Assembly (NCBI GenBank): GCA_943912255.1
Contig: CALTTP010000001.1
Location: 127,356-191,355, forward strand
Direction of reading: 5' to 3'
From: an uncultured Peptoniphilaceae bacterium
GTDB taxonomy: Bacteria; Bacillota; Clostridia; Tissierellales; Peptoniphilaceae
Length of the DNA: 64,000 bases
Shown here: positions 1 to 64,000 of the stretch, piece by piece
Layout of the letters: every line of letters starts with the position of its first letter
Numbering within the stretch: the first letter of the stretch is position 1
Notes under the pieces: model-generated
What the model was told of the DNA's origin: nothing
What the model saw: the letters and a program-made list of their open reading frames with translations, nothing else
Databases searched by the model: none
Made by a program: the position numbers and the translations under genes

Positions 1-34
1 AGATATTAAAGGAAAAATTATAGGAGATGATTAG

Positions 35-925
35 GTGAACAAAATAAAGGGTCTGCTTTTGAGTCTGTCCCTACTACTATTGGCACTGGTTGTAGGAATT
101 TTTATAAAGGAGCAAAAAGCATATTCTGCTATAACTTCAGAGATAAAGGATTCTCAGATAGAAGACAAAAAAGTTGCGGAAAAGAAACAAAATAATAAAA
201 TAAGCCCTGCAGAAGCAACAGATGCAAAGGATGAAAACTTTAAAGATGCTGTATATGATGCAGGAGAAGTTAGGGCCATAACTAAAGGAGAAAAGGAATA
301 TACAGGGGAAAAAGTTGTGTTCTTAACCTTTGATGACGGTCCAGACAGTAGTTCTTCCCCAAGGATACTGGATATACTGGATTCAAACGAGGTGCCAGGT
401 ACATTCTTCTTACAAGGACAATATATAAACGAAAACACTAAAGATATATTTAAAAGGATGTATGAGGAAGGGCATTGTGTAGCTGCTCATAGTTTCGGCC
501 ATGACTATGGTTACCTTTATCCAGGAAGAGTTGGAAATGCTGAAAATATAGCTTCTGACTTCAATAAAATTCAAGAAAGAGCTAGGGAATATTTAGGAAA
601 AGATTTCTCTTTTAAAACTTGGAGATACCCAGGAGGACATATGTCTTGGCAAAATCTTGATGCTGCCGATGAAAAACTTAAAGCTTTAGGAGTGGAATGG
701 ATAGACTGGAATAATATGACTGGAGATGCAGAGCCAGCGTCTAGAAGACCTACCACTGCTGCAGGCATGGTAAATATGGTAAAACAACTTACAGAAGGTT
801 CCTCTTCAAGTATGCAGGTAATTTTAATGCATGACAATGTATCCAAGGAACTTACCATTCAAGCACTACCTGAAATAATAGCCTATTATAAGGACTTGGG
901 ATATAAGTTTGGAAAATTTAAATAA
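35..925 (+). CDS. Polysaccharide deacetylase family protein (NodB homology domain) with N-terminal membrane anchor
   Basis: 296-aa ORF with GTG start. N-terminal hydrophobic segment. NodB-type motifs FLTFDDGP and HSFGHDY. Ends at a rho-independent terminator. Confidence 0.8.
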   Translation: MNKIKGLLLSLSLLLLALVVGIFIKEQKAYSAITSEIKDSQIEDKKVAEKKQNNKISPAEATDAKDENFKDAVYDAGEVRAITKGEKEYTGEKVVFLTFDDGPDSSSSPRILDILDSNEVPGTFFLQGQYINENTKDIFKRMYEEGHCVAAHSFGHDYGYLYPGRVGNAENIASDFNKIQERAREYLGKDFSFKTWRYPGGHMSWQNLDAADEKLKALGVEWIDWNNMTGDAEPASRRPTTAAGMVNMVKQLTEGSSSSMQVILMHDNVSKELTIQALPEIIAYYKDLGYKFGKFK

Positions 926-935
926 TTTTAGAACA

Positions 936-970
936 GCCGACACTAGTGGGAGTGGTGTCGGTTATTTTTA
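936..970 (+). terminator. Rho-independent terminator after the deacetylase gene
   Basis: Inverted repeat ccgacac...gtgtcgg followed by a T-rich tract (ttattttta). Confidence 0.55.
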
Positions 971-1035
971 TTCCAATAGAAATTGTAGGTGTGTTATAAT
1001 TGTAAAATATTAATACATAGAAAGGAGAGTAGGCT

Positions 1036-1206
1036 ATGCGTAAAAAGTGGTCCTATTTTTTTGGAGTATTGTTAAGTATAGTATTTTTATTATCTGGCAT
1101 TTGGGGAATTTTTGTAGAAAATATATTTAATCATATTTTTAAATCCTTAGGGATGTTTCTTATTTTAATAAACAGTTCTTTACCTTTAGATAGTAAGAAG
1201 GATTGA
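1036..1206 (+). CDS. Small hydrophobic protein (56 aa), hypothetical
   Basis: ATG at 1036 preceded by the strong RBS AAAGGAGAG. It encodes two predicted TM helices (MRKKWSYFFGVLLSIVFLLSGIWGIFVEN...). It is below the 60-aa cut-off of the ORF track and sits behind an extended -10 (TGtTATAAT at 991-999). Confidence 0.35.
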   Translation: MRKKWSYFFGVLLSIVFLLSGIWGIFVENIFNHIFKSLGMFLILINSSLPLDSKKD

Positions 1207-1381
1207 CTTAAGTTGTTTTTGTTCCCCATAGGGCTAATATTATGTAAAATTATAAAATATTAATATTTCTATTCCACAAGGTAAAAGGATTAAAAAAAAT
1301 TTATGTGAATATTTACTCATCACAATCCAAGGGGATTCGGTATTATAATTAATAATATGCACAGATGCTGAATAAGAGCAA

Positions 1382-1429
1382 CCACTACATATAGTGGAGC
1401 CTACATGTAGTGGTTGCTATATGTAGCCA
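1382..1429 (+). promoter_or_regulatory. Tandem NrdR boxes (operator) upstream of nrdDG
   Basis: ccACTACATATAGTgg (1382-1397) and ttgCTATATGTAGcca (1414-1429) both match the NrdR-box palindrome acaCTAtATaTAGtgt. Their centres are 32 bp apart (3 helical turns), and they lie 30-80 bp upstream of nrdD. Confidence 0.6.
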
Positions 1430-1460
1430 TATCCTTTAGAATTAGATGTAGGTGATGAGT

Positions 1461-3581
1461 ATGAAAGTAAAAAAGAGAGACGGCAATTTAGTCGAATTTG
1501 ATAAAAACAAAATAATTATAGCCATTGAAAAGGCGATGAACTCTAGCACAGGAGTTTATGAAGAGGGTTTGGCAGGAAAGATAGCTTCTGAAATTGAAGA
1601 TTTTGCCAAGACTACTGGTAAGACTATGACTATATTTGATATAGAGGATCAAGTCTACTATAAGTTGATTCAAAACAACAACCCTGCTACTGCAAGATCC
1701 TATGAAAACTATAAGGCGGTTCAAACCTACAAGAGGGAAAAGAATACTACTGATGATAGTATAATTGGCCTACTTGCAACGGAAAATGATGAATTGATGA
1801 CTGAAAACTCCAACAAGAATGCCTATATAGCTTCCACTCAAAGGGATTTAATTGCTGGAGAGGTTTCTAAGGACATAGCAAGAAGAAAGATTATTCCCGT
1901 GGAGCTTATTCAAGCCCATGACGAAGGTGCTATACATATTCACGATATGGACTATATCATCCAACCAATGTTCAATTGTTGTTTGGTAAATATGAAGGAT
2001 ATGTTAGACAATGGTACTGTGGTAAATGGAAAGATGATAGAAACTCCAAAATCCTTTCAAGTTGCTTGTAATGTAATGACTCAAATTATTGCACAAATAG
2101 CAAGTAACCAATATGGTGGACAGAGTATTGATATAAAATGTCTTGGGAAGTATTTGAGAAGATCCTATGAAAAGAACTTAAATTTGGCTCTTTCTGTTAT
2201 GAAGGATTTAAGTTTAGCAGAAAAGATGGCAGAGGAACTTACTCAAAAGGATTTGGAATCTGGAATTCAAACGATCCAATATCAAATAAACACCTTGATG
2301 ACCAGCAATGGACAAGCACCTTTTGTAACCCTATTTATGCATATTGAAGAGGGAGACGAGTATGAGGAAGAGGTTGCTAGAATAATCGAAGAGATATTAA
2401 AGCAAAGGATAGAAGGTATAAAAAATGAAGTAGGCGTCTATGTAACACCAGCCTTTCCAAAGCTTATCTACGTTCTTGACGAAAATAACATTCACAAGGG
2501 TAGTAAGTACAATTATCTAACTGCTCTATCCATAAGATGTACTGCTAAGAGAATGTACCCTGATTATATCTCCGCTAAGAAGATGAGAGAGAATTACGAA
2601 GGTAATGTGTTCTCCCCAATGGGATGTAGAGCCTTTCTTTCTCCATGGCAGGACGAGTCAGGAAAATATAGATTTGATGGTAGATTCAATATGGGCGTTG
2701 TTACTATAAACCTTCCTCAAATTGGTATTTTAGCCAATGGGGATGAGGACAAGTTCTTCCATATATTGGATAAGAGACTGGAACTTTGTAAAAAAGTTTG
2801 TATGTTAAGGTATGAGCTTTTACAAAATGCCAATTCTGACTCCAGCCCAATTCACTGGCAACATGGTGCCATAGCAAGACTGGGCAAACATGAGTCCATA
2901 AATGATCTTTTAATCAATGGATATGCCACTGTAACTTTAGGTTATATTGGAATATATGAAGCTACTCTACTAACTAAGGGAGTAAGCCATACTGATGAAA
3001 AGGGTAAGGAATTTGCCTTAAGGATAATGAAGAGATTAAATGAAAAGATTCAGGAGTGGAAAGATGAAACTGGCCTTGGATTTGCCCTATATGGAACACC
3101 AGCAGAGTCTTTAACCCATAGATTCAATTCCATTGACAGAAGAAGATTTGGCGTTATAAAGGATGTAACTGAGAAGGGATACTATATTAACTCTTTCCAT
3201 GTGGATGTAAGGGAAAATATAGATGTATTCTCTAAATTTAAATTTGAATCTGAGTTTCAGGACCTTTCCCATGGTGGTTGTATTTCCTATGCTGAAATTC
3301 CAAATATGTCTCATAACTTGGAAGCTCTTGAAACCATGGTTAAATATATCTACGACCATATCCAATATGCTGAATTCAATACCAAATCCGATTATTGTCA
3401 AGTATGTGGATACGATGGAGAGATAGTTTTAGACGAGGATAATAAATGGACTTGCCCTCAATGTAAGAACCAGGATACTTCTAAGATGAATGTTACAAGG
3501 AGAACTTGTGGTTACTTGGGAGAAAACTTCTGGAATGAGGGAAGGACTAAAGAAATAAAAGAAAGAGTTCTTCATATATAA
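1461..3581 (+). CDS. nrdD: Anaerobic ribonucleoside-triphosphate reductase (class III RNR)
   Basis: N-terminal ATP-cone (VKKRDGNLVEFDKNKI). C-terminal Zn-ribbon (CQVCGY...CPQCKN). Glycyl-radical motif RRTCGYLG at the extreme C-terminus. The preferred start is ATG 1461, which has RBS AGGTGA 5 nt upstream; the ORF track starts at 1452. Confidence 0.93.
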   Translation: MKVKKRDGNLVEFDKNKIIIAIEKAMNSSTGVYEEGLAGKIASEIEDFAKTTGKTMTIFDIEDQVYYKLIQNNNPATARSYENYKAVQTYKREKNTTDDSIIGLLATENDELMTENSNKNAYIASTQRDLIAGEVSKDIARRKIIPVELIQAHDEGAIHIHDMDYIIQPMFNCCLVNMKDMLDNGTVVNGKMIETPKSFQVACNVMTQIIAQIASNQYGGQSIDIKCLGKYLRRSYEKNLNLALSVMKDLSLAEKMAEELTQKDLESGIQTIQYQINTLMTSNGQAPFVTLFMHIEEGDEYEEEVARIIEEILKQRIEGIKNEVGVYVTPAFPKLIYVLDENNIHKGSKYNYLTALSIRCTAKRMYPDYISAKKMRENYEGNVFSPMGCRAFLSPWQDESGKYRFDGRFNMGVVTINLPQIGILANGDEDKFFHILDKRLELCKKVCMLRYELLQNANSDSSPIHWQHGAIARLGKHESINDLLINGYATVTLGYIGIYEATLLTKGVSHTDEKGKEFALRIMKRLNEKIQEWKDETGLGFALYGTPAESLTHRFNSIDRRRFGVIKDVTEKGYYINSFHVDVRENIDVFSKFKFESEFQDLSHGGCISYAEIPNMSHNLEALETMVKYIYDHIQYAEFNTKSDYCQVCGYDGEIVLDEDNKWTCPQCKNQDTSKMNVTRRTCGYLGENFWNEGRTKEIKERVLHI

Positions 3582-4075
3582 TGCGTTTTGCTCAAATAAG
3601 AAATTATGATGTGGCAAATGGCCCAGGAATTAGAACGACAATTTTTGTGACCGGGTGTACCATAGGTTGTAAAGACTGTTTTAATCCGGAATATCAAGAT
3701 TTTGAATTTGGTAGTATTTGGGATGAAAACGTCACAGAAAATCTGCTTAATAATTTGAAAAATCCTGAAGTTGAAGGCCTTACCATTCTAGGAGGAGAGC
3801 CCTTTGACAATAGTGAGGACTTATCCAGAATAGTTCCTGAAATTAGGAAAAATACTAAAAAGAGTATTTGGATATATTCTGGTTATACCTATGAAAAATT
3901 AATGAAAGAAGAAAATAGTAGAAGGATTTTAAATAATTGTGATGTCCTAGTAGATGGTCCCTTTGTAGAGAAGCTAAAGGATTTGAAATTAAAATTTAGA
4001 GGTTCATCCAATCAAAGGATTATCGATTTAAATAAAACTAGAGAAGAAAAAAGAGTCGTTGAAATAGATATTTAA
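3581..4075 (+). CDS. nrdG: Anaerobic ribonucleotide reductase activating protein (radical SAM)
   Basis: 164 aa with CxxxCxxC radical-SAM motif (GCTIGCKDC). Start overlaps the nrdD stop (ATAATG). Confidence 0.9.
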   Translation: MRFAQIRNYDVANGPGIRTTIFVTGCTIGCKDCFNPEYQDFEFGSIWDENVTENLLNNLKNPEVEGLTILGGEPFDNSEDLSRIVPEIRKNTKKSIWIYSGYTYEKLMKEENSRRILNNCDVLVDGPFVEKLKDLKLKFRGSSNQRIIDLNKTREEKRVVEIDI

Positions 4076-4082
4076 GATTTAA

Positions 4083-4119
4083 TTCCCCTAATCCATAATA
4101 TGGATAGGGGAATTTTTTT
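4083..4119 (+). terminator. Rho-independent terminator of nrdDG
   Basis: ttcccctaatcc...ggataggggaa stem followed by TTTTTTT. Confidence 0.7.
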
Positions 4120-4280
4120 GTAATATAAAGGGTTTGTTAAAGGAGAACTATTATTAAACTTTCATTAAATATTAAAATTGTGAAAAAAAGTTAAAAAAGT
4201 TCATTCCACTCTTTACAATTGAAAATTTAAATGTTAAACTTTAGATGTATCATAATTCTAGTACACTAAGGAGGTACATT

Positions 4281-4835
4281 GTGAAAAGAGACGAAATTTA
4301 TAAGAAAATGGGATTTTGGAACGGATTTTATTTAGTAATTGGAGTAATAGGACTATTGTTCAGCATTTACAATATTGTCGATACTTTTATTACTAAAAAC
4401 ACAGAAAAGAAATTGGAGAAGTTTGGTTTGGATCCGGCAGAATTTGGAACGACAACTTTTGATAAAGTTATCTTGGTTATCGTTACAATTATAAGTATCT
4501 ATTGTGTAGTAATGGCCTTTAAAAATAGAGGTAAAATCATTGAAAAGTTAAAAGTGGATGTATTACCTTATATTTTGACTCTATTATTAGCTGCATTTAA
4601 CTTTGTAAGGGGGATAATTCAACAAACCAATACAAAACAAATGCCAGAGTTAAATAATGAAGTTAATAAGGCTATAGAGGGAGTTGACCAAAATGCATTA
4701 ATGGCAGGAGTTGCTATAGGCATTGTATTTGTGGTTATAGCCCTTATATTAGAACTTCTTCCCTCTATTAGAATGCTTATGTTAAATTCAAAGCTTAATA
4801 AACTTCCAGTAGAAGAGGAAAGTTTCAATGAGTAA
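4281..4835 (+). CDS. Hypothetical 4-TM membrane protein, translationally coupled to the efflux adaptor gene
   Basis: GTG 4281 with RBS AAGGAGG 6 nt upstream; the track's ATG 4245 lacks an RBS. Four hydrophobic helices. Its stop overlaps the next start (ATGAGTAA). Confidence 0.5.
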   Translation: MKRDEIYKKMGFWNGFYLVIGVIGLLFSIYNIVDTFITKNTEKKLEKFGLDPAEFGTTTFDKVILVIVTIISIYCVVMAFKNRGKIIEKLKVDVLPYILTLLLAAFNFVRGIIQQTNTKQMPELNNEVNKAIEGVDQNALMAGVAIGIVFVVIALILELLPSIRMLMLNSKLNKLPVEEESFNE

Positions 4836-6216
4836 AAAGAACAAAATAATAATTTCCATAGTGGCTGTAGTTTTAATTGCAGCCACTATTATTGGCGGTT
4901 TAATGCCGAAAAAGAAGGATAATAAGGAATATTCTATGTATAGAGTTAAAGAAAAAGACGCTTTGAGTTTTTCTGGATCGTCTATGCCTATAGATGTTCA
5001 AAATATTTTCTATGATCCTACTAAAGGTGAAATTGTAAAGTATCATGTAAAGGACAAGGATGTGGTTCAAGCTGGGACAGATCTTTTTGTATATGAAAAC
5101 CCTACAGTAAAAGAACAAATTGGAGAACTTAATAGACAGTATTCCAGTGTAAAAAAGTCTTTGGATTTTGCCAATTCCGACGTAGGAAAAGCAAATAAGG
5201 ACTATTCCAATGCAAAGGCCAATGTTGGAAAACTTGCAGCCAATATTGAAAATACAAAAAAGTCATTGAATCCAGAAAATCCTGAAGAATATGCACAAAA
5301 ACAAGGTGAATTACAGCAGTTGCAGATGGAATATGAAGGGGCTAAGCAGGAAATGAAGGCATATGAAGCTCAAATTTCTCCTGCCAATAGGGCAGCAGCT
5401 GAAACTAAATCACAATTAGATGGAATTTCAGAACAGATAGCTTCTTTAAAGAATAAGCAGTATACTACTGAAAAGGCTGAGATTTCAGGTCAGGTTTACT
5501 TAGATAAAAATGGAGAAAATGCAGCCCAAGGTGCAACCAATCCACTTATAAAAATTGTTTCTAAAGATGCTAAGATTGTTTCCAGTATTTCAGAATTTGA
5601 CTATGACAAGATAAAAGTTGATGATAGGGTTGACTTGAAAGTCATATCCACAGGAGAAAGTCAAAAGGGAACAGTTAAATCTATTTCCAATCTACCTAAG
5701 GCAGAGGCACAAATTCCAGGAGGTGTAGGGGAAGGTAGTAACCTTTCAGAATTTGAGTTTACTGTAATTCCAGATGGTTTTATCCAATATGGATTCTCTG
5801 TCAATGTAATGGTAAAACAAGATGGGTTGTATATTCCTGAAACGGCGGTACAGGAAGAAGATAATAAAACCTATGTTTATAAATATGAAAATGGCAAGGC
5901 TAAGAAAGTACAGGTGGAGCTGATAAAGGAAGATCAGGTATATAGGGTTACAGAAGGCCTTAAGTTAGATGATGAGATTATAGAAAATGCAGCTGGTCTT
6001 AAGGACGGCCAAGAAATAAAGGTAAAAGAGTCGGATTTAAAAAAGGTCAATGATGGGAAAAACAATGACAATAAATCTAAAAGTACAAATCCAAGTGAAA
6101 ATGCTCCTACAGAACAGGAAATTAACAAGGATGAAGATGGCAATATAGACAATACTATAAACCCATCTGAACAAAAGGATATGGATAGTCAAAATGATTC
6201 AAGTCAAAAAGGTTAA
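4828..6216 (+). CDS. Efflux transporter periplasmic adaptor / HlyD-family membrane-fusion protein (MacA-like)
   Basis: N-terminal TM anchor, long coiled-coil region and beta-barrel-like C-terminal part. D/N/K/S-rich low-complexity tail. Lies immediately upstream of MacB-type ATPase and permease genes. Confidence 0.7.
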   Translation: MSKKNKIIISIVAVVLIAATIIGGLMPKKKDNKEYSMYRVKEKDALSFSGSSMPIDVQNIFYDPTKGEIVKYHVKDKDVVQAGTDLFVYENPTVKEQIGELNRQYSSVKKSLDFANSDVGKANKDYSNAKANVGKLAANIENTKKSLNPENPEEYAQKQGELQQLQMEYEGAKQEMKAYEAQISPANRAAAETKSQLDGISEQIASLKNKQYTTEKAEISGQVYLDKNGENAAQGATNPLIKIVSKDAKIVSSISEFDYDKIKVDDRVDLKVISTGESQKGTVKSISNLPKAEAQIPGGVGEGSNLSEFEFTVIPDGFIQYGFSVNVMVKQDGLYIPETAVQEEDNKTYVYKYENGKAKKVQVELIKEDQVYRVTEGLKLDDEIIENAAGLKDGQEIKVKESDLKKVNDGKNNDNKSKSTNPSENAPTEQEINKDEDGNIDNTINPSEQKDMDSQNDSSQKG

Positions 6217-6871
6217 TAAAATTTATAAAGCAGGAGAAGAAAAGCTTCATGTACTAAAGGATGTCACCTTTAATGTGGAAAGAGGAGAATTTGTAGGCAT
6301 TATGGGTGAATCTGGTTCTGGTAAGTCCACTTTAATGAATATTATAGGATTTATTGACAGAAAGTTTACTGGTGATTATATATTTAACGGCAAGTCCATA
6401 AGAGAATTAGATGACGATGAGATGTCCCATCTACGGAATAAATCTGTTGGATTTGTATTTCAAAATTTTAATTTGATAGAAAATTATACCGTTAGAGAAA
6501 ATGTTGAACTTCCATTACTTTACGCGGGCTATAGTCCAAAGGGCGTAAAAGAGAAGGTGGAGGAAGCACTGGAATCAGTTGGAATTTTAGATAAGATAGA
6601 AAAATATCCAACTCAGCTTTCTGGAGGACAAAAACAAAGGGTTGCCATTGCCCGAGGAATAGTCCATAAACCAGACTTCTTATTGGCAGATGAACCAACA
6701 GGTGCCTTGGATTCTGTAACATCTATTGAAATCATGGATATTTTTAAACGATTGAATAGTGATAATAATACTACGGTTATTATGGTTACCCATGACAGGT
6801 CCCTTAAGACCTATTGCTCTAAGGTCTTATTTATGCTTGATGGGGACTTGGAAGAAAGGATGGACATATAA
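6194..6871 (+). CDS. ABC transporter ATP-binding protein (MacB/LolD/FtsE type)
   Basis: Walker [10 protein letters not shown], signature [14 protein letters not shown], Walker [13 protein letters not shown]-loop VTHD. Confidence 0.9.
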
Positions 6872-8079
6872 TGAAGTTTTCAGTACTTTTTTCTGATGCG
6901 TTAAATGCTATAAAAAGAAATAAAAAAAGGTCCATATTAACCATGCTGGGAATAATAATTGGAATTGGTGCGGTAATAACCATTATTTCTATTGGGAACG
7001 GCTTTCAAAACTATGTAATGGAAAACTTGACCGAAGATGGGGATGAAAATTTATCAATTGCCATACAGTTTATTCCTAAAAATCAGGTCCTATACGATGA
7101 TCCTAATATTGAATTCTATAGTCAACAGGATTTAGCCAGTATATCTACAATAGAGGGAGTAGAAAGGGTTGAATTAGCTCAACCTTCTGATGAGTTTAAC
7201 ACCTATAATCTAGAGGTGGAAACCCTTAATGGAAAAGGCTCCGTCTTTGTTGGTCTAGTTGAAAATTCCAATGATGAAATCCTGGAAGGTAGAAATATTA
7301 CAACAGTAGATAATCAATTGGAGGAAAGGGTTGCGATTGTAGGACATAAGAAGGCTAAGAGTCTATTTAAGAACTATAGCGATATAGTGGGATCGTCCAT
7401 AGATATAAATGGTCTAGAGTATACTGTAGTAGGTGTTTTTGAGCAAAAAATAGGGGGATTTACTATAGGAATGCCTAATTCTGAAATTTCTATACCAAAG
7501 AAAACCTATGAAAAGTATAAACAGGAAAATCCAAATTCAACAGCTTTGGAAGTCTTTATTAAATCGGGATCAAATGTAAAGGAGACGGCAGAAAAGATAA
7601 CGGATAAATTAAAGGAATCCGGGTCTATGAAGGATGTGGGAACCTATGAATTCTTCGATATATCTGAAATGCTGGAAGGTATTTCCAAGGTTCTAGATCA
7701 AATCACACTATTTATAGCTTTAATAGGTAGTATTTCCTTATTTATCGCCGGAATTGGAATGATGAATATGATGTTTATCTCTGTTTCAGAAAGAACTAAG
7801 GAAATAGGGATTAGACGGGCAATTGGAGCAACTAAGGGAAATATTACTCTACAATTCCTATTGGAGGGAGTTACAGTGACTGTTATAGGTGGAATATTAG
7901 GGTATCTTTTTGGCCTGGGTATGGCAATGCTAATTTCCGTATTCCTACCATTTAAAGCATCTATAGAACTGGGACCAATACTAACAGCCCTAGGTATATC
8001 TCTGGGGATAGGAATAATATTCTCCTATGCACCGGCTAAGTCTGCAGCAAATAAAAATGTAATAGAAATCCTATCTTAA
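6871..8079 (+). CDS. ABC transporter permease, FtsX/MacB family (4 TM with large extracytoplasmic domain)
   Basis: N-terminal TM, roughly 230-aa extracellular domain, C-terminal 3-TM FtsX domain. Start overlaps the ATPase stop. Confidence 0.85.
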   Translation: MKFSVLFSDALNAIKRNKKRSILTMLGIIIGIGAVITIISIGNGFQNYVMENLTEDGDENLSIAIQFIPKNQVLYDDPNIEFYSQQDLASISTIEGVERVELAQPSDEFNTYNLEVETLNGKGSVFVGLVENSNDEILEGRNITTVDNQLEERVAIVGHKKAKSLFKNYSDIVGSSIDINGLEYTVVGVFEQKIGGFTIGMPNSEISIPKKTYEKYKQENPNSTALEVFIKSGSNVKETAEKITDKLKESGSMKDVGTYEFFDISEMLEGISKVLDQITLFIALIGSISLFIAGIGMMNMMFISVSERTKEIGIRRAIGATKGNITLQFLLEGVTVTVIGGILGYLFGLGMAMLISVFLPFKASIELGPILTALGISLGIGIIFSYAPAKSAANKNVIEILS

Positions 8080-8101
8080 AATAAAACACTAGATTAAAAA
8101 A

Positions 8102-8127
8102 TTGAGTACTCAGTCATGGGTACTCAA
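8102..8127. terminator. Bidirectional hairpin between convergent operons
   Basis: ttgagtac-cagtcatgg-gtactcaa perfect 8-bp stem. It overlaps the stop codon of the minus-strand ATPase gene. Confidence 0.5.
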
Positions 8128-8699
8128 TTTAAATTATAGATCTTTTCATTGTCCAAGCCTAAAGATTCTCCAGTATAGATTAGAGTTCTATTTTCTAGAT
8201 TAGCATTTATAAATTCCACTGCAAGTCTCTTGTTTTCAGAATCTAACCCTAGTAGTGGTTCATCCAGATATATGATTTCACTATCTGCTAGAAATGCTCT
8301 TATTAAGGAAAGGCGAGTTTTTTGTCCTGTAGAAAGATTTTTTGCTAAGTCATCTTTGGATTTCCATAGGTCAAAGTGTTTTAAACTTTTGTAGATACGG
8401 TCATTACTGGCCTGGGAAACAACTTTAATTTCCATAAAAGCAGATATTCTGCCTAAAAATACCTTTTGAGAAAAGCTCATACTTTGAGATGAAAATGTAT
8501 TTTTTAAATTACCTACAAAATCTTTATCCAAACCAGATATTATTCTAAGTAAGGTGGTCTTTCCTATTCCCGATTTTCCAGCAATAAGAAGAATATCTCC
8601 AGGGTTAACCATAAGAGAGATATCCTTAAAAATTGTTTTTTCGCCGTAGCTTTTTTCTTTTAATTCCAATTTAATCATCTTTTTCCACCCATTTTTCAT
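8124..8699 (-). CDS. Short ABC transporter ATP-binding protein (NitT/TauT/ThiZ-like) with degenerate H-loop
   Basis: Walker A GKSGIGKTT, signature LSTGQKTRLS, Walker B IIYLDEP. The H-loop position reads IYTGE (no His). Only 191 aa. Confidence 0.75.
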   Translation of the reverse strand: MKNGWKKMIKLELKEKSYGEKTIFKDISLMVNPGDILLIAGKSGIGKTTLLRIISGLDKDFVGNLKNTFSSQSMSFSQKVFLGRISAFMEIKVVSQASNDRIYKSLKHFDLWKSKDDLAKNLSTGQKTRLSLIRAFLADSEIIYLDEPLLGLDSENKRLAVEFINANLENRTLIYTGESLGLDNEKIYNLN

Positions 8700-9405
8700 G
8701 TATAATTCTAAAAAACTCCTCTATAATATATGAAGAAACCACGATTATTATGGTGATTGAAAGGAGATCTACCATTTCAAAGGAGATTTTTGAAAGATAT
8801 AATAGATTTCCTAACCCCCTTGAACTACCTCCTATTACTTCAGAAGTTACTGCAGCTTTCACGGCAATACCTATGGCTAAAACCATGGAAAAAAGTATCC
8901 TTTCTATGATTATAGGAAGGTGAATATATCGAAAAAGCCTAAGGGCATTTAAAGGGTAAATCCTCATAAAATCCAACTTTTTTGAATCTAGACTATTTAA
9001 GCCATTTAAAATATTTTCATAAATAATAGGCGTGGTAATTAAAAACACTATAATGCCCGATAGATAGGATTTATTGGAAAAAAACAAAATTATCAACACC
9101 ATTGAAACTACTGGAGTTGATTTTACAATGGAAAAGATAGGGGAGAAAAAATCCATTAATCCATATAAATAGGATAAGTAGGATAGAATCGTCCCTAAGA
9201 TAATAGATCCAAGGATTGCGATAAAAATTCTCCCTAGGGATATAAATAGAGGGGAGTAAATCTCCCCACGTCTAAATAAACTATAAATTCTCTTTGCCAC
9301 ATCTAGAATTGAAGGCAAGATAATAGGGTTATCCACTAAATAATATACAATTGTCCAGACTCCAATTAGAAATAAGTAGCAAAATAGCTTTTTATAATTT
9401 ATCAT
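8671..9405 (-). CDS. ABC transporter permease (binding-protein-dependent, NitT/TauT family)
   Basis: 244 aa with 6 predicted TM segments. It sits between the SBP and ATPase genes. Confidence 0.8.
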   Translation of the reverse strand: MINYKKLFCYLFLIGVWTIVYYLVDNPIILPSILDVAKRIYSLFRRGEIYSPLFISLGRIFIAILGSIILGTILSYLSYLYGLMDFFSPIFSIVKSTPVVSMVLIILFFSNKSYLSGIIVFLITTPIIYENILNGLNSLDSKKLDFMRIYPLNALRLFRYIHLPIIIERILFSMVLAIGIAVKAAVTSEVIGGSSRGLGNLLYLSKISFEMVDLLSITIIIVVSSYIIEEFFRIIHEKWVEKDD

Positions 9406-9407
9406 CT

Positions 9408-10388
9408 CTACTCCATTATGGGTATTTTTCCACCGATTAATTCTGGATTTAATTCAAGAATGACTTGGAAAAACTTCTCCAAATCTTTTTTGTAGCTGTC
9501 GTCTTCATATTTTAGAAAGTCCAAGTTAGGTATGCTCTTCTTGGCTATGGGAGCCTTTACAATATTCATTTCTTCTATTGTATTAGCATATTTATCCGGA
9601 TCCTTCAAAAGTTCTTCAATTCCTTGGTTATAGTCCTTTAGAAACTCTTGTATAGCTTCTTCTTTTTCCTTGTAAACTTCCTCTTTTGTAACAATTACAG
9701 ATGTAATAATCTTAGGTAATTCCATTTTATCCCAAAGATTTACTATGTCCACAGCTTCTATAAGATTTTCATTTTTTAAAAGAAGGGCTGTTGCAAAAGG
9801 TTGAGGCAATAGGGCAAAAGAATTTTCATCTTTTAATAGTAGAGGTACAGCCTCAGCTGGATCTTGAATAAAGTTAATATTTACATCATCTTCACTTATG
9901 CCGTAACTTTCTAAACCCTTTCTTAGTATTGCTTCAGGAATAGCTCCCTTTCCCGTTAAAGATATAGTGGTACCTTTAAAATCTTCTATGCTATTTATAT
10001 TCTTAGACCCAATCAATGTTAGAGGCATACCAATATTAGGGGAGATGATTTTTAAGTCTCCTTTGCTATTTTGAATCTTTGCGTATAGATTTGATGGAAT
10101 TAAGAAAATATCTGCTTCTGATTTTTGAATGGAAGCCATTTGATCTTCAATACTACCCTTAATTTGAATTTCATAATTGTCCTTTTCTTTCAAAGGTGCT
10201 AGGGAAATTCCTGTAGGACCTTTCATAGATGAAAAGGTTAATTTTTGTAAATCCTTTTCATCATTACTGGTTTCAGATACTTGTGTACTGGTATTTGTTT
10301 CTGTACTATTTTTCTTATTTTCTATATTACTACACCCTGTTAGAATTATTGAGAATAGTAATAGAACTGATAAAATTCTAATTTTCAT
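9408..10388 (-). CDS. ABC transporter substrate-binding lipoprotein (NMT1/THI5-like, sulfonate/HMP-type)
   Basis: Signal peptide with lipobox LTGCSN. Periplasmic-binding-protein-like fold. First gene of the minus-strand SBP-permease-ATPase operon. Confidence 0.75.
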   Translation of the reverse strand: MKIRILSVLLLFSIILTGCSNIENKKNSTETNTSTQVSETSNDEKDLQKLTFSSMKGPTGISLAPLKEKDNYEIQIKGSIEDQMASIQKSEADIFLIPSNLYAKIQNSKGDLKIISPNIGMPLTLIGSKNINSIEDFKGTTISLTGKGAIPEAILRKGLESYGISEDDVNINFIQDPAEAVPLLLKDENSFALLPQPFATALLLKNENLIEAVDIVNLWDKMELPKIITSVIVTKEEVYKEKEEAIQEFLKDYNQGIEELLKDPDKYANTIEEMNIVKAPIAKKSIPNLDFLKYEDDSYKKDLEKFFQVILELNPELIGGKIPIME

Positions 10389-10602
10389 TTAATTCTCCTT
10401 TTTCTTTTATATTATTATCATACCTCAAAGAATAAAATCCTGCATTATTTTTCTTGAAAAAATTTAAATTTCTCATTATTAAAAAAACGGAAAAACTTTT
10501 CCTAAAACAATGATTTTAATTCATTTATGTGTTAAAATATTAGTGGTAAAGGCAGTCTGCTTTTATCACTGAATTAAAGTGCAAAAGAAAGGGAGGACAT
10601 GT

Positions 10603-11097
10603 ATGACTTTTTGTTATGAAAAGGATAAGGGTAAGTTTGATGACTTTGTGAAATTTATTGATGATCATAAAGATCAACCTGGTGCTGTAATGCCAGTCTT
10701 ACAAGAAGCTCAAAAGGTATTTGGATATATTCCAGAACCTATTGTGGACCTTATGGCTTTAAAACTTGGGAAGCCTTCCAGTGAAATATATGGAGTGGCA
10801 ACTTTCTATTCTCAGTTTACTTTCAAGCCAAGGGGAAAACACGAAATCTGCGTTTGCTTGGGAACTGCTTGTTATGTAAAAGGTGCAGATAAACTGTTAA
10901 ATGACTTTTGTGAGGCTTTAGAAGTTAAACCTGGAGAAACTACAGAAGATGGAGAATTTTCCGTTATTGAGACTAGATGTGTAGGTGAATGTGGAATTGC
11001 ACCTGTTGTCACATTAGATGGGGAAAATATTGGAAATGTAAAACCAGATATGGTTCATAAGATAATCTATGATGCCCAAGGAGGAGAAGATGAATAG
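10603..11097 (+). CDS. hydC: [FeFe]-hydrogenase small subunit, NuoE-like [2Fe-2S] (HydC/HndA)
   Basis: Thioredoxin-like 2Fe-2S motif C-x4-C...C-x3-C (CVCLGTACY...CVGECGIAP). ATG 10603 has RBS GGGAGG 6 nt upstream; the track starts at a GTG at 10579. Confidence 0.85.
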   Translation: MTFCYEKDKGKFDDFVKFIDDHKDQPGAVMPVLQEAQKVFGYIPEPIVDLMALKLGKPSSEIYGVATFYSQFTFKPRGKHEICVCLGTACYVKGADKLLNDFCEALEVKPGETTEDGEFSVIETRCVGECGIAPVVTLDGENIGNVKPDMVHKIIYDAQGGEDE

Positions 11098-12667
11098 ACA
11101 GGAATTGTTGAAGATTAAGGAAAGCACTTCTCCTGTTATGATGAATAGATTAAAGGAAGAAGAGTTTGTAATAGATGGAGAAAACATTTGCCCAAAGGGT
11201 AAGTTTTATGAAAGCCAAACTAGATTGGTATTAAGGAATTGTGATGTTATAGACCCAGACTCCATTGAAGAGTATATTGCAAGGGATGGTTATTTTGCAT
11301 TAGAGAAAGTCTTACATAGCCTGGACCCAAAAGAAGTTATAGACATAGTTAAAGACTCTGGTTTAAGGGGAAGAGGAGGAGCAGGATTTCCTACAGGAAT
11401 AAAATGGGAATCTGCTTTTGTACAGGAAAAAGATCAAAAATACGTTATATGTAATGCTGATGAAGGGGACCCAGGTGCCTTTATGGACAGGTCCGTTTTA
11501 GAAAAAGACCCTCATAGCGTACTGGAAGGAATGGCGATTTGTGGTAAGGCAGTAGGTGCATCAAGGGGATTCATCTACGTTAGAGCTGAATATCCTAAGG
11601 CGGTTAAGAGATTGCTCCATGCTATAGAAGAAGCAGAAAAGTACAATCTACTAGGGGACAATATTATGGGAACAGAATTTTCCTTTAAGATCGAACTTCG
11701 TCTTGGAGCGGGAGCCTTTGTATGTGGTGAAGGTACTGCATTGATGGAATCCATTGAAGGTAAGAGAGGTATGCCTAGGAATAAGGAATTTAGAACTACT
11801 ACTAAAGGTCTATGGGGCCAGCCTACAGTTATTAATAATGTTGAAACCTTCGCAAATATTCCTCAAATTTTAAATAGAGGTTCAGATTGGTTTAAGTCCA
11901 TAGGTACTGAAAAGTCTGCGGGAACTAAGGTTTTTGCCTTAGTTGGTAAAGTTAATAACTCAGGTTTGGTTGAAGTTCCCATGGGAACCACTATTAGAGA
12001 AATAGTCTATGACATTGGGGATGGTATTCAAAATGGAAAGAAGGCAAAGGCGGTACAAACAGGAGGACCATCAGGCGGTTGTATTCCTACAGATTTATTT
12101 GATACAGGATGCGACTTTGAATCCTTAAAGGCCATTGGATCTATCATGGGATCTGGTGGTATGGTTGTAATGGATGAAGACGACTGTATGGTGGATGTGT
12201 CCCGATTCTTCTTAGAGTTCTCCGTGGATGAATCCTGTGGTAAATGTACGCCATGTAGAATTGGAAACAAGAGACTTTTAGAGATGTTAGATGATATTAC
12301 TCAAGGTAGAGGGACTAAGGAAACAGTGGAAAAACTGGAAGAGCTATCCAATATAGTTGCATCTACCAGTCTATGTGGTTTGGGACAATCTAGCCCTAAC
12401 CCAATTCTATCTACAATAAAATACTTCCCTGATGAATACTATGCCCATGTTGGAGAAGAAAAGACCTGCCCTGCTAAGAAATGTAAGGGTGTACTTAAGT
12501 ACTTTATCACTGATAAATGTATTGGATGTACTAAATGTGCAAGGATATGTCCTGTGGAATGTATTTCAGGAGAAGTTAGGAAAAGACATGTTATCAATCA
12601 AGATGAATGTATTAAATGTGGCCAATGTAAGGATGCTTGTCCTGTTGGTACAATTGTCTTAGATTAG
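11090..12667 (+). CDS. hydB: [FeFe]-hydrogenase flavoprotein subunit, NuoF-like (HydB/HndC), NAD(H)/FMN-binding with Fe-S clusters
   Basis: NuoF-type motifs GRGGAGFPTG and GEGTALMESIEGKRG. C-terminal 2x[4Fe-4S] ferredoxin domain (CIGCTKCARICP, CIKCGQCKDACP). ATG 11090 has RBS GGAGGAG and overlaps the hydC stop. Confidence 0.9.
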   Translation: MNRQELLKIKESTSPVMMNRLKEEEFVIDGENICPKGKFYESQTRLVLRNCDVIDPDSIEEYIARDGYFALEKVLHSLDPKEVIDIVKDSGLRGRGGAGFPTGIKWESAFVQEKDQKYVICNADEGDPGAFMDRSVLEKDPHSVLEGMAICGKAVGASRGFIYVRAEYPKAVKRLLHAIEEAEKYNLLGDNIMGTEFSFKIELRLGAGAFVCGEGTALMESIEGKRGMPRNKEFRTTTKGLWGQPTVINNVETFANIPQILNRGSDWFKSIGTEKSAGTKVFALVGKVNNSGLVEVPMGTTIREIVYDIGDGIQNGKKAKAVQTGGPSGGCIPTDLFDTGCDFESLKAIGSIMGSGGMVVMDEDDCMVDVSRFFLEFSVDESCGKCTPCRIGNKRLLEMLDDITQGRGTKETVEKLEELSNIVASTSLCGLGQSSPNPILSTIKYFPDEYYAHVGEEKTCPAKKCKGVLKYFITDKCIGCTKCARICPVECISGEVRKRHVINQDECIKCGQCKDACPVGTIVLD

Positions 12668-12675
12668 GAGGAGAA

Positions 12676-14409
12676 ATGGTAAATATTACGATAAACGGTG
12701 TGGATATGTCCGTTGAAAAAAACACCACTATATTAGAAGCTGCTAATAAAATAGGAATAAAAATACCTACTCTTTGCCATTTGAATCTTCATGATATAAA
12801 ATATGTAAACAAATTGGCTAGTTGTAGAGTTTGTATGGTAGAGGATTTAAATAAGGGGAAATTACTTCCTGCTTGTGCTACACCAGTAAAGGAAGGTATG
12901 AATATAAATACGGATAGTGTTAAGGCAGTTAAAGCGAGAAGAGCCATTGTGGAACTACTATTATCTGACCATCCAAATAGCTGTTTAACCTGTGCAAAGA
13001 ACTTGGATTGTCAACTTCAAGCTTTAGCACAAGACTTAAATGTTAGAGAGATTCCCTATAAAGGGGAGAAAAGAGAATTACCAATTGATGCCAATTCACT
13101 ATCTTTAGTTAGAGATCCCAATAAATGTATACTTTGTAGAAGATGTGAAACCATGTGTAACGAGGTTCAAACTGTAGGAGCTTTAGCAGAAGTAGGTAGA
13201 GGTTTTAATACCTATGTGGGAAGTACCTTTGAAAGGTCCATGTATGAAACCACATGTACCTTCTGTGGACAATGTCTGTCAGTATGTCCAACAGGTGCCC
13301 TTACGGAAGTTTCCAATGTTGACAAGGTTTGGGATTTACTTCATTCAGACAAGACTGTAGTAGTTCAAACGGCACCGGCAGTAAGGGTTGCCCTAGGGGA
13401 GGCCTTTGGTCTGGAACCAGGAACTGTAGTGACAGGTAAAATGGTCAATGCCCTTAGAAGGCTGGGTTTTGAAAAGGTATTTGATACCAACTTTGCAGCG
13501 GACTTAACTATAATGGAAGAGTCCAATGAATTTATGGAAAGACTTAAAGGAAATGGAAAGTTGCCAATTCTTACTTCATGTTGTCCAGGCTGGGTAAACT
13601 TTATGGAACAACAGTTCTCAGATATGATTGACATTCCAAGTACTTGTAAGAGTCCTCATGAGATGTTTGGTGCAGTGGCAAAGTCCTATCTATGTGAAAA
13701 GATGGGAATAAAACCAGAAGACATGGTAGTGGTTTCAGTGATGCCTTGTGTAGCAAAGAAGTTTGAAGCGGCAAGACCAGAACTGGAAAGTGACGGTATT
13801 TCCGATGTGGATATTGTAATAACCACAAGAGAATTGGCTTCAATGATAAAAGAAGCTGGAATTAACTTTTTGGAGCTTGAAGACCAGGACTTTGACGACC
13901 CATTGGGAGAATCTACTGGTGCTGGAGCGATTTTTGGAGCGACTGGTGGAGTAATTGAAGCAACAGTAAGAACAGCCTATGAAAAACTAACGGGAGAAGA
14001 GCTGGGAGAACTTGAATTTACTGCCCTTAGAGGATTAAATGGTATTAAAGCCACAGAAGTCGACATAGACGGTAGAAAAGTTAGAATTGCAGTGGCCAAT
14101 GGCCTGGGAAATACCAGAAAGTTATTGGAAAAAGTAAATAGTGGAGAAGAAAACTTTGATGCGATTGAAGTAATGGCATGTCCAGGAGGCTGTATTGGCG
14201 GAGGAGGTCAACCATATCATCATGGAGACCTTTCAATCCTTAGAAGAAGAGCTGAAGGCATATATTCTATAGATAAAAATAAAGAAAGAAGAAAATCCCA
14301 TGAAAATAAAAAAGTTCAACAACTTTACGATGAGTTCTTAGGAGGAGTAGCAAGTCCACTTGCCCATGAACTGCTTCATACATCCTATGAGAAAAAACCT
14401 AAATTATAA
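12676..14409 (+). CDS. hydA: [FeFe] hydrogenase catalytic subunit HydA (group A3, electron-bifurcating type)
   Basis: N-terminal 2Fe-2S and 4Fe-4S ferredoxin domains. H-cluster motifs L1 TSCCPGW, L2 MPCVAKKFE and L3 EVMACPGGCIGGGGQP. ATG 12676 has RBS GGAGGAG. Confidence 0.9.
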   Translation: MVNITINGVDMSVEKNTTILEAANKIGIKIPTLCHLNLHDIKYVNKLASCRVCMVEDLNKGKLLPACATPVKEGMNINTDSVKAVKARRAIVELLLSDHPNSCLTCAKNLDCQLQALAQDLNVREIPYKGEKRELPIDANSLSLVRDPNKCILCRRCETMCNEVQTVGALAEVGRGFNTYVGSTFERSMYETTCTFCGQCLSVCPTGALTEVSNVDKVWDLLHSDKTVVVQTAPAVRVALGEAFGLEPGTVVTGKMVNALRRLGFEKVFDTNFAADLTIMEESNEFMERLKGNGKLPILTSCCPGWVNFMEQQFSDMIDIPSTCKSPHEMFGAVAKSYLCEKMGIKPEDMVVVSVMPCVAKKFEAARPELESDGISDVDIVITTRELASMIKEAGINFLELEDQDFDDPLGESTGAGAIFGATGGVIEATVRTAYEKLTGEELGELEFTALRGLNGIKATEVDIDGRKVRIAVANGLGNTRKLLEKVNSGEENFDAIEVMACPGGCIGGGGQPYHHGDLSILRRRAEGIYSIDKNKERRKSHENKKVQQLYDEFLGGVASPLAHELLHTSYEKKPKL

Positions 14410-14420
14410 AATTTGACAAG

Positions 14421-14470
14421 ATAGTGTTACAGCAGGATTCAATTCCTTCTGTAACACTATTTTTTATTTT
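14421..14470 (+). terminator. Rho-independent terminator of hydCBA
   Basis: atagtgttacag...ctgtaacactat perfect 12-bp stem followed by TTTTTTATTTTT. Confidence 0.8.
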
Positions 14471-14715
14471 TGGATAGAATATCAAATATGACATAAAAAC
14501 GGCTTTCCTTAAAAAATAGAGAAAGCCGCACTAAATTGGTGTTTAGATATTATCCTTTAACTATGGTCCTTAAATTATCTTTCGGATTAAGTCTGTTATC
14601 AACTACGGATTTAATGTGTTTCTTGTAAATCTTTTCTGAAAGTTTAAAAATTGCCTTTAAAATGGTATAATTTGAATGTTACGTATCATATTACTATTTA
14701 GATTGGAGTTTTTAT

Positions 14716-15489
14716 ATGAAGAAGTTATGGGGTAAGATTATCCTTGCCTTAGCTGATGGACTAGATTTTTTAATAGGTGGACTTATAAAGGTAATGGAAG
14801 CTGTTGTAGATGTAATTTCCGGACTAGGAAGGTATATTTTAGCTATTTTTGGAATACTTGCATGTTCTGGTTTTGTGTTTTTGTTACCACTTTTGCTAAT
14901 ATATCTACCTATAATTTTAATACTGGTATTTTTCTTTATTGTAGTTCCGCTGTTAGGCAAAAAATTTATTAGTTATTTGGAATATGTGCATTATTCTGCT
15001 GTGGAATATTTGAGAAACTATGCGGATTATTTAATCAATAATACTGGAAACTACAAGTCCTATAAGGATTTTAAAGAAAGCTATAGACAGAAGAAGGAAG
15101 CGGAGGAAAGGGCAAGACAGGAGAAACAAAGGGCCCAAAATGAGTTTTGGGAGGAAATCTTTAGAAACTTCGGTCAAGGTTATTATAGATATGACAATAC
15201 TACTGGAAATTATAGAACCAATACCGGTGGGTATAGTAATCAAAGGCAAGCCTATCAAAATCCACTGGAAGATTTTAATAAAAAGTATCGAGAGAGTTGT
15301 CAAATTCTTGAAGTTCCAGAAAAGACCAATGTCTATGAGGTTAAAACTGCTTATAGAAAGCTAGCAAAGAAATATCATCCTGATTTAAATGATAGTCCAG
15401 AAGCAACAGAGATGTTTCAAAAGGTTAATGCGGCTTATGAATTTTTAACAGAAGAGAATATTACAAGATATAATAATTACAATAAGTAA
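14716..15489 (+). CDS. DjlA-like membrane protein with C-terminal J domain (DnaJ-domain co-chaperone)
   Basis: N-terminal TM helices, a Y/N/G-rich low-complexity linker, and a C-terminal J domain with the HPD motif (AYRKLAKKYHPDLN). Confidence 0.6.
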   Translation: MKKLWGKIILALADGLDFLIGGLIKVMEAVVDVISGLGRYILAIFGILACSGFVFLLPLLLIYLPIILILVFFFIVVPLLGKKFISYLEYVHYSAVEYLRNYADYLINNTGNYKSYKDFKESYRQKKEAEERARQEKQRAQNEFWEEIFRNFGQGYYRYDNTTGNYRTNTGGYSNQRQAYQNPLEDFNKKYRESCQILEVPEKTNVYEVKTAYRKLAKKYHPDLNDSPEATEMFQKVNAAYEFLTEENITRYNNYNK

Positions 15490-15494
15490 TAAAG

Positions 15495-15527
15495 GCCCTT
15501 GATTCCATGTGAATTGAGGGTTTTTTA
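15495..15527 (+). terminator. Rho-independent terminator
   Basis: cccttgattc...gaattgaggg stem with G-U pairs, followed by TTTTTT. Confidence 0.55.
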
Positions 15528-15781
15528 GATGGGAATTGTTACGTTTATGTAATAAAGAAATAAAAATAGATACTGAAAAATTTAGGAATATTTAAGAAAC
15601 ATTGATTTAACGCTGTTTAGAATGATGTATTATTTTGTTACTATGTATAAAAATCTGATTTATCCAATAAAAAAATATTAAGAAAAAGTAATATTCTCTA
15701 AATTTATCTATAAAGAAAACGATTTGAATATGACATAACAGACTTAAGGGTATATTATGAAGAATGGGGGGAGGTTAATAG

Positions 15782-16114
15782 ATGGATGACTTTATAGAAA
15801 GAATTGTGAAGCTAGATGAATCAACTTCATCTCTAGATCAGAAGTATAAGGTCAAAGAGGCGGATCTTCAAAAGTTATACAAAAAGAAGAAAGCTGATTT
15901 TGAACTTGAACTAGAGAATAGATTAAAAAGTCAGATTGATGACTTTGAGTCTCAAGCTAATTTAGAATACAAGTCGAAGAAAAAAGAGATTAAGGATGTT
16001 TTAAATAAAAAACTAAATCTTATTATGGACAGGTATCGACTTGAGAAACCAGGAATTATCTACTATATTACTAAGTCAGTTTTAGAAAGGGATAATAAAG
16101 ATGGCAGGAGCTAA
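15782..16114 (+). CDS. V/A-type ATPase peripheral-stalk small subunit (G/H-like), coiled coil
   Basis: 110-aa charged helical protein at the head of the V-ATPase operon. Overlaps the start of subunit C. Confidence 0.45.
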   Translation: MDDFIERIVKLDESTSSLDQKYKVKEADLQKLYKKKKADFELELENRLKSQIDDFESQANLEYKSKKKEIKDVLNKKLNLIMDRYRLEKPGIIYYITKSVLERDNKDGRS

Positions 16115-17123
16115 GGATTTCTCTGCTGTTAATACTAAAATATCTGGGTTAAGTAAAAATTTATTAACTTATAAGGACTACCAATCAATTTTAAATATGT
16201 CTCCAAGAGAGATATTGGATTTATTAAAGAAAAAAGAATTTATCGAATCAACAGATTTTCAAGAATTGGATTACTTATCCGTTCATCTAAAGAGAGTTTT
16301 AATTCAAAAAATGAGAGCCATGGGCTATTTCTTAGGAAATAGGTACAAGACCCTAATGGATTTGATTATCGACAGATATGAAATAGATGATGTTAAAAAA
16401 GCGATTAGGAATATTTTTAATAGAAATATGGATATTTCTGAAGAAAGCTTTGTTATTAGGACCGATTTCTTTAAAAAGGTCATTGAAAAAACAAGCATTA
16501 TTGATTTCATTGATTCCCTTAGTGAGGAAAGTTACTACAGTTATCTTAGAAATTATAAAGAGATAGAAGATGAAAAACTACTATTTTATCTGGAAATGTC
16601 ACTAGATAGATTTCATTATTCTGATATCTTTAAATTCTGTGAAAAATTAGATAAAAAAAGTAGTCAAAAGGCAAAGTCCCTTTTTGGAACTATTATTGAC
16701 TTGAAGAATCTTGTTTGGATTTATAGAGCTAAGAAATTTTATCAAGTTGATGACATGCTAATTTACAATTACAGTATTTTTAGAGGGCTAAAATTTGGTC
16801 CAGAGGAACTTTTGAAATTGTCTAGAATGGATCTAGATTCTTTTGTGGACTCCATTTTTAAGATGGACTATGGTTTCTTATTTGGGGAAGACAAAAGTTC
16901 AGATCTTTATATGAGCTTGGAGATCGATAGGTTTCTATATGATAGATTTGACGACTATTTAAAATCAAATGGATTTCACATAGGTAAGGTTTTAGGTTAT
17001 ATATTGGTTTATGAATTCCAAATTAAAGATATTATGGTAATAATGCAGGGAAAGGAATTAAATATGGAAGAAGAGAGTTTAGAGGACTATTTAATAGGTT
17101 ATGGGGAGAGGAGGTTCATATGA
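16101..17123 (+). CDS. ntpC: V-type ATP synthase subunit C (V0 d-like)
   Basis: 340 aa helical protein, with size and position typical of subunit C. Overlaps neighbouring genes (operon). Confidence 0.65.
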   Translation: MAGAKDFSAVNTKISGLSKNLLTYKDYQSILNMSPREILDLLKKKEFIESTDFQELDYLSVHLKRVLIQKMRAMGYFLGNRYKTLMDLIIDRYEIDDVKKAIRNIFNRNMDISEESFVIRTDFFKKVIEKTSIIDFIDSLSEESYYSYLRNYKEIEDEKLLFYLEMSLDRFHYSDIFKFCEKLDKKSSQKAKSLFGTIIDLKNLVWIYRAKKFYQVDDMLIYNYSIFRGLKFGPEELLKLSRMDLDSFVDSIFKMDYGFLFGEDKSSDLYMSLEIDRFLYDRFDDYLKSNGFHIGKVLGYILVYEFQIKDIMVIMQGKELNMEEESLEDYLIGYGERRFI

Positions 17124-19045
17124 AATCTCAAAGAATGTACATGATGAATTTAATTGGACAAGTGGCAGATTTAGAAAATATCCTTAGGGATATTGTAGAT
17201 TCTGGTACGACGGAGATTGTGGATGCCAATGAGTTAATCGACAATAGCCAGTTTATGTTTCCCATTAGCAGTGAAAATATAAGTATGGCCATTGACTTTA
17301 ATTATATAAAAAAATATCAATCGGATTTTAGTATTAGTGAAGAAAAAAAGAGATTAGATGAAATTTCTCAAGCTTTAAAAATTGATTTTAATAAGAAGAA
17401 ATTTTTAAATATGTCAGGAAAATCTATATCCGAGGAAGAATTTGAGGAGCTGGAAAATTCTGTTAAAAATCTAAAGTTTCTTGAGTCTAAATTAGAGGAA
17501 AATAAAGATGAAACTGACATTTTCAATATGTTTGAGAATATAAATATTCCCATGTCAAAGCTGATGGATTTGGAAAACTTCAATTTTAAATTTGGAGTAC
17601 TATCAAAAGAGGATAGGTTAAAGATTAAGAAGAATTATGAAAATATCTTTGCGGCTATTTTCCATATGGGAACTTTAACGGAAGGTGAAGTTTACTTTAT
17701 CATCTACCCAAGAAGTATGGAAGTGGATATTAGCAGGGTTTTACGTTCTCTTAATTTTAATGAAATGAAAATTCCAGAAGGTTTTAAAAGAAAGCCCTCA
17801 GAGATTCTTGAAAGACTAAAGGGTGAATATATAGATTTAAAATCTAAAAAGGATAGGGAGATTTCCTATATTGAAGATTTTAAGTCCAAGAATTTAAAGG
17901 GTTTGGTCCAAGCTCTAAAGGATAAGTACAATAATTTAAATTTGGAAGATACTAAGGGACATCTATCTGTATCGGATAGGTTTTTTTATTTGGCAGGTTG
18001 GATATCTAAAGGCGATAGTAAGTGGCTTTATGATAATCTAAAGCAAAAATACAATGTGGATATTACATTCCATGAGGCTGGTGATTACAATATTAAGCCA
18101 CCAACTAAGTTGAAAAATAATAGAGTCTTTAAACCCTTTGAGCTTTTGGTAAAAATGTATGGCACACCTAATTATGAAGAGGTGGATCCAACACCATTTT
18201 TTGCTATTACCTATATGATCCTTTTTGGCTCCATGTTTGGGGATATTGGACAGGGTTTAGTCTTCGCAGTATCTGGATTACTAGTAAGCAAATTCTTTAA
18301 TAAGGACTTTGGTGGTCTTGTGACTAGACTTGGAATAAGTTCTACTATTTTTGGGTTTTTATATGGTTCTGTCTTTGGAATGGAGGATATTGTAGAACCT
18401 ATATTGTTCAGTCCCTATGAAAATATCAATAGAATTTTGATAATGGCCATAGTTTTAGGAATAATTCTTTTGATTATGAGCTATACCCTTGGGGCGATTA
18501 ACTATATTAAAAGGGAAAATTATGAGGAACTTTATTTTGGAGAAAAGGGAATAGCTGGATTTTTACTATATTTATCCATTCTTGGAGTAGTTTCGTATAA
18601 TGTTCTAGATTTTAAATTGATACCTTCCTTCTTATATATAGTGGTAGCTGTTTTATCTATTGTGGCCATGATATTTAAGAAGGTGCTATATCAAAAGTTT
18701 ATATTGAAGGATACGGTAGGCCTTCCCAATGGATATTTTATCGAGTCCAGCTTTTCAATAATTGAAACGATTATTTCAATTTTCTCTGGGACCATATCCT
18801 TTATAAGAGTAGGGGCCTTTGCCATTAACCACGTGGGGCTATTTTTGGCTTTCTCCACCATTGGAAAGATGATAGGAACTCAAGCGGGTTCTATTATTAT
18901 GACTGTAATTGGAAATATAGTAATATTGGGATTAGAAGGACTTATAGTATTCATTCAATCTTTAAGACTGGAATACTATGAAATGTTTAGTAAGTATTAT
19001 ATAGGGGATGGAAGAGAGTTCGTCCCAGATGAAAATTTATTTTAG
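17120..19045 (+). CDS. ntpI: V-type ATP synthase subunit I (membrane a-subunit)
   Basis: 641 aa: hydrophilic N-terminal half plus C-terminal multi-TM half, with the conserved Arg-containing helix region (RLEYYE). Confidence 0.85.
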   Translation: MKSQRMYMMNLIGQVADLENILRDIVDSGTTEIVDANELIDNSQFMFPISSENISMAIDFNYIKKYQSDFSISEEKKRLDEISQALKIDFNKKKFLNMSGKSISEEEFEELENSVKNLKFLESKLEENKDETDIFNMFENINIPMSKLMDLENFNFKFGVLSKEDRLKIKKNYENIFAAIFHMGTLTEGEVYFIIYPRSMEVDISRVLRSLNFNEMKIPEGFKRKPSEILERLKGEYIDLKSKKDREISYIEDFKSKNLKGLVQALKDKYNNLNLEDTKGHLSVSDRFFYLAGWISKGDSKWLYDNLKQKYNVDITFHEAGDYNIKPPTKLKNNRVFKPFELLVKMYGTPNYEEVDPTPFFAITYMILFGSMFGDIGQGLVFAVSGLLVSKFFNKDFGGLVTRLGISSTIFGFLYGSVFGMEDIVEPILFSPYENINRILIMAIVLGIILLIMSYTLGAINYIKRENYEELYFGEKGIAGFLLYLSILGVVSYNVLDFKLIPSFLYIVVAVLSIVAMIFKKVLYQKFILKDTVGLPNGYFIESSFSIIETIISIFSGTISFIRVGAFAINHVGLFLAFSTIGKMIGTQAGSIIMTVIGNIVILGLEGLIVFIQSLRLEYYEMFSKYYIGDGREFVPDENLF

Positions 19046-19054
19046 GAGGAAATT

Positions 19055-19477
19055 ATGCATTTAATTTTAACTTTATCAATTGTAGTGGTTTTGACCACAA
19101 TAGGTTCGGGTGTCTATCTATTGAAGAACAACAGAGACAAGTCAAAAAATAAAATTAGAAAGGCCCTAGGGGTAAATCTTTTGAGTTTTATTCCCCTTAT
19201 AATCATGGCTATGGTGATTATATCTCCAAATTCAAGTTTTGCCGCTACAGATTCAGGAGCTGCAGCTAATGGAATGGGAATGCTAGCAGCTGCTCTTTCT
19301 ACTGGTTTTGCCACAATTGGTACAGGATATGCCGTTGGTGTTGTAGGTTCTGCAGCTTTAGGAGCTGTTTCTGAGGATGATTCTCTTTTAGGTAAGACTT
19401 TGATTTATGTAGGACTTGCAGAGGGTATTGCAATTTATGGTCTTGTAATCTCAATCATGATATTGGGAAGATTATAA
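19055..19477 (+). CDS. ntpK: V-type ATP synthase subunit K (proteolipid c) with unusual N-terminal extension
   Basis: C-terminal hairpin GMLAAALSTGFATIGTGYAVG...LAEGIAIYGLV with the conserved ion-binding Glu. Strong RBS GGAGG. The N-terminal 60 aa add two hydrophobic segments and an AxA-like site (SFAAT). Confidence 0.8.
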   Translation: MHLILTLSIVVVLTTIGSGVYLLKNNRDKSKNKIRKALGVNLLSFIPLIIMAMVIISPNSSFAATDSGAAANGMGMLAAALSTGFATIGTGYAVGVVGSAALGAVSEDDSLLGKTLIYVGLAEGIAIYGLVISIMILGRL

Positions 19478-19788
19478 TGCACTCATATCTAATATCCAAT
19501 GATGAAAGTATAGTCCAAGGTTTAAAACTAGCAGGAATTAGAGGAACCTTTAGTAAAGATAAGGAAGAGTTAAGAAATATTTTTAAAGAAAATTTAAGAG
19601 ATGAAAAGATTGGAACCTTGATTTTGACTGAGGAGGTTTCAGAAATTGTTTCAGACCTACTTATCCAGCATAGAAAAAAGAGGAAATCTAAGCCTTTAAT
19701 AGTTGTAATACCGGGACAGGGTGGCCTAAAGGATCCAGATTTTATCTTAAAGTCTGTAAAGGAATCCCTAGGTGTAAAGATTGATTAG
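19477..19788 (+). CDS. V-type ATP synthase subunit F
   Basis: 103 aa. The pattern LISNDESIVQGLKLAGI...LILTEE...IVVIPG is typical of V1 subunit F. Confidence 0.7.
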   Translation: MHSYLISNDESIVQGLKLAGIRGTFSKDKEELRNIFKENLRDEKIGTLILTEEVSEIVSDLLIQHRKKRKSKPLIVVIPGQGGLKDPDFILKSVKESLGVKID

Positions 19789-19796
19789 GTGATAGT

Positions 19797-20393
19797 ATGA
19801 TTTTACTTGAAAATAAATATGAATTATTTAAAAAGGTAACCTATGATAAAAAGAAAGCTGAATTAGAGAGTCATTATATTAAGATTGAAGAAAAGCTTGA
19901 AAGGGAATTTCAAGAATATAAAGATAGGAAAGAAAAGGAATTTGACTTACAAGTGGCAAAGGAAAAGAGAAAAGTCACTACTGAAATAAATGAAAAGCTT
20001 CAAGTGGAAGAAAATAAAAGTAAGGAAGAAATCTTAAAGTTTAGGGAGAGAATGATTGAAGATATCCACAAGGATGTCCTAAATCAATATAAGTCCTATG
20101 TTGAAGAAGATGACTACCTATCTAAGTTAAAAGCAGACTTATCGGAGTATTATGACAATGCCAACTATATCATAGGTTTGACAAAGAGGGACGCCAATAG
20201 AATTGGTTTTTCCGAAGATAAAGTAAAAGTTCTCCCAGAAGAGGTCATAGGGGGATATACTCTTGAAAATGTAATTGACAATAGTATCGTGGACAATACC
20301 ATAAGAGAATTTGTAAAAAACAATAGAAAGACCATTGGTCTTGTTATTCAAAACTTTATCAATAAGGTAGGAGGTAAGGTAGATGGAGAATAG
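19797..20393 (+). CDS. ntpE: V-type ATP synthase subunit E
   Basis: 198 aa with an N-terminal charged coiled coil and a C-terminal globular part. It precedes the A subunit. Confidence 0.6.
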   Translation: MILLENKYELFKKVTYDKKKAELESHYIKIEEKLEREFQEYKDRKEKEFDLQVAKEKRKVTTEINEKLQVEENKSKEEILKFRERMIEDIHKDVLNQYKSYVEEDDYLSKLKADLSEYYDNANYIIGLTKRDANRIGFSEDKVKVLPEEVIGGYTLENVIDNSIVDNTIREFVKNNRKTIGLVIQNFINKVGGKVDGE

Positions 20394-22167
20394 AGGTAAG
20401 GTTACATCTATAAATGGTCCAGTTATAACTGCCTCCAATATGTCCAACTTCCAATCCAAAGAAATGGTTTTGGTAGGACCGAAGAAGTTAATTGGTGAAG
20501 TTATCTCCCTTGAAGGAGACATGGGAACCATTCAAGTTTACGAGGACACAGAGGGCTTAAGGGGTCAGGATGATATAATCCACACCAATATGCCTCTATC
20601 TGTTAAGCTTGGTCCTGGGCTTATTGGAAATATGTTTGATGGGATAGAAAGGCCTTTAAAGGTTATAGAAAAGGAATATGGAGAATTTATTCCCGAGGGA
20701 ATAGGTTTAAAGTCCTTAGATGAAGAGAAGCTATGGGATGTGGATATTAAAGTTAAAGTTGGAGACAATATCCATGAGGGAAGTATTGTTGCAACTATTC
20801 AAGAAACTGAATCCATAGTTCATAAAATCTTAGTCCCCCAAGAGATTAGTGGAAAGGTTGTGGAGGTAAAGCCTTCTGGTCAATATGATATTGAAGAAGA
20901 AATCGTCAAAGTCAAAGATGAGTTTGACAATGTTAAGTCTGTTAAATTATATCAAGAATGGCCTATTAAGCTTCCTAGACCAGTCAACAAGAGATTAAAG
21001 GTATCTAAGTTATTAAAAACTGGTCAAAGGATTTTAGATGTCTTCTTCCCTGTGGCAAAGGGAGGGACCGTAGCTATTCCTGGTGGTTTTGGAACGGGAA
21101 AGACCATGACTCAACATCAATTTGCTAGATACTGTGATGCAGATATTATAGTCTATATTGGATGTGGCGAAAGAGGAAATGAAATGACAGAGGTTCTTGA
21201 AGACTTTCCAAAACTTATTGACCCAAATACCGGAAAACCACTAATGGAGAGGACTATCTTAATAGCCAACACTTCAAATATGCCTGTGGCTGCAAGAGAG
21301 GCTTCTATTTATACAGGCATAACCATTGCTGAGTACTTTAGAGATATGGGCTATGATGTGGCTATAATGGCAGACTCTACTTCAAGATGGGCGGAAGCCT
21401 TAAGGGAAATTTCCGGAAGGTTGGAAGAGATGCCAGCAGAAGAGGGATTTCCACCTTATCTTCCTTCGAGAATTGCAGGTTTTTATGAAAGGGCAGGATA
21501 TGCAGAGACCTTGGGAAAAACTAAGGGATCTGTAACTATAATAGGTGCTGTTTCTCCACAAGGGGGAGACTTTTCAGAACCAGTTACTGAAAATACCAAG
21601 AGATATGTAAATGTGTTTTTAGGACTGGACAAGGAACTTGCCTATGCAAGGCATTATCCTGCTATTAATTGGTTAAATTCATATTCAAAATACAGTGAAG
21701 AGTTAAAAGATGACTATATTGATTTAATAGGAAAAGACGTTGTAGCTCTGAGAAATAAAATGATGAGAATTCTATTTGAAGAAGATAAGCTTCAAGAGAT
21801 TGTAATGTTGGTGGGAGAAGATGTTCTTCCTGACGACCAAAGGCTGACTCTATTTGTTGCAAAGATGATAAAGGTAGGTTTTTTACAGCAAAATGCCTTT
21901 AATAGAATAGACGCCTATGTTCCATTATTGAAACAATATAAAATACTGGAAGTTATGGATTTATTTTACAAAGATGGAATGGAAGCTGTAAAAGAGGGAA
22001 TACCCATTTCTGAAATAGCTTCATTGGACCTATATTCTAAAATAGTAGGAATGAAATACAATATTGAAAATGACAATATTGAAGAGATAGAAAAATTAAA
22101 GGAAGAGATTGACAATTTCTTTGAAAATCTCTTAACTAGATATGACGAAGGAGGCTTAAATGATTAA
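20383..22167 (+). CDS. ntpA: V-type ATP synthase catalytic subunit A
   Basis: 594 aa. Walker A GGFGTGKT with the non-homologous insert typical of A subunits. Conserved [10 protein letters not shown] motif. Confidence 0.95.
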
Positions 22168-23536
22168 GAAATACATTAAAGCTTCAAAAATAGAAAGCTC
22201 CCTAATTGAAATTGAAAATGTAAAGGATATGTTCTTTGGAGAATTGGTTAAGGTGGAATTTCAAAATAAGACTTTTCTAGGTCAAGTTTTAACCATAAAG
22301 GGAGAGACTGCTCAAATTCAGGTATTTGGAGACTTAACGGGGATGTCTTCAGAAAATGCAGAGGTATCTTTTACGGCAAGACCTTTTGAACTTCCCCTTT
22401 CTAAAGATATTTTAGGTAGGAAATTTAATGGTATAGGTGAACCTATTGATGGCTTGGGAGATATCTATTCTGAAAAACTCTACAATATAAACGGTAGACC
22501 AATGAACCCTGTAGCAAGGGTGTACCCAAGGAATTTCATTCAAACGGGTATTTCAACTATCGATTGTTTAACTACTTTAATACGAGGACAGAAACTACCT
22601 ATTTTCTCTGAAAATGGACTAGACCACAATAAACTGGCTTCTCAAATAATTAGACAGGCAAAGGTGGTTTCAGAAGAAGGTAGTGGCGTGGATTTTTCAA
22701 TAGTATTCGCAGCTATAGGAGTTAAACACGATGAAGGCCTTTACTTTGAAAATGAATTCAGAAATTCAGGGGTTTTAGGAAATGTGGTAATGTTTTTAAA
22801 CTATGCTGATGACCCTATAATGGAAAGGCTAATCGTTCCAAAATGCGCCTTAACTGCTGCGGAGTACCTAGCTTTTGAAGAGGATAGACATGTTTTGGTT
22901 CTTATGACGGATATTACATCCTATGGAGAGGCCTTGAGAGAGGTTTCATCTTTAAGGGAAGAGGTTCCTAGTAGAAAGGGATATCCAGGATATATGTACT
23001 CTGATTTGGCAAGTCTCTATGAAAGAGCAGGTATGCTAAAGGGACATAAAGGTTCTTTGACTTTAATACCAATTCTTACCATGCCTAATGGAGATATTAC
23101 CCATCCGATTCCAGACCTTACAGGATATATTACAGAAGGTCAAATAACCTTGGATCCTCAATTGACCTTTAAAGATATCTATCCACCTATCAATGTACTT
23201 CCTTCACTTTCTAGACTTATGAAGGACGGTATTGGGGAAGGATATACTAGGGAAGATCATCAAGATGTGGCAAACCAACTATTTGCTTCCTATTCTAGGG
23301 TACAGGAGGTAAGGGATTTAGCTCAAATCCTAGGAGAAGATGACTTACAGCAGTCGGATAAGAAAATCTTAAAGTTTGGAGTAGCCTTTGAAGAACAATT
23401 TGTAAAGCAAGATCCCTATGAAAATAGGTCTATAATTGAAACGTTAGACTTAGCCTGGGAATTGATGAAGATATTACCAGATGACCAATTGGATAGAATT
23501 GACCCGAAATTAAAAGAGAAATATCTAAAAAGGTGA
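22160..23536 (+). CDS. ntpB: V-type ATP synthase subunit B
   Basis: 458 aa, alpha/beta ATPase fold without a canonical P-loop. Conserved PSLSRLM motif. Confidence 0.95.
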
Positions 23537-23541
23537 TATAG

Positions 23542-24159
23542 ATGGCAAATAAAAACATGGCATATACTAAGGGGAATTTAATAAAGTTAAAAAAATCTCT
23601 GGTTTTTGCCAAAAAGGGATTCAATCTTTTAGATAGGAAAAGGGTGGTTTTAATCCGAGAGATGATGTCTCTAGTGGATAGAGCTAAAGAGTTGGAAAAT
23701 AGAATTGGAGATGAGTTTTCCAAAGCCTATAGACTTTTAAATCAAATGAATCTAATATTAGGCAAGGAAAATCTAGACAATATCACCGATGCTATACCAA
23801 GAGAAAAAGACTATGAAATCTTATATAGATCGGTTATGGGAGCAACAGTTCCCAATATTATAGTCAAAAAAGATGAGTCTACTCCTTTAACCTTTGGTAT
23901 TCACGATACAAATGCTGGTTTTGATAGATTGATTATGGAGTTTAAAAATATTAGAATACTAATCTATGAGCTTACAGAAATAGAAAATGCTGTATTTAAC
24001 TTGGCTTCTGAAATAAATAAGACGCAAAAGAGAGCCAATGCACTAGAAAAGATACAAATACCAAAACTTGAAAAAGATATTAAGAAGATAGAAGAAATAC
24101 TGGAAGGTAAGGAGATAGAGGAGTTTTTTAGACTCAAAAAAGTTAAATCTAAAAAATAG
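23542..24159 (+). CDS. ntpD: V-type ATP synthase subunit D (central stalk)
   Basis: 205 aa with a coiled-coil pattern. The N-terminus (KGNLIKLKKSLVFAKKGFNLLDRKR) is typical of subunit D. Confidence 0.85.
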   Translation: MANKNMAYTKGNLIKLKKSLVFAKKGFNLLDRKRVVLIREMMSLVDRAKELENRIGDEFSKAYRLLNQMNLILGKENLDNITDAIPREKDYEILYRSVMGATVPNIIVKKDESTPLTFGIHDTNAGFDRLIMEFKNIRILIYELTEIENAVFNLASEINKTQKRANALEKIQIPKLEKDIKKIEEILEGKEIEEFFRLKKVKSKK

Positions 24160-24164
24160 TTTAA

Positions 24165-24200
24165 GTAGAGCATTCATCACGACTGCTCTACTATTTTATT
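24165..24200 (+). terminator. Rho-independent terminator of the V-ATPase operon
   Basis: gtagagca...tgctctac stem followed by TATTTTATTT. Confidence 0.7.
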
Positions 24201-24244
24201 TGGTTAAACTCTTGGATTTGGTATAATTGGATAAGAGGTGACCT

Positions 24245-24859
24245 ATGGATAATTTTATTTTGCAAATTATTGAAAATTATGGAAATATTGGAGTATTTCT
24301 TTTGATTTTTATTGAGAACCTATTTCCGCCTATTCCATCTGAAGCCATACTTGGAATTGGAGGTTTTTTTATTTCTAAAACCCAATTGAACTTTTTATCG
24401 GTTTTAATATCTGCCACCTTAGGTTCCGTTCTAGGTGCTATTGCCCTTTATTATATTGGAAGGTATATAAACAGTCCAAAGATCAGAAATATATTTATAG
24501 GAGAAGGTAAAGTCCTAAGACTTGGAGCGGACAAGTTGACTAAGATTAAAAAAATATATGTAAAACATCAAAAGATTTCCGTGTTTTTATTTAGGATGGT
24601 TCCCATATTTCGATCTATTATCTCCATACCAGCAGGGATGTTTAGAATGAATCTTTTTGAATTTATATTTCTTACAAGTTTAGGCTCTTTAATTTGGAAT
24701 GCTTTAATTATCTATGCTGGAATGTACTTAGGGGATAATTGGGCAGTTATCGAAAAGATAATGAAGAACTATACTTTTTTAATTGTAGCATTGGTTATAA
24801 TTTTAGGGGTTATTTACATCCTTAAAAGAAATAGAAAAAAGGACGATAATATAGTTTAG
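24245..24859 (+). CDS. DedA-family membrane protein (TVP38/SNARE-associated)
   Basis: DedA signature (FIENLFPPIPSEAILGIGGF). Multi-TM, 204 aa. Confidence 0.8.
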   Translation: MDNFILQIIENYGNIGVFLLIFIENLFPPIPSEAILGIGGFFISKTQLNFLSVLISATLGSVLGAIALYYIGRYINSPKIRNIFIGEGKVLRLGADKLTKIKKIYVKHQKISVFLFRMVPIFRSIISIPAGMFRMNLFEFIFLTSLGSLIWNALIIYAGMYLGDNWAVIEKIMKNYTFLIVALVIILGVIYILKRNRKKDDNIV

Positions 24860-25141
24860 TTAACATTAGAACTTAAATTTATAGATGAAGATGAGAAAAA
24901 ATTAAAAAAATGTCGGAAAATTTTTTTACGTATATTTTAGACAAAGACAAAAAGTTAACAAAATTTAAAATTTAGAAGTTATTTTGTCAAAGGGCCCGAT
25001 CTTGTAATTATGGGAATGGATAGACTTTTATACTTTAAATGTATATAGTTTTTTAACAGTCATAAAATTATATATTTTTCCGGTGCTACGCTTTAAATTA
25101 ACATATCTAATTGCCTATTTATTAATTAATGCATTACACAG

Positions 25142-25169
25142 TTGAAATGGTTTAATATTATGTTATAAT
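25142..25169 (+). promoter_or_regulatory. Sigma-A type promoter of the opp operon
   Basis: TTGAAA -35, 16-nt spacer, TATAAT -10. This places a roughly 150-nt leader in front of oppA1. Confidence 0.5.
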
Positions 25170-25201
25170 TATCATAAGTTCTACAGAACATGAGGAGACA
25201 A

Positions 25202-25267
25202 GGTTTTGAGAGAATGTTTTATATTTACCCTAAATTTAAATCGTTTTCTCTTGGAACCTGGTTTTTT
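25202..25267 (+). promoter_or_regulatory. Terminator-like hairpin in the opp leader (possible attenuator)
   Basis: ggttttgagagaa (25202-25214) pairs with ttctcttggaacc (25246-25258) through Watson-Crick and G-U pairs. It is followed by tggTTTTTT and lies about 55 nt upstream of the oppA1 ATG. Confidence 0.3.
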
Positions 25268-25322
25268 AGTGTGCTGTAAAATTTAACAATTCTTATTTAT
25301 ATTCTTAAGGAGGAATAACGTA

Positions 25323-27011
25323 ATGAAGGGAAAGAAGAAAGCTCTTTCACTAGTACTAGCAGGAATGATGTTACTTGTAACTGCTTGTGGTGGTGGGGGC
25401 AACACAGATGGTACAGGCAAGGATGGGAAGCCTGCAGCAGGAAATGGTGGAGATCAAATTTATAACTCTCTACTAGACAACGAACCAACTACACTTGATG
25501 CTCAAAAGGGTTCTGATATATATGGTAATAAAATCATAAACAATATCACTGAACCACTTTTAAGAATGGCTGAAAAGGAAGATGGCTCCAATGAAGTAGT
25601 TCCAGCAGCAGCTGAAAGCTATGAAGTTTCAGAAGATGGTCTTACTTATACTTTTAAGCTTAGAGATGGTATGAAATGGGAAGATGGAGAACCTCTAACA
25701 GCTAAGGACTACGAATATGGAATTAAAAGAGCTGCAGATCCAGCAACAGGTGCAGAAGCTGCATTTTTACTTGCTCCAATCAAGAACTTCAATGCTATTA
25801 ACTCTGGAGAATCTGGTATGGCTCTAGATGAACTTGGAGTTAAGGCAATTGATGAAAAGACTTTAGAAGTTACATTGGAATCACCAGCAGTTTACTTTAT
25901 AACTTTAGTTCCATTTAGAGTAATGTTACCTGCAAGACAAGATCTTGTTGAAAAATTTGGTGAACAATATGGTTCTGAAGCAGATACTGTATTATCCTGT
26001 GGACCTTTCAAGTTAACTGAATGGACTCACAATTCAAGACTTACTCTTGAAAAGAATGATGACTATTGGGATGCGGAAAACGTAGCGCTACAAACTGTTA
26101 ATCTACCAATAATGACTGACACCAACACTATAATGAACTCCTTCCAAGTAGGAGAAGTTGATGCAGTTAGAACTAATATTCCTGAATGGGTTGAAAAATT
26201 CGCAGGAATTGAAAATGTAAAGAGTAAACCAGTTAGTTTACCAGCTGTAGACTATTTAGCTGTAAATCACCAAGACAAACTATTGTCTAATGACAAGATA
26301 AGAGCTGCAATCAATTTAGCTATAGACAGAGAAGGAATAGCTGCTTTGATATCTAAGGACTTCAATCCACCAGCACAAGGTTGGGTACCACAAAGTATTC
26401 AATTAGATGGTGAGGAATTTAGAAAAGAAGCTGGAGATTCTTATAAGGATTTAAAAGAAGCTAATAAAGACGTTAAAGCACTATTTATAGAAGGTATGAA
26501 AGAACTTGGTCTTGGAGAAGACCCTTCAACAGTAGATTTGACAATAATCTATACAAACTCACCAATTGTAAAGAGTACCAATGAGTTCATTCAACAAAAT
26601 CTTAACACTAAATTAGGTGTTAATGTTAAGTTGGAAACTATGGAATGGCCAATTCTTAATGGTAGAGTACAAAAGGGTGACTACCAATTGGCATACCTAG
26701 CTTGGACTGCAGACTACAACGATCCTTCAGCCATGTTATCACTATTTACATCTAATGCTGGAGCGGTAAACACTGGATGGGCTAGTGAAGAGTATGATAA
26801 GCTAATAGCTGATGCAGCTGGCGAAAAGGATTCTGCTAAGGCATTTGATCTTTATAAACAAGCAGATAAGATGTTAGTTGATCAATCAGTAATCGTACCT
26901 TTAATCGGAGCTAGTACAAACTCATACTACTACGACTATGTAAAAGGTGTAACATTTAGTAATTTTACAACAACAGGATTTAAAACAATTGACACTTCAG
27001 CTAGACCTTAG
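25323..27011 (+). CDS. oppA: Oligopeptide ABC transporter substrate-binding lipoprotein (family 5 SBP), paralog 1
   Basis: Lipobox LLVTAC, 562 aa. SBP_bac_5 architecture. Confidence 0.9.
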   Translation: MKGKKKALSLVLAGMMLLVTACGGGGNTDGTGKDGKPAAGNGGDQIYNSLLDNEPTTLDAQKGSDIYGNKIINNITEPLLRMAEKEDGSNEVVPAAAESYEVSEDGLTYTFKLRDGMKWEDGEPLTAKDYEYGIKRAADPATGAEAAFLLAPIKNFNAINSGESGMALDELGVKAIDEKTLEVTLESPAVYFITLVPFRVMLPARQDLVEKFGEQYGSEADTVLSCGPFKLTEWTHNSRLTLEKNDDYWDAENVALQTVNLPIMTDTNTIMNSFQVGEVDAVRTNIPEWVEKFAGIENVKSKPVSLPAVDYLAVNHQDKLLSNDKIRAAINLAIDREGIAALISKDFNPPAQGWVPQSIQLDGEEFRKEAGDSYKDLKEANKDVKALFIEGMKELGLGEDPSTVDLTIIYTNSPIVKSTNEFIQQNLNTKLGVNVKLETMEWPILNGRVQKGDYQLAYLAWTADYNDPSAMLSLFTSNAGAVNTGWASEEYDKLIADAAGEKDSAKAFDLYKQADKMLVDQSVIVPLIGASTNSYYYDYVKGVTFSNFTTTGFKTIDTSARP

Positions 27012-27070
27012 TTGAAGAAAAAAATAAATAACTCAGGTGGTGTAAAAGCCACCTGATTTAGGAGGTAAAA

Positions 27071-28003
27071 ATGTTAAAGTATATAGGAAAAAGAGCTCTG
27101 TACATGGTTATAACATTGTTTATAATAACCACAGTGACTTTCTTTTTGATGCATAACATTCAGGGAGACCCTATTTCTGCCATGGGTAAAACATTACCAC
27201 CCCAAACTATAGAAAACTATAGAAGAAAATATGGTCTAGACAAACCTGTACATGAACAATATGCAATCTTTTTGAAAAATGTATTTACTAAAGGTGACTT
27301 AGGTTCATCTATCAAGTATCCTGGTAGAGAGGTTTCTAAGGTAATAAAGGAAACTGCTCCAGTATCAGGTAGAATCGGTGGACAAGCCATGGTTGTTGGA
27401 TTGGTAATCGGTTTAACACTAGGTATTATAGCTGCACTTAATAGGGGTAAATGGCCTGACTACATAGTTAGCGTTATTGCAATTCTAGGTGTAACTATCC
27501 CTGTATTTATCATGGGTTCACTGTTACAGCTATTCTTTGCGGTTAAACTTAAGTGGTTCCCAACTTCCGGATTTAGACCAGGAATGTTCAAATTTACTGT
27601 TCTACCATCTATTGCTATGTGCTTTGGTTCCATTGCCACATATGCTAGGTATATGAGAAGTAATGTTTTGGAAGTTTTAAACGAAGACTATATTCTTACT
27701 GCTCAAGCAAAAGGGGTTTCAAGATTTAATATTATTAGAAAGCATGTTTTAAGAAATGCAATTCTACCTATTATTACAATAATTGGACCACAAATTGTAG
27801 GAATATTTACTGGATCTTTCATCATTGAAAGTATGTTTGGTATTCCGGGACTTGGATTTTACTTTGTAAACGCTATCCAAACTCGTGACTACCCAATGAT
27901 TATCGGTACTACAGTATTTTATGCTGCATTATTCTTAGTAGCACAACTATTAGTTGATATTCTATATACAGTTGCCGATCCAAGAATTAGAGTGGATAAT
28001 TAG
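27071..28003 (+). CDS. oppB: Oligopeptide ABC transporter permease
   Basis: 310 aa, 6 TM, BPD_transp_1 EAA-like loop. Gene order matches oppABCDF. Confidence 0.9.
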   Translation: MLKYIGKRALYMVITLFIITTVTFFLMHNIQGDPISAMGKTLPPQTIENYRRKYGLDKPVHEQYAIFLKNVFTKGDLGSSIKYPGREVSKVIKETAPVSGRIGGQAMVVGLVIGLTLGIIAALNRGKWPDYIVSVIAILGVTIPVFIMGSLLQLFFAVKLKWFPTSGFRPGMFKFTVLPSIAMCFGSIATYARYMRSNVLEVLNEDYILTAQAKGVSRFNIIRKHVLRNAILPIITIIGPQIVGIFTGSFIIESMFGIPGLGFYFVNAIQTRDYPMIIGTTVFYAALFLVAQLLVDILYTVADPRIRVDN

Positions 28004-28012
28004 GAGAGTAAT

Positions 28013-28930
28013 ATGGAAACTATAGATAAAAGTAAATTTAAGAGGATACCTAAGGACAAAGGGGATGCAGAGTTTATTGCTAGACCTGTTGTCACTTATT
28101 GGTCCGATGCCTGGAGAAGATTCAGACAAAATAAGACGGCTATGATTGCATTTATAATTTTAGTAGCCTTGACTATAATGGTTATTATTGGACCTATGAT
28201 TTCAAAGTACAACTTTAAAGATATTGTAGGAACTCCAAATACAAAGCCAAATGGAGAATTTTGGTTTGGTACAGATGAAATAGGAAGAGATGTCTTTACT
28301 AGACTTTGGAAGGGTGGAAGAATCTCCATCTTTATAGGAATTGCTGGTGCTGTAATTGGTACGGTTATTGGATCTCTATATGGAGCCATATCGGCGTATT
28401 TTGGTGGTAGAGTGGACAATATAATGATGAGAATTGTAGAAATTCTTTATTCATTACCATATCTTCTAGTAGTTATCATAGTTAGATTGGCTATGAAATC
28501 TACTGGAATTTCAACTTTGATTATCGCCATGACCATTACAGGATGGTGTGGTCTAGCAAGACTTGTTAGAGGACAGATACTATCCCTTAAACAACAGGAC
28601 TTTATATTAGCTGCAGATGTATTGGGAGTATCTAATAAAAATATAATTTTAAGGCATTTGATTCCAAATACATTAAATGTAATTTTAGTATCAATATCCT
28701 TTGATATACCGGGATATATATTTAGTGAAGCGTTCTTGAGTTATTTAGGACTTGGAGTTGCGCCACCAGAAACCTCTTGGGGAGCAATGGCGGCAGCAGC
28801 ACAACAAAAATTCCAGTTCTATCCTTATCAACTATTCTTCCCGGCACTTACTATAGCATTGACAATGCTATCATTTACACTATTAGGTGATGGTCTAAGG
28901 GACGCATTAGATCCAAACCTTAGAAAGTAG
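28013..28930 (+). CDS. oppC: Oligopeptide ABC transporter permease
   Basis: 305 aa, 6 TM, OppC/DppC-type N-terminus. Confidence 0.9.
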   Translation: METIDKSKFKRIPKDKGDAEFIARPVVTYWSDAWRRFRQNKTAMIAFIILVALTIMVIIGPMISKYNFKDIVGTPNTKPNGEFWFGTDEIGRDVFTRLWKGGRISIFIGIAGAVIGTVIGSLYGAISAYFGGRVDNIMMRIVEILYSLPYLLVVIIVRLAMKSTGISTLIIAMTITGWCGLARLVRGQILSLKQQDFILAADVLGVSNKNIILRHLIPNTLNVILVSISFDIPGYIFSEAFLSYLGLGVAPPETSWGAMAAAAQQKFQFYPYQLFFPALTIALTMLSFTLLGDGLRDALDPNLRK

Positions 28931-28936
28931 GTAACT

Positions 28937-30091
28937 ATGACTGAAAATAAAAGAAATATTGAAAATAGAGAAACTGAAGAAATTCTAGAAGAGAAGTCAC
29001 CGGAATCTACAAATAAAAAGGCCGGTGCCGCTTATGAATCTGAAGAGGAATTACAAGAGGCAATAAGAAGAGAACAAGATGTAACCAATAGACAAAAGGT
29101 TATAGACGTTAAAGATTTACATGTTTCTTTCAACACCTATGCAGGAGAAGTTAAAGCTGTTAGGGGAATTAACTTCGATATCTACGAAGGGGAAACCCTT
29201 GCGATTGTAGGGGAGTCAGGATCTGGTAAAACAGTTGCTGCCAAGGCAATACTACAGATCCTTCCAAAGCAATCTGCTGAAATAAAAGAGGGTTCTTCCA
29301 TTAAGTATTTAGATGAAGAAGTTTTAGAGATGACTAAGAAGAGAGTTAGAGAATATCAAGGTTCTGATGTAGCGATGATCTTCCAAGATCCAATGACATC
29401 CCTTAACCCAACTACTAAAATAGGTAAACAAATTGCTGAGTCCCTTGAACTTCATACAAAGATGTCCAAGGACGAAATTAAGAAGGAAACCATCAGACTT
29501 TTAGAGCTTGTAAATATACCAAATCCTGAAGATAGGGTTCACCAATACCCTCATGAACTTTCTGGGGGTATGAGACAAAGGGTAATGATAGCTATTGCCC
29601 TAGCATGTAATCCAAGGGTTATCTTGGCGGATGAACCAACAACAGCCCTTGATGTAACTATTCAAGCTCAAATAATTGACCTTCTTAGAGAATTAAAAGA
29701 AAAGAAAAACACTGCAACAGTTCTAATAACCCACGACTTAGGGGTTGTTGCCGACTTTGCAGATAGAATACAAGTAATGTATGCAGGAGAAATAATGGAG
29801 ACTGGAACTGTAAGGGAGATCTTTGGAAATGGACAACATCCATATACTTGGGCCCTTCTATTATCTGTTCCAAGACTTGACTCTAAAGATAAAGAAACTC
29901 TATATGCTTTAGGCGGAACTCCACCTGACTTACTATTGGATATTCCTGGATGCCCATTTGCACCAAGATGTGATTATGCTATGGAAATTTGTAAAGAACA
30001 AAAACCACCTGTTCACAAATTCTCCGACACCCATTGTAGTAAGTGCTGGTTACACCACGAATTGGCTCCTGAAGTAGAAAGACCATATTAG
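28937..30091 (+). CDS. oppD: Oligopeptide ABC transporter ATP-binding protein with charged N-terminal extension and C-terminal oligopeptide-domain Cys motifs
   Basis: Walker A GESGSGKT, signature LSGGMRQRV, Walker [12 protein letters not shown]-terminal CPFAPRC...C region. Confidence 0.9.
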
Positions 30092-30100
30092 AGGTGAACT

Positions 30101-31123
30101 ATGAATAGAGAACAAATTAAAGAAAATAATAGAGAAGTACTTGTAGAGCTAAAAGAGCTGGATAAATTCTTCCCAATAGGAAAGAAGAGGTCCGTTCGAG
30201 CTGTAGAGGATGTAACATTAAAGATATACAAGGGAGAAACCCTTGGACTAGTAGGGGAGTCTGGATGTGGTAAGACTACATGTGGACGTACCGTAATAAA
30301 AGTATATGAACCTACAGATGGTCAAGTACTTTATAAAGGTAAGGATATTACCAAATTTACAAGAGAAGAAGAAAAGTCCTTTAAAAAGAAAGCTCAAATG
30401 ATATTCCAAGACCCTTATGCTTCCTTGGACCCTAAGATGACTGTAGGGGACATCATAGCTGAGGGAATTAGAGTTCACTTTAAAGGGATGAAAGAAAAGG
30501 ACATTCAAGCCAAGGTTACAGAATTGTTGAAGACCGTAGGATTGAACTCTGAACATGGTGCAAGATTCCCTCACGAACTTTCTGGAGGACAAAGACAAAG
30601 AATTGGTATTGCTAGAGCTCTGGCGGTAGAACCGGAGTTTATAGTTTGTGATGAGCCTATTTCAGCTCTAGACGTTAGTATTCAAGCACAAGTAGTAAAC
30701 TTGCTTATAGAATTACAAAACAAAGAGGATTTAACATATCTATTTATATCCCACGACTTATCAATGGTTAAACATATATCCGATAGAATAGGTGTTATGT
30801 ATTTAGGTAGTATGGTTGAGGTTTCACCAAAGGATGATTTATATTATATACCACTTCATCCATATACCCAAGCTTTAATATCAGCTATTCCAATACCGGA
30901 TCCATCAGTAAAGTCCAAGGATAGAATCAAATTGGAAGGAGAAATACCTTCTCCAATCAATGCTCCAAAGGGATGTAAATTTAACACAAGATGTAAATAT
31001 TGCATGGAAATTTGTAAAGAGAAAAGACCGGAACTTGTAGAATTGAGAGACAACCATTTTGTAGCTTGTCATCTATACAATGATGGGTTAGAAGAAGGCT
31101 TAAAAAAGATTTCGGATAAATAG
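30101..31123 (+). CDS. oppF: Oligopeptide ABC transporter ATP-binding protein
   Basis: Walker [10 protein letters not shown], signature [15 protein letters not shown], Walker [11 protein letters not shown]. Confidence 0.9.
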
Positions 31124-31131
31124 GAGTTTAA

Positions 31132-31157
31132 GGGTTTAATGGATTTTCCATTAAACC
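31132..31157 (+). terminator. Hairpin after oppF (weak terminator or attenuator)
   Basis: Perfect 11-bp stem gggtttaatgg/ccattaaaccc. The downstream sequence is only weakly T-rich. Confidence 0.4.
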
Positions 31158-31436
31158 CAAACCTAAACTCTTATACTTTTAGATAGAAGATGTTTTAAAA
31201 AGTTGAAATCGAGACATACTTATGTGAAAACAGGAAAATGTTATAACCATATTCGAGGATTTATAATTGTTATAAGCTATTAGGAATTGTATTTCTTCTT
31301 TCGATATGGTATAATTATAGTGAAAAGTAGCTGAACATTGATTTTTTAATGCATATGATTTTGTTGGCAATTATTTTGCATATTTTATAAACGATTTCAT
31401 ATACTGGTCAGCTATATAAAATTTAGGAGGGATTAT

Positions 31437-33149
31437 ATGAATGGCAAGAAAAAAATCCTTGCATTATCCATGGCTGCAATGATGCTATTTGTTACAGCAT
31501 GTGGAAATGGAGGGAAAAACACTGACGCTTCCAATTCTGGAAACGTTAACAGCAGTGGAGAATCTGCACAAACTCAAGACGGTGGAAAGCAATATTTGAA
31601 CTCATTATTAAATGCGGAACCAGCTACATTAGACGCACAAAAAGGTTCTGACCTATATGGTAATACTGTAATAAACAATATTACCGAACCTCTTTTAAGA
31701 ATGGCAGAAAAGGACGATGGGTCAAATGAACTTATTCCAGCCGCTGCTGAAAGTTATGAAGTATCAGAAGATGGTTTAACTTACACTTTTAAACTAAGAG
31801 AAGGAATGAAGTGGGAAGATGGACAACCACTTACTGCTAAGGACTTTGAATATGGTATAAGAAGGGTTGCAGATCCTGCTACAGGTTCTGAATCTGCATT
31901 CTTACTTGCGCCAATCAAAAACTTTAACAAAATAAACTCTTCAAAAGGGGAAGTCAACTTAGATGAACTTGGAGTTAAAGCTGTAGATGACAGTACTTTA
32001 GAAGTAACTTTAGAAGCTCCAACAGTATATTTCCCAACATTGGTACCATTTAGAGTAATGTTACCAGCAAGAGCTGATATCATTGAAAAATATGGTGAAA
32101 AGTATGGTTCTGAAGCAGACACAGTATTATCCTGTGGACCTTTCAAATTAGTTGAGTGGACTCACAACTCAAGACTTACTCTTGAAAAAAACAATGAATA
32201 TTGGGATGCTGAAAACGTTAAATTAGAAACTGTTAATCTACCTATAATGACTGACACAAACACAGTTATGAACTCATTCTCAGTAGGAGAGGTAGATGTA
32301 GTAAGAACCAATATTCCTGAGTGGGTAACAAAATTTGAAGGCATGGATGAAGTTAAATTTAAGAAGGTTGACCTTCCATCAATCGACTACCTTTCTGTTA
32401 ACCATAAAGATGATTTAATGAAAAATGAAAAGATTAGAACTGCTATTAACTTAGCCGTTGATAGAGAAGGTCTTGCTAAGACTTTATCAGAAGGATTTGT
32501 AGTGCCTTCTCAAGGTTGGACTCCAAATGGTATTCAACTAGATGGTAAGGAATATAGAAAAGAAATTGGTGACTCATTCAAAGACCTTAAAGAAGCTAAT
32601 AAGGACTTAAAGGCACTATTTATAGAAGGTATGAAGGAACTAGGACTTGGTGAAGATCCAGCTTCCCTTGACATTACCATCATACACACAAACAGTCCAA
32701 GAGTTAAGATGATTAACGAATTTGTTCAACAGTCAATCAATACAAAACTTGGAACAAATGTAAAACTAGAAACTATGGAATGGCCAATACTTTCTGGTAG
32801 AGTTCAAAAAGGTGACTACCAATTGGCATACCTTGCATGGACAGCTGACTACAACGATCCATCTGCAATGTTATCACTATTTACATCAGCAGCAGCTGCA
32901 GTTAACACTGGATGGGAAAGTGCTGACTATGACAAGATAATCACTGAAGCTTCTCAAGAAAAAGATAGTCAAAAAGCTATGGAACTATATAAAGAAGCGG
33001 ATAAGATGATAGTTGATGAATCAGTAGTTATTCCTCTAATAGGGGCAAGTACAAATCAATATCATTATGATTTTGTTAAAGGAATTAAGTATAGCGAATT
33101 TACAACAACAGGCTATAAAACTATTGATACTTCTGAAAGACAAAAATAA
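31437..33149 (+). CDS. oppA: Oligopeptide-binding lipoprotein, paralog 2 (solo SBP)
   Basis: Lipobox FVTAC. About 75% identical to paralog 1 over most of its length. Own promoter with extended -10 TGgTATAAT. Confidence 0.9.
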   Translation: MNGKKKILALSMAAMMLFVTACGNGGKNTDASNSGNVNSSGESAQTQDGGKQYLNSLLNAEPATLDAQKGSDLYGNTVINNITEPLLRMAEKDDGSNELIPAAAESYEVSEDGLTYTFKLREGMKWEDGQPLTAKDFEYGIRRVADPATGSESAFLLAPIKNFNKINSSKGEVNLDELGVKAVDDSTLEVTLEAPTVYFPTLVPFRVMLPARADIIEKYGEKYGSEADTVLSCGPFKLVEWTHNSRLTLEKNNEYWDAENVKLETVNLPIMTDTNTVMNSFSVGEVDVVRTNIPEWVTKFEGMDEVKFKKVDLPSIDYLSVNHKDDLMKNEKIRTAINLAVDREGLAKTLSEGFVVPSQGWTPNGIQLDGKEYRKEIGDSFKDLKEANKDLKALFIEGMKELGLGEDPASLDITIIHTNSPRVKMINEFVQQSINTKLGTNVKLETMEWPILSGRVQKGDYQLAYLAWTADYNDPSAMLSLFTSAAAAVNTGWESADYDKIITEASQEKDSQKAMELYKEADKMIVDESVVIPLIGASTNQYHYDFVKGIKYSEFTTTGYKTIDTSERQK

Positions 33150-33165
33150 AACTTCATAAGAATAA

Positions 33166-33208
33166 ATAAGAACTAAAGAAGAAGGTGGCTTTGCCTATCT
33201 TCTTTTTT
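33166..33208 (+). terminator. Rho-independent terminator after oppA paralog 2
   Basis: aagaagaagg...cctatcttctt bulged stem followed by TTTTTT. Confidence 0.6.
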
Positions 33209-33735
33209 AGTGGGGTTAAGGGGTACTGGTGAGTTTAAAAATTAAAAAGAAGAAAATGGTTGAATATTGTAATTTGCAAATTAAAAAACGATGTGCTATA
33301 TTCAAGTCGGATTAGAAATAAAAGATAAATAAACTTTAAGACTTCATAAAGAAGGAATTGAAACTACAAATATATTAAAAGAGGAGTAATTTAAAACTCC
33401 AGCCAGAAATTAATAAATTCTTAAGGGAGAATTTTTTATTATTACTACTGTAAATTGGGAATAATTATAAGATCTTTGTGAATAAAATAGGGAAGATAAT
33501 ATAAACTAGGTAACCTTTTATTTGGTATAAGTTTTAGGTTAAAAACCTTAATAATTTGAACGGTATAATGTCCTTTATCTAAGTCCAGTGGTAATAAGTC
33601 AAGTAAAACTTAAAAAAAGTTAAAAATTACAAACGTTGAAAACATCAAATTTGTAAATTTTTACTACTTAAAATTGGACACAGCAAACAGACCTGTTAAA
33701 ACCTAAAATTTTAACAGGTTAGATAAAAAAACAAT

Positions 33736-34976
33736 TTAATATTTACTTGTGTAGAGACGATTGTTTTTCAATAAAGAAAAAATCAATCGCACTAACTTTC
33801 TGGCAGTTAAAACGAGTGCTCTTTTATGAGGAGACTTAGGAGTCTCATTGTATTTTTTAGAATAGAAAGCTTTTATATCAGGCTCATGCAAGCGAATTAG
33901 ATTAGTAGCTTCTAATAAATAGTACTTTAAATATCTGTTACCAGATTGAATACCAGGAGTATTGTCTGACTTAAAGCTACCAGATTGGTTTTCATTCCAT
34001 GACAAACCACAGTATTTAGCCAAAGCAGCTTGGTTTTTAAACCTATTGATATCACCAATCTCTGCTAAAATTCCAGCAGCATAAACAGGGCCTACACCAG
34101 GTATTGACTTTAAGATTTGATAAGCATTTAAAGCTTTAACTTGCTTTGTAATCACTTTGTCAAGCTCTTTAAGTTGTTTTTCAAAATATCTAATAGTAAG
34201 AGTTTGAAAAGAAAGGGCTTGATTAACAGAATCTTGAACAAGTTTAGGAAGCCTATAGGAAGATCTTGCAGCTTTTTGAATTTCCTTACCAAGAGCTTTA
34301 GGATCTTTAAAATGATTTTTACTCTTTTCAATTAGAAAATTTGTGAGTGATTCAACATCCTCATATGCTATCTCATCAACAGAGTAATATTCATTTATAA
34401 GTTCAATACAAGTATTACCAAAAGTATTGGAAAAAAGCTTATCATCAGAAGATTGAAGCTGAGAAAGAGTAGAGAACTTTAAAAACAAAGTATTAAGAAA
34501 TCTATTCTTTTCTCTAGCTAAATCATTAGAATATTGGTATCGTAAACGTGTTAATTGCATCAAAGCGTAGTAAATTTCATCCATAATAGTTCCTTTCTGA
34601 CCGATACGACCAAAGCGTAAACAATCAGCAATGACAAAAGCATCAATAGCATCATTTTTAGGAATCTCTGGATAAGAATCTTTGAACTTTTTAACCTGTT
34701 TAGCATTTAAAACATGAATAGATTTTAAATTATGAGGAATTTCATTAGTTTCTCTTAAAAACATAGCTAGATGTTCCTCATATTTTCCAGTAGATTCTAA
34801 ACCAAAATAGAAAAAAGCATTGTCTGAAAGTTTACAAACTTTATCTAAAAGTTGTTTAGAACCAAAGAGGAATTTCTAAAAGAACTATTAAAAACCTTAG
34901 AACCATCAGAGTTCATAACACAAACAGAGTTTGAAGATTTACTAACATCGATGCCGATGTAGAAAGTATGAAGCAT
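33736..34976 (-). pseudogene. IS110-family transposase/recombinase interrupted by a frameshift near its 5' end
   Basis: ATG at 34976 (RBS GGAGGTG) opens MLHTFYIGIDVSKSSNSVCVMNSDGSKVF..., the typical IS110 N-terminus with the first catalytic Asp. This frame stops at 34845. The remaining 342 codons (...FGLESTGKYEEHLAMFLRE...IPGVGPVYAAGILAEIGDINRF...) are open in a different frame from 34875 to 33736. The shift lies within 34845-34875. Confidence 0.75.
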
Positions 34977-34989
34977 ATATTTCACCTCC

Positions 34990-35260
34990 AATAATAATAT
35001 TTAGATAGGAGATTACAAAATTAATGCCCTGAACACTTTCGCATCAACACCCTCGCAATACGAATCTACTAACAGTCTAAATGCATGAACTCTACTGCCA
35101 AGAGAAATAGATCAGTTAGAAACAACCAGTGGTTCGAAGATAACTGAAAGGTCATGGGAACTGACTTTAAAAGTAGCCTCTACGCCTAGGCGTAGACCTA
35201 CAAGGAGGAACAGAACAAACCGTAATGACCTTATCTATTAAGATAATCATACTACACAGA
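34990..35260 (-). ncRNA. Candidate IS110 bridge (seek) RNA encoded in the non-coding 5' arm of the element
   Basis: No ORF in the arm. Local GC is higher than the flanking DNA. An 18-nt perfect palindrome TCTACGCCTAGGCGTAGA (35179-35196) and further stems are present. The position, upstream of the recombinase on the same strand, matches that of IS110-group bridge RNAs. Confidence 0.3.
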
Positions 35261-35325
35261 GCATTAATTTGTAACTAACAACAAGTTTTTTATACTTGTT
35301 AAATCTATTATACGAGGAGGGTTAA

Positions 35326-35931
35326 ATGAAGAACAAAAAGGAATATGTAATTCTTATTTTAATTGTCACTTTTGCACTATCAACATTCTATATCTATAAT
35401 TATAGAAATAAGGATGAAATTGAAGTTTTCCTAACTGTAAAGAATGAAACTGAAGAAAAGATTGATTCTGTGGGGGTTTTGATTGATAATAAAATTCTTT
35501 TAAATAGGACAAATGGAGAATTGTTTTATTTTCCTAAAGAGATAGTTAAAACACTTGAGGATACCTCGTTAATTGTAATTCTTAAAAATGGTGAAGTTTC
35601 TAGGTCCGGGAAATTTTCAACGGTGGATAATAAAGAGGTGACAGTCCAAGGTATAGAAGAAGGTAAAGTAAATTTAAATATTGAAACCCTTAAAGATGAT
35701 AGGAGGTTTAACCTTCCTAATATAGATAATTGGAAGGTAAAGGTTGAAGGTAGAAATATTACTGGGGAATTTAAGTCTGATACGGATTTGAATTATACTT
35801 TATATCTATTAGGAAAAGGTGGACATTTAGGAATATCTGACAAGAACACTAAGGGTGATTTAGCTACAGCTAGCTGGGAGAAACCTAGAAAGAAATTGGA
35901 TAGCTGGATTTTATTTGAGGAGTCTAAGTAA
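35326..35931 (+). CDS. Hypothetical membrane-anchored/secreted protein
   Basis: 201 aa, RBS GAGGAGGG, N-terminal signal-anchor, beta-rich remainder. No recognisable motif. Confidence 0.5.
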   Translation: MKNKKEYVILILIVTFALSTFYIYNYRNKDEIEVFLTVKNETEEKIDSVGVLIDNKILLNRTNGELFYFPKEIVKTLEDTSLIVILKNGEVSRSGKFSTVDNKEVTVQGIEEGKVNLNIETLKDDRRFNLPNIDNWKVKVEGRNITGEFKSDTDLNYTLYLLGKGGHLGISDKNTKGDLATASWEKPRKKLDSWILFEESK

Positions 35932-36214
35932 GGTTAATAATATATTTAGGAATATAAACGGAGTAGATCATTATAAGATTTTAAATATGTTCCTTTTTGA
36001 AGCTTAGTCTTAAATTGTTAAAGTTAATTTTAGATGAAAACCTTTTAAAAGTTTAGGAAAATACTTTCATTTTATTTGAAATGTGATATAATTTACTTAA
36101 GTGATTGGTGTATATCAGTATTACATATGATTTTGTAGCTGAGTTTTATTATTAAATGAATAATAAACGATTTCATATGGCAATCACTATATTATGTTCA
36201 TAGGAGGATATATA

Positions 36215-37924
36215 ATGACAAGCAAGAAAAAAATTCTTTCTCTACTCCTTGTAATGGTAATACTTGTAGTAACGGCATGTGGTGGTGGAGAGAAGAAGGC
36301 TACTGATGGTGGTAACGTTAACAATCCAGAAACTACTGAAGAGGTTGGTAATGCAAATGCTGAGGGACAGTATTATAATGCTCTTTTAAATGCTGAACCA
36401 AATACCTTTGATGCTCAAAAGGGTTCTGATTTATATGGAAACACTATTATAAACAATATCAATGAACCTTTGCTTAGAATGGGTGAAAAGGAAGATGGTA
36501 CTAATGAAATTTTACCAGCAGCTGCGGAAAAATATGAGGTTTCCGATGATGGGTTAGTTTATACTTTCCATTTGAGAGAAGGTTTGAAGTGGGAAGATGG
36601 GCAACCTCTTACTGCTAAGGATTATGAATATGGTATTAAGAGATCTGTAGATCCTGCAACTGGTTCAGAGTCAGCCTTTTTACTAGATCCTATTAAAAAC
36701 TTTGCTAAGTTAAATGGATCAGAAGGGGAAGTTAATATGGATGAATTAGGAGTCAAGGCTTTAGATGATAAGACTCTTGAAGTTACTCTTGAAAATCCAG
36801 CTGCATATTTTCCAACTTTAGTGCCTTTTAGAGTTATGCTTCCTTGTAGAGCAGATTTAGTGGAAAAATATGCTGAAAAGTACGGAGCTGAAGCGGACAC
36901 TGTACTATCCTGTGGACCTTTTAAGGTTTCTGAATGGACTCATAATTCCAGAATTACTCTTGTGAAAAATGAAGAATACTGGGATAAGGATTCTGTTAAA
37001 CTTGAAACAGTAAACTTACCTATTATGACTGATACAAACACTGTTATGAACTCTTTCCAAGTCGGAGAGGTAGATGCGGTTAGAACTAACCTTGCAGAAT
37101 GGGTTTCTAAGTTTAAGGAGATGGAAGGTGTAGAAAATAAGGAGATTCAAATTCCTTCTGTTAACTATTTGGCTGTTAATCACAGTGATGAATACCTTAA
37201 AAACGATAAAATAAGATTAGCTATTTCTCTTGCAATTGACAAACAAGGTCTTGCAGACCTAATAGCTAAGGGAATTCAAAAGCCAGCTACTGGTTGGGTA
37301 CCAGGTGGTATGGAATTGGACGGAACGGACTTTAGAAAAGACGCTGGAGACACCTATGAAAAGCTTAGGGAAGAAAATAAGGACTTAAAAGCTCTATTCA
37401 TTGAAGGGTTAAAGGAAATTGGAAAGGGAGAAGACCCTGCTCAAGCTGACATTACATTAATCTATACCAATACGCCTATTGTTAAGCAAAACTGTGAATT
37501 TATTCAACAATCTCTTAACTCAACTCTAGGAACAAATATTAAGTTAGAGACAATGGAATGGCCTATACTTTCTGGAAGAATCCAAAAAGCAGATTATCAA
37601 TTGGGATATTTAGCATGGACTGCAGACTACAATGACCCTTCAGCTATGTTGACATTGTTTATGTCTACTGCCAATGCGGTAAACACCAAGTGGAAAGATG
37701 AAAAATATGATGAGTTGATTAGAGATGCTATTAAGGCAGAAGATCCTAAGGATTCCTTAGAGAAATACAAAGAAGCTGAACAGATGATATCCGATCAAAC
37801 TGTTGTTATTCCATTAACTCATACTGGTTCTTTACAGTTCTACTATGACTATATTAAGGGAATACCTTTCAACGACTTTACAACAACTGGTTTTAAAACT
37901 ATAGATACTTCTGCTAGAAAATAG
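36215..37924 (+). CDS. oppA: Oligopeptide-binding lipoprotein, paralog 3 (solo SBP)
   Basis: ATG 36215 with RBS GGAGGA; the track starts at 36194. Lipobox VVTAC. Homologous to paralogs 1 and 2. Confidence 0.9.
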   Translation: MTSKKKILSLLLVMVILVVTACGGGEKKATDGGNVNNPETTEEVGNANAEGQYYNALLNAEPNTFDAQKGSDLYGNTIINNINEPLLRMGEKEDGTNEILPAAAEKYEVSDDGLVYTFHLREGLKWEDGQPLTAKDYEYGIKRSVDPATGSESAFLLDPIKNFAKLNGSEGEVNMDELGVKALDDKTLEVTLENPAAYFPTLVPFRVMLPCRADLVEKYAEKYGAEADTVLSCGPFKVSEWTHNSRITLVKNEEYWDKDSVKLETVNLPIMTDTNTVMNSFQVGEVDAVRTNLAEWVSKFKEMEGVENKEIQIPSVNYLAVNHSDEYLKNDKIRLAISLAIDKQGLADLIAKGIQKPATGWVPGGMELDGTDFRKDAGDTYEKLREENKDLKALFIEGLKEIGKGEDPAQADITLIYTNTPIVKQNCEFIQQSLNSTLGTNIKLETMEWPILSGRIQKADYQLGYLAWTADYNDPSAMLTLFMSTANAVNTKWKDEKYDELIRDAIKAEDPKDSLEKYKEAEQMISDQTVVIPLTHTGSLQFYYDYIKGIPFNDFTTTGFKTIDTSARK

Positions 37925-37957
37925 TCGGAAGTTCTAGATAGAATATAAATAAGATTT

Positions 37958-37990
37958 AAAGGGAGATGATTGATGACTTCATCTCCTTTT
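37958..37990 (+). terminator. Rho-independent terminator after oppA paralog 3
   Basis: aaagggagatga...tcatctccttt stem followed by TAAATTTCT. Confidence 0.6.
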
Positions 37991-38085
37991 AAATTTCTAT
38001 AATTCTTACAATATTCTTACAATTGGAAAAAGCCCCTTATCCATACTTTAACTGTGATATTATATTAGTATAGTAAGGAGGATTT

Positions 38086-40650
38086 ATGGAAAAGATAAAA
38101 GAATTTTATAAAAAGTATAAGAATTATATAAGAACGATTTTGGTTGTTTTTATTTTGGTCTTAACCACATATATAATAAGAAAAGAGATTAAGGGCATTG
38201 AAATAGGTGAGATAAAAGCTCTTATGAAAGATACTGACTTAAAGGCTAAGTTGTTTTTCATATTCTTTGGTTTGTTCTGCTTTTCTTTTGCAACGATTTA
38301 TGACTTTCTTTTAGCTAGGTATTATAAGATGGAGATTCCATTTAAAGAGGTTTTTAAAATAGGGTGGATTTCTCAGTCTTTTAATAACTTTATTGGATTT
38401 GGCGGGGTAGCAGGACTGACCATTAGGGAACTTATGTATGACAAATACAAGGTTGATAAGAAGGTAGTCAATAGAATTTTGTTTATTGTGCTATTTTCTG
38501 ATATGATAGGTCTTTTTTCCCTAGGACTACCATCAGCAGTTGGTTTAATCCAAAGACAAAACTATACTTTAGTGCCAGTGCTAATTTTGATGTTTCTTTT
38601 AGTTATTGCCTTTATATTTATAGATAAGCTACCATTTAAGAGACTCTTTGAGGATGAGAGTTCTATTTTTGTTAAGGCTCAAAGGAAGCTTAGAGTTTAT
38701 ATAACCTTACAATCTACTTTTGAATGGGCTCTGGCAGCATTGTTTTTTGCTTTCACCATAAAATATTATGAGAATAGCATCTCTGTATTGACAGCATGTA
38801 CTGTCTATGTAATAGCTACCATTGTAGGAATTATTTCTTTAATTCCAGGAGGTCTTGGATCCTTTGAAGCTTGTTGTATTTTAGTTTTTAACATGATGGG
38901 ATACAATACTCCAAATATTGTATTATCTCTCTTAATATGTAGAATTTGCTATACAATTATACCTTGGATTTTTGGACTTATTTTACTTATTATATCCACT
39001 AAAGGACAGGCAGATAAGAGTGATATTAAGAAGCAGAACTATATTAGTACGGTTTTATCCTATTCGGTTTTAGCTACTGGAGGAATAATTGTGGCATCTA
39101 TGCTAGTTCCTAGACTATTTATTAGGTTTAAGCTTATTTCAAAACTGTTTCCAAACTACATGCTACTTCTTAATAAGAGGTTTACCTTAATATGTGGACT
39201 GTCATTAATGGCTCTTTCCACAGGAATAAAGAATAGGGTAAGAATAGCTCATAGAATGGTTATTATCCTTTTGATTATTATTTCAACCTTGTATATGGTT
39301 GTTGGAAAGGGATATTTGGAGACTTTTATCTGTATAGTTTTAATATTGGGGCTATATGTAAATAAGGATTATTTTGATGGTCTAGCGGAAAGTATTTCTA
39401 TTAAGAAGTTTTTTAGAGGAGCTATTATCATTTTCCTATTATTTTCCATAGGAATCATGGTTTATAATTTTAGGCATAGGGTTAATTTCTTCTATGGAAT
39501 GGAAAAATTTAGCTATAACTTTATAAAAAACAACTTAAGTCATGTGCTTTTTGCTCCAATAATAACTCTGTCCATCTATTCCATTATCTTAAGTGTGGAA
39601 AGAAAGTATATGGAATTTGAACCTATTAACAAAGAAGATGTGGAGAGATTTGAATGGTTTTTTGAAAGATATCCCTATGTAGCAAATACCCATTCTTTTT
39701 ATATGAAGGATAAGAATATATTTTTCAATGAAAAAAATACGGTGATGTTTTTATATAGGCCTTATAAGGACAAATTATTTGTTTTGGGAGATCCTACTGG
39801 AAATCCTAATGATTTTGAAGATGCAATGGATGAGTTTATTAAGATGGCTTCTAAAAATAGAATGGATGTAGTATTCTTTCAAGTTACTGGAAAATATCTT
39901 GAAGCTTTTATAAATCAAGGTTTTTCTCTTTTAAAATTAGGAGAGGATGCTCTTGTGGATTTAGATAGTTTTTCTCTGTCTGGTAAAAAATTTAAAATTC
40001 TAAGACGGACTTTAAATTCTATGGAAACTTTAAATCTAAGATTTAAAATTATAGAACCTCCTTTTTCTAAGGAGTTTATGGAAGAATTGAAAGAAATTTC
40101 TGACCAGTGGTTAGGAAATCGTAGGGAGATGCAGTTTTCTTTGGGAGCCTTTAAGGAGGATTATCTTCAAAAAGCACCGATTTTTATAATAGAAGATGAT
40201 GAAAGAATATATGCTTTTGCAAATATGTTTCCTCTTAAAGGTACTAAGACCATTTCCATAGACTTGATGAGGCAGATAGATGATGGGCCTCCTGGTCTTA
40301 TGGATATGATGTTTTTAAGTATAATAACTTGGGCAAAAGAAGAAGGCTATGAGAAGTTTGACCTGGGAGTAGCTCCTCTATCAAATGTGGGAAATAAGAT
40401 TTATTCTTCGGGAAAGGAAAAAACTGTAAAACTAGCTTATAAGTATGGAAATAAAATATACGGTTTTCAAGGTCTAAGAAAGTTTAAGAATAAGTATACT
40501 CCTGATTGGAATTCGGTTTTCTTAGCATATAAAGATGATTTCCAATTGCCAGATACTTTAATAAAATTAGTTAACGTTGCTTATGGATATGGAAATGAAA
40601 AAGAGACCAGTTATTTTGAAGAATTTAAAAGAGATATAGAAAGGAGTTAA
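38086..40650 (+). CDS. mprF: Bifunctional lysyl-phosphatidylglycerol synthase/flippase MprF
   Basis: 854 aa. N-terminal roughly 500 aa with about 14 TM segments. C-terminal cytoplasmic domain of the aminoacyl-PG synthase family. Confidence 0.8.
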   Translation: MEKIKEFYKKYKNYIRTILVVFILVLTTYIIRKEIKGIEIGEIKALMKDTDLKAKLFFIFFGLFCFSFATIYDFLLARYYKMEIPFKEVFKIGWISQSFNNFIGFGGVAGLTIRELMYDKYKVDKKVVNRILFIVLFSDMIGLFSLGLPSAVGLIQRQNYTLVPVLILMFLLVIAFIFIDKLPFKRLFEDESSIFVKAQRKLRVYITLQSTFEWALAALFFAFTIKYYENSISVLTACTVYVIATIVGIISLIPGGLGSFEACCILVFNMMGYNTPNIVLSLLICRICYTIIPWIFGLILLIISTKGQADKSDIKKQNYISTVLSYSVLATGGIIVASMLVPRLFIRFKLISKLFPNYMLLLNKRFTLICGLSLMALSTGIKNRVRIAHRMVIILLIIISTLYMVVGKGYLETFICIVLILGLYVNKDYFDGLAESISIKKFFRGAIIIFLLFSIGIMVYNFRHRVNFFYGMEKFSYNFIKNNLSHVLFAPIITLSIYSIILSVERKYMEFEPINKEDVERFEWFFERYPYVANTHSFYMKDKNIFFNEKNTVMFLYRPYKDKLFVLGDPTGNPNDFEDAMDEFIKMASKNRMDVVFFQVTGKYLEAFINQGFSLLKLGEDALVDLDSFSLSGKKFKILRRTLNSMETLNLRFKIIEPPFSKEFMEELKEISDQWLGNRREMQFSLGAFKEDYLQKAPIFIIEDDERIYAFANMFPLKGTKTISIDLMRQIDDGPPGLMDMMFLSIITWAKEEGYEKFDLGVAPLSNVGNKIYSSGKEKTVKLAYKYGNKIYGFQGLRKFKNKYTPDWNSVFLAYKDDFQLPDTLIKLVNVAYGYGNEKETSYFEEFKRDIERS

Positions 40651-40651
40651 G

Positions 40652-41359
40652 ATGATTTTAAAGATACCTGTACTACCAGAGTCTGGTATTATGGATGAAA
40701 ATATTAAAAGAATAATTTCTGAAATAGAAAAGTCTGATGATATTGACCTTTTACTTTTTAATGAAGGTTTTATTCAGGGTTTTGATTCTATTTCTTTTGA
40801 ATATAAAGAAGATGTAGATATGACTCTATTTCAGAATTCAAAGGAAATTGTTAGTATTAAACAAGCCATGGCCAATAGGGATTTGGCTTTAGGCTTTGGT
40901 TATTATGAAAACCATAAGGGAGGGATATACTCTTCTTATATGGTAATTGGAACAGGCGGTGAAGAAGGGTTCAACTATAGAGCCCTATCTTCCAATTGGA
41001 AAAATGAAAAGGCCTGTGCTGATTATCGAGAAGGGGAAAGATTGTACAGCTATGGTTTAAAAGGCAAGGAAATCGGAATAGTAATGGGAGAAGATTTCAT
41101 TGATGAAGGTCTACTACCTCAACTGGTAGAAATGGATGCTAAAGTGGATTTATTTTATTGGTCTTATCCTATGGATTTTGAAGATTGTTCTATTGTAGAA
41201 GAAGATTATTTAAAGGTTTCTCAAATACTTGATAAGCCAATACTTTTTAGTAGTTTAGCAAATAAGGGTAAAAAGGGAAAGTTTCAAATTCTTTTACATG
41301 GAAAGATAATAAAAGAAGATTTGGTAGAATTAGGGGAAAGCTACCTTTTTGGTCTTTAA
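40652..41359 (+). CDS. Hypothetical protein translationally coupled to mprF; weak carbon-nitrogen-hydrolase-like pattern lacking the catalytic Lys/Cys
   Basis: Start lies 2 nt after the mprF stop. LLLFNEGF resembles the CN-hydrolase Glu motif, but the Lys and Cys positions are not conserved. 235 aa. Confidence 0.45.
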   Translation: MILKIPVLPESGIMDENIKRIISEIEKSDDIDLLLFNEGFIQGFDSISFEYKEDVDMTLFQNSKEIVSIKQAMANRDLALGFGYYENHKGGIYSSYMVIGTGGEEGFNYRALSSNWKNEKACADYREGERLYSYGLKGKEIGIVMGEDFIDEGLLPQLVEMDAKVDLFYWSYPMDFEDCSIVEEDYLKVSQILDKPILFSSLANKGKKGKFQILLHGKIIKEDLVELGESYLFGL

Positions 41360-41380
41360 TAAAATGGTAGGAAAAAGTTT

Positions 41381-42232
41381 ATGAAGAGTTTAGTTTTAAA
41401 AACTGGGATTAAGATTCCTAAACTTGGAATCACCACCTATAAAATAGGAGAAAACCCCGATCTACTATCTAGGGAAATCAACGCTTTAGAGTATGCTGTT
41501 GCAGGTGGTATAAGACTTATTGATACTTCTGAAATGTATGGAAAGGGCATGGCAGAATCCATAGTGGGTAAAGCCATTGAAAAATTTAATAGAAAAGAAT
41601 TGTTCCTGGTCTCTAAGATATATCCTTTTAACTGTACAAAAGAAAAGATATATTATTCCATTGAAAACACTTTAAAGAGGCTAAAAACGGATTATCTGGA
41701 TCTATATCTTATTCAATGGGCCGGGCCAATCTCTTTTCAAGAGTCTGTCAACTGTTTAGAGGAACTTAGAAAGAAAAGGTATATAAAACATTGGGGGGTG
41801 TCCAACTTTGACCTCTTTAATATGGAAAAATTACTTCATGTAATAGATGGAGATCACTGTGTTGTAAATCAGGTTTTATATCATTTAGGATCTAGAGGAA
41901 CGGAGTTTGAATTACAGGGTTTTATGAAGAAAAAAGGCATTAAGATTATGGCGTATTGTCCTATGGCAATGGGTGGAATCTTAAATACAAAATTAATTCA
42001 TAATTCAAAGTTACAAAAGATAGCTTGTAAATATAATATCTCAATTCAAGGACTACTCTTAGCTTTCGTACTTAGTAGGGAGAATATAATCCCTATACCA
42101 AAATCCACAGATAAAAAACATATTGATGAAATATTAAAGATTGGTAGAATGGTATTGGAGAGAAGTGATTTAAAAATATTGGATAAAATCTTTCCACCGC
42201 CATCATGCAGACAATTTTTAGATATAGTATAG
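41381..42232 (+). CDS. Aldo/keto reductase family oxidoreductase
   Basis: AKR motifs (LIDTSEMYG, HWGVSNF). 283 aa. Confidence 0.85.
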   Translation: MKSLVLKTGIKIPKLGITTYKIGENPDLLSREINALEYAVAGGIRLIDTSEMYGKGMAESIVGKAIEKFNRKELFLVSKIYPFNCTKEKIYYSIENTLKRLKTDYLDLYLIQWAGPISFQESVNCLEELRKKRYIKHWGVSNFDLFNMEKLLHVIDGDHCVVNQVLYHLGSRGTEFELQGFMKKKGIKIMAYCPMAMGGILNTKLIHNSKLQKIACKYNISIQGLLLAFVLSRENIIPIPKSTDKKHIDEILKIGRMVLERSDLKILDKIFPPPSCRQFLDIV

Positions 42233-42240
42233 GAGGAACT

Positions 42241-43713
42241 GTGTTAAGCCAAGACATTAACGATTTAGTAGAATATGGTATTCAGAAGAACTTAATTGAA
42301 GAAGAAGATAGGCAGTATACCATAAATAGGATTCTCTGGATTTTCAATGAAGATATTATGGAGAATCCAGGAGATTTTACTTTGAGATCTTTGGAGGAAA
42401 TTTTAGAATCCTTAGTTGAAGAAGCTTCAAATAGAGGTATCATTGAAGGTGGGTCAAGGGTTCAAAAAGACAATTTCGATACAGAAATCATGAATACACT
42501 GTCTTTGAAACCTTCTCAAATTACTAAAAAATTCTATAAATTATTGGAAAACTCTCCAAAGGATGCAACGGATTATTTTTACGATTATTGTAAAAATATC
42601 AACTATATTAGAATGGATAGGATTCTAAAGGACTATTTTTGGGAATACAAATCCTGTTATGGCAACCTAAAATTGATAATCAACCTTTCTAAACCTGAAA
42701 AGTCTCAGATAGATATTATAAATGAAAATAAAAAGAAGTTAAGAACCTATCCTAAGTGTATGTTATGTAAGGAAAATGAAGGTTATGCTGGAGGTTTAAA
42801 CTATAATTCAAAGGCGACTTTGAGAAGTATACCTATAGATTTAGGAGGGAATTGGTATATACAGTATTCCCCTTATGTTTATTATCAAGAACATTGTATT
42901 GTTTTTTCCAGAGAACATAAAAAGATGATTATAGACAGGGATACATTTAACTATCTAATGGATTTTTCCGAAATTTTGCCCCATTATTTTATAGGTTCCA
43001 ATGCAGGACTTCCTATTGTAGGTGGTTCAATACTAAATCATCTACATTATCAAGGCGGAAATTGTGAACTTCCCATATTTAATGCTAAAGAAAAGGTCGA
43101 GTTTCAAGTTAAGGGGTTTGAAGATATAAAAACGTCAATTTTAGACTGGCCAATGACAACTGTGAAAATTGTAGGTAAGAACCGAGAAAAAGTACAAAAG
43201 CTTTGTGAAAAGATACTAAAGAATTGGGAAAACTTTGAGTTTTCAAAAGAGGATATCATACCTTTTGATGAGGAAGGACAGCATAGCACTATTACTCCTA
43301 TTTTAAAGAAAAGTGGAGAATACTATAACTTTTTCTTGATTTTAAGAAATAATAAGACCACCCCGGATAAACCCTTTGGAATATTTCATCCATCTACTGA
43401 GTACCACAATATAAAGAAGGAAAATATTGGTTTATTAGAAGCAGCTGGATATGCAGTACTTCCTGGAAGGCTCAAGAAAGAAAAAAAGATTATTGAAGAG
43501 TATATGGTGAGTGGTAAAAACCTAGACCCAGAGATTATTATTAAACATAGTAGTTTAATCGATTTGTTAAAGGATAGTAAAAAAGAGGACTTCAATAATT
43601 CTATTGACGAAGCCATAGGAGAAATTTTTAAAAAAATCCTTGAAGACTGTTCTATTTTTAAATTTAATGAAACAGAAGGTTTAAATAAATTTATCCAAGT
43701 AATATCAAATTAA
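42241..43713 (+). CDS. galT: UDP-glucose--hexose-1-phosphate uridylyltransferase (galactose-1-phosphate uridylyltransferase, family 2)
   Basis: About 490 aa with the Firmicutes-type long GalT N-terminus (LVEYGIQKNLIEEEDRQYTINRIL). GTG 42241 with RBS AGGAGG is preferred over the track's ATG 42205, which lies inside the upstream gene. Confidence 0.8.
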   Translation: MLSQDINDLVEYGIQKNLIEEEDRQYTINRILWIFNEDIMENPGDFTLRSLEEILESLVEEASNRGIIEGGSRVQKDNFDTEIMNTLSLKPSQITKKFYKLLENSPKDATDYFYDYCKNINYIRMDRILKDYFWEYKSCYGNLKLIINLSKPEKSQIDIINENKKKLRTYPKCMLCKENEGYAGGLNYNSKATLRSIPIDLGGNWYIQYSPYVYYQEHCIVFSREHKKMIIDRDTFNYLMDFSEILPHYFIGSNAGLPIVGGSILNHLHYQGGNCELPIFNAKEKVEFQVKGFEDIKTSILDWPMTTVKIVGKNREKVQKLCEKILKNWENFEFSKEDIIPFDEEGQHSTITPILKKSGEYYNFFLILRNNKTTPDKPFGIFHPSTEYHNIKKENIGLLEAAGYAVLPGRLKKEKKIIEEYMVSGKNLDPEIIIKHSSLIDLLKDSKKEDFNNSIDEAIGEIFKKILEDCSIFKFNETEGLNKFIQVISN

Positions 43714-43936
43714 AGATTTAAGTAAGCACTGAAATTTATAATATTCCATATAGATATGGGTCATTATAAAATTGAGTGCTTTTTAAATTTAAATAGAATA
43801 GGGTTTGTCTATTATGGGGATATTCATAACCATATTTACAATACTGTTAAATACAGGTTAAATGTCTTTAGATTAAGTGAAAGAACTTATTGAAGGGGTA
43901 TGAATATACAAGAAATATTTTAAGGAGGAAGAAATC

Positions 43937-44485
43937 ATGATAATAGGGATAGTTATATTGGTTCTATTAGTACTAATAGTCATATATGTAATTGGAATCT
44001 ATAACTCTTTAATAACTTTAAGAGAATATGTTTTAAATGCTAAAAGTCAAATAGCAACTCAACTAGAATCCCGTTGGGACGCTGTTAAAACCTTAATGGA
44101 TGGTACTTCGAAATATTCTGACTACGAGGGGAAAGTTCTTCAGGATATAGTGGATGCTAGGTCTTCAATTGGCAAGGACATATCCATTAAAGACATGGAA
44201 AAAGATGACCAACAATTTCAAAGTGTTTTTAATAGATTATTGGCAGTTGTGGAAAACTATCCAGATTTAAAATCTTCAAATCTGTATCAAACCACTATGG
44301 AATCTGTAAATAAATATGAAGATAAAGTGAGACATTCTAGGATGATCTATAATGATACAGTAACTAAGTACAATAGGTCTATTAGGTTATTTCCAAAATC
44401 ACTAATCGCTTCAATGTTTGGTTTTAACCCATTGGATTATTTTGAAAACACAGAAAGTAAAGGTCAAATGCCTTCTTGGAATTAG
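43937..44485 (+). CDS. lemA: LemA family protein
   Basis: N-terminal TM anchor and LemA C-terminal pattern (VENYPDLKSSNLYQTTMESVNKYEDKV...YN). Confidence 0.85.
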   Translation: MIIGIVILVLLVLIVIYVIGIYNSLITLREYVLNAKSQIATQLESRWDAVKTLMDGTSKYSDYEGKVLQDIVDARSSIGKDISIKDMEKDDQQFQSVFNRLLAVVENYPDLKSSNLYQTTMESVNKYEDKVRHSRMIYNDTVTKYNRSIRLFPKSLIASMFGFNPLDYFENTESKGQMPSWN

Positions 44486-44498
44486 AAAGGAATTTCTA

Positions 44499-46253
44499 AT
44501 GAAAAAAATATTCAAGAGAAGATTGAGTCTCCTCTTAGTAATCTTACTTCTAATAAATCTTATTGCCATGCCTTCAAAGTCTTTAGCTGAGGACAATAAG
44601 GTAAATAATATAAATATGGAAGTTAGGCTTCATGAGGACGGTTCTGCAACTATAACATCTATTATGCAAGTGGAACAGTATTGGGGAACAGAATTTTACG
44701 TTCCCATGGGAGATATTCAAGATTCTAGTATACTTTCCTTTGAAGTTTACGAAAATGGAACAAAATTCCAAGACTTAGGAAGAAATTGGAAAGAAAATGC
44801 AAATATTGATGAAAAGAGAAATAAGAGTGGGATTTATACCAATAATGGACTAGATGAGCTGGTTATGGGAATAGGAAGCTATGGACAACATGAATTTACT
44901 TTAGTCTATAAGATTTCAAACTTCGTAAAGGAGACTACTGATGGGGAGCTAGTTACCTTTTGGAAATATGTAAATGATAGTTTCAATATACCCATTGAAA
45001 AATTTGATTTAAAAATCCTTAGTGATGTACCTTTAAACAAAGATGAACTAAGAATTTGGGGATTTGGATATGTTGGAGAAACCCAAATTCATGATGGTTT
45101 TGTAACGGCAAGTTCCAACATGGCTTTAGATGAAACAAATCATGTATCAATTCTTTATAAACTGCCTAAGGGTTCCATTAACACCAGTTCCAAGGTGGAT
45201 AAGACCTTTGAAGAGATTCTAAAAAGGGCTAAAGAAGGGTCATCTTTTATTCAGGAGAAGGATACACCCTTTGGAAGTTGGAAGACTTTTATATTGGAAC
45301 TTGTAAAAATTCTCGCAATTCCCTTTGTTCTCATAGTCTCTGCCATGGGAATTACTAAGTCTATTATTAATAAGGCTAGAAGGTCTAAGAAGGGCAATAG
45401 GATGAAAAGACAGTTGAAAGGTCAGTACTATAGAGATTTACCAACAGAATTATCCCCTTCTGAAATATATGATGTATTGTATAGGCTGGAGTATGGAAAT
45501 TTTACAAATTATTTAACAGGATATTTTTTGAAATGGATTCATGAAGGATCTTTTGAAACCATAAAAACAGAACAAGGTATAATTTTTAAGAGAGAAAGAA
45601 GTGCTTTTAAGATTAATACCATGTCCTTTAATAAAAATGAAAAGGAAGATTCATTAAAAGATCCAAAGGAAATAACATTATTTTATAAAATTTTAGAAGC
45701 ATCGGAAGACGGATTACTTGAGAGCAATGAATTTTCAACATGGGCTAAAGAAAATGATAGACAGCTTAGACTATTTCAAGATGGGCTATTTAATTTCTCT
45801 GAAAACAGACTCCTATCACTAGGCCTTTATCAGAAAAATCCTAATAGGACTTTATTTAGAAATATTGAGTTTATAGAGACCCCGGAAGGAGACGAGCTTA
45901 TATCAAAAATTATAAGATTTAGAAATTATTTGAAAAACTTTTCTCTTTTAAATGAACGAGAGTCATATAATGTTCATCTATGGGATGAGTATATGATATG
46001 GGCTGGCTTTCTAGGCATAACTGAAGAGGTAGTTAAGGAGTTTAGCAAGTTATATCCTGAAATCGTAGAACAGGAATTGTATAATACCAATACTATAACC
46101 ATAGCAAATAACATGGCAAGAACTGCTTATCACAATGCCTTTACAGCTACTTCAGACAGCTCTAGTAGGAGTAGTTCAGGTTATGGTGGAAGTTCAAGTG
46201 TTGGTGGAGGAGATGGTTCTTTCGGTGGAGGTTCCGGCGGAGGAGCAAGATAA
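44499..46253 (+). CDS. DUF2207-family membrane protein (LemA partner) with Gly-rich C-terminal tail
   Basis: Signal peptide, large extracellular domain and internal TM helices. C-terminal SSSGYGGSSSVGGGDGSFGGGSGGGAR tail is typical of DUF2207. Starts 13 nt after lemA; ATG 44499 follows the AAAGGAA RBS. Confidence 0.7.
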   Translation: MKKIFKRRLSLLLVILLLINLIAMPSKSLAEDNKVNNINMEVRLHEDGSATITSIMQVEQYWGTEFYVPMGDIQDSSILSFEVYENGTKFQDLGRNWKENANIDEKRNKSGIYTNNGLDELVMGIGSYGQHEFTLVYKISNFVKETTDGELVTFWKYVNDSFNIPIEKFDLKILSDVPLNKDELRIWGFGYVGETQIHDGFVTASSNMALDETNHVSILYKLPKGSINTSSKVDKTFEEILKRAKEGSSFIQEKDTPFGSWKTFILELVKILAIPFVLIVSAMGITKSIINKARRSKKGNRMKRQLKGQYYRDLPTELSPSEIYDVLYRLEYGNFTNYLTGYFLKWIHEGSFETIKTEQGIIFKRERSAFKINTMSFNKNEKEDSLKDPKEITLFYKILEASEDGLLESNEFSTWAKENDRQLRLFQDGLFNFSENRLLSLGLYQKNPNRTLFRNIEFIETPEGDELISKIIRFRNYLKNFSLLNERESYNVHLWDEYMIWAGFLGITEEVVKEFSKLYPEIVEQELYNTNTITIANNMARTAYHNAFTATSDSSSRSSSGYGGSSSVGGGDGSFGGGSGGGAR

Positions 46254-46560
46254 AAGAAGAATTAGATTTTAAATAATATTAGAGTTTTTTAAAGTAATCA
46301 AGCTCTCTTTTACTAAAAAATACCAAATTAAGATTAAAAAAGGGAATATGAGTGCTTGATTTGACTTTAAAGCTTTTAGTATTTAGTGTATAATAATTTA
46401 TTAGAACGGTAGATTATAAATAAATATAATGGAAGAAATCGAGATTAAAATAATCTCATATTTATTATTCAAAAGTTCAGCCAGGAATTTTTAGTTTCCT
46501 TAGCTGAAAATGTTTTCTGCCTATTTTTAGAGTATATACAATTAATAGTGAGGTGCAAAA

Positions 46561-47787
46561 TTGACTAGTATTAATGTAACAAATGAGATTGGAGAATTGA
46601 AACAGGTCTTACTGCATAGACCTGGGGAAGAGTTGTTAAACATGACTCCAGGTAAGTTACAGGAGTTGTTATTTGACGATATTCCCTATTTGGAAAGAGC
46701 AGCAGAGGAACATGATGCCTTTGCAAATCTTTTAAGAGACCAAGGAGTAGAAGTTTTATACTTAGAAGAGTTAATGGCAAATCTTTTAGAAGAGAAGCCA
46801 GAACTAAAGAATGTTTTCATCCAACAACTATTAGAGGATTCTGGAATTAGAAGCGATTATTATATAGACGCTTTAAAGGAGTACTTTAATGGATTTACCG
46901 ATATGAAAAAGCTAGTAGATAAATCTATTGCTGGTGTTAATTATAAGGAAATTGATTTAAAAAAATCAGAATTTTTAGAGTCTTATTCTCAAGATAGTTC
47001 AGATATGCTTATGCTACCTATGCCCAATCTATATTTTCAAAGGGATCCCTTTTCCTCTGTAGGTCATGGTGTAGTTATTAATAAAATGTATACTTTTATT
47101 CGTCAAAGAGAAACGATTTTTGCCCATATGATCTTTAGCCATAGTGAACAGTTTAAAGACGTTGTGAAACTTTATGATAGGGATTATGAATTTTCTATTG
47201 AAGGTGGGGATGTTTTAAATATCAATAAAAAGACTTTAGCAGTTGGAATTTCACAAAGAACTCAACCAGAGGCAATAGAAAAATTGGCGAAGAATATTTT
47301 CTATAATTCAGATAGTGAGATTGAAACTGTGGTAGCAATAGATATTCCAAAGATTAGAGCCTTTATGCATTTGGATACGGTATTTACTCAAATAGATTAT
47401 GATAAATTCACTGTGCATCCTGGAATTCTTGAGACCTTAAGGGTTTTTGAGTTAAAGAGGGGAAGTGCAGAAGGTGAAATTAAGACCAATGAAATTCATG
47501 ATACTCTTGGAAATATACTGTCCAGATATTTAGATAGAAAAGTTGACCTAATCTATTGTGGTGGAGGAGACAAAATGATTTCTGAAAGGGAACAATGGAA
47601 TGACGGATCCAATACCCTTTGTATTTCACCTGGAAATGTCGTAGTATATGAAAGAAATATAATTACAAATAAATTACTTAGAGAAGAAGGAGTTAATGTC
47701 CTGGAAATAAGAGATAGTGAATTATCCAGAGGTAGAGGAGGCCCTCGTTGTATGAGTATGCCATTAATAAGGGAGGAAATTTTATAA
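46561..47787 (+). CDS. arcA: Arginine deiminase
   Basis: TTG start with RBS GAGGTG. Arginine deiminase motifs NLYFQRDP, EGGDVL, FMHLDTVF and C-terminal catalytic Cys in GGGPRCMSMP. 408 aa. Confidence 0.9.
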   Translation: MTSINVTNEIGELKQVLLHRPGEELLNMTPGKLQELLFDDIPYLERAAEEHDAFANLLRDQGVEVLYLEELMANLLEEKPELKNVFIQQLLEDSGIRSDYYIDALKEYFNGFTDMKKLVDKSIAGVNYKEIDLKKSEFLESYSQDSSDMLMLPMPNLYFQRDPFSSVGHGVVINKMYTFIRQRETIFAHMIFSHSEQFKDVVKLYDRDYEFSIEGGDVLNINKKTLAVGISQRTQPEAIEKLAKNIFYNSDSEIETVVAIDIPKIRAFMHLDTVFTQIDYDKFTVHPGILETLRVFELKRGSAEGEIKTNEIHDTLGNILSRYLDRKVDLIYCGGGDKMISEREQWNDGSNTLCISPGNVVVYERNIITNKLLREEGVNVLEIRDSELSRGRGGPRCMSMPLIREEIL

Positions 47788-48044
47788 TAAGTTTTCTCGA
47801 TATACTAAGATAAAAGAAAATTATATCTTATAATTAAACACTTTATTTTGCAAATGAGTATAGTTAATTATAATTTACACTTATATAATTATGTAAACGA
47901 CAGCTTACTTGTCTATCTCATAGATAAACATTATAATAGTAATGAAATCTAATTTATACGCTGGTATAGTATAGATTAGGTTAAGGCAAAATAGGAAATT
48001 ATTGAAGTGGGGAGGGTGAGATAAAGCCGACAGGCGTTATTATT

Positions 48045-48233
48045 ATGGTAGAAGAAAATGGTTATCTAGCAAAAAGAGAAGCACGCTTAAGAAATAAGAC
48101 TCTAAATTTGAGGGTTTCACAGAAAGACCTAGATAAAATAGAGTTTTGTTCTAAGGAATTAGGATATAATAAATCTGAAATACTTAGGTTAGGCGTAGAA
48201 AAACTATATGAAGAAATAAGTAGTAAAAAATAG
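48045..48233 (+). CDS. Small ribbon-helix-helix (CopG/MobC-like) DNA-binding protein, putative
   Basis: 62 aa. KTLNLRVSQKDLDKIEFCSKELGYNKSEILRLGV fits the RHH beta-strand plus two-helix pattern. No good RBS. Confidence 0.35.
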   Translation: MVEENGYLAKREARLRNKTLNLRVSQKDLDKIEFCSKELGYNKSEILRLGVEKLYEEISSKK

Positions 48234-48396
48234 AAAGAGTCCTCGGTAGAGGGCTTTTTTATTGGTTTAAAACAGGAACTTCTTTAATTTCTTTAAAACG
48301 TTTTAATAAAAATTTTGTACTTTTAAAATTTCAGAGTAAAGTTGAAACCTTTTATCCTAATAGATCTTATTGGGTATACATTAAAAGGGTGATAAA

Positions 48397-48948
48397 ATGA
48401 AAGACTACAATGATGTTTTGAATTTCTGGTTTGCACCAGAGCATATTGAAAAACAATTTGACGAAGACGATGACTTTGATAAATTGATTGAAGAAGAATT
48501 TCTTGAGACTTGGGAAAGGGCAAAAGAGGGTTTACTTGTGGACTGGAGAAAAAGTGCCAAGGGTAGAATTGCAGAAATAATTGTGTTGGATCAATTTTCA
48601 AGAAATATGTTTAGACATGATATTAGAACCTATACCCAAGACAAGATGGCCATAGCCCTTGCTCAAGAGCTGGTTTTAAGTTCTGATTATGATGAACTAT
48701 CTGATGATGAGAAAAAATTTGTGTTATTACCATTTATGCATTCAGAGTCCTTAGAGCTTCATAATTGGGCAAGACCACATTTTGAAGACTTAGGTGGAGA
48801 TACTCTTCATTTTGAGGACGCTCATTTAGAAGTTTTAAAGAAGTTTGGAAGATATCCTTATCAGAATTATGATTTAAATAGGGAATCCACACCAGAGGAG
48901 ATAGAAGCTCTTAAGGAAAATAAAGACGGGTTTTACACAAAGAAGTAG
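48397..48948 (+). CDS. DUF924 family protein
   Basis: 183 aa; the N-terminal pattern WF...DDDFD...E..E.W.RA..GLL..W resembles DUF924 as recalled. Confidence 0.6.
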   Translation: MKDYNDVLNFWFAPEHIEKQFDEDDDFDKLIEEEFLETWERAKEGLLVDWRKSAKGRIAEIIVLDQFSRNMFRHDIRTYTQDKMAIALAQELVLSSDYDELSDDEKKFVLLPFMHSESLELHNWARPHFEDLGGDTLHFEDAHLEVLKKFGRYPYQNYDLNRESTPEEIEALKENKDGFYTKK

Positions 48949-48992
48949 AGTACAGATCTACAAAAGATATCATATGCATATTTAGATAAATA

Positions 48993-49018
48993 GGGAGTAC
49001 CATAATGGTGCTCCTTTT
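48993..49018 (+). terminator. Rho-independent terminator after the DUF924 gene
   Basis: gggagtacc...ggtgctcc stem (one G-U) followed by TTTTAATT. Confidence 0.5.
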
Positions 49019-49104
49019 AATTATAGGATATTAACAATTCAATTGGTTCAATAAAAAGAAAAATTTACTATATGCTATAATATTTTGGAGGAGTGGAAAT
49101 TGTT

Positions 49105-50682
49105 ATGAACTTACTTATTATTACTTTGGTGCTTTTATTGGCCCTTGTGGCCCATAGGTTTTCAGATAAATTTGGACTACCGTCTCTTTTGTTGTTTATA
49201 CTTTTAGGAATGTCTTTTAATCTCTTGGGATATAATTTTTCTGACCTTGAACTTTCTGACAAGATTGCAAAGGTCTCCTTGATGATAATTATGTTCTATG
49301 GTGGTTTTGGAACCAACTGGACCATGGCTAAGCCGGTTTCTAAGCCTGCTATAGTTCTTTCTAGTCTAGGGGTTGTGGTTACAGCTTTACTTACTGGAAT
49401 TTTTTGTTATTTTATCTTAAAATTTGATTTTTATGAGGCCATGTTGCTTGGTTCTGTAGTGGGTTCCACAGATTATGCATCGGTTTCTTCTATCTTAGTT
49501 TCTAAAAACTTGAATTTAAAATACAATACTGCACCTCTTCTTGAACTGGAAAGTGGTTCCAATGACCCGGCTGCCTATACTATGACCATGGTTTTTATGT
49601 CCTTAATCGCAGGGGGAGATATTTCTGTGCCCTTAGTCATATTTAAACAGGTGATTTTTGGAATAGGACTCGGCTTTATAATAGGTTTTATGGTTTTAAA
49701 GATAATCAATGTGGACACATTACAAGATGATGGTTTATTGGTGGTTTTATTTGCAGCGGTGATGTTTGGTACTTTTAGTGTTACGGAGTTAATTGGAGGT
49801 AATGGATATTTGGCTTTATATATATTGGGGATTTATATAGGGAATAAACAGTTTGTAGGCAAGAGGGATATTGTATTCTTTTATGATGGCCTTTCTTCTT
49901 TAGTACAAATAGGACTGTTCTTTCTTTTAGGATTCTTGTCCAATATTGAAAAGTTGTTACTGGTTCTTCCAATATCTTTTATCATTATGTTGGCTATGGC
50001 CATTGTAATTAGACCAGTAGCCGTTTTTGCGCTTATGATTCCCTTTAAATTAGAAAAAAATCAATTGGGAATCATTTCTTTGGCAGGGCTAAGGGGAGCT
50101 GCTGCCATTGCCTTTGCAATTATGGTTGTAAATAGCAAAGTGCCTCTTTCCATAGATATTTTTCATATAGTATTTGGGATTTGTCTTTTTTCATCCTTTA
50201 TTCAAGGTTCCATTATGCCCATTGGAACTAGGAAGCTTTCCATGTTAGAACCTAATGATACGGTTTTAAAGACTTTTAACTATTATCAAGATAAGTCGGA
50301 TCTAGGTTTTATTCAAACGGAGATAAAACCAGGAAATAGGTGGATAGGAAAACCCATTAAGGATTTAACCCATACTTTCAATATAATAGTGGCTAAAATT
50401 GAAAGACATGGAGAAACAATAGTTGCCAAGGGAAACACCATAATAGAAGAGGGAGATATTGTGGTTTTAGGAGGAGAAACCCACTTTGACAGGTCTGGAC
50501 ATAACTTAACGGAGATAACCCTGTCTAAGGAGCATAGATGGGCTAATAAAAGGGTGTCTGAAATTGAAATGGGGGATAAAGAACTTATTATTATGCTACA
50601 GAGAAAAGAAGGGGGAGTTATTGTACCTACTGGAGATACGGTATTAAATCCAGAGGATAAAATCGTGATAATTAAAGAATAG
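49105..50682 (+). CDS. Monovalent cation/H+ antiporter (CPA1, NhaP-type) with C-terminal TrkA-C (RCK_C) domain
   Basis: About 12 TM in the N-terminal 400 aa, plus a roughly 120-aa soluble C-terminal regulatory domain. ATG 49105 follows RBS GGAGGAG. Confidence 0.8.
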   Translation: MNLLIITLVLLLALVAHRFSDKFGLPSLLLFILLGMSFNLLGYNFSDLELSDKIAKVSLMIIMFYGGFGTNWTMAKPVSKPAIVLSSLGVVVTALLTGIFCYFILKFDFYEAMLLGSVVGSTDYASVSSILVSKNLNLKYNTAPLLELESGSNDPAAYTMTMVFMSLIAGGDISVPLVIFKQVIFGIGLGFIIGFMVLKIINVDTLQDDGLLVVLFAAVMFGTFSVTELIGGNGYLALYILGIYIGNKQFVGKRDIVFFYDGLSSLVQIGLFFLLGFLSNIEKLLLVLPISFIIMLAMAIVIRPVAVFALMIPFKLEKNQLGIISLAGLRGAAAIAFAIMVVNSKVPLSIDIFHIVFGICLFSSFIQGSIMPIGTRKLSMLEPNDTVLKTFNYYQDKSDLGFIQTEIKPGNRWIGKPIKDLTHTFNIIVAKIERHGETIVAKGNTIIEEGDIVVLGGETHFDRSGHNLTEITLSKEHRWANKRVSEIEMGDKELIIMLQRKEGGVIVPTGDTVLNPEDKIVIIKE

Positions 50683-50705
50683 GTCAGTTTATTTGTGAAT
50701 ATAAA

Positions 50706-50730
50706 AAGTCCAGAAAAAATTTCTGGACTT
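50706..50730. terminator. Bidirectional terminator hairpin between the antiporter and the Rnf/Nqr-like operon
   Basis: Perfect 11-bp stem aagtccagaaa/tttctggactt, with T-rich flanks on both strands. Confidence 0.65.
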
Positions 50731-50758
50731 AAATTTATTGCTATTTTATGGACAAGTT

Positions 50759-51874
50759 TTAGAACTCGTCAAAGAAAATTCGTTCTGTTGGAACTTTCTT
50801 TTCATTTAATGATTTTACAATTCCCTCTATCATCTTTGGACTACCACATAGATATGCAGTATAGGTTGTGTCTTCATTTACATATTTATCAATAGAATTG
50901 TTAACACGTCCTGTGTCACCTTCCCAATTGTCTTCAGGAGTAGTTCTTGAAAGGGTAGGCATGAATTTAAAATCATAAAGATCTTTTTCAAATTGTTTCA
51001 TTTCATCAACTAGGAAAAGATCGGTAGGAGTTCTAGCACCAAAGTAGAATCTTGTCTTTTTCTTAATATCATTGTCTCTCATATGATTTAAGATGGATCT
51101 AATAGGTGCAAAACCTGTTCCAGCTGCTATAAGCAGTATCTCTTCACTATCGTCGTCATGATAGTAGAAGTCTCCATAAGGCCCGTTTATTAGTACCTTA
51201 TCTCCAACTTCTAACACTTTGTGAACAAAGGTAGAACAAATTCCCATGGTATATCCTATTAAGAACTCTACGTGTTTTGTATCTTTAATGGAAGATGCCA
51301 CGGAATAAGCTCTAAACACTTCTTCGTCACTACCTTCATAATCTTCGCCAGATGAGTATGGAACCGTCTTAATCTGCATAAATTGACCTGGTTTAAAGTT
51401 TATTGTCTCACCTTCAGGTAGTTCAAATCTCAGTCGAACTATCTTGTCGGTCATAGGTTCCTTTTCCACTAAGGTCATTTCGTATTCCTTTACATTGAAC
51501 AATTCTTCAGGAATTTGAATATGCATATCAGACTTTACTTTAACTTGGCAAGAAAGTCTTACACTGTCTCCTAATTCTTCTGGGCTTAGCCAAGGTTTTT
51601 CAGTGGCAAGGACTGGTCCTGCTCCGTCTAAGACCTTAACTTTACAATAACCGCAAGATCCCTTTCCTCCACATGCAGAAGGAATGAATATCTTTTGTGC
51701 TACCAAGGAAGAAAGTAGACTTTGTCCACCTTCCACTTCGTATTCTTTTTCATCGTTTATTATTATTTTTACTTCGCCATAATCGGCAATATATTTGTCT
51801 GCCAGGGTGAGTAGTAGGGCAATAAGAACTGAAATACCTGTTACTATCCCTGTAGAAATTAAAATCATCTTCAT
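50759..51874 (-). CDS. NqrF-like subunit: membrane-anchored [2Fe-2S] ferredoxin with FAD/NAD(H)-binding oxidoreductase domain
   Basis: N-terminal TM helix. Plant-type 2Fe-2S motif CGGKGSCGYCKV...C. FAD motif RAYSVAS. NAD motif AAGTGFAP. C-terminal YLCGSPKM. Last gene of the minus-strand operon. Confidence 0.85.
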   Translation of the reverse strand: MKMILISTGIVTGISVLIALLLTLADKYIADYGEVKIIINDEKEYEVEGGQSLLSSLVAQKIFIPSACGGKGSCGYCKVKVLDGAGPVLATEKPWLSPEELGDSVRLSCQVKVKSDMHIQIPEELFNVKEYEMTLVEKEPMTDKIVRLRFELPEGETINFKPGQFMQIKTVPYSSGEDYEGSDEEVFRAYSVASSIKDTKHVEFLIGYTMGICSTFVHKVLEVGDKVLINGPYGDFYYHDDDSEEILLIAAGTGFAPIRSILNHMRDNDIKKKTRFYFGARTPTDLFLVDEMKQFEKDLYDFKFMPTLSRTTPEDNWEGDTGRVNNSIDKYVNEDTTYTAYLCGSPKMIEGIVKSLNEKKVPTERIFFDEF

Positions 51875-51882
51875 ATTATCAC

Positions 51883-52467
51883 CTATGATATGGAAACTAT
51901 TCCTGAGAAACCTATAAAGGCAAGAGCCATTATACCTGTTATTATCAGGGTAATAGGGGCGCCTCTAAGGCCTGCTGGAAGAGAGTTCTCGTTGATTCTG
52001 GATCGGATACCTGACATGGAGATTATTGCTAATGCCCAACCTAAACCTGAACCTAATCCAAAGAATAGAGATTGCATAAAATTATATTCTCTGATTACCA
52101 TGAAAAGGGAAACCCCAAGTATGGCACAGTTTACGGTTATTAGGGGTAGGAAAATTCCTAGGGCATAGTACAAATTCTCAACATATTTTTCAAGTATCAT
52201 TTCAAGTAATTGTACAAAGGCTGCAATTACAATGATAAATACGATAAATCTCAAGTATTCTAGTCCAAAATATTCAAGTAATTGATAAACAAAATAATTT
52301 AATACAGTAGTAACAGTTAAAACAAATGTTACTGCCACTCCTAGTCCTGTTGCAGTCTCAACTTCTTTACTGACGGCAATAAATGAACACATTCCCAAGA
52401 AGTTTGAAAATATCATATTGGAAGTAAAGATTGAGGCAAAGAAAATTACTAATGGATGGATGGTCAT
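51883..52467 (-). CDS. RnfA/NqrE-family membrane subunit
   Basis: 194 aa, 6 TM. The N-terminus IFFASIFTSNMIFSNFLGMCSFIAVS is typical of RnfA/NqrE. Confidence 0.85.
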   Translation of the reverse strand: MTIHPLVIFFASIFTSNMIFSNFLGMCSFIAVSKEVETATGLGVAVTFVLTVTTVLNYFVYQLLEYFGLEYLRFIVFIIVIAAFVQLLEMILEKYVENLYYALGIFLPLITVNCAILGVSLFMVIREYNFMQSLFFGLGSGLGWALAIISMSGIRSRINENSLPAGLRGAPITLIITGIMALAFIGFSGIVSIS

Positions 52468-53075
52468 TACTTTTTCACCTCTTCCTTCTTATTAACTAGG
52501 TTGTATACTATCCACATAATAATAGGTAGTATGAAGAATGCTCCTGGAGGCATTACCATTAATGTCCATGGAACAAATCCTTCAGGCATTATTCTAAAGC
52601 CAAAAACTGAACCAAATCCCAATATTTCTCTAATAATGGACACTGCCAGTAGAACCAAGGTATAACCGATTCCTGCTGCAAATCCATCTACTAAAGAACT
52701 TAGAGGAGGATTGGAAATAGCATAGGCTTCTGCTCTACCCATTATGATACAGTTGGTTATAATCAAACCTACATAGGGTCCAAGAGTCTTACTCATGGAA
52801 GGCATATAGGCCTTTAGAAATATATCAACTATTATTACGAAGAAGGATATTATAAATACTTGAACCACCATTCTGATATGTTTAGGTGTAATATCCTTTA
52901 ACAACGAAATAAAGAAAGAGGATAGGGCAGTAGTAAAGGTAAGTGCCAAACCCATTATAAGGGAGTTTAAGGCAAGGTTTGTCACCGCCAAAGCAGAGCA
53001 AATTCCGATAACTTGTATAAGAACCGGGTTATCTGTGATAATTCCGGCTTTTATAATCTTCTTATATTTGTTCAT
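52467..53075 (-). CDS. RnfE/NqrD-family membrane subunit
   Basis: 202 aa. DNPVLIQVIGICSALAVT is typical of RnfE/NqrD. Confidence 0.85.
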   Translation of the reverse strand: MNKYKKIIKAGIITDNPVLIQVIGICSALAVTNLALNSLIMGLALTFTTALSSFFISLLKDITPKHIRMVVQVFIISFFVIIVDIFLKAYMPSMSKTLGPYVGLIITNCIIMGRAEAYAISNPPLSSLVDGFAAGIGYTLVLLAVSIIREILGFGSVFGFRIMPEGFVPWTLMVMPPGAFFILPIIMWIVYNLVNKKEEVKK

Positions 53076-53683
53076 TAATTAGACCCTCCTTCTTTTTGTA
53101 TAAATTCCTTTAAGTTTTTATTTACCATATCGGTTACAAAAGTGGAAGTTTGAGTTGCACCTGCAATGGCATCTATATTACCACCTTGGGCAGGTTTATT
53201 TACAACATATTTATCTCCTTGAGGATTTGAGATATCAATTCCTCTATATTGTTCCTTATAAGGAGATTCAGAAATTCTTCCTCCAAGGCCTGGAGTTTCA
53301 CTTTGACTGATAAATTCAATTCCCGTGGTTTCAGTAAAGTCCTTATTAACACCTAAATATCCTGTAATTGTTCCCCAAAGGCCAGGGCCTACAAAGGGTA
53401 CAGCATATCCTTGAACTTCTCCATCCTTATTGTATACGAAGTATTTTGTATCCTTATAGTCTTTTTCTTCAATATTTTCAGAAAAAACTTTGTCAATCTC
53501 TTCAGGATTAGATGAATCTACTGGAATATCAAATACATAGAGTATCTTATCCTTTAACTCAATCTCTGAATTGAATTCGACAATTGGCGTTGTTACCTTA
53601 TTGATAAAAGCTAAGATAAACACAAGAACTGCTGATAAAATTAGCATAAAGACAATAGGATACATAACTGATTTCTTCTTCAT
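53075..53683 (-). CDS. RnfG/NqrC-family FMN-binding subunit
   Basis: 202 aa with an N-terminal TM anchor. FMN-attachment context SETPGLGG...AIAGATQTS. The size is RnfG-like rather than NqrC-like. Confidence 0.8.
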   Translation of the reverse strand: MKKKSVMYPIVFMLILSAVLVFILAFINKVTTPIVEFNSEIELKDKILYVFDIPVDSSNPEEIDKVFSENIEEKDYKDTKYFVYNKDGEVQGYAVPFVGPGLWGTITGYLGVNKDFTETTGIEFISQSETPGLGGRISESPYKEQYRGIDISNPQGDKYVVNKPAQGGNIDAIAGATQTSTFVTDMVNKNLKEFIQKEGGSN

Positions 53684-54660
53684 TAATTTGTCTCCTTTGC
53701 TACTTTATTATTCTTTGCCTGTTTTCTTTTTCTAACAACATAATCCATTATAGGCCCAAAGATATTACCTATTAGAATTGCAAACATCATACCTTCAGAG
53801 AAAAGTGCAAACCCTCTAATTATTACAGATACTGTTCCTATGATAAGTCCATAAATAAATTTTGCAGGTCTTGTCTTTGGTGCAGAAATAGGATCTGTAG
53901 CCATAAAGACAGCACCTAGTAAAAATCCTCCTGATAGCATTGAGAATATTGGATTAGGAACAGATTCAACTCCCATAAAGTTAAAAATTAAGGTCATTGC
54001 TGTTAAACCCGCTACACATGATACCATTATTTCCCAAGAAGCTACCTTCTTGTAAATGATATAAATAGCGCCAATAAGTATAAGAAGTTTTGATGTTTCA
54101 CCAATTGCTCCTGGAATATTTCCTAAGAACAAATCCATGTAATTTGTGATTTGTCCACCATTTCTAAATGCAAGCATTGGTGTGGCTGTTGTTACTTGGT
54201 CGATCATAGGATTCATCCATTTATTCAAAGATCCTATTCCACCAAGAACTGCTTCGTTCCAATTGATAGTCAATGGTTGAGGGAAGTTAACATATACAAA
54301 AACCCTACCTACAAGAGCTGGGTTGAATACGTTTTTACCAAACCCACCAAAGACTGCTTTACCAAAAAATATTGCAAAGGCAATACCTAGTGCTGACATC
54401 CAAAAAGGTATGGATACCGGCAATGTCATAGTATAGAGAACAGCAGAGATAATTGCGGCTTCAGAAATTTTCTTTCTATTGTAAATCTTATTTTCCGTAA
54501 TAAACTCAATAAGACAGGCTACAATAATATTGAAAACCGTCAGACCTAATACCCTCCAACCAAATGCGTAGATTGAAAAGAGCAAGATAGGTAAGAGAGC
54601 AATTAATACTGTCCTCATCATTTTTTGTTTCATAAAATATTTTTCATATAATGAAACCAT
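53683..54660 (-). CDS. RnfD/NqrB-family membrane subunit (RnfD-like size)
   Basis: 325 aa. Motifs GKNVFNPALVGRVF and VTTATPMLAF (FMN-Thr site). First gene of the operon; nothing upstream on this strand except a 150-bp promoter region. Confidence 0.85.
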   Translation of the reverse strand: MVSLYEKYFMKQKMMRTVLIALLPILLFSIYAFGWRVLGLTVFNIIVACLIEFITENKIYNRKKISEAAIISAVLYTMTLPVSIPFWMSALGIAFAIFFGKAVFGGFGKNVFNPALVGRVFVYVNFPQPLTINWNEAVLGGIGSLNKWMNPMIDQVTTATPMLAFRNGGQITNYMDLFLGNIPGAIGETSKLLILIGAIYIIYKKVASWEIMVSCVAGLTAMTLIFNFMGVESVPNPIFSMLSGGFLLGAVFMATDPISAPKTRPAKFIYGLIIGTVSVIIRGFALFSEGMMFAILIGNIFGPIMDYVVRKRKQAKNNKVAKETN

Positions 54661-54810
54661 TAACTCACCCCCGTTAATATGATTATAACACTTTTAGAAT
54701 TTAAAATTCATATTAATTTGGTTTTGTTACAAAAAAACCATAATAATCACATTATTTTTTAGGGTATAATGAAACTGTGAATAAAAAATGATAACTTAAG
54801 TGGAGGAATT

Positions 54811-55128
54811 ATGAATTATATTAAAGTAGAAATATTTGTACCCTTTAATTCATCTGAGGACTTAATGAAAGAGATTAACAAACTGGGAGTATTAAAAGAA
54901 AAAAATTATGATTTTTGTTTTTCTGAAACCAAAGTCAAGGGTCATTTCAGACCTTTAAAAGGTTCAAATCCGACTATTGGAGATATAGATAAAATTGAAG
55001 TTGTAGATGAGAGCAAGCTGGAATTTAGAATTTTAGAGGAGGATTTACAAAAAGTGCATTTATGTATATTGGAAAATCATCCCTATGAAGTTCCAGTAGT
55101 AAATTATATTAGATTGGTTGAGGTATAA
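54811..55128 (+). CDS. Small CutA-like / PII-fold protein (possible divalent-cation tolerance protein family)
   Basis: 105 aa. The C-terminal HPYEVPVVNYIRL resembles the CutA HPYEVPE(I/V) motif. The N-terminal part does not match the canonical CutA pattern well. Confidence 0.35.
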   Translation: MNYIKVEIFVPFNSSEDLMKEINKLGVLKEKNYDFCFSETKVKGHFRPLKGSNPTIGDIDKIEVVDESKLEFRILEEDLQKVHLCILENHPYEVPVVNYIRLVEV

Positions 55129-55129
55129 A

Positions 55130-58100
55130 ATGAAAATTAAAATAAAGGACAATTACAGTTTTGATGAGATAAAAAACTTGCTATTAGGTTCCTATTGTCT
55201 AGGGGTTTTACAAGAGGATGAAAAATTTCCTATAACATCTAAAGATGAGGGATTAAATTTTTTTGAAAGCTTAGATATATTGGAAAATTATTTAAATATG
55301 GATGGTGAAAATGACGGCAAATCTATAAAAGAAGATAGAGACTTTGATTATATGCCACCTTTTTCTAGGAAACCAGAAACTTTGGAAAACTTATTTACTC
55401 CTGGATTTTTAATGGAGGACTCTAATGGTGATGGACTTTGTGACGATGCTAACTTTTCTATAGTGGTAAAAGATTTAAGTCCTTTTATGGTGGAAGCCCT
55501 ATCAAATCTTATGTATAGATTTGGGTTAGAGTCAACAGGAGGAACTTTACCATCTGTTGTGGAAGAAGAAAATAATAAAAATTTTGTTAAATTCGTAAAA
55601 GATGATAGAATTTATATTGAATTTTTCAAAAATGACCCTAAACAAATTTTAGTCCATGGAGATGGAGAAGAACTTGTAAAATTTACTACTTTGTTTTGTG
55701 AGAACTTCCCTTTTATAAACAATGGCATGGACTTGTTCGACTATATTAAACAATTGGAAGATATGTTTTCTTTACAGACTTCAGAAGGTCAATATGTGTT
55801 TTTAAATTCTACTAAGATCGATGAAGATGGCTCCGACTTTCTAAATTCCATAGGTGTTCCCTGTGATAATTTCTACAAAGATGACTTTTGTTATTTTGAA
55901 CCAGATTTTCTAGATAGATTTCCTGAAGTAAAAAGGGAATTCACCAATATGAAAATCCAATCCTATAAGGAACCTAAGGAGATTTGGTCCAGGGACTTCC
56001 CGATTGAATGGGAAGTTGAGGATTTCTTAAAGGTATTTGAAAAAGGTCTATCATCTATAAAGGAATCAGATGAAGTGGAAGTCTTTGGAGTTTTAAGTGA
56101 AGATGACCTGGTCTTAGATGATTTGAAAAGGAAAATTGAGAACAAGCTTGATTTTTTGAATTCTAGTCCAGAAATTAATCTTGTCTCTTCATATAAACAG
56201 GGACTTTCATATTTTATGCGACATATTTATCCAAGGATTAAAGAAAAAAATATTGAAGAAATCCTGATTAAATTTAATCCTTTTTTACAGCATGGACAAA
56301 AATTCCAAGATGTAGAGGAAGGCAGTGTTCCCAGCTATTCCATTAAAGAAGGGGATAGTCAAAGATTCTTAGACATGCCCATTAGATTCTTACAAGAACT
56401 TTATCCTATTGACGATATCATAGAAAAAACTTTAGGTTTAGATAGAGATAAAGTGTGTTTTAGTATGAATGAGGATGTTGAAGACTGGGATTACCAATTT
56501 ATTATTAAAGAATTTGGTGGTAGAGAAGAGTCGTTTAAATACTCAGTGGAATTATCGGAAAAACCGTATTTAGAGGAATATCCAAATTTAGGACTGGTTC
56601 ATCCCAGTACAGGTCATATTGCCATTAAGGTAAATGGAAAATGCCTAATTTCAGAAAACATACAAACAGATATGGAAAGAATTTGGGATATCTACCAAAA
56701 GAATGTACTGCCAGAAGTTTTGGAAGTCCTTGAAAAATCCAGTGAACTAAAGGAGTCAGACCAGCCTCTTTTCAACTGTCTAGACCTTAGGGTAGAGGCT
56801 TCTGAACCAGATATGGATTTGGATATTAGACAGGATAGAATCTCCTCTTTAGAGGGATTGCATCAAGATCTATATTTTAGTGGCTTGGATTATTTTTCTC
56901 AGTTTGGTTTAAAAAGAGATAAGGGTAATTTGGACAGCCCTGGACTGATTTTACCAAGGATTAAAAAGGGTAATGGGAAACCTAGCTTTAAAGCAATACT
57001 ATATAAAAACAAGGGCGAGTCTCCTGGAATATTTGAAAAACAAACACCTAGGATATTAACTTCCAATGGTGAAAAGGCGTTTTTTAAACTGGATAAAATT
57101 GGATACGATGCTGATAAAGTCAAAGTTTATATAGATACAAATCTTCACTATACTTTAATCGAATCCCTGATAGACTTGGTTAAGTTTAATAAAATCGAAA
57201 TATATCCATTTTTAAGAAGACCATATAATGAGAATTTAGAGATTGTCTTTAAAAATGAAAACGGAGAATTTCCATTAGAACAACCTATTGTAGGGGATGA
57301 GAATCCTATAGACATAGAAGATATCAATCTTTATGAGGATGATATCATTGACTATAACAAATATATGGAGATTATACAAAAATTAAAAAGGGTCAGAAGA
57401 ATTCAAGTAGTAGAGAGGGGCAGATCCTATCTAGGTAGATCTATTTATTCTGTAGAATTTGTTCAGCCCTTTGTATCTAGAAGAAACCAAGTGATGAACA
57501 AACCTACGATTTTTATAAATAATAGACATCATGCCAATGAGGTTTCTTCCACAAATGAAGCTTTTATGCTAATAAAAAAATTGTTAGTGGATGAAAAGTA
57601 TAAAGACATAAAGGATGAAATAAATTTAATAATCTTGCCTTTAGAAAATGTAGACGGAGCACAGATACATTATGAGCTACAAAAGGAAAATCCAAAGTGG
57701 AAGCTTCATGTGTCTAGGTTCAACTCCTTAGGCAAGGAGTTTTTTAGAGATTGTTTTAATGAAGACACAATTCACAGTGAAGCTCTTGCTTTTACAAGGA
57801 TATATCATCGTTATTTACCGGATATGGTAGTGGATAATCATGGGGTTCCCAGTCATGAATGGGATCAACAATTTTCTGGTTATTCCTCACCTTCCTATAG
57901 AGGGTTTTGGTTGCCTAGAAGTTTGATGTATGGATATTTTTGGTATGTAAAAGGGGATAAGTTTTCTAATAACTTCTATATGAACAAAGTCATAGAAAAA
58001 GCCATTGCTGAGGGTTTTGAAAAGGATGAAGAATTTACAAAATCCAACTTGGAATGGAAGGACAGATTTGAAAAATACGCTCATAGATATATGCCAAATA

Positions 58101-58420
58101 TGTTTCCAGCAGAATATTATAAAAATATGATTCATTACTGGATAGGCTTTGACCATGATATTAATCATCGTTATGTATCCATAAAGTATCCTAATATTAC
58201 CTCAGTAGCCTATACTTCTGAAGTTGCTGATGAGACTGCTCAAGGAGAGTATTTAAATAAATGTGCAAGGGCCCATCTACTTCATGATGAAATCATAATA
58301 GATTTAATCAGAGAACAGGAAGTTAAAACTGTTAAAAAATTTAAAAATAATGGCAATGCCGTTATTATATACAATAAAAGGCTTAGGCCTTTAATTAAGG
58401 AGGAGAAATGGAATATTTAA
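55130..58420 (+). CDS. Large cytoplasmic multidomain protein with C-terminal M14 (zinc carboxypeptidase)-like domain
   Basis: About 1096 aa from ATG 55130 (RBS GAGGT). No signal peptide. M14-like zinc-ligand pattern: HHANE (57526-57540), LENVDG, DNHG (57833-57844) and a downstream TSEVADE acidic motif. The N-terminal roughly 750 aa have no recognisable motif. Confidence 0.55.
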   Translation: MKIKIKDNYSFDEIKNLLLGSYCLGVLQEDEKFPITSKDEGLNFFESLDILENYLNMDGENDGKSIKEDRDFDYMPPFSRKPETLENLFTPGFLMEDSNGDGLCDDANFSIVVKDLSPFMVEALSNLMYRFGLESTGGTLPSVVEEENNKNFVKFVKDDRIYIEFFKNDPKQILVHGDGEELVKFTTLFCENFPFINNGMDLFDYIKQLEDMFSLQTSEGQYVFLNSTKIDEDGSDFLNSIGVPCDNFYKDDFCYFEPDFLDRFPEVKREFTNMKIQSYKEPKEIWSRDFPIEWEVEDFLKVFEKGLSSIKESDEVEVFGVLSEDDLVLDDLKRKIENKLDFLNSSPEINLVSSYKQGLSYFMRHIYPRIKEKNIEEILIKFNPFLQHGQKFQDVEEGSVPSYSIKEGDSQRFLDMPIRFLQELYPIDDIIEKTLGLDRDKVCFSMNEDVEDWDYQFIIKEFGGREESFKYSVELSEKPYLEEYPNLGLVHPSTGHIAIKVNGKCLISENIQTDMERIWDIYQKNVLPEVLEVLEKSSELKESDQPLFNCLDLRVEASEPDMDLDIRQDRISSLEGLHQDLYFSGLDYFSQFGLKRDKGNLDSPGLILPRIKKGNGKPSFKAILYKNKGESPGIFEKQTPRILTSNGEKAFFKLDKIGYDADKVKVYIDTNLHYTLIESLIDLVKFNKIEIYPFLRRPYNENLEIVFKNENGEFPLEQPIVGDENPIDIEDINLYEDDIIDYNKYMEIIQKLKRVRRIQVVERGRSYLGRSIYSVEFVQPFVSRRNQVMNKPTIFINNRHHANEVSSTNEAFMLIKKLLVDEKYKDIKDEINLIILPLENVDGAQIHYELQKENPKWKLHVSRFNSLGKEFFRDCFNEDTIHSEALAFTRIYHRYLPDMVVDNHGVPSHEWDQQFSGYSSPSYRGFWLPRSLMYGYFWYVKGDKFSNNFYMNKVIEKAIAEGFEKDEEFTKSNLEWKDRFEKYAHRYMPNMFPAEYYKNMIHYWIGFDHDINHRYVSIKYPNITSVAYTSEVADETAQGEYLNKCARAHLLHDEIIIDLIREQEVKTVKKFKNNGNAVIIYNKRLRPLIKEEKWNI

Positions 58421-59100
58421 AATTATTAGGTATTTTAGTTGTTATTGTCGGTTTTGCATTAAAATTTAATTCTATTTTAATCATCATCGTCGCAATGATT
58501 ACAACTGGATTACTAGGGGGACTGAGTCCTCTAGAGCTTTTAAGTGTAATCGGTGAAACTTTTGTAGCCAATAGAGCTATGGCTATATTCATATTGATAA
58601 TGCTTGTAACAGGAACATTGGAGAGAAATGGACTAAAGACAGCGGCTTCCAATTTAATTGGAAAGTTCAAGTCTGCAACTCCTGGAAAAATAATTGGAAT
58701 TTATGGAGTTATGAGAGGAATCTTTGGTGCCTTTAACGTAGGATTTGGTGGTGTAGCAGGTTTTGTTAGACCTATAATCATGCCAATGGCTCAAGGTGCA
58801 ATTGAGACTAATGAAGGTCATGTAGATGAGCTTTATTTGGATAAGGTTAAAGGAATGGCATCCGGTATGGAAAATATTATTTGGTTTTTCACTCAAGTGC
58901 TATTTGTTGGAGGATCTGGAGCTCTTTTAGTTCAAGGAACATTAAAATCCCTAGGATATGATGTAGAATTAATAGAACTTGCAAAGGTTGAAGTTCCAGT
59001 AGCTCTATTTGCAGTTATCTTCACTGTAGGATATTACATCTTAAGGGACAATAGACTTAGAAAGAAATTTTATGGTTCAAATAGCAAGGAGGTGGCATAA
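58408..59100 (+). CDS. DUF969-family membrane protein (pcp-associated)
   Basis: 230 aa, multi-TM. RBS GGAGGAG. Start overlaps the giant ORF's stop. Canonical partner of DUF979 next to pcp in Firmicutes. Confidence 0.5.
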   Translation: MEYLKLLGILVVIVGFALKFNSILIIIVAMITTGLLGGLSPLELLSVIGETFVANRAMAIFILIMLVTGTLERNGLKTAASNLIGKFKSATPGKIIGIYGVMRGIFGAFNVGFGGVAGFVRPIIMPMAQGAIETNEGHVDELYLDKVKGMASGMENIIWFFTQVLFVGGSGALLVQGTLKSLGYDVELIELAKVEVPVALFAVIFTVGYYILRDNRLRKKFYGSNSKEVA

Positions 59101-60050
59101 TGGGTTTAGAATTTTTCACCTCTGCTGATGTCACTTTAGGTCAAAAAATCTTAGAAATTATATATGTCATCATAGGTTTGATTTCCATGTATACGGGTAT
59201 TAAAAATTTGAAGGATGATGAAAATCCTGAAAAATTTGGAACATTTTTATTTTGGTTTACACAAGGTATTGTAATTGCCTTTGGAAGATTTATTCCAAAT
59301 ACAGTCAATGGTATATTGATAATCATCATGGTTATTCCTGCAATTATAGGTAAAGTGAAATCAGGTAAGGACAGTTCACCAACCCATGAAGAAGTAACTA
59401 CTGCCTTTGATAAAATAGGTATGAAAATATTTATACCTGCATTGGCAATAGGGGTATTTGCTGTAGGATTTGCCCTTTTTACGGATTTAGGAGCTTTGGT
59501 TGGAGTAGGAGCTGGTATTTTAGCAAGTATGATAATCCTAATGATCTATTCAAAGGATAATACTTTTTCAGTCTTCTTAAAGGATTCAGAAAGACTTTTA
59601 TCACAAGTTGGACCATTGTCCACCCTTCCTATGCTACTAGCTTCCCTAGGTGGAGTTTTTACAGCTGCAGGAGTAGGAGAAGTTATAGCCAATATAGTTG
59701 GTAGGATAATCCCAGAAGGTAATGTAAATATGGGTATTATCGTATATGCTCTTGGAATGATGTTATTTACCATGATTATGGGAAATGCCTATGCAGCCAT
59801 TACAGTTATGACAGTAGGTATAGGAGGACCTTTCGTATTAGCTCATGGTGCTAACCCTGCACTAGTAGGGATGTTGGCTTTGACCTGTGGATACTGTGGA
59901 ACTCTTTTAACCCCTATGGCGGCTAACTTCAACATTGTCCCAGTTGCTCTATTGGAGATGAAGGACAACTCTGGAGTTATTAAAGCCCAAGTCATACCAG
60001 CTTTAGTGATGATAGTGTTCCAAATTGCTTATATGATAATGTTTAAGTAG
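59100..60050 (+). CDS. DUF979-family membrane protein (pcp-associated)
   Basis: 316 aa, multi-TM. ATG overlaps the DUF969 stop (TAATGG). Confidence 0.5.
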   Translation: MGLEFFTSADVTLGQKILEIIYVIIGLISMYTGIKNLKDDENPEKFGTFLFWFTQGIVIAFGRFIPNTVNGILIIIMVIPAIIGKVKSGKDSSPTHEEVTTAFDKIGMKIFIPALAIGVFAVGFALFTDLGALVGVGAGILASMIILMIYSKDNTFSVFLKDSERLLSQVGPLSTLPMLLASLGGVFTAAGVGEVIANIVGRIIPEGNVNMGIIVYALGMMLFTMIMGNAYAAITVMTVGIGGPFVLAHGANPALVGMLALTCGYCGTLLTPMAANFNIVPVALLEMKDNSGVIKAQVIPALVMIVFQIAYMIMFK

Positions 60051-60087
60051 AATTGTAGTTTAAGATTCATAGAACTTTTATAGAAAG

Positions 60088-60744
60088 GTGAGATATATGA
60101 AGATATTAGTTACAGGTTTTGACCCTTTTGGGGGAGAGAGTATTAACCCAGCCTATGAGGCGGTTAAGGAGCTTCCAGATCAAATTCAAGGGGCTACTAT
60201 AATAAAAAAAGAAATACCAACAGAATTTAAAAGAAGTGGAGAAGTTTTAAAAGAACTTGCCTTAGAATATAAACCCGATGTGATTCTCTGTGTCGGACAA
60301 GCAGGGGGAAGATCAGGTATAACAGTGGAAAGAGTAGCAATTAATTTAGCAGAAGCAAGAATTGCCGACAATGTTGGATTCCAACCTTCAGATATGGAGA
60401 TAATTGAAGGAGGTAAACCAGCATATTTTGCTACAATTCCAGTTAAGAATATGGTAGAAAAAATACGTGAAAGAGGATTACAGGGAAATATTTCCTACAC
60501 TGCAGGAACTTTTGTATGTAATTCCATTATGTACAATGCCTTGGCAATTGCTGAAAAGGAAGTGCCAGGAGCTAAGGCTGGATTTATCCATGTACCTTTT
60601 TTACCGGAACAAGTTACTTCGAAGGTAGAAGGAACTCCTTCAATGAGTAAGGAATCCATAACTGCAGGACTTCAAGCTGCAATTGAAGCCATTATAGAAT
60701 ATGATGGTGAACAAGCAGATATAAAAGTTGGAGAAACTCATTAA
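60088..60744 (+). CDS. pcp: Pyroglutamyl-peptidase I (pyrrolidone-carboxylate peptidase, C15)
   Basis: MKILVTGFDPFGG N-terminus. Catalytic Cys in GTFVCN and His in GFIHVP. 218 aa. Confidence 0.9.
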   Translation: MRYMKILVTGFDPFGGESINPAYEAVKELPDQIQGATIIKKEIPTEFKRSGEVLKELALEYKPDVILCVGQAGGRSGITVERVAINLAEARIADNVGFQPSDMEIIEGGKPAYFATIPVKNMVEKIRERGLQGNISYTAGTFVCNSIMYNALAIAEKEVPGAKAGFIHVPFLPEQVTSKVEGTPSMSKESITAGLQAAIEAIIEYDGEQADIKVGETH

Positions 60745-60756
60745 TATTAAAATATT

Positions 60757-60800
60757 GAAGCCGTTGGGGATAGGACTAGTAATATCCCTAACGGCTTTTT
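60757..60800 (+). terminator. Rho-independent terminator after pcp
   Basis: aagccgttgggga...tccctaacggctt stem (one G-U) followed by TTTTT. Confidence 0.75.
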
Positions 60801-60805
60801 AATTG

Positions 60806-60850
60806 GAAAAAAAAGAGAGGCCTAATAATTAGGCCCCTCAAAAAAAGGAA
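60806..60850 (-). terminator. Rho-independent terminator of the convergent minus-strand ABC operon
   Basis: gaggcctaat/attaggcccctc stem flanked by A-runs on the + strand, which are T-runs on the minus strand. Confidence 0.65.
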
Positions 60851-60861
60851 TTTCTTGTAAG

Positions 60862-62169
60862 CTATTCAGTTCGGATTGCATCTATGGCTGAGATTTTAGT
60901 TGCTCTTAATGCAGGTATTAGACCAGATAATAGTCCGATTAATGCAGAGAACATAGCTGAAACTCCCATTAGCCATAGGGGAATGTATGAGCTCATGCCC
61001 ATTCCACCTTCTGATGGATCCAGACCTGTCTTAAATAGGTATTTATTTAGCAGGTAGGAAACTAAAAGAGAAAATGCAATTCCCAGGACTCCTCCAATAA
61101 AACCTACCAGGGTAGATTCTATAAGGAAGATATCCCTAATATTTTTTATAGATGCGCCAACAACCTTCATAATACCAATCTCTCTAGTTCTTTCGTAGAT
61201 TGACATAATCATCGTGTTGGCAATACCAATAGCGGCAACTAAAAGGGCAACAGCCCCAATTGCACCGAAAACTCTTTGTACGGTCTTAACTTGATCTTGC
61301 ATACTCTCGTTGAACTCAAGATTTGATTCTGTAAAATATCCCATCTCTTGAAATTCATCTTGTAGAGGCTTTACATCTTCCAACTCCTTGGCTTTAACCA
61401 TTACATAGGAGTAGGGTATGTCCCTTTCCGATATTTTCTTTGGTTTTTCATCGCCGTATAAGTTTAGCTCTCTTGATTCCATAAATAATTTTTTAGCCGT
61501 TTTATAGTTTACAAATATCTCCGGCATGTAGATGTCACGACCCACCATTTTGCCAATGGGTTTTAGTTTATAGTCAATATAAGTCTTTTTGCCGCTTTCA
61601 ATCTCAACTTGCATGTCCTTATAGCCTATACGTAAAATTGGCTTTTCCTTTAATAGATCGATATTTTCTAAAGGTTCTCCTGTTCGTTCGTTGTAAAAAT
61701 TTATACTTGAATAGACAAATTCTAAATCTGAGTTTTGAGTTATATTATTTCCCTCTTGAATCTTATAACCAAACTCTTCCATTTTATTTATATCTACACC
61801 TTTAATAGGAGCATAGGTAGAGAGGTTTTTTAAAATCAGATTTCCATCGTTCACTTCAATAACAGGAAAGACGTCTTTGACTTTATCCATGGCCTCAAAA
61901 CTCTTTATCTTGGCTTCATTTAACTCCTTGGCCTTATTGCCTTGAGGGTTTTCCCCATAGTAATTCTGGTCGGATCTAACGGTGATATTTGTCAGTCCTC
62001 CCATGCTTTTGATTAATTCCTCGTTGGACCGTTGCATTCCCAAGCCGAAACTAAGCATTAGAATAATAAAGGAAGTTCCGATTAAAATGGATAGTACCGT
62101 TAGGATGGTTCTGAGTTTTCTTCTACCTAAATTTCTCAAACTAAAGATAAGAAGATCATTTAATCTCAT
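60862..62169 (-). CDS. ABC transporter permease, FtsX/MacB family
   Basis: 435 aa with an N-terminal TM, a roughly 250-aa extracytoplasmic domain and a C-terminal 3-TM FtsX domain. Start overlaps the upstream gene's stop (ATGA). Confidence 0.85.
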   Translation of the reverse strand: MRLNDLLIFSLRNLGRRKLRTILTVLSILIGTSFIILMLSFGLGMQRSNEELIKSMGGLTNITVRSDQNYYGENPQGNKAKELNEAKIKSFEAMDKVKDVFPVIEVNDGNLILKNLSTYAPIKGVDINKMEEFGYKIQEGNNITQNSDLEFVYSSINFYNERTGEPLENIDLLKEKPILRIGYKDMQVEIESGKKTYIDYKLKPIGKMVGRDIYMPEIFVNYKTAKKLFMESRELNLYGDEKPKKISERDIPYSYVMVKAKELEDVKPLQDEFQEMGYFTESNLEFNESMQDQVKTVQRVFGAIGAVALLVAAIGIANTMIMSIYERTREIGIMKVVGASIKNIRDIFLIESTLVGFIGGVLGIAFSLLVSYLLNKYLFKTGLDPSEGGMGMSSYIPLWLMGVSAMFSALIGLLSGLIPALRATKISAIDAIRTE

Positions 62170-63704
62170 AGCTGTAAATCTGAACCTTTCTTCTTTGCAT
62201 CTCTCTTTTTCTTGACTATTATTCCGATTATCAGTCCTAGAATTACAATTCCACCTAGGATAAATGGAAGTATTCCAAGGTTATTAGAGGAGTTTCCTTC
62301 ATCTACTTCTGCTGGAACTTCAGTACTTTCCTCCATAGTAGATGCTTCTAAAGTGAAGGGCTTTTTCTCAGTATGACTTTGTCCTGTAGAATCTTCGTAA
62401 CTAACAAGGACTTTACCATTTATAGTTCCCGATTCAGTAGGGATGATAGTTGTTGAAAAGTGATCAGAAGCTCCAGGAGCAAAGTTTCCTACAAAGTAGT
62501 TACTGCTTCCATCTAAGGAGAACCCATCTCCTTGAACTTGTACCATAAAATTAGATAAGGTGTCCTTACCTGTATTGAAAAAGTCCATATCCACTGTGGC
62601 AGGCTCACCAGACATTCCAGGGTTGGTAGTAACTTCGCCAAAGGATACCTTGGCCTGTTGAACAACGGGTATACCGATTATCTCACTGGCTGTAAATTCG
62701 TTTCCCTCTTTATCTTCATATTCAAAGTTTGCAGTTATAACATAATTTTGTGCTTGAGCATTAGGTACTACAGACATTTTCATAGATTTTGAAACTGATC
62801 TACCTGGGGCTATTTGGTTTATATAGAAGGTGTTTGAGCTTCCCACAGGAATAAATACTGAACCCCCTACTGTTTCACCATTGGTTCCAGAACCACTAGG
62901 TTCATTGTTTAAGGAAATTTTTATATTCCTAACAGAATAAGTGGAATTGGTGTTGAAAAAGCTCATATTTAAAGTGAACTCCTTTCCAGCCTCAACCATT
63001 TTGGGGGTTAAAGAATAATTGTCTATAATCAGTTTAGGTTTATTTTTAACAGATGGATTAGAATTATCTCCACCTTGTTCACCTCCCTGAATTGAATTGC
63101 TTTGTTCTTTTTCTTTGGTATTTTTAGCACTTATCATATTAAAATCCCCGCCTTCATCCTTAGAATTTACATTATTTAATCCAGTATTATTATTTGTATC
63201 TCTATTAACTTTATTTGTATCCGTAGGTTTAGTTGAATTGTCATTTGTACTGGATACCTTTTTAAAATCTACGTCTTTAAAAGTTAAATCCGTTTTTAAG
63301 CTTAAATTGTCTTTTATCTTAGTTCCTAAAATTTCAACATTGTAATTGTCCTTATCCAATTTTTCCAATGCCTTTAAATTAAATATAATAATGGCTTTAT
63401 CGTCGTTTTTAGCCTTCTCAACTTTTGAACTAAGGACTTTAAAACTAGAGTTGGGAACAATTGTAAAACAATATGTACTTAAAAGGTCATAATTCATGTT
63501 TTCCGGATAGATGGAGATTGTAAATTCAGTGTCCTTTTCAATGAATTTTGGACAATTCTTACCTTCATCAACTCTTTGTTGGATTTTATATTCCCTTAAT
63601 TGGATTTCACTTTTTTCTAATTCTTTTTTCTCACTGGCTAAAGATAAATTTGACATAGCCAAAAGTGAAACGATTAATAAAATAGATAATAACTGTTTTT
63701 TCAT
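62166..63704 (-). CDS. Cell-surface protein with signal peptide, two Ig-like (CARDB/DUF11-like) beta-sandwich repeats, N/T/S-rich linker and C-terminal TM anchor
   Basis: 512 aa. Cleavable-looking signal (LSLASE). Internal duplicated roughly 100-aa modules (YSLTPKMVEAGKEFTLNMSFFNT... and VSFGEVTTNPGMSGEPATVDMDFFNT...). C-terminal LGILPFILGGIVILGLIIGIIVKKKR. Sits between the ATPase and permease genes. Confidence 0.55.
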   Translation of the reverse strand: MKKQLLSILLIVSLLAMSNLSLASEKKELEKSEIQLREYKIQQRVDEGKNCPKFIEKDTEFTISIYPENMNYDLLSTYCFTIVPNSSFKVLSSKVEKAKNDDKAIIIFNLKALEKLDKDNYNVEILGTKIKDNLSLKTDLTFKDVDFKKVSSTNDNSTKPTDTNKVNRDTNNNTGLNNVNSKDEGGDFNMISAKNTKEKEQSNSIQGGEQGGDNSNPSVKNKPKLIIDNYSLTPKMVEAGKEFTLNMSFFNTNSTYSVRNIKISLNNEPSGSGTNGETVGGSVFIPVGSSNTFYINQIAPGRSVSKSMKMSVVPNAQAQNYVITANFEYEDKEGNEFTASEIIGIPVVQQAKVSFGEVTTNPGMSGEPATVDMDFFNTGKDTLSNFMVQVQGDGFSLDGSSNYFVGNFAPGASDHFSTTIIPTESGTINGKVLVSYEDSTGQSHTEKKPFTLEASTMEESTEVPAEVDEGNSSNNLGILPFILGGIVILGLIIGIIVKKKRDAKKKGSDLQL

Positions 63705-63714
63705 AGCTACCTTC

Positions 63715-64000
63715 CTAAAATTTACTATTAATTATCTTACCGTCTTCCATTTCTATAACTTTATTAGCATAGGCAGTAAGTTCTTCGTTATGAGTTACTA
63801 TAATCATAGTTTGATTGTTTTTATGAATCATATCTGTGATTAAGTCCATAATTTTTTCTGAAGTATTAGAGTCCAAATTTCCCGTAGGTTCATCTGCAAA
63901 GATTATCTTTGGATTGTTGGCAAAAGCCCTGGCAATAGAGACCCTTTGCTGTTGTCCACCAGAGAGCTCCTTTGGTTTATGGTGAACTCTATCTTCAAGA
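63715..64000 (-). CDS. ABC transporter ATP-binding protein (MacB-type), 5'-truncated by the window edge
   Basis: The reverse-complement translation ends ...ELSGGQQQRVSIARAFANNPKIIFADEPTGNLDSNTSEKIMDLI...IIVTHNEEL...GKIINSKF*. The stop is at 63715-63717. The N-terminus lies beyond position 64000. Confidence 0.85.
   Translation of the reverse strand, partial: LEDRVHHKPKELSGGQQQRVSIARAFANNPKIIFADEPTGNLDSNTSEKIMDLITDMIHKNNQTMIIVTHNEELTAYANKVIEMEDGKIINSKF

What the first reader, a model, noticed from the sequence alone, without database searches (positions are those of the whole stretch)
33690..35260. IS110-family element with a frameshifted recombinase and a structured, GC-richer 5' arm that may encode a bridge RNA
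An IS110-type recombinase (DEDD N-terminus YIGIDVSK, C-terminal HhH IPGVGPVYAAGILAEIGDINRF) is inserted between two solo oppA paralogs. Its first 43 codons are in one frame (34976-34845). The remaining 342 codons are in a second frame, open from 34875. The gene therefore needs a frame change within a 30-nt window: a recent inactivation, a sequencing error or programmed recoding. Upstream of the recombinase on the same strand lies a roughly 270-bp ORF-less arm. It is more GC-rich than the surrounding DNA and contains an 18-nt perfect palindrome TCTACGCCTAGGCGTAGA (35179-35196). This is exactly where IS110-group elements encode the bridge RNA that programs target and donor recognition. A perfect 11-bp hairpin (33691-33719) lies just 3' of the recombinase stop and marks the other end.
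Basis: partly seen in the sequence, partly recalled or inferred. Interest (0 to 1): 0.55.

Follow-up and report, generated by a model that had tools for sequence, protein, structure and literature searches.

The report
Broken IS110 element with bridge RNA
This is a 1.7-kb IS110-type jumping gene whose upstream arm encodes a well-conserved guide ("bridge") RNA, but whose recombinase gene is broken by a real one-base deletion; it is an ordinary, decayed member of a recently characterised kind of mobile element.

Summary
The element runs from 35316 to 33582 on the minus strand (1735 bp, a CT dinucleotide at each end), not 35260-33690.

The 340-nt 5' arm encodes a structured RNA. It is conserved in about 50 related loci whose recombinases are only 45-57% identical. 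A 72-pair structure is 90% paired, with 45 pairs showing compensatory changes. A covariance model built only from distant relatives hits the window once (35274-35013, 81 bits, E 2e-25).

Four guide segments match and covary with each element's own flanks and ends. Joining the two ends would create a TTGACT-17-TATAAT promoter.

The frameshift is a 1-nt deletion at 34864/34863, judged against intact 413-aa relatives that are 96% identical. The broken copy is 100% identical in at least three independent skin-metagenome assemblies. It is therefore a fixed inactivating mutation, not programmed recoding or a random read error.

The family inserts at Shine-Dalgarno sites of divergently oriented genes; here that gene is the 201-aa ORF at 35326. 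Verdict: new member of a known kind, modest interest.

The parts
33582..35316 (-). Whole IS110-group element, core CT to core CT (1735 bp; 1733 bp counting one core)
   Evidence: Homology to IS-sized contigs L054-L060 ends here. The same ends appear in 15 further loci at different insertion sites.
35315..35316 (-). Left copy of the core dinucleotide CT (junction of left target and LE)
   Evidence: Nearly all of about 50 related loci have flank|CT|CGTATAAT.
33582..33583 (-). Right copy of the core dinucleotide CT (junction of RE and right target)
   Evidence: RE alignment...ACC-NNNN-GA|CT|, followed by divergent flanks.
35307..35312 (-). TATAAT -10 box at the LE tip, which is also the right-donor (RD) sequence CGTATAAT
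   Evidence: Invariant in the family. Coordinates.
33597..33602 (-). TTGACT -35 box near the RE tip. After circularisation it lies 17 nt from the -10 box.
   Evidence: Read directly from the sequence. TTGAC(A/T) at the same distance from the end in the RE alignment.
35280..35300 (-). 5' stem-loop at the predicted RNA start (AACAAGU-loop-ACUUGUU)
   Evidence: The stem is kept and the loop varies among close copies. Present in the MFE folds.
35013..35274 (-). [quoted passage not shown]
   Evidence: Covariance model R1, built without the window group, gives its only window hit here: 81.1 bits, E 1.9e-25, full length.
35257..35275 (-). 5' strand of the long-range clamp helix (GUUACAAAUUAAUGCUCUG)
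   Evidence: Pairs with 35031-35011. Helix 1 has 25 pairs, 16 with compensatory changes.
35011..35031 (-). 3' strand of the clamp helix (CAGGGCAUUAAUUUUGUAAUC)
35231..35246 (-). Small hairpin (UUAUCU-UAAU-AGAUAA) between the clamp and the target-binding loop
   Evidence: The equivalent hairpin is AUUGAC/GUCAAU or GCUGU/ACAGC in relatives.
35203..35211 (-). Left target guide (LTG) GUUCCUCCU. Its last 6 nt equal the left flank plus core (CCTC|CT).
   Evidence: Guide and flank covary. Examples: L054 TCCTC|CT, L059 CTCTC|CT, L008 10 nt, L033 and L042 9 nt. Permutation p < 2e-4.
35173..35201 (-). [quoted passage not shown]
   Evidence: Corresponds to helix 4 in relatives.
35165..35172 (-). Right target guide (RTG) UUUUAAAG, just 5' of the invariant UCNGUUCCCC. 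Only AAG matches this copy's right flank (CT|T).
   Evidence: Mean RTG match to own right flank is 2.66 nt beyond the core, against 0.84 for other loci's flanks (p < 2e-4).
35124..35134 (-). Left donor guide (LDG) AACCACUGGUU, equal to the RE tip ACCACTGG
   Evidence: LD and LDG covary: CTGG, CCGG, CCAG, CTAG, ACGG and TTAG on both sides.
35052..35061 (-). Right donor guide (RDG) GUAUUGCGAG. CGAG pairs with core plus RD (CTCG).
   Evidence: L040 and L051 have RD CTTG together with RDG GCAAGG; 53 loci have CTCG with GCGAGG. IS621 has CTTG with GCAAGG.
34845..34976 (-). N-terminal recombinase fragment: 43 codons plus stop, carrying the first DEDD aspartate. RBS GGAGGUG at 34989-34983.
34863..34864 (-). 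Site of the 1-nt deletion. The window reads TCTTT-GGTTCT; intact copies read TCTTTGGGTTCT (L054) or TCTTTAGGTTCT (L070).
33736..34875 (-). Remainder of the recombinase reading frame (annotatable ORF 342 aa from ATG 34764), carrying E, D..D and the SGS serine motif
33691..33720 (-). Conserved hairpin 3' of the recombinase stop codon. It is internal to RE and is not the element end.
   Evidence: Relatives have GCCCTG...CAGGGC in the equivalent place.
33584..33594 (-). Left donor (LD) sequence TTACCACTGGA at the RE tip
35317..35931 (+). Target gene: 201-aa ORF (ATG 35326). The element sits in its Shine-Dalgarno sequence. The inferred pre-insertion site on the + strand is CCTTTATCTA|AG|GAGGGTTAAATG.
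   Evidence: Family-wide, 34 of 43 distinct sites have an ORF start 6-18 nt from the core on the opposite strand, against 16% in controls.

Best explanation
Window 35316-33582 (minus strand) is one copy of an IS110-group insertion sequence in a Lagierella-like member of the Bacillota.

**How intact copies are expected to work (inferred from the IS621 and CazIS110 literature).** The element excises as a circle. Joining RE to LE creates a TTGACT-17 nt-TATAAT promoter across the CT core. This promoter drives a roughly 290-nt bridge RNA followed by the recombinase mRNA. The DEDD/Ser recombinase binds the RNA.
- The target-binding loop (LTG 35211-35203, RTG 35172-35165) pairs with the two strands of a genomic site shaped ..YCTC|CT|T... 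That site is the complement of a Shine-Dalgarno sequence, A|AG|GAGR.
- The donor-binding loop (LDG 35134-35124, RDG about 35061-35052) pairs with the element's own joined ends.
- Recombination at the CT core then inserts the element just upstream of the SD of a gene on the opposite strand.

**This copy.** It landed in the SD of the 201-aa ORF at 35326. It later lost one base at 34864/34863. That splits the recombinase into a 43-codon fragment and a 342-aa ORF lacking the first two catalytic acids. The copy can no longer move on its own.

**Shown here:** element ends, conserved covarying RNA structure, guide-flank and guide-end covariation, the latent junction promoter, the nature and reproducibility of the deletion, and SD-site targeting.

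**Inferred, not shown:** transcription, RNA-protein binding, circle formation and actual recombination.
For: **Protein.** Pfam DEDD_Tnp_IS110 plus Transposase_20. Alignment to the IS621 transposase 8WT6 with conserved catalytic motifs. 5070 homologues, some named 'IS110 family RNA-guided transposase'.

**Ends.**

**RNA.**
- An nhmmer profile of the arm hits the upstream region in about 45 distant loci.
- A 72-pair structure is 90.2% paired, against 28-44% for slid controls. 45 pairs show compensatory change, against 13-20. No shuffle of 500 reached the observed values.
- Model R1, built excluding the window group, hits only 35274-35013, E 1.9e-25.

**Guides.** LTG, RTG and LDG match their own flanks or ends better than those of other loci (p < 2e-4 for LTG and RTG). 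The RDG/RD compensatory change CTTG/GCAAGG parallels IS621.

**Conservation of the arm.** It differs at 1 of 340 nt from L070, while the CDS differs at about 55 of 1240 nt.

**Frameshift.** A 1-nt deletion relative to intact copies. The same sequence is 100% identical in L061-L063 and L067-L069, from different runs, and the 342-aa ORF occurs on 18 contigs.

**SD targeting.**
Against: - No expression, circle-junction or activity data exist for this element.
- No Rfam family matches. R1 does not recognise the experimentally validated IS621 bridge RNA, so homology to IS621 rests on shared architecture, guide logic and a short shared RDG motif.
- In this copy the guides match the actual target only weakly: 6 nt for the LTG including the core, and 3 nt for the RTG including the core.
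- The window RNA carries a unique C-to-A change at 35155, in a motif invariant in all 35 other sequences.
- No empty site was recovered.
- The independent assemblies come from one BioProject and may represent one strain.
Confidence: 0.9

Rival explanations
1. The frame change is programmed -1 ribosomal frameshifting, as in IS1/IS3 transposases, so a full-length recombinase is still made.
For: The two frames overlap by about 30 nt, and a -1 shift would restore the protein.
Against: All close and distant relatives encode one uninterrupted 408-436-aa ORF. The window differs from them by a simple 1-nt deletion. The overlap contains no X XXY YYZ slippery heptamer. Programmed frameshifting is not a described feature of IS110 recombinases (own knowledge).
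Confidence: 0.02
2. The frameshift is a sequencing or assembly artefact, and the real gene is intact.
For: It is a single-base difference next to short T and G runs.
Against: The full 1781-bp region is 100% identical in three ENA assemblies from different runs and in a Logan contig. The 342-aa ORF is recorded on 18 contigs from NCBI, ENA and Logan. The run is only 2-3 nt long, which is not error-prone for Illumina (own knowledge).
Confidence: 0.04
3. The 5' arm is only a structured leader or cis-regulatory UTR of the recombinase mRNA, not a guide RNA.
For: It lies between a promoter element and the RBS. No terminator separates it from the CDS.
Against: Loop segments covary with DNA outside the RNA gene: the left flank, the right flank and the far RE tip. 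A leader model does not predict this. The architecture of two internal loops with four guides and a shared CT core matches bridge RNAs (PMC11208160).
Confidence: 0.03
4. The copy is not a dead relic. It is non-autonomous but can be mobilised in trans, and its bridge RNA may still be used by an intact sister copy in the same genome.
For: The donor ends and all four guides are intact and nearly identical to those of intact relatives, with 1 difference in 340 nt against L070. Intact 96%-identical copies circulate in related samples. Logan contigs of the host break inside the LE, which is weak evidence at best for further copies.
Against: No intact copy was shown in the same genome. The window has no second copy. 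The 35155 C-to-A change hits an invariant RNA position.
Confidence: 0.3

Closest known systems
IS621 (E. coli) and its 177-nt bridge RNA (Durrant et al. 2024, PMC11208160; Hiraizumi et al. 2024, PMC11208158)
   Same: - DEDD RuvC-like plus Tnp-domain recombinase.
- ncRNA encoded in the LE upstream of the gene.
- CT core at both junctions.
- -35 box in RE and -10 box in LE, forming a promoter only in the circle.
- 5' stem-loop followed by a target loop (LTG on the 5' side, RTG on the 3' side) and a donor loop (LDG, RDG).
- RDG motif GUAUU(U)GC(A/G)AGG(G)U, with CAAG-CTTG in IS621 and CGAG-CTCG here.
   Different: - The recombinase is 413 aa against 326 aa, and only weakly similar (E 7e-9).
- The RNA core is about 262 nt, with an extra 19-26-bp long-range clamp helix and a small hairpin that make a four-way junction. 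The IS621 RNA runs straight into the ATG without these.
- Model R1 does not detect the IS621 RNA.
- The target is an SD-like site rather than a REP element.
CazIS110-1 of Caloranaerobacter azorensis (bioRxiv 10.1101/2025.10.25.684509)
   Same: An IS110 element from a Clostridia-class host, with a TBL/DBL bridge RNA shown to be necessary and sufficient, together with the transposase, for excision and integration.
IS900/IS901/IS902 of Mycobacterium avium (IS110 family). Insertion between RBS and start codon is recalled from Green 1989 and Doran 1997 (own knowledge, not verified here).
   Same: Orientation-specific insertion into translation-initiation signals of a host gene.
   Different: Actinobacterial host and a distant recombinase. 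The guide-RNA basis was not described in that literature, and the exact cut position relative to the SD differs.

Membership tests
IS110 family, IS110 group (bridge/seek-RNA-guided elements) | N-terminal RuvC-like DEDD domain | tested here: met
   PF01548, 7e-31. The D, E and D..D motifs align to IS621 8WT6. In this copy the domain is split by the frameshift.
IS110 family, IS110 group (bridge/seek-RNA-guided elements) | C-terminal Tnp domain (Transposase_20) with a conserved serine motif | tested here: met
   PF02371, 2.8e-22. NQSGS aligns to YESGS of IS621.
IS110 family, IS110 group (bridge/seek-RNA-guided elements) | Long non-coding arm upstream of the recombinase (downstream in the IS1111 group) | tested here: met
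   340-nt LE against a 153-nt RE.
IS110 family, IS110 group (bridge/seek-RNA-guided elements) | No terminal inverted repeats; the same short core sequence on both sides instead of a long target duplication | tested here: met
   CT at 35316-35315 and at 33583-33582. The ends CTCGTATAAT... and ...CCACTGGACT are not inverted repeats.
IS110 family, IS110 group (bridge/seek-RNA-guided elements) | A promoter is reconstituted across the RE-LE junction of the circular form | tested here: met
   At sequence level only: TTGACT (33602-33597), then 13 nt, CT and CG, then TATAAT (35312-35307), giving a 17-nt spacer. This is conserved across the family. Promoter activity is not testable here.
IS110 family, IS110 group (bridge/seek-RNA-guided elements) | Conserved structured ncRNA with two stem-enclosed internal loops | tested here: met
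IS110 family, IS110 group (bridge/seek-RNA-guided elements) | Target loop: the 5' segment equals the left target plus core; the 3' segment is complementary to core plus right target | tested here: met
   Family-wide covariation. For the window copy the match is short: CCTCCT for the LTG and AAG for the RTG.
IS110 family, IS110 group (bridge/seek-RNA-guided elements) | Donor loop segments match the element's own RE tip and LE tip | tested here: met
   ACCACUGG equals the LD. CGAG pairs with CTCG, with a compensatory CAAG/CTTG change in L040 and L051.
IS110 family, IS110 group (bridge/seek-RNA-guided elements) | Intact recombinase reading frame (an autonomous element) | tested here: not met
   1-nt deletion at 34864/34863. 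The element is a member of the family, but a defective copy.
IS110 family, IS110 group (bridge/seek-RNA-guided elements) | RNA is expressed, binds the recombinase and is required for recombination | not testable with these tools
   Needs RNA-seq, RIP or a recombination assay.
IS621-type bridge RNA (sequence/structure homology to the validated RNA) | Detectable by a shared covariance model | tested here: not met
   R1 gives only spurious hairpin matches of 12 bits or less on an IS621 locus. Rfam has no matching family. Only the RDG motif and the overall logic are shared.
Programmed -1 frameshift transposases (IS1/IS3 type) | Frameshift conserved in relatives, with a slippery heptamer in the overlap | tested here: not met
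   Relatives have a single ORF. There is no slippery heptamer in 34875-34848.

The most novel reading that the evidence does not exclude
The roughly 50 related loci may define a distinct, so far undescribed bridge-RNA subfamily of Bacillota.
- The RNA is a roughly 262-nt four-way junction. A 19-26-bp long-range clamp helix ties the target and donor loops together.
- The left target guide mimics the anti-Shine-Dalgarno sequence.
- Elements therefore home to ribosome-binding sites of divergently oriented genes. They cut the gene off from its promoter while regenerating its SD (core AG plus GAGG).

If so, this would be a natural example of bridge-RNA targeting tuned to a ubiquitous functional motif, and a larger RNA scaffold of possible engineering interest.
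Probability: 0.3. Interest if true: 0.55.

Novelty: new member of a known kind. Interest (0 to 1): 0.35.

Why it matters
For genome annotation, the locus should be labelled as one defective IS110-group element of 1735 bp with a bridge-RNA gene. It should not be labelled as a 342-aa 'transposase' plus unexplained intergenic DNA. The insertion sits in the ribosome-binding site of the 201-aa ORF and may affect its expression.

For the bridge-recombinase field, the related loci give a ready-made comparative set: an alignment, a 72-pair structure, a covariance model and guide assignments. They describe a clade with a larger RNA and SD-like targets, and intact 413-aa orthologues (P0001, P0125-P0136) could be tested. 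None of this changes current understanding of how such elements work.

Tried and rejected
- **Rfam scan** of 33000-36200 at E up to 10: only chance snoRNA/miRNA-type hits.
- **Second copy in the window:** none.
- **GTDB representative genomes:** no close relative, best 57% aa identity. Close copies came only from the protein collection and Logan/ENA contigs.
- **Automatic RNAalifold consensus**: recovered only part of the structure. It also proposed CCC.UGA:UCA.GGG, which conflicts with the better-supported clamp and target-loop stems, so I replaced it with a manual model tested.
- **First manual helix mapping:** the register of the small hairpin was wrong, and the 5' stem-loop columns were too gappy. 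The hairpin was corrected and the 5' stem-loop was left out of the count.
- **R1 against a verified IS621 locus:** no meaningful hit.
- **Exact search for the predicted empty site** CCTTTATCTAAGGAGGGTTAAATGAAG in JGI metagenomes: nothing.
- **Literature search for described SD/RBS targeting by bridge-RNA elements:** nothing explicit in the papers read. The IS900 precedent is from memory only.
- **Mismatched target:** I considered that the window copy sat in a badly mismatched 'off-target'. L070, which has the same guides, shows the same short match (CCTCCT and CTT), so this looks normal for this guide pair.
Full report
**Observation.**

On the minus strand an ATG at 34976 opens a 43-codon frame that ends at TAG 34847-34845 and contains YIGIDVSK. 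A second frame is open from 34875 to the stop at 33738-33736. Its listed ORF is 342 aa from ATG 34764.

Joined across the overlap, the 413-aa product hits Pfam DEDD_Tnp_IS110 (7e-31) and Transposase_20 (2.8e-22). It aligns to the IS621 transposase structure 8WT6 over the D, E, D..D and SGS motifs.

The 18-nt palindrome (35196-35179) and the 3' hairpin (33720-33691) are as described. The 5' arm has 37.6-38.9% GC, against 33.7% for the window and about 25% for nearby intergenic DNA. It folds with z = -3.5 to -3.9 against shuffles.

**True extent.**

A protein search found intact 413-aa relatives at 96% (P0001) and 86% (P0002, P0003) identity. Their contigs are IS-sized, 1.6-2.0 kb. DNA homology to the window runs from 35320 to 33580.

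Alignments of both ends, and of 15 more loci carrying the element at other sites, fix the junctions. Written on the element strand, they are:
- left flank ...TTTAACCCTC | CT | CGTATAATAG...
- right end ...TTGACTTATTACCACTGGA | CT | TAGATAAAGG...

The element is therefore 35316-33582, 1735 bp from core to core. A CT core sits on each side and there are no inverted repeats.

If the ends are joined through one CT, TTGACT (33602-33597) and TATAAT (35312-35307) are separated by exactly 17 nt. This latent junction promoter is a hallmark of IS110 elements (PMC11208160, PMC11187229). Its geometry is conserved in the family.

**The 5' arm is a conserved, structured RNA gene.**

A scan of one genome per species returned 53 loci whose recombinases are 38-61% identical to this one, 45-57% for most. 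A nucleotide profile of the arm nevertheless hits the region upstream of the recombinase in about 45 of them. I aligned 36 non-redundant arms (A3).

RNAalifold recovered only part of a structure, so I defined helices by hand and counted them:
- 72 pairs are 90.2% paired, against 28-44% when partners are slid by 1-3 columns.
- 45 pairs show changes on both sides, against 13-20 in slid controls.
- The covariation score is 0.333, against at most 0.095.
- No shuffle of 500 reached any observed value.

The architecture, in order along the RNA, is:
1. a 5' stem-loop (35300-35280);
2. a long clamp helix (35275-35257 with 35031-35011; 25 pairs in relatives, 16 of them compensatory);
3. a small hairpin (35246-35231);
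4. a first stem with an internal loop, capped by the palindrome hairpin;
5. a second, strongly covarying stem system around a second internal loop.

As an independent test I built a covariance model from 33 distant arms only, leaving out the window and its two closest relatives. It finds exactly one hit in the 64-kb window: 35274-35013 (minus strand), full length, 81.1 bits, E 1.9e-25.

Rfam has no matching family.

**The loops carry guides.**

[quoted passage not shown] The 3' side is complementary to core plus right target or right donor (PMC11208160). All four relations hold here.

- **LTG.** The block before the apical stem (window GUUCCUCCU, 35211-35203) equals each element's own left flank plus CT. 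Matches: L008 10 nt; L033 and L042 9 nt; L027, L028, L039 and L040 8 nt; L054 (TCCTC|CT) and L059 (CTCTC|CT) 7 nt each, with correspondingly different guides. The mean own match is 6.08 nt, against 4.86 for other loci's flanks (permutation p < 2e-4).
- **RTG.** The variable block ending in AG, just 5' of the invariant UCNGUUCCCC (window UUUUAAAG, 35172-35165), is complementary to CT plus the right flank. The mean match beyond the core is 2.66 nt for own flanks, against 0.84 for others (p < 2e-4). The first flank base covaries: UAG with CTA, GAG with CTC, AAG with CTT.
- **LDG.** ACCACUGG (35133-35126) equals the RE tip ACCACTGG. Relatives show CCGG, CCAG, CTAG, ACGG and TTAG on both sides.
- **RDG.** GCGAG pairs with CTCG at the LE tip. 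The only loci with CTTG (L040, L051) have GCAAG. The validated IS621 element likewise has CT|TGTAT with GCAAGG.

For the window copy itself the matches to its actual target are short: CCTCCT for the LTG and CTT for the RTG. L070 carries the same guides at another site and shows the same short matches.

**The frameshift.**

Against L054 (TCTTTGGGTTCT) and L070 (TCTTTAGGTTCT) the window reads TCTTT-GGTTCT. One base is missing between 34864 and 34863.

All relatives have a single ORF, and the overlap has no slippery heptamer. Programmed recoding is therefore not supported.

The whole 1781-bp region is 100% identical in three ENA assemblies from different runs and in a Logan contig. The 342-aa ORF is on record from 18 contigs. 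A random sequencing error is therefore unlikely, and the deletion appears fixed at this locus.

The host is close to Lagierella sp., judged from its MprF protein.

The 43-codon fragment keeps only the first aspartate. The 342-aa ORF starts after the glutamate. No active enzyme is expected.

Compared with L070, the arm differs at 1 of 340 positions, while the CDS differs at about 55 of 1240. That single change, C to A at 35155, falls on a base that is C in all 35 other aligned sequences.

**Target biology.**

The left flanks almost all end in YCTC. Read on the other strand, the junction is AG|GAGG... followed by a start codon.

In 34 of 43 distinct insertion sites an ORF of at least 60 aa starts 6-18 nt from the core on the opposite strand. 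The rate at shifted control positions is 16%.

In the window the gene is the 201-aa ORF (ATG 35326). Its SD, GAGGAGGG (35314-35321), is partly rebuilt from the core and the first LE base.

From memory, IS900-type IS110 elements also target translation-initiation signals. The papers I could read do not discuss this for bridge-RNA elements.

**Comparison and verdict.**

The element meets every sequence-testable defining feature of IS110-group bridge-RNA elements except an intact recombinase frame. It differs from IS621 in three ways:
- a longer recombinase;
- a longer RNA with a clamp helix and an extra hairpin;
- SD-like rather than REP targets.

My model does not detect the IS621 RNA, so the two RNAs are related by architecture and guide logic rather than by alignable sequence. 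I did not check the clamp-helix clade against the full published catalogue, so I do not claim it is new.

The finding is a correct call of a known kind of element, represented here by a defective copy. Interest is modest.

Noticed in passing
window 25455-26675, 31590-32810, 36368-37588: There are three oppA (SBP_bac_5) paralogues, 70-83% identical at DNA level, around one oppBCDF operon. The element lies between the second and third, separated from the third by the 201-aa ORF.
   Followed up: partly
window 35269-35296 (+ strand): A promoter-like site, TTGTAA-16-TATACT, lies inside the LE and points outward toward the 201-aa ORF whose SD the element occupies. It could keep that gene transcribed. 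It is only a consensus match, and its conservation in relatives was not checked.
   Followed up: no
window 35155: The window copy has A where all 35 other aligned bridge-RNA sequences have C, in the invariant GUUCCCCUGA motif. It is the only difference from L070 in the whole 340-nt arm.
   Followed up: partly
window 35326-35931: The 201-aa ORF has no Pfam hit on record and a hydrophobic N-terminus. It forms a single-member 90% cluster seen on 18 contigs. Function unknown.
   Followed up: no
L077 vs L078/L080: These copies of the same element share an identical right flank (TAATAATACCTT, a perfect 8-nt match to their RTG) but have different left flanks. This suggests IS-mediated rearrangement between copies, or chimeric assembly across the repeat.
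   Followed up: no
L026 and L019 left junctions: The LTG-flank match is perfect but offset by 2 nt relative to the core: L026 has an extra CT in the DNA, and L019 has an extra UC in the guide. This may reflect slipped or alternative core usage.
   Followed up: no
L085 1795-1925 (E. coli ETEC-2264): This IS621 locus carries a partial tandem duplication of the LE tip and the first ~60 nt of the bridge RNA, seen when checking the recalled IS621 sequence.
   Followed up: no
window 33691-33720 and equivalent positions in L001-L037: The hairpin after the recombinase stop codon is conserved with compensatory changes across the family (ACCTG...CAGGT against GCCCTG...CAGGGC). In many relatives a T-run follows about 12 nt later. 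It may be a terminator or an RE structural element.
   Followed up: partly

What the first reader, a model, noticed from the sequence alone, without database searches (positions are those of the whole stretch)
50759..54660. Five-gene Rnf/Nqr hybrid operon (RnfD-G-E-A plus NqrF-like) with no RnfC/NqrA or RnfB gene
The minus-strand operon encodes four membrane and FMN subunits whose sizes match Rnf (D 325 aa, G 202 aa, E 202 aa, A 194 aa) rather than Nqr (NqrB about 410 aa, NqrC about 255 aa). Its last gene, however, is an unmistakable NqrF-type subunit (TM anchor, 2Fe-2S CxxxxCxxC...C, RAYSVAS, GTGFAP), not the polyferredoxin RnfB. The first gene of a canonical rnfCDGEAB or nqrABCDEF operon is absent: RnfD is preceded only by about 150 bp of promoter DNA. 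The encoded complex therefore has an NADH entry module (NqrF-like) but no obvious ferredoxin-binding subunit (RnfB) and no quinone-binding subunit (NqrA). The host looks like a quinone-free fermenter, with HydABC, class III RNR and a V-type ATPase. This is either an evolutionary intermediate between Rnf and Nqr or an ion-pumping NADH-dependent oxidoreductase with an unknown acceptor.
Basis: partly seen in the sequence, partly recalled or inferred. Interest (0 to 1): 0.7.

Follow-up and report, generated by a model that had tools for sequence, protein, structure and literature searches.

The report
NqrA-less five-gene Nqr-like NADH pump
A tightly packed five-gene operon in a skin/gut anaerobe encodes a stripped-down relative of the bacterial sodium-pumping NADH dehydrogenases that lacks the usual sixth subunit and the quinone pocket; this form is widespread and has been remarked on in genome papers, but what it hands its electrons to is still unknown.

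Summary
Five translationally coupled genes on the minus strand (54660-50759) encode D (325 aa), G (202), E (202), A (194) and an NqrF-type subunit (371). A promoter region lies upstream and a hairpin terminator downstream. There is no RnfC, NqrA or RnfB gene anywhere in the 64 kb window. The same boundaries recur on 23 independent contigs.

All cofactor ligands are kept: four membrane 2Fe-2S cysteines, both FMN threonines, the riboflavin ligands of D and the 2Fe-2S/FAD/NAD motifs of F. dN/dS is 0.01-0.03.

The operon belongs to a well-separated clade (100% bootstrap) that is neither canonical RNF nor canonical NQR. That clade is present in at least 55 species-level genomes of anaerobes from many phyla. 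Its D subunit lacks the NqrB N-terminal helices that form the quinone pocket.

It is not the Rnf-to-Nqr intermediate. Six-gene RnfC+NqrF operons found among relatives fit that role better; the five-gene form looks like a side branch that lost the C/A subunit.

The A-less nqrBCDEF layout was already noted in Thermotoga, Clostridium ultunense, Izimaplasma and Miniphocaeibacter genome papers, always with the acceptor unknown.

Best reading: an ion-translocating NADH dehydrogenase with an unidentified, probably non-quinone acceptor.

The parts
54661..54810 (-). Promoter/leader region between the operon and the divergent 105-aa ORF. It holds a TG-extended -10 (TGTTATAAT, 54690-54682) and a GGGGGTGAG ribosome-binding site (54672-54664).
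   Evidence: Read from the sequence. The consensus scan did not single this site out, and promoter-like hits in the region are not above the shuffled expectation. The promoter is therefore inferred.
53683..54660 (-). D subunit (RnfD/NqrB family), 325 aa. FMN attachment at T160, riboflavin ligands N113 and D256, conserved E52. It lacks the NqrB N-terminal helices and the NQR-specific loop.
   Evidence: Pfam PF03116, 309 bits. NCBIfam rnfD 251 bits (above its cutoff of 207), versus NqrB 250 bits (cutoff 414) matching only profile positions 122-400. Residue equivalence to A. woodii RnfD N123/T156/D249 (PMC11889175). Conservation across 65 clade members. AF2 model matches RnfD with TMt 0.78-0.80, versus NqrB 0.58-0.70.
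53075..53683 (-). G subunit (RnfG/NqrC family), 202 aa. N-terminal membrane anchor and an extracytoplasmic FMN_bind domain; flavinylation site T177 in DAIAGAT.
   Evidence: Pfam PF04205. NCBIfam nqrC 99 bits and rnfG 83 bits, both below their cutoffs. Motif conserved across the clade.
52467..53075 (-). E subunit (RnfE/NqrD family), 202 aa. Cysteines C26 and C109 serve the intramembrane 2Fe-2S cluster.
   Evidence: Pfam PF02508. NCBIfam NqrD 233 bits (cutoff 235) and RsxE subfamily 187 bits (cutoff 184). Cysteines conserved.
51883..52467 (-). A subunit (RnfA/NqrE family), 194 aa. Cysteines C27 and C114 serve the intramembrane 2Fe-2S cluster.
   Evidence: Pfam PF02508. NCBIfam nqrE 227 bits and rnfA 222 bits, both just below their cutoffs. 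Cysteines conserved.
50759..51874 (-). F subunit, a 'short NqrF' of 371 aa. TM anchor; 2Fe-2S ferredoxin domain (C68, C74, C77, C109); FAD motif RAYS (188-191); NAD motif GTGFAP (252-257). It lacks two insertions found in canonical NqrF.
   Evidence: Pfam Fer2 + FAD_binding_6 + NAD_binding_1. NCBIfam nqrF 277.5 bits (cutoff 295). Alignment with canonical NqrF.
50706..50730 (-). Hairpin terminator (11-bp stem followed by a T tract), 29 nt after the F stop codon. It is shared with the convergent K+/H+ antiporter gene.
   Evidence: The number of terminator-like sites in the region is not above the shuffled expectation, so its function is inferred from its position.

Best explanation
The operon encodes a complete, selected, five-subunit member of a distinct 'A-less, short-F' branch of the Rnf/Nqr superfamily. 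This is the NqrBCDEF-only clusters already noted in some anaerobes.

**Proposed mechanism.**
1. NADH is oxidised at the FAD of the membrane-tethered F subunit.
2. Single electrons pass through F's 2Fe-2S cluster to the intramembrane 2Fe-2S cluster held by A and E.
3. They cross to the covalently bound FMN of G on the outer face.
4. They return through the covalently bound FMN and then the riboflavin of D to the cytoplasmic side.
5. As in RNF and NQR, this loop drives Na+ (or H+) export.

**Terminal acceptor.** It is not NAD+ via RnfC, which is absent. It is probably not a quinone bound as in NQR, because the pocket-forming NqrB helices are absent. It is an unidentified oxidant that takes electrons at or near the exposed riboflavin site of D.

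**What is shown.** Gene content, cofactor ligands, clade membership, purifying selection, and absence of the C/A and B subunits and of the quinone-pocket helices.

**What is inferred.** Direction of electron flow, ion pumping, NADH (rather than NADPH) specificity, and everything about the acceptor.
For: **Anatomy and domains.**

**Cofactor ligands kept.**
- E C26/C109 and A C27/C114 match A. woodii RnfE C25/C108 and RnfA C25/C113.
- G T177 and D T160 are the FMN threonines. D N113 and D256 are the riboflavin ligands (PMC11889175).
- Within the 65 clade members N113 is invariant, T160 is kept in 63 of 65, and the position of D256 is Asp in 49 and Glu in 16.
- F keeps the 2Fe-2S, RAYS and GxGxAP motifs.

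**Selection and operon structure.**
- dN/dS is 0.008-0.033 for all five genes against the closest relative.
- TAATG overlaps indicate translational coupling.

**Conservation of the layout.**
- The same D-G-E-A-F order, with at least 1.5 kb of upstream sequence and no C/A gene, is seen in 55 of 81 loci: the 80 related species-level loci plus the Ilyobacter plasmid locus L081.
- These come from Tissierellia, Peptostreptococcales, Thermotogota, Fusobacteriota, Lentisphaerota, Planctomycetota, Spirochaetota and deltaproteobacteria.
- No RnfC, NqrA or RnfB is found by tblastn within +/-10 kb of any of them.

**Phylogeny.** NJ tree on concatenated D+G+E+A (906 columns): RNF 100%, canonical NQR 100%, five-gene clade (64 taxa including the window) 100% bootstrap.

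**Missing D features.**
- D lacks the NqrB N-terminal extension. That extension is present in canonical NQR and in all six six-gene relatives.
- D also lacks the P-H motif before TM1: 0/65 in the clade, against 6/6 in the six-gene forms and most references.
- The extension is what forms the NQR quinone pocket (PMC12174285, section 16).
- The D model is RnfD-sized.

**Relatives' whole genomes.** Published whole-genome analyses report no nqrA (PMC4148951, PMC5924567). Those and other genome papers also report a separate complete rnf operon in the same organisms (PMC4148951, PMC5924567, PMC9558581, PMC6256511).
Against: - No biochemical data exist for any member, and no acceptor candidate emerged. 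No gene other than the five is conserved next to the operon.
- Ion pumping and NADH specificity are extrapolated from NQR and RNF.
- Only 64 kb of this host is available. A C/A-like partner, apbE, menaquinone genes or an rnf operon elsewhere in the genome could not be checked.
- The phylogeny uses only three RNF and three NQR references and a simple distance method. Deep branching order is weak (53-73%).
- Menaquinone could bind D in a way that does not need the NqrB helices.
Confidence: 0.62

Rival explanations
1. Outward electron export. The complex is a one-way conduit from cytoplasmic NADH to the FMN of G on the outer face. From there electrons go to extracellular or periplasmic acceptors such as flavins, metal chelates or flavinylated reductases. 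D serves mainly as a scaffold or ion path.
For: - There is only one cytoplasmic redox module (F) and no cytoplasmic output module.
- G's FMN domain is extracytoplasmic.
- A unidirectional role was proposed for other partial NQR/RNF-like systems (PMC8238504, PMC10979944).
- Relatives with the operon include taxa named as metal reducers: Geosporobacter ferrireducens and Thermotalea metallivorans, and A. metalliredigens (PMC5924567).
Against: - D's FMN threonine and both riboflavin ligands are essentially invariant in the clade. That is unexpected if electrons never return through D.
- No extracellular reductase, cytochrome or FMN_bind protein is conserved nearby.
- The partial systems of PMC8238504 have a different architecture (D fused to an NAD domain, Thr lost).
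Confidence: 0.15
2. Minimal NADH:menaquinone reductase. This would be an ordinary NQR function without the cofactor-less NqrA, with quinone binding directly to D (or with nqrA encoded elsewhere).
For: - G, E, A and F score best on Nqr models, though just below their cutoffs.
- NqrA carries no cofactor and has no assigned function, and quinone binds NqrB (PMC12174285, PMC11889175).
- Some hosts of the clade (deltaproteobacteria, Planctomycetota) belong to groups that make menaquinone (own knowledge).
Against: [quoted passage not shown]
- The G140-G141 pair of NqrB is also absent.
- The clade is separate from canonical NQR at 100% bootstrap.
- No nqrA is found in the whole genomes of four described relatives, including Thermotogae (PMC4148951, PMC5924567). 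Thermotogae are regarded as quinone-free (own knowledge).
- No nqrA lies within the 64 kb window or within +/-10 kb of 55 loci.
Confidence: 0.12
3. Borrowed output module. D docks a separately encoded RnfC-like protein, which links NADH oxidation to another cytoplasmic reductase. Candidates are the RnfC of the co-resident rnf operon or a PrdC-type electron-transfer protein.
For: - D is RnfD-sized and passes the rnfD model cutoff.
- Described relatives all carry a full rnf operon as well (PMC4148951, PMC5924567, PMC9558581, PMC6256511).
- Stand-alone RnfC homologues such as PrdC exist; the NCBIfam model TIGR04481 appears.
Against: - Every D/B subunit in the data set that has a C/A partner keeps an N-terminal segment before TM1, in most cases with a P-H motif (all 6 six-gene forms, 2 of 3 RNF and 2 of 3 NQR references). 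All 65 five-gene D subunits lack the segment.
- An RnfC partner would make an NADH-to-NAD+ short circuit.
- No RnfC-like gene lies near any of the 55 loci.
- The clade spans phyla that do not carry out Stickland fermentation.
Confidence: 0.07
4. Decaying remnant or assembly artefact of a six-gene nqr or rnf operon.
For: Apart from D (rnfD) and E (RsxE subfamily), which do pass a cutoff, the subunits fall just below the curated NCBIfam cutoffs.
Against: - dN/dS is 0.008-0.033.
- All ligands are intact.
- The arrangement is identical on 23 contigs and in 55 species-level genomes.
Confidence: 0.01

Closest known systems
NqrA-less nqrBCDEF clusters reported in Thermotoga thermarum/Pseudothermotoga lettingae, Clostridium ultunense, Alkaliphilus metalliredigens, Ca. 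Izimaplasma ZiA1 and Miniphocaeibacter halophilus (PMC4148951, PMC5924567, PMC6256511, PMC9558581)
   Same: Same gene order and content. The C. ultunense locus (L016) sits in the same 100%-supported clade as the window, with 53-72% identity per subunit. The same open question applies: the acceptor is unknown.
   Different: The host is different: a Lagierella-like Peptoniphilaceae from human skin metagenomes. None of these clusters has been characterised, so this 'kind' is a genomic observation, not a defined enzyme.
Na+-translocating NADH:quinone oxidoreductase (Na+-NQR, NqrABCDEF; V. cholerae structures 7xk3, 8a1t)
   Same: NqrF-type NADH/FAD/2Fe-2S input module. The same membrane core: intramembrane 2Fe-2S, two covalent FMNs and riboflavin ligands. 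Gene order B-C-D-E-F.
   Different: - No NqrA.
- D lacks the roughly 90-residue N-terminal extension (the quinone/korormicin pocket) and the NQR-specific loop.
- F lacks two insertions of about 26 and 9 residues.
- No NqrM nearby.
- It forms a separate clade. Identity to canonical subunits is 32-37% for D and F, 28-34% for G, 41-48% for E and about 51-55% for A.
Ferredoxin:NAD+ oxidoreductase (RNF, RnfCDGEAB; A. woodii 9eri, C. tetanomorphum 7zc6)
   Same: The D subunit has RnfD size and fold (TMt 0.78-0.80). Its flavinylation motif VTTATP is identical to that of clostridial RnfD. The membrane core is the same.
   Different: - RnfB is replaced by NqrF, so the input is NADH rather than ferredoxin.
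- RnfC is absent, so there is no NAD+-reducing output.
- D lacks the P-H segment before TM1.
- The RNF references form a separate group at 100% bootstrap.
Six-gene 'RnfC/NqrA-like + D-G-E-A + short NqrF' operons found here in Planctomycetota, Spirochaetota, a Tissierellales MAG and others (L062, L066, L067, L068, L074, L076)
   Same: The same short NqrF and the same membrane core. F identity to the window is 41-45%.
   Different: These keep a C/A subunit. In L062 and L066 it has an FMN-binding domain plus two 4Fe-4S motifs. In L076 it is NqrA-like with a 4Fe-4S dicluster. They also keep the NqrB-type N-terminal extension of D. These operons, not the window's, look like the Rnf-to-Nqr intermediates.
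Two-subunit 'NQR/RNF-like' systems of Actinobacteria/CPR (Meheust et al. 2021, PMC8238504; PMC10979944)
   Same: These are also partial Rnf/Nqr systems with an NAD(P)H-type input and no RnfC, NqrA or RnfB.
   Different: In those systems D is fused to an NAD-binding domain, the A/E pair is missing and the D flavinylation threonine is lost. Here D is unfused, A and E are present and T160 is conserved.

Membership tests
Na+-NQR (NqrABCDEF) | NqrA subunit encoded with the operon | tested here: not met
   No NqrA/RnfC homologue in the 64 kb window (blastp, tblastn). The same boundaries are seen on 23 contigs.
Na+-NQR (NqrABCDEF) | NqrB N-terminal amphipathic helices forming the quinone/inhibitor pocket (PMC12174285, section 16) | tested here: not met
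   D matches only NqrB profile positions 122-400. The alignment shows the extension is absent. The D model covers RnfD fully (TMt 0.78-0.80) but NqrB only partly (0.58-0.70).
Na+-NQR (NqrABCDEF) | NqrF input module (TM helix, 2Fe-2S, FAD, NADH site) | tested here: met
   Pfam Fer2 + FAD_binding_6 + NAD_binding_1. The best NCBIfam hit is nqrF at 277.5 bits, below its cutoff of 295. Two canonical insertions are missing.
Na+-NQR (NqrABCDEF) | Subunits group inside the canonical NQR clade | tested here: not met
   Concatenated D+G+E+A NJ tree: canonical NQR 100% and the five-gene clade 100%, as separate groups. Reference sampling is small (3 NQR).
Na+-NQR (NqrABCDEF) | Na+-dependent NADH:quinone oxidoreductase activity | not testable with these tools
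   Needs biochemistry. The host's quinone content is unknown; the literature search found nothing.
RNF (RnfCDGEAB) | RnfC (NADH/FMN/4Fe-4S output) and RnfB (polyferredoxin input) subunits | tested here: not met
   Neither is in the window. The last gene is NqrF-type instead of RnfB.
RNF (RnfCDGEAB) | RnfD-type D subunit with an FMN threonine and riboflavin ligands | tested here: met
   TIGR01946 rnfD 251 bits, above its cutoff of 207. T160, N113 and D256 are equivalent to A. woodii T156, N123 and D249.
RNF (RnfCDGEAB) | Subunits group with RNF references | tested here: not met
   The RNF references split off at 100% bootstrap. In the A/E paralogue tree, both halves place the window with the F-bearing systems.
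Shared Rnf/Nqr membrane core | Four cysteines of the intramembrane 2Fe-2S cluster (A/E) and the flavinylated threonine of G | tested here: met
   E C26/C109, A C27/C114 and G T177 are conserved across the clade.
A-less NqrBCDEF clusters of anaerobes (literature) | Order B-C-D-E-F without A, in the same clade as the C. ultunense cluster | tested here: met
   L016 (C. ultunense DSM 10521) and the window lie in the same 100%-supported clade.
A-less NqrBCDEF clusters of anaerobes (literature) | Co-existence with a complete rnf operon elsewhere in the genome | not testable with these tools
   Only 64 kb of the host genome is available. This is reported for relatives (PMC4148951, PMC5924567, PMC9558581, PMC6256511).
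Two-subunit NQR/RNF-like systems (PMC8238504) | D fused to a C-terminal NAD-binding domain, with the D flavinylation site lost | tested here: not met
   D has only the PF03116 domain. T160 is conserved in 63 of 65 clade members.

The most novel reading that the evidence does not exclude
The A-less, short-F five-gene complexes form a third functional class of the Rnf/Nqr superfamily. They would be self-sufficient ion-pumping NADH dehydrogenases whose terminal acceptor is neither NAD+/ferredoxin nor a quinone bound as in NQR. That would give many 'purely fermentative' anaerobes, including human skin and gut Peptoniphilaceae, an unrecognised respiratory-type energy-conserving step. Together with the six-gene RnfC+NqrF forms, they would also provide living intermediates for rewriting how NQR arose from RNF.
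Probability: 0.4. Interest if true: 0.75.

Novelty: new member of a known kind. Interest (0 to 1): 0.52.

Why it matters
RNF and NQR are the two known outcomes of one ancient redox-pump design, and NQR is an antibiotic target.

- **Distribution.** A third layout with an unknown acceptor is present in hundreds of anaerobe species. At least 587 species-level genomes hold a short-F relative.
- **Energy metabolism.** NADH re-oxidation and ion-gradient formation in peptide-fermenting Tissierellia, Thermotogota, syntrophs and others are therefore incompletely understood.
- **What this analysis adds to the earlier genome-paper remarks:**
  1. These operons form a single, well-supported clade.
  2. 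The C/A subunit was lost together with the D N-terminal segment that builds the NQR quinone pocket.
  3. The electron path as far as riboflavin is under strong constraint.
  4. Six-gene RnfC+NqrF operons exist that fit the proposed Rnf-to-Nqr transition.
- **Testability.** Each of these points can be tested directly.

Tried and rejected
1. **Conserved neighbours as a clue to the acceptor.** I clustered all flanking ORFs of 81 loci and ran Pfam on genes abutting the operon. They turned out to be CvfB, a PPIase, an ABC ATPase, MGS, RelA/SpoT, Ogt, a response regulator, chorismate synthase, polyprenyl synthetase, a peroxiredoxin and others. Nothing recurs across the clade except a 150-aa ORF, which is limited to non-Firmicutes.
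3. **apbE and nqrM.** Neither is in the window. apbE is near only two loci.
4. **Ion specificity from the window's V-ATPase K subunit.** The motif is ambiguous, so no conclusion was drawn.
5. **Literature on host quinones or expression data.** Nothing usable was found.
6. **A 425-aa Fe-S/hydrogenase-like gene upstream of D in L026 and L032.** It is confined to two close relatives, so I rejected it as a general partner.
7. **Promoter scan.** Hits do not exceed the shuffled expectation, so the promoter is read from the sequence only.
8. **NADH versus NADPH specificity of F.** It could not be decided from the GAR[ST] motif, which canonical NqrF shares.

Full report
**1. Observation**

The five minus-strand ORFs are exactly as described: D 53683-54660 (325 aa), G 53075-53683 (202 aa), E 52467-53075 (202 aa), A 51883-52467 (194 aa) and F 50759-51874 (371 aa).

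- Pfam assigns NQR2_RnfD_RnfE to D, FMN_bind to G, Rnf-Nqr to E and A, and Fer2 + FAD_binding_6 + NAD_binding_1 to F.
- D/G, G/E and E/A overlap as TAATG. A and F are 8 nt apart, with a GGTGA ribosome-binding site between them.
- The 150 bp upstream of D carry a TG-extended -10 and a strong ribosome-binding site, and end at a divergent 105-aa ORF.
- An 11-bp-stem hairpin with a T tract follows F and is shared with a convergent K+/H+ antiporter gene.
- The consensus scans are not above the shuffled expectation, so the promoter and terminator are read from position only.

No RnfC, NqrA or RnfB homologue exists in the 64 kb window. This holds for blastp of ORFs and for tblastn of the DNA. The only hits are the NuoF-like and 4Fe-4S domains of the hydrogenase B subunit.

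The identical D protein lies in the same gene order on 23 public contigs, one of them a 336 kb contig from a human skin metagenome. A better assembly would therefore not add a neighbouring rnfC or nqrA.

The closest genome is a Lagierella sp. MAG (Peptoniphilaceae, Tissierellia). 'Quinone-free' could not be tested.

**2. What the proteins are**

Curated NCBIfam models place every subunit between Rnf and Nqr.

| Subunit | Scores (cutoff in brackets) |
|---|---|
| D | rnfD 251 bits (207, passes); NqrB 250 bits (414), matching only profile positions 122-400 |
| G | nqrC 99 (144); rnfG 83 (102) |
| E | NqrD 233 (235); RsxE subfamily 187 (184, passes) |
| A | nqrE 227 (248); rnfA 222 (229) |
| F | nqrF 277.5 (295) |

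Public annotation reflects this split. D is named RnfD and F is named NqrF in the same genomes.

All cofactor ligands are present.
- The four cysteines of the intramembrane 2Fe-2S cluster are E C26/C109 and A C27/C114. They match A. woodii RnfE C25/C108 and RnfA C25/C113.
- The flavinylation threonines are G T177 and D T160.
- The two riboflavin ligands of D are N113 and D256. They were aligned residue by residue to A. woodii RnfD N123 and D249 (PMC11889175).
- Across the 65 clade members N113 is invariant, T160 is kept in 63 of 65, and the position of D256 is Asp in 49 and Glu in 16.
- F has C68-x5-C74-x2-C77...C109, RAYS and GTGFAP.

Against the 95%-identical relative, dN/dS is 0.008-0.033 for all five genes.

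**3. Relatives and phylogeny**

A scan of one genome per species found at least 587 genomes with a relative of this F subunit. I mapped the best 80.

- Counting also the Ilyobacter polytropus plasmid locus L081 (81 loci in all), 55 have D-G-E-A(-F) with at least 1.5 kb of upstream sequence and no C/A gene.
- Nine more have the same order but too little upstream sequence to judge.
- Eleven are cut by contig ends or fell below the score threshold for one subunit.
- Six have an extra RnfC/NqrA-like gene directly upstream.

The five-gene form occurs in Tissierellia, Peptostreptococcales, Kosmotogaceae, Lentisphaerota, Planctomycetota, Spirochaetota and deltaproteobacteria. It also occurs on an Ilyobacter polytropus plasmid, where D follows an rRNA operon. 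In most loci the gene upstream of D is on the other strand.

For phylogeny I used RNF references (Fusobacterium, E. coli, Gemmatirosa) and NQR references (Prevotella, Klebsiella, Ruegeria), taken from annotated records.

- An NJ tree of concatenated D+G+E+A (906 columns, 100 bootstraps) gives RNF 100%, canonical NQR 100% and the five-gene clade (64 taxa including the window) 100%.
- Canonical NQR groups with the six-gene loci L074 and L076 (73%).
- L062, L067, L068 and an Acholeplasma five-gene locus (L072) form a group supported at 99%. In the RNF-rooted tree this group and L066 branch at the base of the F-bearing systems; support for the wider group including L066 is 71%.
- A joint tree of the paralogous A and E subunits places the window with the F-bearing systems in both halves.
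- Caveat: reference sampling is small and the distance method simple. Deep order is only weakly supported.

**4. What distinguishes the clade**

- D lacks the roughly 50-90-residue N-terminal extension found in canonical NqrB and in all six six-gene forms. It also lacks the NQR-specific loop.
- D lacks the P-H motif just before TM1. That motif is present in 6/6 six-gene forms and in most RNF and NQR references, but in 0/65 five-gene D subunits.
- According to the 2025 review, the NQR quinone/inhibitor pocket is built by exactly these extra N-terminal helices of NqrB. NqrA has no cofactor and no assigned function (PMC12174285; also PMC11889175).
The conclusion survives because the true pocket elements are missing too.
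- The AF2 model of D (pLDDT 77.5) covers RnfD structures fully (TMt 0.78-0.80) and NqrB only partly (TMt 0.58-0.70).
- F lacks two insertions of canonical NqrF, of about 26 and 9 residues. The six-gene forms share this 'short F'.

**5. Evolutionary reading**

The C subunits of L062 and L066 carry RnfC_N, the Nuo51-type FMN-binding domain and a 4Fe-4S dicluster. The C subunit of L076 looks NqrA-like (NQRA_SLBB, NQRA_2nd) but keeps the dicluster.

These operons, together with their tree positions, form a plausible series:
1. RNF.
2. RnfC + short F.
3. NqrA-like with Fe-S.
4. Canonical NQR.

The five-gene clade is most simply a side branch that lost the C/A subunit. The Acholeplasma group probably lost it independently. 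The window's operon is therefore not the intermediate itself.

**6. Mechanism**

- **Shown:** the components and ligands of the path NADH/FAD(F), 2Fe-2S(F), 2Fe-2S(A/E), FMN(G, outside), FMN(D), riboflavin(D).
- **Inferred by homology with RNF and NQR:** forward electron flow from NADH and coupled Na+/H+ export.
- **Unresolved:** the acceptor. The strict conservation of D's FMN and riboflavin ligands argues that electrons return to the cytoplasmic side. The lack of RnfC and of the NqrB pocket argues against NAD+ and against NQR-style quinone binding.
- No conserved neighbour points to a partner.
- Rival readings are kept with lower weight: outward electron export, a minimal menaquinone reductase, and a borrowed RnfC-like module.

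**7. Prior knowledge and novelty**

The A-less nqrBCDEF layout has been remarked on before.
- C. ultunense and A. metalliredigens (PMC5924567, 2018). The C. ultunense cluster is L016 in my set.
- Ca. Izimaplasma ZiA1 (PMC6256511).
- Miniphocaeibacter halophilus (PMC9558581).

In these organisms a separate complete rnf operon is also reported. The main evolutionary study of NQR did not include these operons (PMC4014512). The 'NQR/RNF-like' systems of PMC8238504 are a different architecture. I found no biochemical work on this form.

The window therefore holds a new member of a known but uncharacterised kind. The clade definition, the co-loss of the D N-terminus and the six-gene intermediates are additions made here.

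**8. Verdict**

The feature is real, the operon is intact and it is under strong selection. Interest is moderate, at 0.52. It is an open and tractable question in anaerobe bioenergetics rather than a surprise.

Noticed in passing
[not shown]
   Followed up: partly
L062:279-5802, L066:4705-11059, L067:4045-9678, L068:5494-11059: Six-gene operons with an RnfC-like subunit plus D-G-E-A plus short NqrF. Pfam, run on the C subunits of L062 and L066, finds RnfC_N, a Nuo51 FMN-binding domain and a 4Fe-4S dicluster. Such a complex would have two nicotinamide-type modules and no ferredoxin module. It might be an ion-coupled transhydrogenase, or the Rnf-to-Nqr intermediate.
   Followed up: partly
L074:5576-11083, L076:5577-11026: Six-gene operons that group with canonical NQR (73% bootstrap). 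Pfam, run on the L076 'A' subunit, shows it is NqrA-like (NQRA_SLBB, NQRA_2nd) but still carries a 4Fe-4S dicluster domain.
   Followed up: partly
L072:791-1723 (Acholeplasma MAG); related loci L069, L073, L080: Acholeplasmataceae five-gene operons group with the basal six-gene forms, which suggests an independent loss of C. The D subunit of L072 has a gap where the flavinylation motif should be.
   Followed up: no
L086:4560-5801 (Vibrio sp. THAF191d large replicon): A solitary NqrB-like ORF of 413 aa (67% identity to Klebsiella NqrB) with no other nqr gene within 5 kb.
   Followed up: no
L089:5047-7513 (Subdoligranulum variabile): A very divergent D-E-A-only cluster, with 26-33% identity to the window and reference subunits. 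There is no G, F, B or C hit nearby.
   Followed up: no
window 19055-19477: The V-type ATPase K (proteolipid) subunit is only 140 aa, with a long N-terminal extension. The carboxylate motif reads LAEGIAIYG, without the Ser/Thr that usually follows Glu in Na+-binding rings. The coupling ion of the ATPase next to a presumed Na+ pump is therefore unclear.
   Followed up: partly
window 55118-58420 and 54811-55128: The divergent neighbours are a 105-aa ORF with no family and an overlapping 1100-aa protein. The only recognisable part of the latter is an M14 carboxypeptidase domain at residues 760-869; about 750 N-terminal residues are unassigned. The same pair flanks the operon on independent contigs.
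   Followed up: no
window 50706-50730: A perfect 11-bp-stem hairpin with T tracts on both strands sits between the convergent F gene and the K+/H+ antiporter gene (49093-50682). It looks like a bidirectional terminator.
   Followed up: no
L026:5816-7093, L032:5827-7092: In two related Clostridia MAGs, a 421-425-aa protein sits 120-136 nt upstream of D on the same strand. By eye (no family search was run on it) it has two 4Fe-4S motifs, a region that looks [FeFe]-hydrogenase-like and a C-terminal CxxCxxxxC motif.
   Followed up: no
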